24,000 nt of DNA from an uncultured Acidobacteriota bacterium. Its GTDB lineage: Bacteria; Acidobacteriota; Terriglobia; UBA7540. Where the stretch lies: assembly GCA_937900045.1 (NCBI GenBank), contig CALCEB010000207.1:1023-25022 (forward strand), in the 5' to 3' direction. The position numbers and the translations under genes were made by a program. Positions 1 through 24,000 of the stretch are shown in pieces (the stretch's first letter is position 1; each line of letters begins with the position of its first letter). The notes below the pieces were generated by a model that was given only the letters and a program-made list of their open reading frames with translations, was not told the DNA's origin and searched no databases.

Positions 1-43
1 TTTGTGTTTTCTTTTTGCCGCTGAGCCAACCAAAAAGATCCAT
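1..43 (-). CDS. 5' end of an unidentified protein-coding gene that runs off the left edge of the window (visible N-terminus MDLFGWLSGKKKTQ)
   Basis: ATG at 43-41 on the minus strand. An AAGGAG Shine-Dalgarno (complement of 54-59) lies 10 nt upstream, and the frame is open to position 1. Only 14 codons are visible, so the product cannot be named. Confidence 0.3.
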   Translation of the reverse strand, partial: MDLFGWLSGKKKTQ

Positions 44-142
44 CTAGCTGATTCTCCTTCAAGAACTGAATCATCTTAACGCTATTTTCGGCCTGAAGCC
101 AAAGTCCTGAAGCTGGGGCGGTGGCGGTGAGTCAAGGGGTTG

Positions 143-764
143 TCAGGGGTTATAACCCCTGGCCGGGGCCGGGGCTCCCTTGTACCCCGCGTCGGCGCAC
201 AGGCGCTGAGGCCTCTTCAGACTCGTCGCGGGTCGCGCTCTCACCGCCTGGTCGAGTGTGGCCGGCAACAGCTTTACGTCATGCACGTTGGCTCCGCTCA
301 CGGCGAGCGACAGCGGGACGCCACGCCCGCCGACTAACAAACTTCGCTTGCGCCCTTTTTTTTCCCCGATCCGTGGGGTTGGCTCCCACACACTCGATGG
401 CCAGCGGGGCTTTCACCAAGGCCCCATCGATACTTTGCCAGTCCCAGGCGATGCCTTCCATCTCATCATACTCGGCCAATCCCGCCCGCCACAGCGCCAG
501 AAAGAAGCCGGCCCGGTGCCACTGTTGAAAGTGCTTGTGGATCGCGCTCGCACTACCAAATTCCTTCGGCAGAGCCTTCCACTGGCATCCCGTTCGCAAC
601 ACATACACGATGGCGGAAAATACCTTCTGCGGCGGCATCGGCTTTCGACCACCACCGGGTCGGCGTCTATACTTTCGCCCCTTCGCCCGCTGAGCAACGG
701 GAATCAACGGTTCGACCTTCACCCACAATTCATCCGACACTTCCCAAGATTTTATTTGTGGCAT
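143..764 (-). pseudogene. IS5-family DDE transposase, frameshifted and C-terminally truncated
   Basis: Minus-strand ORFs 764->279 and 391->143 read as one transposase. The N-terminal part is VLRTGCQWKALPKEFG...HKHFQQW, followed by NPTDRGKK / GRKRSLLVGGRGVPLSLAVSGANVHD and LCADAGY (first and second acidic regions). The frames are offset at an A8 run (T8 on the + strand, 356-363); seven A would restore one frame. The protein stops before the C-terminal third that would carry the catalytic E. Confidence 0.75.
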
Positions 765-825
765 CTTGGGTCATAATCTTGCCTCAGATCACCTCAGAAT
801 TCAATACTTATTTACGGATAAGCTC
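143..825 (-). mobile_element. IS5-family insertion sequence remnant with one end retained and the other end deleted
   Basis: It contains the degraded transposase described in the next feature. The proposed outer end, GAGCTTATCCGTAAATAAG (complement of about 807-825, followed by TAA), is inference, because no second inverted repeat is present to confirm it. Homology is lost near 145-190, next to a perfect 16-bp palindrome AGGGGTTATAACCCCT (145-160). Confidence 0.6.
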
Positions 826-870
826 TAAATACTCTGGGTTGCCGATGCCTGATGGCTGAGTGCTGACCGC

Positions 871-3800
871 TTATGAAAGCATTTTCTCAATAATGGAGGG
901 AACCGAGTCCAAGGCCTCCTGCAGCTTTTCCGGCATTTTGCCGCCCGCTTCGGCCATGTCTTTGCGGCCGCCGCCACTGCCGCCGACCAGGGCTGCGGCG
1001 GCCTTCACAATCTTGCCAGCGTCCAGGCGATCCGTGAGGTCTTTAGAAACGGCAGCTACCAGCGCCACGTTGCCGTTGGCGGCGCTGCCGAGGACGATGA
1101 CGCCGCTTTGCAGGCGCGCGCGCAGATTGTCGACCATCTGGCGCAGGGCGGCTCTTTCGCTTCCTTCTGGAGTTTCGACGCGCGAAGAAACCACCCGCAC
1201 GCCCTTCACTTCACGGGCGCTTTCCGCCAACCCGCCGGTGCTGGCCGCGGCGCGCTTCATCCCGGACGCTTCAAGCTGCTTGCGCAGTTTCTTTTCGGAT
1301 TCGGCCAGCTTCGCGGCGGCCTGCAATAGCTCGCCGGGTTTGGCGCGGAGGACTTCCGTGAGGTTATTGAGGGTGGATTGCGCCTCGCGCAGGCGCCGAA
1401 GCACGCCTTCGCCCGTCAAAGCCTCAATGCGGCGCGTTCCCGCCGCCACGCTGCTTTCGGAAACCAGTTTGAACAGGCCAATGTCCCCGGTGCGGCGGAC
1501 GTGCGTGCCGCCACAAAGCTCTTTTGAAAACGAACCCTCGTCAATCGAGACCACCCGCACTTTGTCTCCATACTTTTCGCCAAACAGCGCCATCGCGCCG
1601 GAATTGACGGCGGTATCCAGGTCCATCACCTGAGTGCGGACTTCCTCGTTTTTCAGCACGTGCCGGTTCACCAGGTCTTCGATATCGAGCCGGTCCTGTT
1701 CATCGAGTGGCGCGTAATGCGTGAAGTCAAAGCGCAAATGGTCCGGCGCCACCAGCGACCCGGCCTGCTTCACGTGCGTGCCGAGCGTCTGGCGCAGCGC
1801 GGCGTGCAACAGGTGCGTGGCGGTATGGTTGCGGCGAATGGAGTCGCGACGCTCGGAGTCCACAATGGCGGTCACTCCTTGGCCCTTACGCAATTCCTGG
1901 AGCGCCACCGCAGTGTGGACGATTAGACCGCTGATCGGCGAATACGTCTTAGTGATGTGCGCTAGCTCGTGCTGGCTCACCAGATCAATCAATCGCCCGA
2001 CATCCCCAACCTGTCCTCCTGCCGCAGCGTAAAATGGCGTTCGGTCGAGAACGATTTCAACTTCCTTCGCTTTGCTTTGGGGTGTGATTCCATCAACGGG
2101 CTGCCCATTTACCACTAGTTGGACCACCTTACATCCGTGGAGAATGGTGGACTCATAACCGTTGAAGCTAGTTTTTTGCTTATCGGCTAGTTCCAGGTAA
2201 ATCGGAAGCGCGATCTTTTTCGCCGCACCTTTCCACGAAGCCCGCGCGCGCGCGCGCTGCTTCTGCATCTCGGTTTCGTAGCCGGCTCGGTCGATGGTAA
2301 AGCCGTAGACCTTCACAAGGTCCTCGACGATCTCTGGGCGAATACCGAAGGTGTCATGTAGCTTAAACAACTCTCCGCCGGGTATCCAGGCTCGGACACC
2401 CGCAGGGGGAAACCGCCAGTGGATTACTGATTCCAGTGCAACGCGAAGAGGTGAACCATCTGTCAGCCCATTCCCAACCCTGAGTAGCGCTCTGCGAGGC
2501 GTGTCGAACGCCCCTAAGGGACGAAATTCCTGGCCGACACTCATCCTGAAAACCTCGAACCAATCATTCGAGGCAACTCCTGCGGGGAGACGGCTCAACA
2601 CCCAATCGCAAACCCTGTTTGGATACTCCTCCTGGGATTGGCTCCAGGTTTGTACCCACTCCCGAAAGGCCGCTCGTTCCGCCGGGGTAGCATGTGGTTG
2701 GTGCTCCCTGTCAAACGTGTCCGAAAAGCCAGAATCAGAACCGGCGCTTCCGAGCCTGGCGATTGCCCTATGTAAGCGTCTCGCCATGCTGAATGGTAAC
2801 TCTTCCCCGCTGCTCAATACGACAGGTACGTCTTCCAACCGTTGTAGTCCTACCCTTGTGGTGTGCGCATACCGTTCTTCTTCAATCTTGATCGCCTTTG
2901 CTACGTGCGGAGCGGACTCTTCCAACTCAGGATAGGCACCTCGCATCATCTCGACCACTTTACTGGAGAGCTTGAAGAGAAATGGATCATTCAAGCTCAG
3001 CGTCTGACCGTGGTAGAGCGCCCGCCGTATGATAAGGCGGAGCACGTACCCCCGACCTTCGTTCGAGGGCAACACTCCGTCAGAAATGAGGACTGTTGAA
3101 GCGCGGGCGTGATCGGCAATAATGCGCAATGACACATCTGTCTGCGGGTTTGTGCCGTATTCAACGTTGGCCAAGGCCGCTGCTTCCTCAATCAATGGCC
3201 GGAACAGGTCGGTATCAAAGTTTGAGAGTTTACCCTGCAGCACGGTGGCCAGGCGTTCCAACCCCGCGCCGGTATCGATAGAAGGGCGGGGAAGCGGCGT
3301 CATTGCGCCTTGTTCGTCGCGGTTGAACTGCATGAAGACCAGGTTCCATAACTCCACGTAGCGACCGCAGTCGCAAGGGAAGCGGCAATCGGCGTGGCCC
3401 TGTTCACTCGCCGCCGGGCCCATGTCATAGTGAATTTCCGAACAAGGCCCGCAAGGACCGGTGTCGCCCATCGCCCAGAAATTGTCTTTCATGCCGAGCT
3501 CGAAGATGCGGTCAGCGGGAACGCCAAGCGCGCGCCAGCAGTTGAATGCTTCATTGTCGCGCGGAATATCGGCGTGGGGTTCGTTTGCGCCTTCAAAAAT
3601 CGTTACGTAAAGCTTGTCGCGGGGAATCTGGTAGCCCTCTGTGATCAATTCCCACGCCCAGGGAATCGCCTGATCCTTAAAGTAATCGCCAAAGGAGAAA
3701 TTGCCGAGCATCTCAAAGAAAGTGTGATGCCGGGCGGTGCGGCCCACCTGCTCCAGATCATTGTGTTTGCCGCCAGCGCGCACGCACTTCTGCGAGGAGC

Positions 3801-3981
3801 AGGCCCGAGAGTAGTCTCGTTTCTCGCGGCCCAGGAACACATCCTTGAACTGGTTCATTCCGGCGTTTGAAAACAGCAGGGTCAGATCATTGGCCGGGAC
3901 GAGCGAGGACGAGCGCACGACGCGATGGCCGCGGGCCTGAAAGAATTCAAGAAAACGGGATCGAATCTGGTCGGAGGTCAT
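871..3981 (-). CDS. alaS: Alanine--tRNA ligase (AlaRS), 1036 aa, with an atypical internal insertion of about 148 aa
   Basis: Colinear by eye with E. coli AlaRS. Shared motifs include LLFSNAGMNQFKDVFLG, CVRAGGKHNDLEQVGRTARHHTFFEMLGNFSFGDYFK, GPCGPCSEIHYD, WNLVFMQFNR, the editing-domain HTATHLLHAALRQ...GSLV and CGGTH, and the C-terminal GGGRKDMAEAGG (C-Ala domain). Confidence 0.97.
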   Translation of the reverse strand: MTSDQIRSRFLEFFQARGHRVVRSSSLVPANDLTLLFSNAGMNQFKDVFLGREKRDYSRACSSQKCVRAGGKHNDLEQVGRTARHHTFFEMLGNFSFGDYFKDQAIPWAWELITEGYQIPRDKLYVTIFEGANEPHADIPRDNEAFNCWRALGVPADRIFELGMKDNFWAMGDTGPCGPCSEIHYDMGPAASEQGHADCRFPCDCGRYVELWNLVFMQFNRDEQGAMTPLPRPSIDTGAGLERLATVLQGKLSNFDTDLFRPLIEEAAALANVEYGTNPQTDVSLRIIADHARASTVLISDGVLPSNEGRGYVLRLIIRRALYHGQTLSLNDPFLFKLSSKVVEMMRGAYPELEESAPHVAKAIKIEEERYAHTTRVGLQRLEDVPVVLSSGEELPFSMARRLHRAIARLGSAGSDSGFSDTFDREHQPHATPAERAAFREWVQTWSQSQEEYPNRVCDWVLSRLPAGVASNDWFEVFRMSVGQEFRPLGAFDTPRRALLRVGNGLTDGSPLRVALESVIHWRFPPAGVRAWIPGGELFKLHDTFGIRPEIVEDLVKVYGFTIDRAGYETEMQKQRARARASWKGAAKKIALPIYLELADKQKTSFNGYESTILHGCKVVQLVVNGQPVDGITPQSKAKEVEIVLDRTPFYAAAGGQVGDVGRLIDLVSQHELAHITKTYSPISGLIVHTAVALQELRKGQGVTAIVDSERRDSIRRNHTATHLLHAALRQTLGTHVKQAGSLVAPDHLRFDFTHYAPLDEQDRLDIEDLVNRHVLKNEEVRTQVMDLDTAVNSGAMALFGEKYGDKVRVVSIDEGSFSKELCGGTHVRRTGDIGLFKLVSESSVAAGTRRIEALTGEGVLRRLREAQSTLNNLTEVLRAKPGELLQAAAKLAESEKKLRKQLEASGMKRAAASTGGLAESAREVKGVRVVSSRVETPEGSERAALRQMVDNLRARLQSGVIVLGSAANGNVALVAAVSKDLTDRLDAGKIVKAAAALVGGSGGGRKDMAEAGGKMPEKLQEALDSVPSIIEKMLS

Positions 3982-4211
3982 TTGGGTTCCACAAAGAATA
4001 CACGGATATGGCTGTAGGGGCCGCCCTTATGGTCGCCCACGGGCGGGCCCGAGGCCCGCGCCTACTTAAAATCCCCGGCCCGATGCTTCAATTCGGACCG
4101 GGACCAAACCATTTTCATAATAGCATCGAAGGGAAATCCGAGCCGCATCAAGCTGTGACGCAGCGCGGCAAAGCCGCAACCAAAACATGCTAAAGAGACG
4201 CCATTACCGAA

Positions 4212-4231
4212 GCCAACATAGGCCAACATAG
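4212..4231. repeat. Perfect tandem duplication GCCAACATAG x2
   Basis: Read directly from the sequence; it lies in the non-coding gap upstream of alaS. Confidence 0.8.
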
Positions 4232-4372
4232 GCTTGACCGGGGCAAACGGATCGTGTACTATGTGGTACACATTTTTTGCGTTCGAGCCGGAAATCTGGC
4301 CCCGAATGACTCATGCCATGCTCCATATTCTCGCCGAGAATCACGATGTGCAGTCAGTCCAAGAAATCCGAC

Positions 4373-4414
4373 ATTCCCGCGAAACTCGTCCCCGCGAAGG
4401 CGGGGAGCGGGAAT
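4373..4414. repeat. REP-like nested palindromic element
   Basis: ATTCCCGC gaaactcgt CCCCGC gaag GCGGGG a GCGGGAAT. The outer 8-bp arms and inner 6-bp arms are both perfectly complementary. When translated it gives the HSRE..PREGGERES type of peptide that is typical of ORFs miscalled across such palindromic repeats. Confidence 0.6.
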
Positions 4415-5487
4415 CCATCCTGAAAGATCTGGAAGGCAGGGGTGAAGCGGTTCGCAACAAAAAAAGATTGTTTAGGGGGCAAACCCAAACTCCATTGAAA
4501 ACAAAGGACGACTTGAGGACCAACCCCATCCAAAGCCATTAAGCAAATCCATGAAATCCACTAACTACTTTATTATGTGTAAGATAAGGCGATTTCGAAG
4601 GCAAAGCCAAGCGTTTGATTTAGAATCAATAAGTTGGGAGACTCGTGAGACACCGGTTGGCTTTGCGTTGGTGAATTGGAAGAAGTGGCACTAGGCTTCA
4701 GCTCGGCACAGACCTCTCGCGACGGGAGCGAAACCAGTCCACCAAGGAACCTGAGGCGCCATGCTGTTTGGGAAGCTTAAGAGCGGGCTCGGACAGTTCG
4801 AGACAGATTTCCCTGGCCGGGCCGAGGCTAATTGGGAGCTGCACAGGTCTTGGGGATTTGATAGGGATTTGTCGTTCGGGAGTTGCAAATTGGACTTTTT
4901 TGAATATCCGCAACCCTTGTGCCTTGGCAGAAGTCTAAATTAAAGCGATGGGGATTCTGAAGATATTCAAAAATATAAACTTGGAGCATCAAGCCCAGTT
5001 ACGGAGGAGGTTCTTACGCAGTTTCTACCTGACAAATACCGCCGGACCGGGTGTCCGAGCCGTTGCACGGCGGGGAGCGCAGGCGTCCTGGGACGGCAAA
5101 ACTCGTCCAATCCATTGATTATTCAAAGGATGGGGGGCTGCAACTCAAAGTAAGTAATGTGCAGTCCGACCTATTAAATGTGCCATTCGACAAAATTCGA
5201 TTAACCCTTGGGTTATATCTGCTTAACATGTTGTTTGTAAAGGCGGGGCCTTACCCGGCTTTGGGTTACCGGAAGCCGGCTCCTGGGTCGGGCGCAAAGA
5301 GAAATCCTGATAGGACAAGCATCCTTGACGGTGGGCGTGGCGTGAACGTCCAGACAGGCCCCAGGGGAACGAGTAGACAGTTTGCGAAAGAGCAGTTTTA
5401 CAGAGTTGAGATACCTCGCGTTCGGACCGTACCTGCTCCGGGTGAGCAGACGGGCCGAAAACAATCCTAAAATTGAGGTAAAAATTA

Positions 5488-8170
<2,683 letters not shown>

Positions 8171-8209
8171 GTTTCGTTCTGCTGAAGTTGCCCTTTCGAC
8201 AAATTAGCC

Positions 8210-8303
8210 GGAGAGGTACCGAAGTGGTCATAACGGGGGCGCCTCGAAAGCGTCTTGCCTGCCAAAAGCGGGCACGTGGGTTCGAATCCCACCCTCTCCG
8301 CCA
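8210..8303 (+). tRNA. tRNA-Ser (anticodon CGA), class II with a long variable arm, CCA encoded
   Basis: Folded by hand. Acceptor GGAGAGG/CCTCTCC; D stem CCG/CGG; anticodon stem GGCGC/GCGTC with loop CTCGAAA; variable arm GCCTGC-caaaa-GCGGGC; T arm GTGGG-TTCGAAT-CCCAC; discriminator G plus CCA. Confidence 0.95.
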
Positions 8304-8369
8304 GTTTACTTTCTGTAAGATACAGCCAAATTCCAAATCCACCGTGCAATAGCGTGCAAGCCTGCCAAA

Positions 8370-8588
8370 ATGAGCGTGGGGCTTTATGGCGCTCAACTCT
8401 ACCGCCGTCACCGTAAGGAATGCGAGGGTGGCCATCCCGAGGACGTGCGCACGGGACAATTCGAAGAGGGGCGGCGCGGCTGGAAAAAATGCGCCTGCGT
8501 GATCCATGCCTCGGGTACTCTCAGCGGCCGGTTCAACCGCCGGCAGACCGGCAAATCGAATTGGCACGAAGCCAGGGCCGTCGCCGAA
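8370..8588 (+). pseudogene. N-terminal stub (about 73 aa) of a tyrosine recombinase / phage-type integrase next to tRNA-Ser
   Basis: LYRRHRKECEGGHPEDVRTGQFEEGRRGWKKCACVIHASGTLSGRFNRRQTGKSNWHEARAVA resembles the Cys/His-containing N-terminal arm domain of tRNA-associated integrases. The catalytic domain is absent, and the frame runs into the 3' end of the convergent SDR gene. Recognition is from memory. Confidence 0.5.
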
Positions 8589-8664
8589 CCCAACTTGCTT
8601 TTTCTTCGACGGCTTTGGCTTCTGCCTAGACCCATAGCGCTGTGTGATAACGGTGTTTCTCTGC

Positions 8665-9477
8665 TTAATCGACGATTTTTCCGCCGGTCAGGTTAATCAC
8701 CGCCCCGGTCATCCCCTTGCCCAAATCGGAGGCTGCGAAGACCGCTGCATCTGTCAGTTCCTTCAGCGTGGTTGAACGTCGCGTATGGCTCATCCCTTCC
8801 ATCATTCCCCCGAACTGCTTCGGGCTGATGCCCATCGCCTTGGCGTGAATTCCGAAAATGACCTCGATCGTTTTTGTCTCAGGAAGTCCAGTCGAGCGCA
8901 GACAGATAGCGCGTATGCCTAGCGATCCGAACTCTGCCGAAAGACCTCGGGAGAGAGCTTCCATCGCCGCCCACGCCGGAGCCATTCCTCCCAAGAGCGG
9001 CAAGCCCATGCGCGCAGGTTCCGGCGTATGCATCAAAATCACTCCTGACTGCTTCTTTACCATGTGCCGCGCCGCTGCTCTTGCAGTCAAGAAGTGGGAC
9101 CTCGTATAGGTAGCAATCGGCAGAGAAAAACTCTCGACTGGAATCTCGGTAAGAGGCATTCCCTGCATATTTTGCTGACGCACATTGAACGCCGAAATCC
9201 CAATTGCATTGAAAGAGATATCGATTCCTCCTGCCTTCTGGATGGTGTCGCTGATGTGCTTTTCGATCGCATTCTCGTCTAGTGCATCGACTTGCGCCAT
9301 TTCAGCAAGCCCTCCCGCAGTAGCAATATCCTTTACTATTGCATCAATCTTTGTAAGCGTGCGGCCGGTAAGAAAGACTTTCGCACCTTCCTGAGCAAAA
9401 CGCCGGGCAATTACACTTCCGATTGCCCCGCCAGCTCCATAGATCACAGCGTTTTTGTTTTCAAGCAACATGTCCAT
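8665..9477 (-). CDS. SDR-fold (Rossmann) oxidoreductase-like protein with a non-canonical active-site region
   Basis: AVIYGAGGAIGSVIARRFAQEGAKVFLTGR dinucleotide-binding motif, a C-terminal INLTGGKIV, and an AGGAGG RBS 6 nt upstream of the ATG. The position expected for YxxxK reads WAAME. Confidence 0.8.
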   Translation of the reverse strand: MDMLLENKNAVIYGAGGAIGSVIARRFAQEGAKVFLTGRTLTKIDAIVKDIATAGGLAEMAQVDALDENAIEKHISDTIQKAGGIDISFNAIGISAFNVRQQNMQGMPLTEIPVESFSLPIATYTRSHFLTARAAARHMVKKQSGVILMHTPEPARMGLPLLGGMAPAWAAMEALSRGLSAEFGSLGIRAICLRSTGLPETKTIEVIFGIHAKAMGISPKQFGGMMEGMSHTRRSTTLKELTDAAVFAASDLGKGMTGAVINLTGGKIVD

Positions 9478-9679
9478 CCTCCTGTTTTTTGAGTTCTGCG
9501 GCCGATGAAGCCGGTGGCCCCAGTTACCAATGTGTGGCTCATAAAGTCATCCTTTCTGGAACAGATTGCAGCAGGCGGCCCAGCTCGGAGCCGGCACGCC
9601 GGAGGGGTTCGGTTGAGCGATGGGCGCGACACAACGGCAGCGCGCCCTCGACGGTAGCAAGGATGCTCGTCGTCCTCAA

Positions 9680-10498
9680 TCATACGGCGTCCAGTCGGAA
9701 TTGTTTCCGCAAGCCTTTGTCGACGAGCCCGGAAGGAGCAAATTTCCTCATGAGAGTCAAAACCCTGGCCTCACGCCCGGCTGGATACTTAAGTCGCGGA
9801 GAGTCACTCGTAAGCGCGGCCAAGACGCGCGAAGCCACGACTGCCGGGTCATCCCCATTCGCGATGTGTTCTCGAACGGCCCCCGCGGCGCGATCGCGCT
9901 CAATGGCGTAAGGCTCCAGGTGCTGGTTGGTCACTTGGCCGTTCCGGCCGAGGCTGGTTCTCGTAAACCCAGGCTCAATCACCGACACTCGAATCCCAAA
10001 CTGCCTAAGCTCATGGTCCAGCGATTCTGAGTAGCCTTCGATTGCGTGTTTGCTCGCGGCGTAGATTCCCATGTACGGCGCGGGCAGAAATCCGAGGACT
10101 GAACTTACGTTCACGATGCGCCCGGCCCCTTGCTGCCGCATGACCGGAAGAACCGCCCGGCACATGCTGAGGACGCCAAAGAAGTTGGTTTCGAATAATC
10201 CTCGAGCCTCCTCGATGCTGGTCTCTTCCAAGGAGCCCAGGAGAACGTAACCGGCGCTGTTGACAAGGGCGTCTAATCTCCCCGCCTGATCGAGCACAGC
10301 TCGAACGCACGTGTGCACGGATTCGTCGTCGCGAACGTCGAGACGGACCAATGTCACGCTGCCCAACGCTGCTCCGGCATCAACGGATTGCCGTGTCGTC
10401 CCAAAAACTCTAAAGCCTTGATCCGCCAGTGTTGCTGCCGTTGCGTGCCCAATGCCACACGAAACTCCTGTCACCAGCGCCACTTTGCCCTGTGTCAT
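9680..10498 (-). CDS. Classical short-chain dehydrogenase/reductase (SDR)
   Basis: ALVTGVSCGIGHA (TGxxxGIG), NSAG, VSS...YAASKHA (Ser-Tyr-Lys triad) and IEPGFTRT. An AGGAG RBS lies 5 nt upstream of the ATG. Confidence 0.9.
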   Translation of the reverse strand: MTQGKVALVTGVSCGIGHATAATLADQGFRVFGTTRQSVDAGAALGSVTLVRLDVRDDESVHTCVRAVLDQAGRLDALVNSAGYVLLGSLEETSIEEARGLFETNFFGVLSMCRAVLPVMRQQGAGRIVNVSSVLGFLPAPYMGIYAASKHAIEGYSESLDHELRQFGIRVSVIEPGFTRTSLGRNGQVTNQHLEPYAIERDRAAGAVREHIANGDDPAVVASRVLAALTSDSPRLKYPAGREARVLTLMRKFAPSGLVDKGLRKQFRLDAV

Positions 10499-10839
10499 TT
10501 CGACTCCTATCTCCTGCGCAGCCTGGTTCGATTGCCGTTACGCTGCGAGGCCGCCCGCCGCCGTGCGTGCTTGCGCCTTAAGCTGCTCCAGGCGGGGCCG
10601 AAGGATCAGCGTGAAGCGCCGCTCGGCTGCTGAAACGGCAAGCAGATCGTCCATCCTGGCCACGCACATCATCGGCTGATCCCTGTTCACCGACCAGTTC
10701 GCTTCCGGATGGCTGGCGCGAGCGCCGTCGCGCCTCCGTTCACTTCCACCCTCGTCTGCTCGAACTCTCGCCCATTGCCGCTTAGCGGCCCGCCCCTGGG
10801 TTTCCTCGTTGGGGGTCTCACCACCCGCCGCCGAGTCCG

Positions 10840-11328
10840 TTAGCTGCGCTCCTTTCGAAGGAGAAGCCGGAAGACAAGAAAATGAGTCACGAGCAGGGAC
10901 GGCACAATTGCCGTCGGGAGGTAGAACGCAGCTCCGAGAGTCCCAGGTTGAATCTGAGCATGCGGCCCCGAGTAAAACGCAAATAACAGATCAGCCGCGC
11001 CCCAAATGTTGAATACCCATACGGCCGCAATGGCCCAGGATGCGCGTTTCGCCAAGGCTATGGTCGCTGCGATGGCTAAGATCCCCGCGACGAAATCGCC
11101 GTACGCGGCGGGAGCCGCGAACGCCGCTGGCAACGCGGGCGAGACCACGCCAGGAACCAGAAAACTCAGTCCGAGGAACCGAATAAACATGTGGGGAGCC
11201 ACCAACGAAACCAGGGCCTGATCTCGAGCCCTGGCCCGAAGCCATGGCCATACGTAGAGCTTGGCAATGACCGAACAACTCACAAAGCTCATAAGCGCAC
11301 TGAACGCAAATATTACGCGGACATCCAT
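10840..11328 (-). CDS. Hypothetical integral membrane protein (about 4-5 TM helices), 162 aa
   Basis: Long hydrophobic segments (VIFAFSALMSFVSCSVIA, FLGLSFLVPGVV, FVAGILAIAATIALA, WAIAAVWVFNIWGAADLLFAF, LPTAIVPSLLVTHFLVF). It is co-oriented and tightly spaced with its neighbours. I recognise no family. Confidence 0.6.
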   Translation of the reverse strand: MDVRVIFAFSALMSFVSCSVIAKLYVWPWLRARARDQALVSLVAPHMFIRFLGLSFLVPGVVSPALPAAFAAPAAYGDFVAGILAIAATIALAKRASWAIAAVWVFNIWGAADLLFAFYSGPHAQIQPGTLGAAFYLPTAIVPSLLVTHFLVFRLLLRKERS

Positions 11329-11405
11329 AAATCGCCTCCTCGAGCCGCGCCACCACCAGCCGGGGCGGCTCTCCTCTTTTGGTAAAGCTCTTACCGCACC
11401 GGACC

Positions 11406-11750
11406 CTAAGCCGCCCCGCGCGTTTGCGCGTTCAATCGCTCCAGTCTGGGCCGAAGGATCTCTGCGCGCCCCTCAAAGGTAGTGAGTGGAGTCACGTCGG
11501 TTTCCGTTCGGGGCCATATAGGCAGGCTTGTAATCAAAGCATCAACTTCTCGTGCTGACTCACCCTCTACGATGAGCACAAGCCCAATCGTCCCGGTCAC
11601 GGCCCCGCCCGCGAGAATCTTTTTCTCGTCTTGCAGCTTCTTGCATAGCTCCAGCGTGGGGAAAATGTACTGCTCGATAAAAGCTGCACCCTCTTCGGGG
11701 GTGGTTGGACGACCAGGAGCGACCAATTTCATTTGGACTAGATATTGCAT
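11406..11750 (-). CDS. Muconolactone delta-isomerase-like small protein (ferredoxin-like fold), about 114 aa
   Basis: MQYLVQMKL...EGESAREVDALITSLPIWPRTETDVTPL resembles the MIase pattern (..LPLFPY..I.V.PL). An AAGGAG RBS lies 7 nt upstream of the ATG at 11750. The longest ORF (to 11795) has no RBS. Confidence 0.6.
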   Translation of the reverse strand: MQYLVQMKLVAPGRPTTPEEGAAFIEQYIFPTLELCKKLQDEKKILAGGAVTGTIGLVLIVEGESAREVDALITSLPIWPRTETDVTPLTTFEGRAEILRPRLERLNAQTRGAA

Positions 11751-11820
11751 TTGTTGTGCTCCTTTTCTTGAGATCATTTCTCGTTTCGAACACAAAAGAC
11801 TGATTCCCGGTGCCCTTTTC

Positions 11821-13170
11821 TTATGACGGGAAGCAGCGGTTAAATGCGAGCAAGAGCCGAGGCGAGCCGTGAATCCGAATTTTCCGCCGCAGGACGGCCC
11901 ACAAGAGATTTGCGTCTTTCGACAGAAATCGAATCCAGGTCCGACTGTCTACCATGAGGTGAAGGTCAGGCTTGCCTTCGTGCCCATCCGTGACGCGCAC
12001 GGTTTGGTCACGGATCACGACGGTGGCCTTCCGCTCTTCCTCGCCGGTAAAGGTGAAGTGGTAGGTGACGTTTAACCCTTTCGCTTGCCCACGCTGGAAA
12101 GCGATTGGCAAGCCTCCCAAGAATCTTTGAACCGACTGCATGCGAAGCCCGTTGCCCACCCGCTTGCTCTTCTTGTGAGGAAAGCGGCGAGCTACATGCA
12201 CTTCGGCATCCGAGCCCGGAACCACGTAGACGATCTCATCCTTGTCCTGCAAGGGCTTCACGACCTGCTGGAGAAACCCTGGCCGGCCGGTCAGAAACGG
12301 GCCGATCACGTCCTCGCCGGCAGGGCAGACCGCCACGCAGTAAGCTGCCTTGTAGTTTGCTCCAAACGACAGGCTTTGCCACATCGAGGCGCTTTCTGAG
12401 TCGCTCACCCTCCGCCGGTAGTCGCGTGAATTCCTGCTGTCGGCGATCTTCTCCACCCAGTCCGTGAACCCGCCCATGAATTCCCGGTAGTTATGGGTGT
12501 AGCAAGCCGAAAAATCGAAATGCCCATCGGCCGAAATCGCGCCTGTGGGGCAGGCCGCGACGCAGAGCTTGCATTCCAGGCAGGGGTTGTAGGCAATGGG
12601 ATGGTTGTACTCAGTTACCGGCGCATCCAGCAGGATCGTTCCGAGCAGCACGAAGCTTCCGAACTTGGGATGGATGACGTTGCGATGGATCCCCATTTGC
12701 CCCAGTCCTGCAGCCACCGCAACCGGCTTGTGTGAAACCGTCCACATTCTGCCCGGAAACCGGCTCATCTCCATGGGAAAGCCTGCCGTGGGGTTCACAC
12801 CCTTGATCCCCTTGTCCTCCAGGGCCGCGACAATCCGGGCGGCCACATCGTTTACTTCGTCCGTCACGCGATGGAATTCAACGTTGGCCACGGAGCGCGC
12901 CACACTCCGAATAGGCTCGCGGTTCATCCGGCAGACGATACTTACCAATGTCTTGGTGTCTGGAAGAAGGGCCCGGATATCCGCATGCTGAGAAGCCAGT
13001 TCGGCGCGGCCGATCTCGACGAACCCAACGTCGTCCGCCCCAGCGTCGAGACAGAGTTGTCGCAGCCAGGACGCGTCGAGCGGGGCGGAATTCGCTGCGG
13101 GCGGCGGATTCGTGGCAGCCTTTTGCCAGAAGTCCTTCACCGTCGGATGTTCGTCGAGCTGGATAGCCAT
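11821..13170 (-). CDS. Epoxyqueuosine-reductase / reductive-dehalogenase-like 4Fe-4S protein fused to a C-terminal SCP2 (sterol carrier) domain
   Basis: HKPVAVAAGLGQMGIHRNVIHPKFGSFVLLGTILLD followed by CLECKLCVAACPTGAI and YCVAVCPAG (two ferredoxin-type cluster motifs). The C-terminal roughly 100 aa (LNVTYHFTFTGEE...VTDGHEGKPDLHLMVDSRTWIRFL...IRIHGSPRLLLAF) look like SCP2. The start is set at ATG 13170 (GAGAGG RBS), because the longest-ORF ATG at 13203 lies inside an operator-like palindrome. Confidence 0.75.
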   Translation of the reverse strand: MAIQLDEHPTVKDFWQKAATNPPPAANSAPLDASWLRQLCLDAGADDVGFVEIGRAELASQHADIRALLPDTKTLVSIVCRMNREPIRSVARSVANVEFHRVTDEVNDVAARIVAALEDKGIKGVNPTAGFPMEMSRFPGRMWTVSHKPVAVAAGLGQMGIHRNVIHPKFGSFVLLGTILLDAPVTEYNHPIAYNPCLECKLCVAACPTGAISADGHFDFSACYTHNYREFMGGFTDWVEKIADSRNSRDYRRRVSDSESASMWQSLSFGANYKAAYCVAVCPAGEDVIGPFLTGRPGFLQQVVKPLQDKDEIVYVVPGSDAEVHVARRFPHKKSKRVGNGLRMQSVQRFLGGLPIAFQRGQAKGLNVTYHFTFTGEEERKATVVIRDQTVRVTDGHEGKPDLHLMVDSRTWIRFLSKDANLLWAVLRRKIRIHGSPRLLLAFNRCFPS

Positions 13171-13190
13171 CGGAAAACCTCTCTCACTTA

Positions 13191-13211
13191 GATGTAGATA
13201 CATCTATTAGG
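13191..13211. promoter_or_regulatory. Operator-like 21-bp box, copy A, containing the palindrome TAGATGTA-GA-TACATCTA (13189-13206)
   Basis: GATGTAGATACATCTATTAGG matches copy B at 18 of 21 positions. It lies in the 53-bp spacer between marR and the downstream 4Fe-4S gene. Confidence 0.55.
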
Positions 13212-13223
13212 ATTCAAAAAAAA

Positions 13224-13706
13224 TCAAGCCTTCTTTGCCGCTTCCATCATCTGCAGCAGGCCGGCCTGCGCGATCTCCCACTTTGAATCGCCGAGCGCGT
13301 TCCTCAGGCGTCGCTGGGCGCGCTCCCAGTGTGGCCGGGCTTGATCAATCTCCCTGTGTCCTGCGGGAGTTAATTGAAGATGCCGCTCGCGCCGGTCCTC
13401 GCCGGGAAGACTCCGCACCCATCCCTTTCCCACCAACAGCCTCAAAGTACGGGTCAACGTCGTGCTGTCCATAGCAAGCAGATCACCCAGATGACCCTGC
13501 GTGATTCTGCCCGCGCCCGCCAGAACCTGCAGCAAGGTGAACTGCGTAGCGCGCAAGCCCGCCACTCGCAGCTCCTGGTCATAGAGCTGCGTCACGGCGC
13601 GAGTCGCCCGGCGCAAGTTGGCGCAGGCACAGGGCAGCTGAATCGAGAGTGCCGGTTCGGAAGCTCTTCCGCGCATTCGTTGCGCATCCATAATATGTAT
13701 ATACAT
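13224..13706 (-). CDS. MarR-family transcriptional regulator
   Basis: Winged-helix region LRATQFTLLQVLAGAGRITQGHLGDLLAMDSTTLTRTLRLLVGKGWV...DRRERHLQLTPAG. The true start is probably ATG 13691 or 13676, because the first ATG (13706) is part of the palindromic box. Confidence 0.9.
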   Translation of the reverse strand: MYIHIMDAQRMRGRASEPALSIQLPCACANLRRATRAVTQLYDQELRVAGLRATQFTLLQVLAGAGRITQGHLGDLLAMDSTTLTRTLRLLVGKGWVRSLPGEDRRERHLQLTPAGHREIDQARPHWERAQRRLRNALGDSKWEIAQAGLLQMMEAAKKA

Positions 13707-13714
13707 CCATTAGG
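13694..13714. promoter_or_regulatory. Operator-like 21-bp box, copy B, containing the palindrome ATGTAT-ATACAT (13695-13706)
   Basis: TATGTATATACATCCATTAGG sits at the 5' end of marR, in the same orientation as copy A. Confidence 0.55.
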
Positions 13715-13896
13715 CCACGTTGTCAAGCCCATAAAGACGGCAAAATCCGAATGTCTCCCCAGGACAGCTTGCGGACTCGGCCTTAACGTGAAGGAACGAT
13801 AAAGTGGCACTGCAGATTTGGAAGGAAACGGCCGGCTGGCGCAGAGCGCATCTCTGCGCTTCGGCATCGATTGCCGTCCTTCAGGGACCTCCGTGA

Positions 13897-14749
13897 GTGA
13901 TGTTGCTTACACCCACCGTGAATGTTGCCACCCAATTCCGGGACGGACTCAGGCAGCGCCCTTTGGCGGAGCCAAGCGGTCTAAAACTCGGGGCGAATGG
14001 CAAGCCCAATGGCAGCGCAGCCTGCGGCGGATCAGCGGAGAGTGGTCGGCACATCGCGGCGCGTATCATCACCGCCCGCGCGCGAGGTTGAAACCCGTCA
14101 CGCGCAGTTTCGCTATATCCATCGACCGGTGCGGACGTTTCTGGGGGCCGGAGACCCGGTGATCTCGGTGGACACCAAGAAGAAAGAGTTAGTCGGAGCC
14201 TTCAAAAATGCAGGCCGGAGGTGGCGCCGGAAAGGGAAAGCGCAGCAGGTCTCGGTGCACGATTCCCCGCACGGGGGGAAGGGCCAGGCGATTCCCGATG
14301 GAGCCTACGATATCGCACGGGACCCAGCCGTGGTGAATGTGGGGATTACCCACGACACGGCGGAGTCTGCGGTGGAGAGTATGCGGCGGTGGTGGCGACG
14401 GGACGGCCAGAAGAACTCTCGGCAGGTTCAAGGATTGCTGATTTGTGCGGACAGCGGCGGGAGCAATGGGAACCGGCAACGGGCCTGGAAGACCCCTCGG
14501 CAACAACTCTGTGATGAAAATAGGATGCCGATCACCGGGTGCCACTATCCGCTAGGGACGAGCCCGTGGAATCAGATCGAACCCCGCTTGTTCTCCTTTA
14601 TCAGCCTGAACTGGAGAGGCAGACCCCTTGTCAACTACGAAACGGGGGTTCCGATTTCCAAGGAGGAATTCGATCCGGTGCGGATACAAAGGCATCGCGT
14701 TCATCCTGACTGGAACTATACGCTCCTGCCCCACACCGGTGGGGCATAA
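13897..14749 (+). pseudogene. ISAzo13-family transposase, degraded (N-terminus missing, frameshifts, internal deletion)
   Basis: HAQFRYIHRPVRTFLGAGDPVISVDTKKKELVGAFKNAGRRW, ITHDTAESAVESMRRWW, LLICADSGGSNGNR, PLGTSPWNQIEPRLFSFISLNWRGRPL and IQRHRVHPDWNYTLLP match the remembered ISAzo13 transposase consensus. Upstream homologous residues (LKLGANGKPNGS) sit in another frame. About 40 residues seem to be missing after NYETGV. Confidence 0.75.
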
Positions 14750-14826
14750 AACAAGAATTGTACACTTTATTGTTTAGCAACCACTTAGATGCCATATGAT
14801 TCAATTGGAAAATTGGAAAGCGTTCG

Positions 14827-14855
14827 TTGACAGTCCATCAACGCCATGCTAGCCT
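14827..14855 (+). promoter_or_regulatory. Candidate sigma-70-type promoter for metK-ahcY
   Basis: TTGACA (14827-14832), a 17-nt spacer, then TAGCCT (14850-14855). It is preceded by the tandem ATTGGAAA ATTGGAAA (14804-14819). Sequence match only. Confidence 0.3.
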
Positions 14856-14902
14856 GAATATTTGTGTCTGAGCTTTACAACCAACATGCAGGGAGGCAGC
14901 CA

Positions 14903-17361
<2,459 letters not shown>

Positions 17362-17557
17362 AAATAGGTGGTCAGCCCTCAGCGTTCAGCTTCCATCGGC
17401 TTGTTCATCTTAGGGGCTTCTTTTGAGCACATGGGGGACGGTTTTATCAGAATGCTCAAAGAGAACCCGGTGCTTATCGCTTCCGTATTGCGCCCCGTAT
17501 GGCTGAATGCTGACGGCGTCTTGGATGGTTCGATTTTACCGTTCTTCTTGTGATCCC

Positions 17558-19015
17558 ATGAAAGAAATTGCTCAAAGCGCGTTGGAAACGGCGCGAGTCC
17601 GGGGCGCGACTTACGCGGACGCGCGCGTCATGGACATCCGCCAGCGTTTCATCTCTACCAAGAACGGCCAAGCCGCGCAAGTGCGGGAATCGCAGTCGGT
17701 AGGGCTTGGCATCCGGGTGATTGCGGAGGGCGCTTGGGGGTTTGCTTCCACAGAAGACTTGACTCGCGCCTCGGCGGACGCCGCGGCCGCAAAGGCGGTG
17801 GAGATTGCGAAGGCCAGCGCTCTTTGCAAGAAGCATGACGTGAACCTGGCCCCCGAACAGAGGGTGGTTGACCAATGGCAAGGCCCTTGCCGCATCGATC
17901 CGTTTTCCGTGCCGGTTTCAACCTGCCTGGACCTCATGCTGAAGGTGGATGCGGAGCTATGCCGCGTCGAAGGGGTCACGCTGGCCGAATGCGCCATGGA
18001 TTTCCGCCACATCGACCAGCTTTTCATCTCCAGCATGGGTTCGGAAATCCGGCAGGTGAAGACGCAGACGGGCGCGGGATATTCGGCGACATCGTTTGCC
18101 GGGAATGAAATTCAGCGCCGTTCTTTTCCTAATTCCTTCGGGGGGCAATATCAAACCAGGGGCTACGAGCTGATTGAGGAATTGGATCTGGTGGGGAACG
18201 CCCCGCGCATCGCCGAAGAAGCGGCGGCGCTCCACGCCTGCGACCAGTGTCCGGCGGGAGTGATGGACATTATCCTGGGCGGTTCCCAATTGGGCCTGCA
18301 GATTCACGAATCGGTCGGGCATCCGATCGAACTGGACCGCGTGCTGGGTGATGAGGCCAATTACGCGGGTATGAGCTTCCTGACGCTCGAAAAACTCAAC
18401 CTGTTGCAATACGCTTCGGAGATTGTGAACGTCGTAGCCGACGCCACCGTCAGCCACGGGCCAGGCCTTGGGACTTTTGCCTACGATGACGAGGGAGTTC
18501 CCGCGCAGTGTACCCCCGTCATCAAGGACGGGCGCTTCGTGGGTTACCTGAGCTCGCGGGAATCCGCCGCATCCATAGGCCAGCCACGGTCGAGCGGCGC
18601 CATGCGGGCCGAATGTTGGAACCGCATTCCGCTGATCCGTATGACCAACGTCAGTCTGCTGCCTGGCAACTGGCGCCTGGAAGACTTGATTGCGGATACC
18701 CAGGAAGCCATCTTCATGGAGACGAACCGGAGCTGGTCGATCGACGACCGGCGCTATAACTTCCAGTTTGGGACTGAGGTGGGCTGGGAAATCAAGAATG
18801 GCAAGAAGACGCGGATGCTCAAGAACCCTAGCTACGGCGGCATTACCACGGAGTTCTGGAATTCGTGCGACGCCATCTGCGGACCCGGGGAATGGACGCT
18901 GTGGGGTACACCGAACTGCGGCAAGGGCCAACCCATGCAGACCATGGGCACGGGCCACGGAGCGGCCCCGGCGCGCTTCCGGACCGTGCAGGTGGGCGTG
19001 GCGTACCAACAATAA
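17558..19015 (+). CDS. tldD: TldD-type metallopeptidase (TldD/PmbA family, catalytic subunit)
   Basis: HESVGHPIELD (HExxxH) motif, plus GGSQLG, YDDEGVP, NCGKGQP and a size of about 485 aa. The start is set at ATG 17558 (MKEIAQSALE...). Confidence 0.9.
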   Translation: MKEIAQSALETARVRGATYADARVMDIRQRFISTKNGQAAQVRESQSVGLGIRVIAEGAWGFASTEDLTRASADAAAAKAVEIAKASALCKKHDVNLAPEQRVVDQWQGPCRIDPFSVPVSTCLDLMLKVDAELCRVEGVTLAECAMDFRHIDQLFISSMGSEIRQVKTQTGAGYSATSFAGNEIQRRSFPNSFGGQYQTRGYELIEELDLVGNAPRIAEEAAALHACDQCPAGVMDIILGGSQLGLQIHESVGHPIELDRVLGDEANYAGMSFLTLEKLNLLQYASEIVNVVADATVSHGPGLGTFAYDDEGVPAQCTPVIKDGRFVGYLSSRESAASIGQPRSSGAMRAECWNRIPLIRMTNVSLLPGNWRLEDLIADTQEAIFMETNRSWSIDDRRYNFQFGTEVGWEIKNGKKTRMLKNPSYGGITTEFWNSCDAICGPGEWTLWGTPNCGKGQPMQTMGTGHGAAPARFRTVQVGVAYQQ

Positions 19016-19067
19016 CGGCCTAATATAACCGTCTGTCCAACCGGCCCAGTAGGATCAAGACCAATCC

Positions 19068-20402
19068 ATGTTAAATCGCAAGCTTGCCGACGAACTTTTT
19101 GAAAAGGCTCTGAAATATTCCACTGCGGATGAGACGGAGGCCCACATCGCCTCCACCTCCTACTCGCTCACTCGCTTCGCCAACAATACGATTCACCAAA
19201 ACATGGCGGAAGAGGACTTGAACCTCTCGGTGCGGGCTGCGGTGGACCACCGCACGGCGCGCGCTACCACCAACCGCCTGGACGATACTTCCATCCGCGA
19301 AGTGTGCGAGGCCGCCCAGGCGCTTGCCCGGCTGCAACGGCCGGATGAGGAGATGCTCCGGATGCCTGGAGGCCAAACCTACCGGTCCGTGGAGCGCTGT
19401 GACCCGGAGACGGCGGAGCTCGGTCCGCGCGCCCGCGCCGAAACCGTGAAGCAGGTGATTGAGCGGGCAGAGAAAGATCAGCTCACGGCGGCGGGGGTCT
19501 TTTCCAGTGGCAAGGTAGCTCAGGCGATTTACAACTCCCGGGGCCTCCGCGCCTTCCATGAGGAATCGGTCTCTGAATTTTCCGTAACCATGCTGTCAGA
19601 TACCGGCTCCGGCTGGGCCAAGAAGACCGGGCAGCGCTATCAGACGCTCGATCCGTTGGGTCTCGCCGGCCGCGCCGCAAGCAAAGCGCTCCGCAGCCGC
19701 GAGCCCAAGGAGATTCAGCCGGGGCGCTACACCGTGATCCTTGAACCCTCGGCGGTGATGGATATGCTGGGCTTCATGCTGCTCGATTTTGGCGGCCTCG
19801 CGGTGCTCGAGCAGAGAAGCTGCCTGACGGGACGTGAGAAGCAGAAAGTGTTCGGGGGGAACATTCAGATTGGCGATGATGTTTATCATCCTTCGCAGAG
19901 CGGCGCCCCGTTCGATGGTGAAGGCATTCCGCGCCATCGGGTGAGACTGGTTGAGAACGGCGTGGTTGAAAACTTGGTCTATGCACGGCATACCGCGCAT
20001 AAGATGGGAAAGGAACCCACCGGCCACGGCTTCCCGCTGCCAAACGAGATGGGTGAAGCGCCGCTGAACATCGTCATGGAGGGTGGCCGCGGCACGGTCG
20101 AGGAGATGATCCGGTCCACTGAACGCGGATTGCTCTTGACCCGCCTTTGGTACATCCGTGAAGTTGATCCTTACCAGAAAATCCTGACCGGCATGACCCG
20201 GGATGGGACGTTCTTCATTGAAAATGGCGAGATTCAGTACGGCGTAAAAAACCTGCGATTCAATCAGAGTTTGATTGAGATGCTGAACCACGTGGAGATG
20301 ATGAGCGCCCCGCAGCGCGCCGCCGGCGAGGAATCGATTGAGATGGTGGTGCCAGCCATGAAGGTGGTGGATTTCAATTTCTCATCGACGACCAAGTTTT
20401 AG
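19068..20402 (+). CDS. pmbA: PmbA/TldE-type TldD partner protein (TldD/PmbA family, no HExxxH)
   Basis: Family-typical layout: N-terminal ...TRFANNTIHQN, then FDGEGIP, GHGF, LLLTRLWY, and a C-terminal VDFNFSSTTKF. It is adjacent to tldD. Confidence 0.85.
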   Translation: MLNRKLADELFEKALKYSTADETEAHIASTSYSLTRFANNTIHQNMAEEDLNLSVRAAVDHRTARATTNRLDDTSIREVCEAAQALARLQRPDEEMLRMPGGQTYRSVERCDPETAELGPRARAETVKQVIERAEKDQLTAAGVFSSGKVAQAIYNSRGLRAFHEESVSEFSVTMLSDTGSGWAKKTGQRYQTLDPLGLAGRAASKALRSREPKEIQPGRYTVILEPSAVMDMLGFMLLDFGGLAVLEQRSCLTGREKQKVFGGNIQIGDDVYHPSQSGAPFDGEGIPRHRVRLVENGVVENLVYARHTAHKMGKEPTGHGFPLPNEMGEAPLNIVMEGGRGTVEEMIRSTERGLLLTRLWYIREVDPYQKILTGMTRDGTFFIENGEIQYGVKNLRFNQSLIEMLNHVEMMSAPQRAAGEESIEMVVPAMKVVDFNFSSTTKF

Positions 20403-20464
20403 GACCAAGCCGGCCCCGTTGACGGCCTTTCACAGGCCATGCTAGAAAGATTGAAGTAGCCAGC

Positions 20465-20502
20465 GGCGCCATCGTCTAGTGGTTGGGACGCGAGATTCTC
20501 AA
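20465..20502 (+). pseudogene. tRNA-Glu 5' half (positions 1-38 only)
   Basis: GGCGCCATCGTCTAGTGGTTGGGACGCGAGATTCTCAA matches the first 38 nt of the intact tRNA-Glu at 21050 at 34 of 38 positions. Homology stops at the 3' edge of the anticodon loop, and no 3' half follows. Confidence 0.8.
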
Positions 20503-20674
20503 GCCCATTATTGCTAAAGGTCGGCAAGATGTTGGAAAATAGCAGAACATGAGCCAAGGGAAGTAAAAGAGATAATGACAAGGTGCTGGAAACAACATTC
20601 GTGTGGTCGCCGGACCAGCAATTTCACCGGCTGCGCCCCCAACGAAGCTTAAAATACGGCAACAACAATTGTAG

Positions 20675-20956
20675 GTGGGGGCAAACAGGCTGATGGACAG
20701 ACTTCGACAGGTTGAAAAGAATCTCGGCGAAATCAGCGAAAACCTGCTGGTGCAAGCGAAGCTGATGGACCGTTTGGAACGGCGCGTTGACGATTTTTAC
20801 CGGGAGACGCAGGAGAGATTCGAAAGAGTCGAGGCGCAGACCGATAATCACGCCGTCGAGCTTCAGGAGTTTCGCGCCACGGTGGCTCGAGTTCTGGATT
20901 TGTTGGAGCGTTTCGTTAGCGGGCGCGGACAAAGCGGAAACGGTAAGCCGGAGTAA
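20675..20956 (+). CDS. Hypothetical small coiled-coil protein (87-93 aa)
   Basis: Heptad-like charged sequence MDRLRQVEKNLGEISENLLVQAKLMDRLERRVDDFYRETQERFERVEAQTDNHAVELQEFRATVARVLDLLERF. The start is either GTG 20675 or ATG 20693. The opposite-strand ORF 20624-21040 looks like its shadow. No family recognised. Confidence 0.45.
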   Translation: MGANRLMDRLRQVEKNLGEISENLLVQAKLMDRLERRVDDFYRETQERFERVEAQTDNHAVELQEFRATVARVLDLLERFVSGRGQSGNGKPE

Positions 20957-21049
20957 TCGAGGCAGCGAGGACATTGAGATCAATCTGGCTCCCGTGGAAC
21001 AGCCCCCAAACAGCCACTCTAAAGGGGTCCGGCGGTTCAAGGTTTCGAC

Positions 21050-21124
21050 GGCGCTATCGTCTAGGGGTTAGGACGTGAGATTCTCAATCTCAAAACCCGG
21101 GTTCGATTCCCGGTAGCGCTACCA
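21050..21124 (+). tRNA. tRNA-Glu (anticodon CTC), CCA encoded
   Basis: Hand fold. Acceptor GGCGCTA/TAGCGCT (G1-U72 wobble); D arm GTCT-AGGGGTTA-GGAC; anticodon stem TGAGA/TCTCA with loop TTCTCAA; T arm CCGGG-TTCGATT-CCCGG; A plus CCA. Confidence 0.9.
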
Positions 21125-21159
21125 AGGCTTCTTCCATCCACCAAGATTAGCCCAATCCT

Positions 21160-21630
21160 TCATTTTTCTGTACGCATGCCTGACTCATTCCATGCCACAA
21201 TCTCGAGTTGATCGCCGACGCGGGTTCCGGTCCCGTTGATGGTCAATGCAGGAAGCTCCAACACATTCAGTGCCTCGCGCCGTATTGCGGAAATACGGAA
21301 TGGACGCACGTTTTCCTGCAGATAAACCACGCGCAACTCTCCATCCAGGAAAATCACATCGATGGGAAAGAGCATTCCAAAGGTATGGATCCCCTTGGAA
21401 GGTCGAATCCAAAGCGCGTTTCCCGGGGTGGCCCATTTCCGCGTACGTCCAAGCAGCCCCACAAGGCGGCGCAAGTGTGTTGCCGCAACTTCCACCTCAG
21501 AGGCAATCACTGACTGGCTGCGAAGATTGCGAACCAGCACGCGGCGCTGGGACTTCACGGCGCTTGGTTCGGGCGGGCAAGTTCCGGCGTGACTTGAATT
21601 AAGGCTCGTGGCAGCGGCCTTGCGGTTCAA
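21160..21630 (-). CDS. DUF192-domain protein (COG1430-like)
   Basis: The ...EVAATHLRRLVGLLGR...GNALWIRPSKGIHTFGMLFPIDVIFLD...VVYLQENVRP pattern matches DUF192. The start is uncertain: TTG 21630 overlaps the upstream small-ORF stop, and in-frame GTG codons lie further in. Confidence 0.7.
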   Translation of the reverse strand: MNRKAAATSLNSSHAGTCPPEPSAVKSQRRVLVRNLRSQSVIASEVEVAATHLRRLVGLLGRTRKWATPGNALWIRPSKGIHTFGMLFPIDVIFLDGELRVVYLQENVRPFRISAIRREALNVLELPALTINGTGTRVGDQLEIVAWNESGMRTEK

Positions 21631-21722
21631 TGCGAAGCCTGACGGCTACGGCGCCAGACGATAACGGCCAGCACTGCGACGGCAAGCACCCCTGCGATGA
21701 TTCGAACGGTGGTTGAGTCCAT
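21627..21722 (-). CDS. Small single-pass membrane protein, 31 aa (MDSTTVRIIAGVLAVAVLAVIVWRRSRQASH), below the ORF-track cutoff
   Basis: ATG at 21722-21720 is preceded by TAGGAGGT, with 8 nt between the RBS and the ATG. One clean TM helix is followed by a basic tail. Its TGA (21629-21627) overlaps the TTG of the DUF192 ORF (CATTGAAC). Confidence 0.5.
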   Translation of the reverse strand: MDSTTVRIIAGVLAVAVLAVIVWRRSRQASH

Positions 21723-21860
21723 GAAAAATGACCTCCTAGTCATATTCGCTGATAAAGAGGAAACTTTGTTATTGGGCGGGGCGCGCGGCCTTCGCCAAGT
21801 TTGCGGGAGCGCCGGATTCCAACCGGCGGTGTAGAATAAGCCGTCAAAATCGCGGTGCGG

Positions 21861-22778
21861 CTATTTCGCAAGCGCAGGTAACAATTCTTGCATCATTCTG
21901 AGAACCGCAGGCCCCAAGATCACTACGAAGAGGGCGGGGAAAATAAAGAGGACTAGCACCGGAATCATCTTCACCGTGGTTTTGGCTGCAAGCTCCTCCG
22001 CTCGCTGCCGGCGCAAGGTTCGAAGGTTCTCCGAAAAGATGCGGAGGGATTGGGCAATACTGGTACCGAAGCGGTCTGCCTGAGTGAGAAGCGAAACCAG
22101 GGCGCGGACGTCGTCCACTCCGGTCCGGGCCGCGAGCGAGCGGAAAGCTTCAGCCCGGGCTTTGCCCACACGCACTTCGAAATTCATGAGCTGCAGCTCC
22201 TCACTCAGTTCGGGGTGTGCGAGCGACAGCTCTTGCGAAACCCGCAATACGGATTGATCGAGAGCCAGTCCCGCTTCAATACAGACGATCAGCAAGTCCA
22301 GAGCATCCGGGAGGCCGGTCTGAATCCGGTGTTGCCTCCGCCGAACCCGCCAGGTGAGCCAGAAATCCGGAACAACAAAGCCAGTGACCGCCGCGAAAAG
22401 AAGCAGGAAAACGGGATTCGACCGGTACAGCCCGGTGGCCCACATGACACACAGGAAGACCAGAGAGGAGAGCAGTTTCACGCCCCGCAGCACGGAGACC
22501 GCGCCTGCCTGGCGGATTCCGGCGCGCATCAGAATGCGCTCGACCCGAGTCGCAGAATTTGCCGAAGCGGGAAGCAGTTTCCCCAGGCCATTCAGAATGT
22601 GGCTGAGAAGCTCCAGACGGAGTTGCAGGAAGGATGGTGGAGCTTCTTTCTCAGCGGGGGTCCAGAGACGGTCCAGCCTTTGGGACGCCCCTGGGGGTCC
22701 GGGGGCGAAAGCCGAGGAAACGGCCAAAACAACAATTACCGCGGCAGCGAATGTAATGGCGCTGAAAGCCCAGATCAT
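21861..22778 (-). CDS. tadC: Tad/Flp pilus assembly inner-membrane protein TadC (T2SS F-domain)
   Basis: GLPDALDLLIVCIEAGLALDQSV (T2SSF core), N- and C-terminal TM segments, and a position directly after tadB. Confidence 0.85.
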   Translation of the reverse strand: MIWAFSAITFAAAVIVVLAVSSAFAPGPPGASQRLDRLWTPAEKEAPPSFLQLRLELLSHILNGLGKLLPASANSATRVERILMRAGIRQAGAVSVLRGVKLLSSLVFLCVMWATGLYRSNPVFLLLFAAVTGFVVPDFWLTWRVRRRQHRIQTGLPDALDLLIVCIEAGLALDQSVLRVSQELSLAHPELSEELQLMNFEVRVGKARAEAFRSLAARTGVDDVRALVSLLTQADRFGTSIAQSLRIFSENLRTLRRQRAEELAAKTTVKMIPVLVLFIFPALFVVILGPAVLRMMQELLPALAK

Positions 22779-22799
22779 CGGATCGAAAACCCTGAAGTC

Positions 22800-23765
22800 C
22801 TAAACTGCAATATGGACGATCTTCCACAACAATGCTCCACCCACGGCCTGTAGAAGGGCGGCGCTGATGAGCATGCGCTTGCCCAAGGCATCATGAAAAA
22901 GCGGGCGCAAGTAAGAAGGATTGGTAAAGGCAAGTACGGCAATCAGAATCAGCGGCATGGCAATGAGGATCGCCGCCGTCAGTTTGCCTTGGGCGCTTCG
23001 TGTTCGCACTTCCCCGTAAATCTTGAAGCGTTCACGGATAACCCCGGAGAGATTATCCAAAATTTCGCCGAGGTTGCCGCCCGATTCGCGCTGAATGACC
23101 ACGGCGGTGACGAAGAAACGCACATCCAACAGGGGTACGCGTCGGGCAAGGCGGCGCAGAGCATCGCGTTGCGAAAGGCCCAACTTGTATTCCTCAAAGA
23201 CACGGTGGAACTCACCGGCAACCGGCTCGGGAGCGTCGCGGGGAATCATCTCAAGCCCGGCGGCAAGCGGCTGGCCGGACCGTACCACGCGAGCCAGCAG
23301 GTCGACGGCATCGGGAAAGGCTTTTTCAAAGCGATACAGCCGGCGGGATCGTATGATGGAAACAACGCCTATCGGAGTGAAAAGAGCTGCGAAGCCTAAA
23401 CTTGATGAAATGGGCAATGAGGAGGAAAAGTGAAGCGATAGGAGATAAATCAATAACGACAGTACCGCGCAGGACAGGGAAAACTTGCCAGGGCGCACTT
23501 CGAGACCGGCTTGCAGCAGATAGTCCCGAAGTTTGGAAGGCCACTTCCAACGCAGGAGCAGGCGGTTCAGTCCGGCAATGTCACTGAGCCGGTCACTTTT
23601 CACCAGGCTGGAATTGCCCAGGTCCTGTAAGTTTTGTGAGGCCCGGTCAATGGCACGGAGGCGCGCCGCGACCTGGTAATGCTGTCCGCTTCCCAGCGCT
23701 GCCATCAAGAGTAGCGCCACAACCGCCGAACTTGCGAACGTCACAACCGCCCAGAAAAGGGGCAT
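22800..23765 (-). CDS. tadB: Tad/Flp pilus assembly inner-membrane protein TadB (T2SS F-domain)
   Basis: FPDAVDLLARVVRSGQPLAAGLE, ESGGNLGEILDNLS and TM segments at both ends. The likely start is ATG 23765 (GAAGG RBS); the tracked TTG at 23771 is less likely. Confidence 0.85.
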   Translation of the reverse strand: MPLFWAVVTFASSAVVALLLMAALGSGQHYQVAARLRAIDRASQNLQDLGNSSLVKSDRLSDIAGLNRLLLRWKWPSKLRDYLLQAGLEVRPGKFSLSCAVLSLLIYLLSLHFSSSLPISSSLGFAALFTPIGVVSIIRSRRLYRFEKAFPDAVDLLARVVRSGQPLAAGLEMIPRDAPEPVAGEFHRVFEEYKLGLSQRDALRRLARRVPLLDVRFFVTAVVIQRESGGNLGEILDNLSGVIRERFKIYGEVRTRSAQGKLTAAILIAMPLILIAVLAFTNPSYLRPLFHDALGKRMLISAALLQAVGGALLWKIVHIAV

Positions 23766-23774
23766 GTGCAACCT

Positions 23775-24000
23775 TCAGTAGGCCATAGACCGGCCAAACA
23801 TCTCAGTTGGAAAACGGACTCCCGCCCGCTCGATCCGCTCCGTACACACCGGACGGAATCCTGTGGTGGTGAATTCACCCAGAACTTCCCCATTTTCGCC
23901 AATTCCTGATTTCTGGAATGTAAAGATATCCTGAGTGCTGATAACCTCTCCCTCCATGCCGGTAATCTCGGAGATGGCTACCAATTTGCGATTGCCGTCG
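23775..24000 (-). CDS. cpaF: Tad pilus secretion ATPase CpaF/TadA, C-terminal 74 codons (gene continues beyond the right edge)
   Basis: ...DGNRKLVAISEITGMEGEVISTQDIFTFQ...GEFTTTGFRPVCTERIERAGV matches the CpaF C-terminus. The frame is open to position 24000. Confidence 0.85.
   Translation of the reverse strand, partial: DGNRKLVAISEITGMEGEVISTQDIFTFQKSGIGENGEVLGEFTTTGFRPVCTERIERAGVRFPTEMFGRSMAY

Follow-up and report, generated by a model that had tools for sequence, protein, structure and literature searches.

The 148-residue segment that interrupts the alanyl-tRNA synthetase (AlaRS) encoded in the window (the whole 24-kb stretch of DNA analysed) is best read as a genuine translated domain of the enzyme and as the local allele of a site that is hypervariable in Terriglobia, a tolerated, fast-turnover accessory that is unneeded for core catalysis; the probability of this reading is put at about 0.6. 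An in-frame insertion inside AlaRS had been proposed in the initial annotation, which missed that this is no isolated event: the insert is a single allele at a site that is hypervariable across the clade. AlaRS is, to our knowledge, regarded as architecturally invariant across life. The positions of the gene, the insert and the neighbouring recognition residues are listed in Table 1.

Table 1. Coordinates of alaS, its insert and the G3:U70 readers in the window
Feature	Position	Strand	Description	Basis
alaS, alanine--tRNA ligase	871..3981	(-)	1036 aa; stop codon 871-873	TIGR00344, PF01411, PF07973, PF02272 matches
N307	3061..3063	(-)	E. coli N303, major-groove reader of U70	alignment to E. coli
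Insert, aa 385-532	2386..2829	(-)	148 aa; stands where canonical bacterial AlaRS has a loop of 9-12 residues
N-terminal framework, aa 385-397 (VPVVLSSGEELPF)	2791..2829	(-)	predicted beta-hairpin	AF2 strands 386-389, 394-396
Variable module, aa 398-523	2413..2790	(-)	predicted all-alpha bundle
R401	2779..2781	(-)	AGA codon; AGR in 7/7 class members examined
R425	2707-2709	(-)	conserved AGR codon, like R401
R456	2614-2616	(-)	conserved AGR codon, like R401
C-terminal framework, aa 524-532 (FPPAGVRAW)	2386..2412	(-)	PPxGxxW motif in many classes; runs into strand 531-533
LHDTFG, aa 541-546	2344..2361	(-)	D543 = E. coli D400; G546 = E. coli G403; minor-groove reader of G3:U70	alignment to E. coli

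The alaS product scored 899 bits against TIGR00344 (cut-off 457) and matched PF01411 with E = 1.5e-186, with tRNA_SAD and DHHA1 also found, and it has the full domain order of the family (catalytic, tRNA-recognition, editing, C-Ala). Its full-length AF2 model returned AlaRS structures in Foldseek, and the editing-site zinc ligands H719, H723, C823 and H827 (HxxxH, CxxxH) are invariant among the relatives. The source organism of this alaS is a soil acidobacterium.

E. coli AlaS (876 aa) aligned with the window AlaRS in two blocks, with 51% and 43% identity, up to residue ~380 and then again from L390, which corresponds to I533 of the window AlaRS; the 9-residue loop ELAKLSGDT of E. coli stands against 148 residues. 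In the alignment with Aquifex AlaRS (1riq), query residues 3-385 corresponded to 5-367 and 531-605 to 377-450, with ~12 residues at the insert site, and PF01411 and TIGR00344 each matched the product in two stretches, interrupted at about aa 385-403. The Pfam and NCBIfam gap and both alignments bear out the in-frame insertion; the ORF length of 1036 aa, the exact correspondence of aa 385-532 to 2386-2829 and the "about 10 residues" said to separate the blocks in E. coli (9 residues) were likewise right, and the ~888 aa expected after removal of the insert agrees with the 882 columns of the MAFFT alignment core of 120 relatives. Conservation had been described as ending at about aa 384 and resuming at aa 533. 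The resumption point held, while the end of the first block can be moved to aa 403-404, where BLAST and Pfam carry it because SGEELPFSMARRLH resembles the canonical SGxxLxGxxAFRLY, and the N-terminal boundary of the insert is thus uncertain by ~19 residues. The insertion, of ~140 residues, is real and in frame, and it lies where the helical tRNA-recognition subdomain meets the alpha/beta subdomain that follows; the initial annotation had put it between the aminoacylation core and the tRNA-recognition helices.

Recognition of the single base pair G3:U70 by AlaRS is the textbook "second genetic code". The insert ends at W532, with L541 following 9 residues on and D543 11 residues on (about 10 residues between), and 87 relatives all retain N307, D543 and G546. 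The position of E. coli Y399 is occupied by His (H542) in the Terriglobia AlaRS clade. Roles of D400, Y399 and G403 of E. coli AlaRS in reading G3:U70 have been described (PMC6055181). The insert lies ~10 residues from a G3:U70 reader, where neutrality is not the obvious expectation.

The insert site was compared in the 120 best AlaRS matches listed, of which the named ones are Terriglobia or Acidobacteriota. All 120 carry 29-205 extra residues (median 58) against 9-12 residues in E. coli and Aquifex; neither of these two enzymes nor the Pfam model has extra residues at the site. In all 120 the extra residues fall between positions 384 and 533 of the window AlaRS, the sole general indel hot spot in the 882-column core. 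The inserts of at least 50 aa formed at least 28 clusters unrelated by blastp, held between common edge motifs. Among these 120 best matches the relative closest in the core is P0004 (83% core identity), whose 91-aa insert is unrelated to that of the window; the 147-aa and 91-aa insert classes gave an hhalign probability of 0.75% and have no DNA relation. A frameshift relation between the two classes was rejected because blastn gives only in-frame flank matches. Since the site is clade-wide and its sequence mostly unrelated, the 148-aa sequence of the window is argued to be dispensable for core AlaRS function. NJ trees were uninformative on the monophyly of insert classes owing to a star-like sample, mosaic genes and matches that had been ascertained partly through the insert.

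The alignment to relatives that had been suggested also showed that 10 further AlaRS of Terriglobia carry a homologous insert (31-53% identity, 14 invariant columns), with G392, E393, E435, E441, L465, P466 and Q484, together with P141, P142, A147 and W148 of insert numbering, invariant within the class. The dN/dS of the insert was 0.21-0.62 and that of the rest of the gene 0.08-0.18, with values below 1 in every pair. The insert is thus coding and constrained, under real but relaxed selection, and is kept in protein-coding form.

AlphaFold, also proposed earlier as a check, predicted a confident helical bundle, with pLDDT of 83-96 across the insert in the full-length AF2 model and pLDDT of 90.6 and pTM of 0.83 for the insert alone. 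In the predicted model, the stalk would be built from a pair of short strands (385-397) together with one return strand (531-533), and an autonomous helical bundle of ~125 residues projects from it, the helices of the variable module being 397-402, 404-408, 419-430, 433-463, 473-486, 495-504 and 511-523. The N-terminal framework carries the motif xPVVxxSGxxhxF, common to most insert classes, and at the other edge PP occurs within the last 10 insert residues in 67 of 120 relatives and the terminal W in 59 of 120.

The insert is indeed rich in Trp, Arg and Phe compared with the rest of AlaRS (W 4.1% vs 0.7%, R 11.5% vs 7.7%, F 6.1% vs 3.6%), and Lys is absent from it (0% vs 5.1%). Among its Arg codons, 8 of 17 are AGA/AGG, against 2 of 68 in the rest of alaS and 31 of 309 in the other genes of the window. 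This enrichment recurs at conserved positions in 7/7 homologues examined, an unrelated class included, which is not what simple neutrality predicts.

Under the preferred reading of a tolerated accessory domain, the site of expansion would be the loop that links the final helix in the helical tRNA-recognition subdomain to the strand-helix that bears D543, and the insert would form an accessory surface module. Its exact sequence would be unnecessary for core activity because close relatives have unrelated or far shorter sequences there. Selection would then most likely preserve a compact, non-disruptive fold within an essential enzyme, and any effect of the insert on acceptor-stem docking is most likely modulatory at most. 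The confident fold, the 14 invariant columns and the dN/dS below 1 could equally be read as signs of a specific function.

Such a function would make the insert an accessory module with a specific job at the tRNA-recognition face, for which each lineage has its own solution, for example extra contacts with the acceptor or T-arm of tRNA(Ala), altered discrimination of non-cognate tRNAs bearing G3:U70, or docking of a partner protein. Besides the confident fold prediction and the purifying selection with invariant residues, the anchoring of the insert at a distance of 10 residues ahead of D543 (E. coli D400) points this way, as does the report that Acidobacteria have unusual allo-tRNAs, some of them bearing G3:U70 and chargeable by E. 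coli AlaRS (PMC5389517). Several observations make this reading rather unlikely. The net charge of the window insert is 0 (class members -3 to +5), so that it presents no typical RNA-binding surface, and the conserved polar residues of the class are acidic; close relatives have unrelated or 30-aa sequences at the site; and no similarity to any known tRNA-binding or regulatory domain was found in Pfam, NCBIfam or PDB, the fold search included.

As to origin, local sources of new sequence can be seen in some relatives. In P0078 the downstream block has been duplicated in tandem at the site, and in the 53-aa copy LHDTYG has decayed to LQVAYG; in P0045, P0071, P0102 and P0114 17-aa tandem repeats bring the site to 120-205 aa. 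The alaS genes are mosaic, with blocks of 90-98% nucleotide identity adjoining blocks of ~50%, and in same-class pairs the dS of the insert is below that of the rest of the gene. We infer that new insert material would arise locally, when the neighbouring block is duplicated in tandem or repeats expand, and that the resulting alleles would then be shuffled between lineages by homologous recombination via the conserved flanks. Non-genic or out-of-frame DNA may also have been captured, a possible third route that would account for a signature rich in AGA/AGG and in Trp, Arg and Pro and poor in Lys. Tentatively, the site may be pictured as a "domain nursery" in which unrelated peptides repeatedly arise, some mature into autonomously folded orphan domains and cassettes recombine between lineages, with a diversification that may be tied to an acidobacterial tRNA repertoire containing G3:U70 allo-tRNAs; this wider picture is possible rather than probable. 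Descent of the 147-aa class from a diverged AlaRS duplicate was rejected, with hhalign probabilities below 1% against the N-terminal, downstream and C-terminal alignments, and an HMM of the downstream-block motif matched the N-terminal edge of the inserts no better than shuffles. Faint echoes of SGEELPF...RRLH and L-x-DTF can be seen in inserts, without statistical support.

The same mosaic, cassette-like genealogies, together with the presence of 28 or more unrelated families at a single site of an otherwise conserved essential enzyme, would also fit a conflict in which an AlaRS-directed toxin, phage factor or inhibitor targets the loop, which diversifies by replacement and recombination and so escapes. 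This is improbable, given that dN/dS is below 1 in every pair and that no defence or toxin context was found in the window or in related loci (PADLOC returned nothing). We also know of no AlaRS-directed antagonist of that kind.

Database searches agreed with the earlier impression that the segment resembles no recognised domain, in sequence as well as in fold. In Pfam the best match to the insert was DUF4880 (E = 0.028 over 18 residues) and no domain was significant; NCBIfam, PHROGs and PADLOC gave no significant match; and with the insert model Foldseek reached at best E = 0.15 and TM <= 0.34 against PDB and E = 0.75 against BFVD. A profile search of 1.84 billion representative proteins found no insert homologue outside AlaRS; its matches were a single fragment of AlaRS and four giant repeat proteins. 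The latter were rejected as repeat-inflated artefacts because they matched many unrelated Pfam families and contained zero significant single stretches. When the word index was searched for homologues, neither the insert by itself nor its alignment gave a match. These are false negatives of the index, since 10 proteins with a homologous insert come up when the full-length protein is the query.

These searches also bear on the earlier suggestion of a domesticated in-frame mobile insertion, which found no support: terminal repeats, a target duplication, a second copy in the 24 kb, an RNA structure, an intein/Hint signature and a non-AlaRS relative were all lacking. A selfish in-frame element in alaS (an intein, a palindromic element like those of Rickettsia, or a MITE) would be in keeping with a segment that is in frame, stop-free, at a surface loop and atypical in codon usage, but is very improbable. 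The first residue of the insert is V385 and its last two are A531-W532, after which comes I533; no Cys/Ser/Thr nucleophile and no His-Asn mark these junctions, and no Hint or intein Pfam match was found, so an intein was rejected. A repeat of RPE or MITE type was likewise rejected, as no inverted or direct repeat pair lies at both boundaries and RNA folding of the insert was not unusually stable (z = 0.15); Rfam had no family match within alaS.

The insert shares with inteins that it is a large in-frame insertion near a functional site of an essential enzyme, and differs from them in having no splicing residues, no Hint or endonuclease domain, and a predicted helical bundle in place of the Hint fold. 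Rickettsia palindromic elements (RPEs), which Ogata et al. reportedly described in 2000 as in-frame insertions within protein genes, are palindromic DNA elements that recur at many loci. In both cases an extra in-frame peptide is tolerated at the surface of a housekeeping protein, but the window insert has no palindrome, no RNA/DNA hairpin signal and no second copy in 24 kb.

Other known systems are closer in part. The aminoacyl-tRNA synthetases of the apicoplast have lineage-specific ("idiosyncratic") insertion domains (PMC6310243), which resemble the insert in being extra in-frame peptides in surface loops that are missing from the enzymes of model organisms, the function of both being unclear. 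The window insert differs in that it is predicted to be well folded and not of low complexity, and in that the Terriglobia site holds many unrelated sequences and not one conserved insert. Conserved signature indels of 2 aa in Spirochaetaceae and 4 aa in Leptospiraceae are described for AlaRS (PMC3726837). Like these, the Terriglobia site is clade-restricted and has a fixed position with conserved flanks, but the signature indels measure 2-4 residues, are constant in their clade and lie at about aa 165-306, whereas the length and sequence of the Terriglobia inserts vary within the clade (29-205 aa, at least 28 clusters). A looser parallel is offered by rRNA expansion segments, which occupy fixed sites in a conserved translation component and vary freely in length and sequence while the core is unchanged. 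By analogy only, the AlaRS site may resemble them; it is protein and not RNA, and at least some of its alleles are apparently folded domains.

Tolerance of 29-205 unrelated residues ~10 residues from the Asp that reads G3:U70 shows an unexpected plasticity of the tRNA-recognition domain, and at least one insert class is a confidently predicted orphan fold. The Terriglobia enzymes would provide a naturally occurring set of insertion alleles with which to study how the recognition of the acceptor stem copes with bulky neighbours or makes use of them. They may also make the birth of a new domain inside an essential enzyme tractable, with a decaying duplicate, a repeat expansion and a folded orphan domain as visible intermediates. 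If the insert is near neutral, it would be a curiosity of protein evolution and not new biochemistry. In Terriglobia soil bacteria the mosaic structure of alaS calls for caution in its use as a phylogenetic marker.

An artefact, that is, a chimeric assembly or a segment left untranslated, has practically no probability: no support for it was found, contigs of three different samples (JGI 3300022557, ENA ERZ27245795 and JGI 3300007982) contain the 3111-nt alaS with 100% identity, which excludes the misassembly that was to be checked, homologous inserts are present in at least 10 other proteins and 7 more loci, and the reading frame is kept with dN/dS below 1. An antisense ORF over the insert (2351-2935, plus strand) was attributed to chance, being open in the window only and carrying 2-7 stops in the homologues; antisense ORFs of a similar kind occur elsewhere in alaS as well.

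The predicted product of alaS is unambiguously assigned to alanine--tRNA ligase (AlaRS), as TIGR00344 (cut-off 457) was matched at 899 bits and the three Pfam profiles listed in the Table were also matched. Both profile matches to the protein were broken around residue 385-403. Residues 5-367 and 377-450 of Aquifex AlaRS aligned to residues 3-385 and 531-605, and the alignment with E. coli AlaS (876 aa) ran to about residue 380 and restarted at L390, which corresponds to I533. The in-frame insertion of about 148 residues proposed in the initial annotation was confirmed: 148 residues occupy a site that comprises 9 residues in E. coli and about 12 in Aquifex. The N-terminal boundary of the insertion is uncertain by about 19 residues, as an alternative alignment pairs SGEELPFSMARRLH with the canonical SGxxLxGxxAFRLY. 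A misassembly, against which that annotation had advised a check, was excluded because alaS is 100% identical in contigs of three different samples. The insertion is real and appears to be translated.

Table. Coordinates of alaS, its insert, the predicted structural elements and other features of the window
Feature	Position	Strand	Remarks
161-aa ORF, N-terminal DUF4096 part only of IS4/IS5-family transposase	279-764	minus	directly downstream of alaS
alaS, alanine--tRNA ligase, 1036 aa	871..3981	minus	TIGR00344, PF01411, PF07973, PF02272
Insert, 148 residues, aa 385-532	2386-2829	minus	alignment to E. coli and Aquifex AlaRS
Predicted beta-hairpin of insert	aa 386-389, 394-396		AlphaFold2
Seven predicted helices of insert	one of 31 residues, aa 433-463		AlphaFold2
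Predicted return strand, then helix	aa 531-533, then 535-545		AlphaFold2
Radical-SAM gene, HMPTM-type zinc ribbon	5488-7590		
tadA-like tRNA adenosine deaminase gene	7676-8170		
tRNA-Ser(CGA)	8210-8303		after tadA-like gene
metK-ahcY	14864-17361		ordinary housekeeping context
tldD/pmbA	17507-20402		ordinary housekeeping context
tRNA-Glu(CTC)	21050-21124		

The best 120 AlaRS from a full-length search were, where named, all from Terriglobia, Acidobacteriia or Acidobacteriota. In a MAFFT alignment of these 120 nearest AlaRS, the insertion site was the sole general indel hot spot of the 882-column core, with a length of 29-205 residues in 120/120 proteins (median 58). Edge motifs were common to many inserts (xPVVxxSGxxhxF N-terminal, PPxGxxW C-terminal) and the interiors were unlike: when grouped by blastp at E <= 1e-3, the 78 inserts of at least 50 aa gave 28 clusters that were not linked to one another. 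P0004, the nearest relative by core sequence among the 120 (83% identity), bears an insert of a 91-aa class that is unrelated to the 147-aa class of the window by hhalign (probability 0.75%) and by DNA, and therefore the enzyme's essential function cannot depend on this particular 148-aa sequence. The insert is thus a single allele at an expansion site of the tRNA-recognition domain that is hypervariable throughout the clade.

A homologous insert of 142-150 aa was carried by 10 AlaRS among the best 120 matches (31-53% identity to that of the window, 14 invariant columns), and 7 further loci with such an insert were located by pattern scans. With the DNA of seven relatives, dN/dS (Nei-Gojobori, codon alignments) was 0.21-0.62 for the insert and 0.08-0.18 for the rest of alaS, indicating purifying selection on the insert that is 3-5 times weaker than elsewhere in the gene. 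In the AlphaFold2 model of the full-length protein, the insert had a pLDDT of 83-96; modeled alone it reached a pLDDT of 90.6 and a pTM of 0.83, with just 2/5 models confident. The insert is probably an accessory domain that the enzyme tolerates and on which constraint is relaxed (confidence about 0.6).

The main rival, a specific tRNA- or partner-related role of the insert, is considered unlikely. D543, G546 and N307 are invariant in 87 relatives. Their aligned counterparts in E. coli, D400, G403 and N303, read the G3:U70 base pair of tRNA(Ala), the D400A and D400N enzymes being nearly inactive (PMC6055181). The insert ends 10 residues upstream of D543, at the opposite end of the predicted helix 535-545. 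It does not resemble an RNA-binding surface, because its net charge is 0 in the window and -3 to +5 in class members and the conserved polar residues of the class are mostly acidic. Acidobacteria reportedly have allo-tRNAs, some with G3:U70, that serve as substrates of E. coli AlaRS (PMC5389517), and any connection of these to the insert is only a lead. The position of E. coli Y399 is occupied by H542 (2359-2361) in the window, and nearly all of the related AlaRS likewise have His there (LHDTFG); according to PMC6055181, Y399 is shared without exception by the enzymes of A. fulgidus, E. coli and human.

An origin as a palindromic or mobile element, including the domesticated in-frame mobile insertion suggested in the initial annotation, was rejected, since no repeat pair sits at both boundaries, a second copy was not found in the 24-kb window and the RNA folding z is 0.15. 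A perfect 11-nt inverted repeat (2386-2396 / 2749-2759: CCAGGCTCGGA / TCCGAGCCTGG) is probably due to chance, as the 1.3 kb scanned would by chance alone contain about 0.2 pairs of this kind. One of its arms coincides with the insert's 3' boundary, and the second is set 70 nt in from the 5' boundary. The 194-aa antisense ORF spanning the insert exactly (2351-2935, +) is open in the window only, its frame having 2-7 stops in homologues, and was attributed to chance rather than to an overlapping gene because it is not conserved and comparable antisense ORFs occur elsewhere in alaS. An intein (junction residues wrong, no Hint domain) and a structured RNA (no Rfam match) were dismissed.

The impression that the insert resembles no recognised domain was borne out, as no significant match was obtained in Pfam, NCBIfam, PHROGs or PADLOC and none by Foldseek against PDB and BFVD (best E = 0.15 and E = 0.75, TM <=0.34), and no relationship to other parts of AlaRS was found. 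A profile built from 11 inserts and run against 1.84 billion representative proteins recovered one AlaRS fragment and four giant repeat proteins, the latter being artefacts with scores inflated by repeats. A word-index protein search gave zero matches for the insert or its alignment although the database holds the window's own AlaRS and 10 proteins with homologous inserts, so nulls of this search for short, fast-evolving segments are not evidence of absence. In the literature searched, no description of an AlaRS insert of this kind was found; the AlaRS indels reported in PMC3726837 are short (2-4 residues) and sited elsewhere in the protein than the Terriglobia insert, and reviews and research papers emphasise the conserved prototype structure of AlaRS. 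The insert belongs with the lineage-specific aaRS insertions, among which it is unusual for the enzyme that carries it, for where it lies and for how many unrelated alleles exist.

Two origin mechanisms, tandem duplication and repeat expansion, are directly visible in relatives. In P0078, aa 384-540 contain a tandem duplicate of the 53-residue block following the insertion site, and the G3:U70 motif LHDTYG of the upstream copy has decayed to LQVAYG; this duplicate is a caught-in-the-act intermediate of how insert material arises. The inserts of P0045, P0071, P0102 and P0114 (120, 137, 137 and 205 aa) are made up of 17-aa tandem repeats (APNEALGKALARASEVM) in varying copy number, a case of repeat expansion within an essential enzyme.

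When alaS of the window was compared with seven loci of relatives (L001-L007), blocks of 90-98% nucleotide identity adjoined blocks of about 50% inside one gene, with third positions at 0.8-0.98 in the former and about 0.3 in the latter. Identity to P0004 was 89-95% over aa 721-1036 and 65-86% over aa 1-360. This strong mosaicism points to intragenic recombination of divergent alleles or to chimeric assemblies in some relatives, and it undermines the gene as a phylogenetic marker in these Terriglobia. In same-class pairs, synonymous divergence of the insert was below that of the rest of alaS, as expected if insert alleles are swapped by homologous recombination via the conserved flanks. In part the difference also reflects how the pairs were ascertained, namely by way of their inserts.

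The rare codons AGA/AGG made up 8/17 of the Arg codons in the insert versus 2/68 in the rest of alaS (Fisher p = 2e-5) and 31/309 across 11 further genes of the window (Fisher p = 2e-4), and GC3 of the insert was lower (0.57 vs 0.69). This enrichment was present in 7/7 homologues examined, where these codons accounted for 35-67% of Arg codons in the insert and for 1-18% outside it. The homologues represent both insert classes, the unrelated 91-aa class included, and the enrichment was not seen in the other fast-evolving parts of alaS. The conserved positions R401, R425 and R456 were AGR in nearly all class members. Possible causes are a non-genic or foreign DNA origin with incomplete amelioration, frequent Lys/Arg interchange, or selected slow translation at the domain boundary.

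The recX / 23S-rRNA-IVP / alaS synteny of L001-L003 and L007 is absent from the window. The roughly 1.5 kb separating alaS from the radical-SAM gene (3982-5487) contain no convincing ORF and no Rfam match at gathering score, and the lone gene called there in the identical contigs is 93 aa. Among the relatives, P0011 (locus L002, 1156 aa) has, besides its insert at the hypervariable site, a singleton insertion of about 137 residues at window-equivalent aa 628-638, the start of the editing domain, and P0064 carries several additional inserts of 8-21 aa at other places in the protein.
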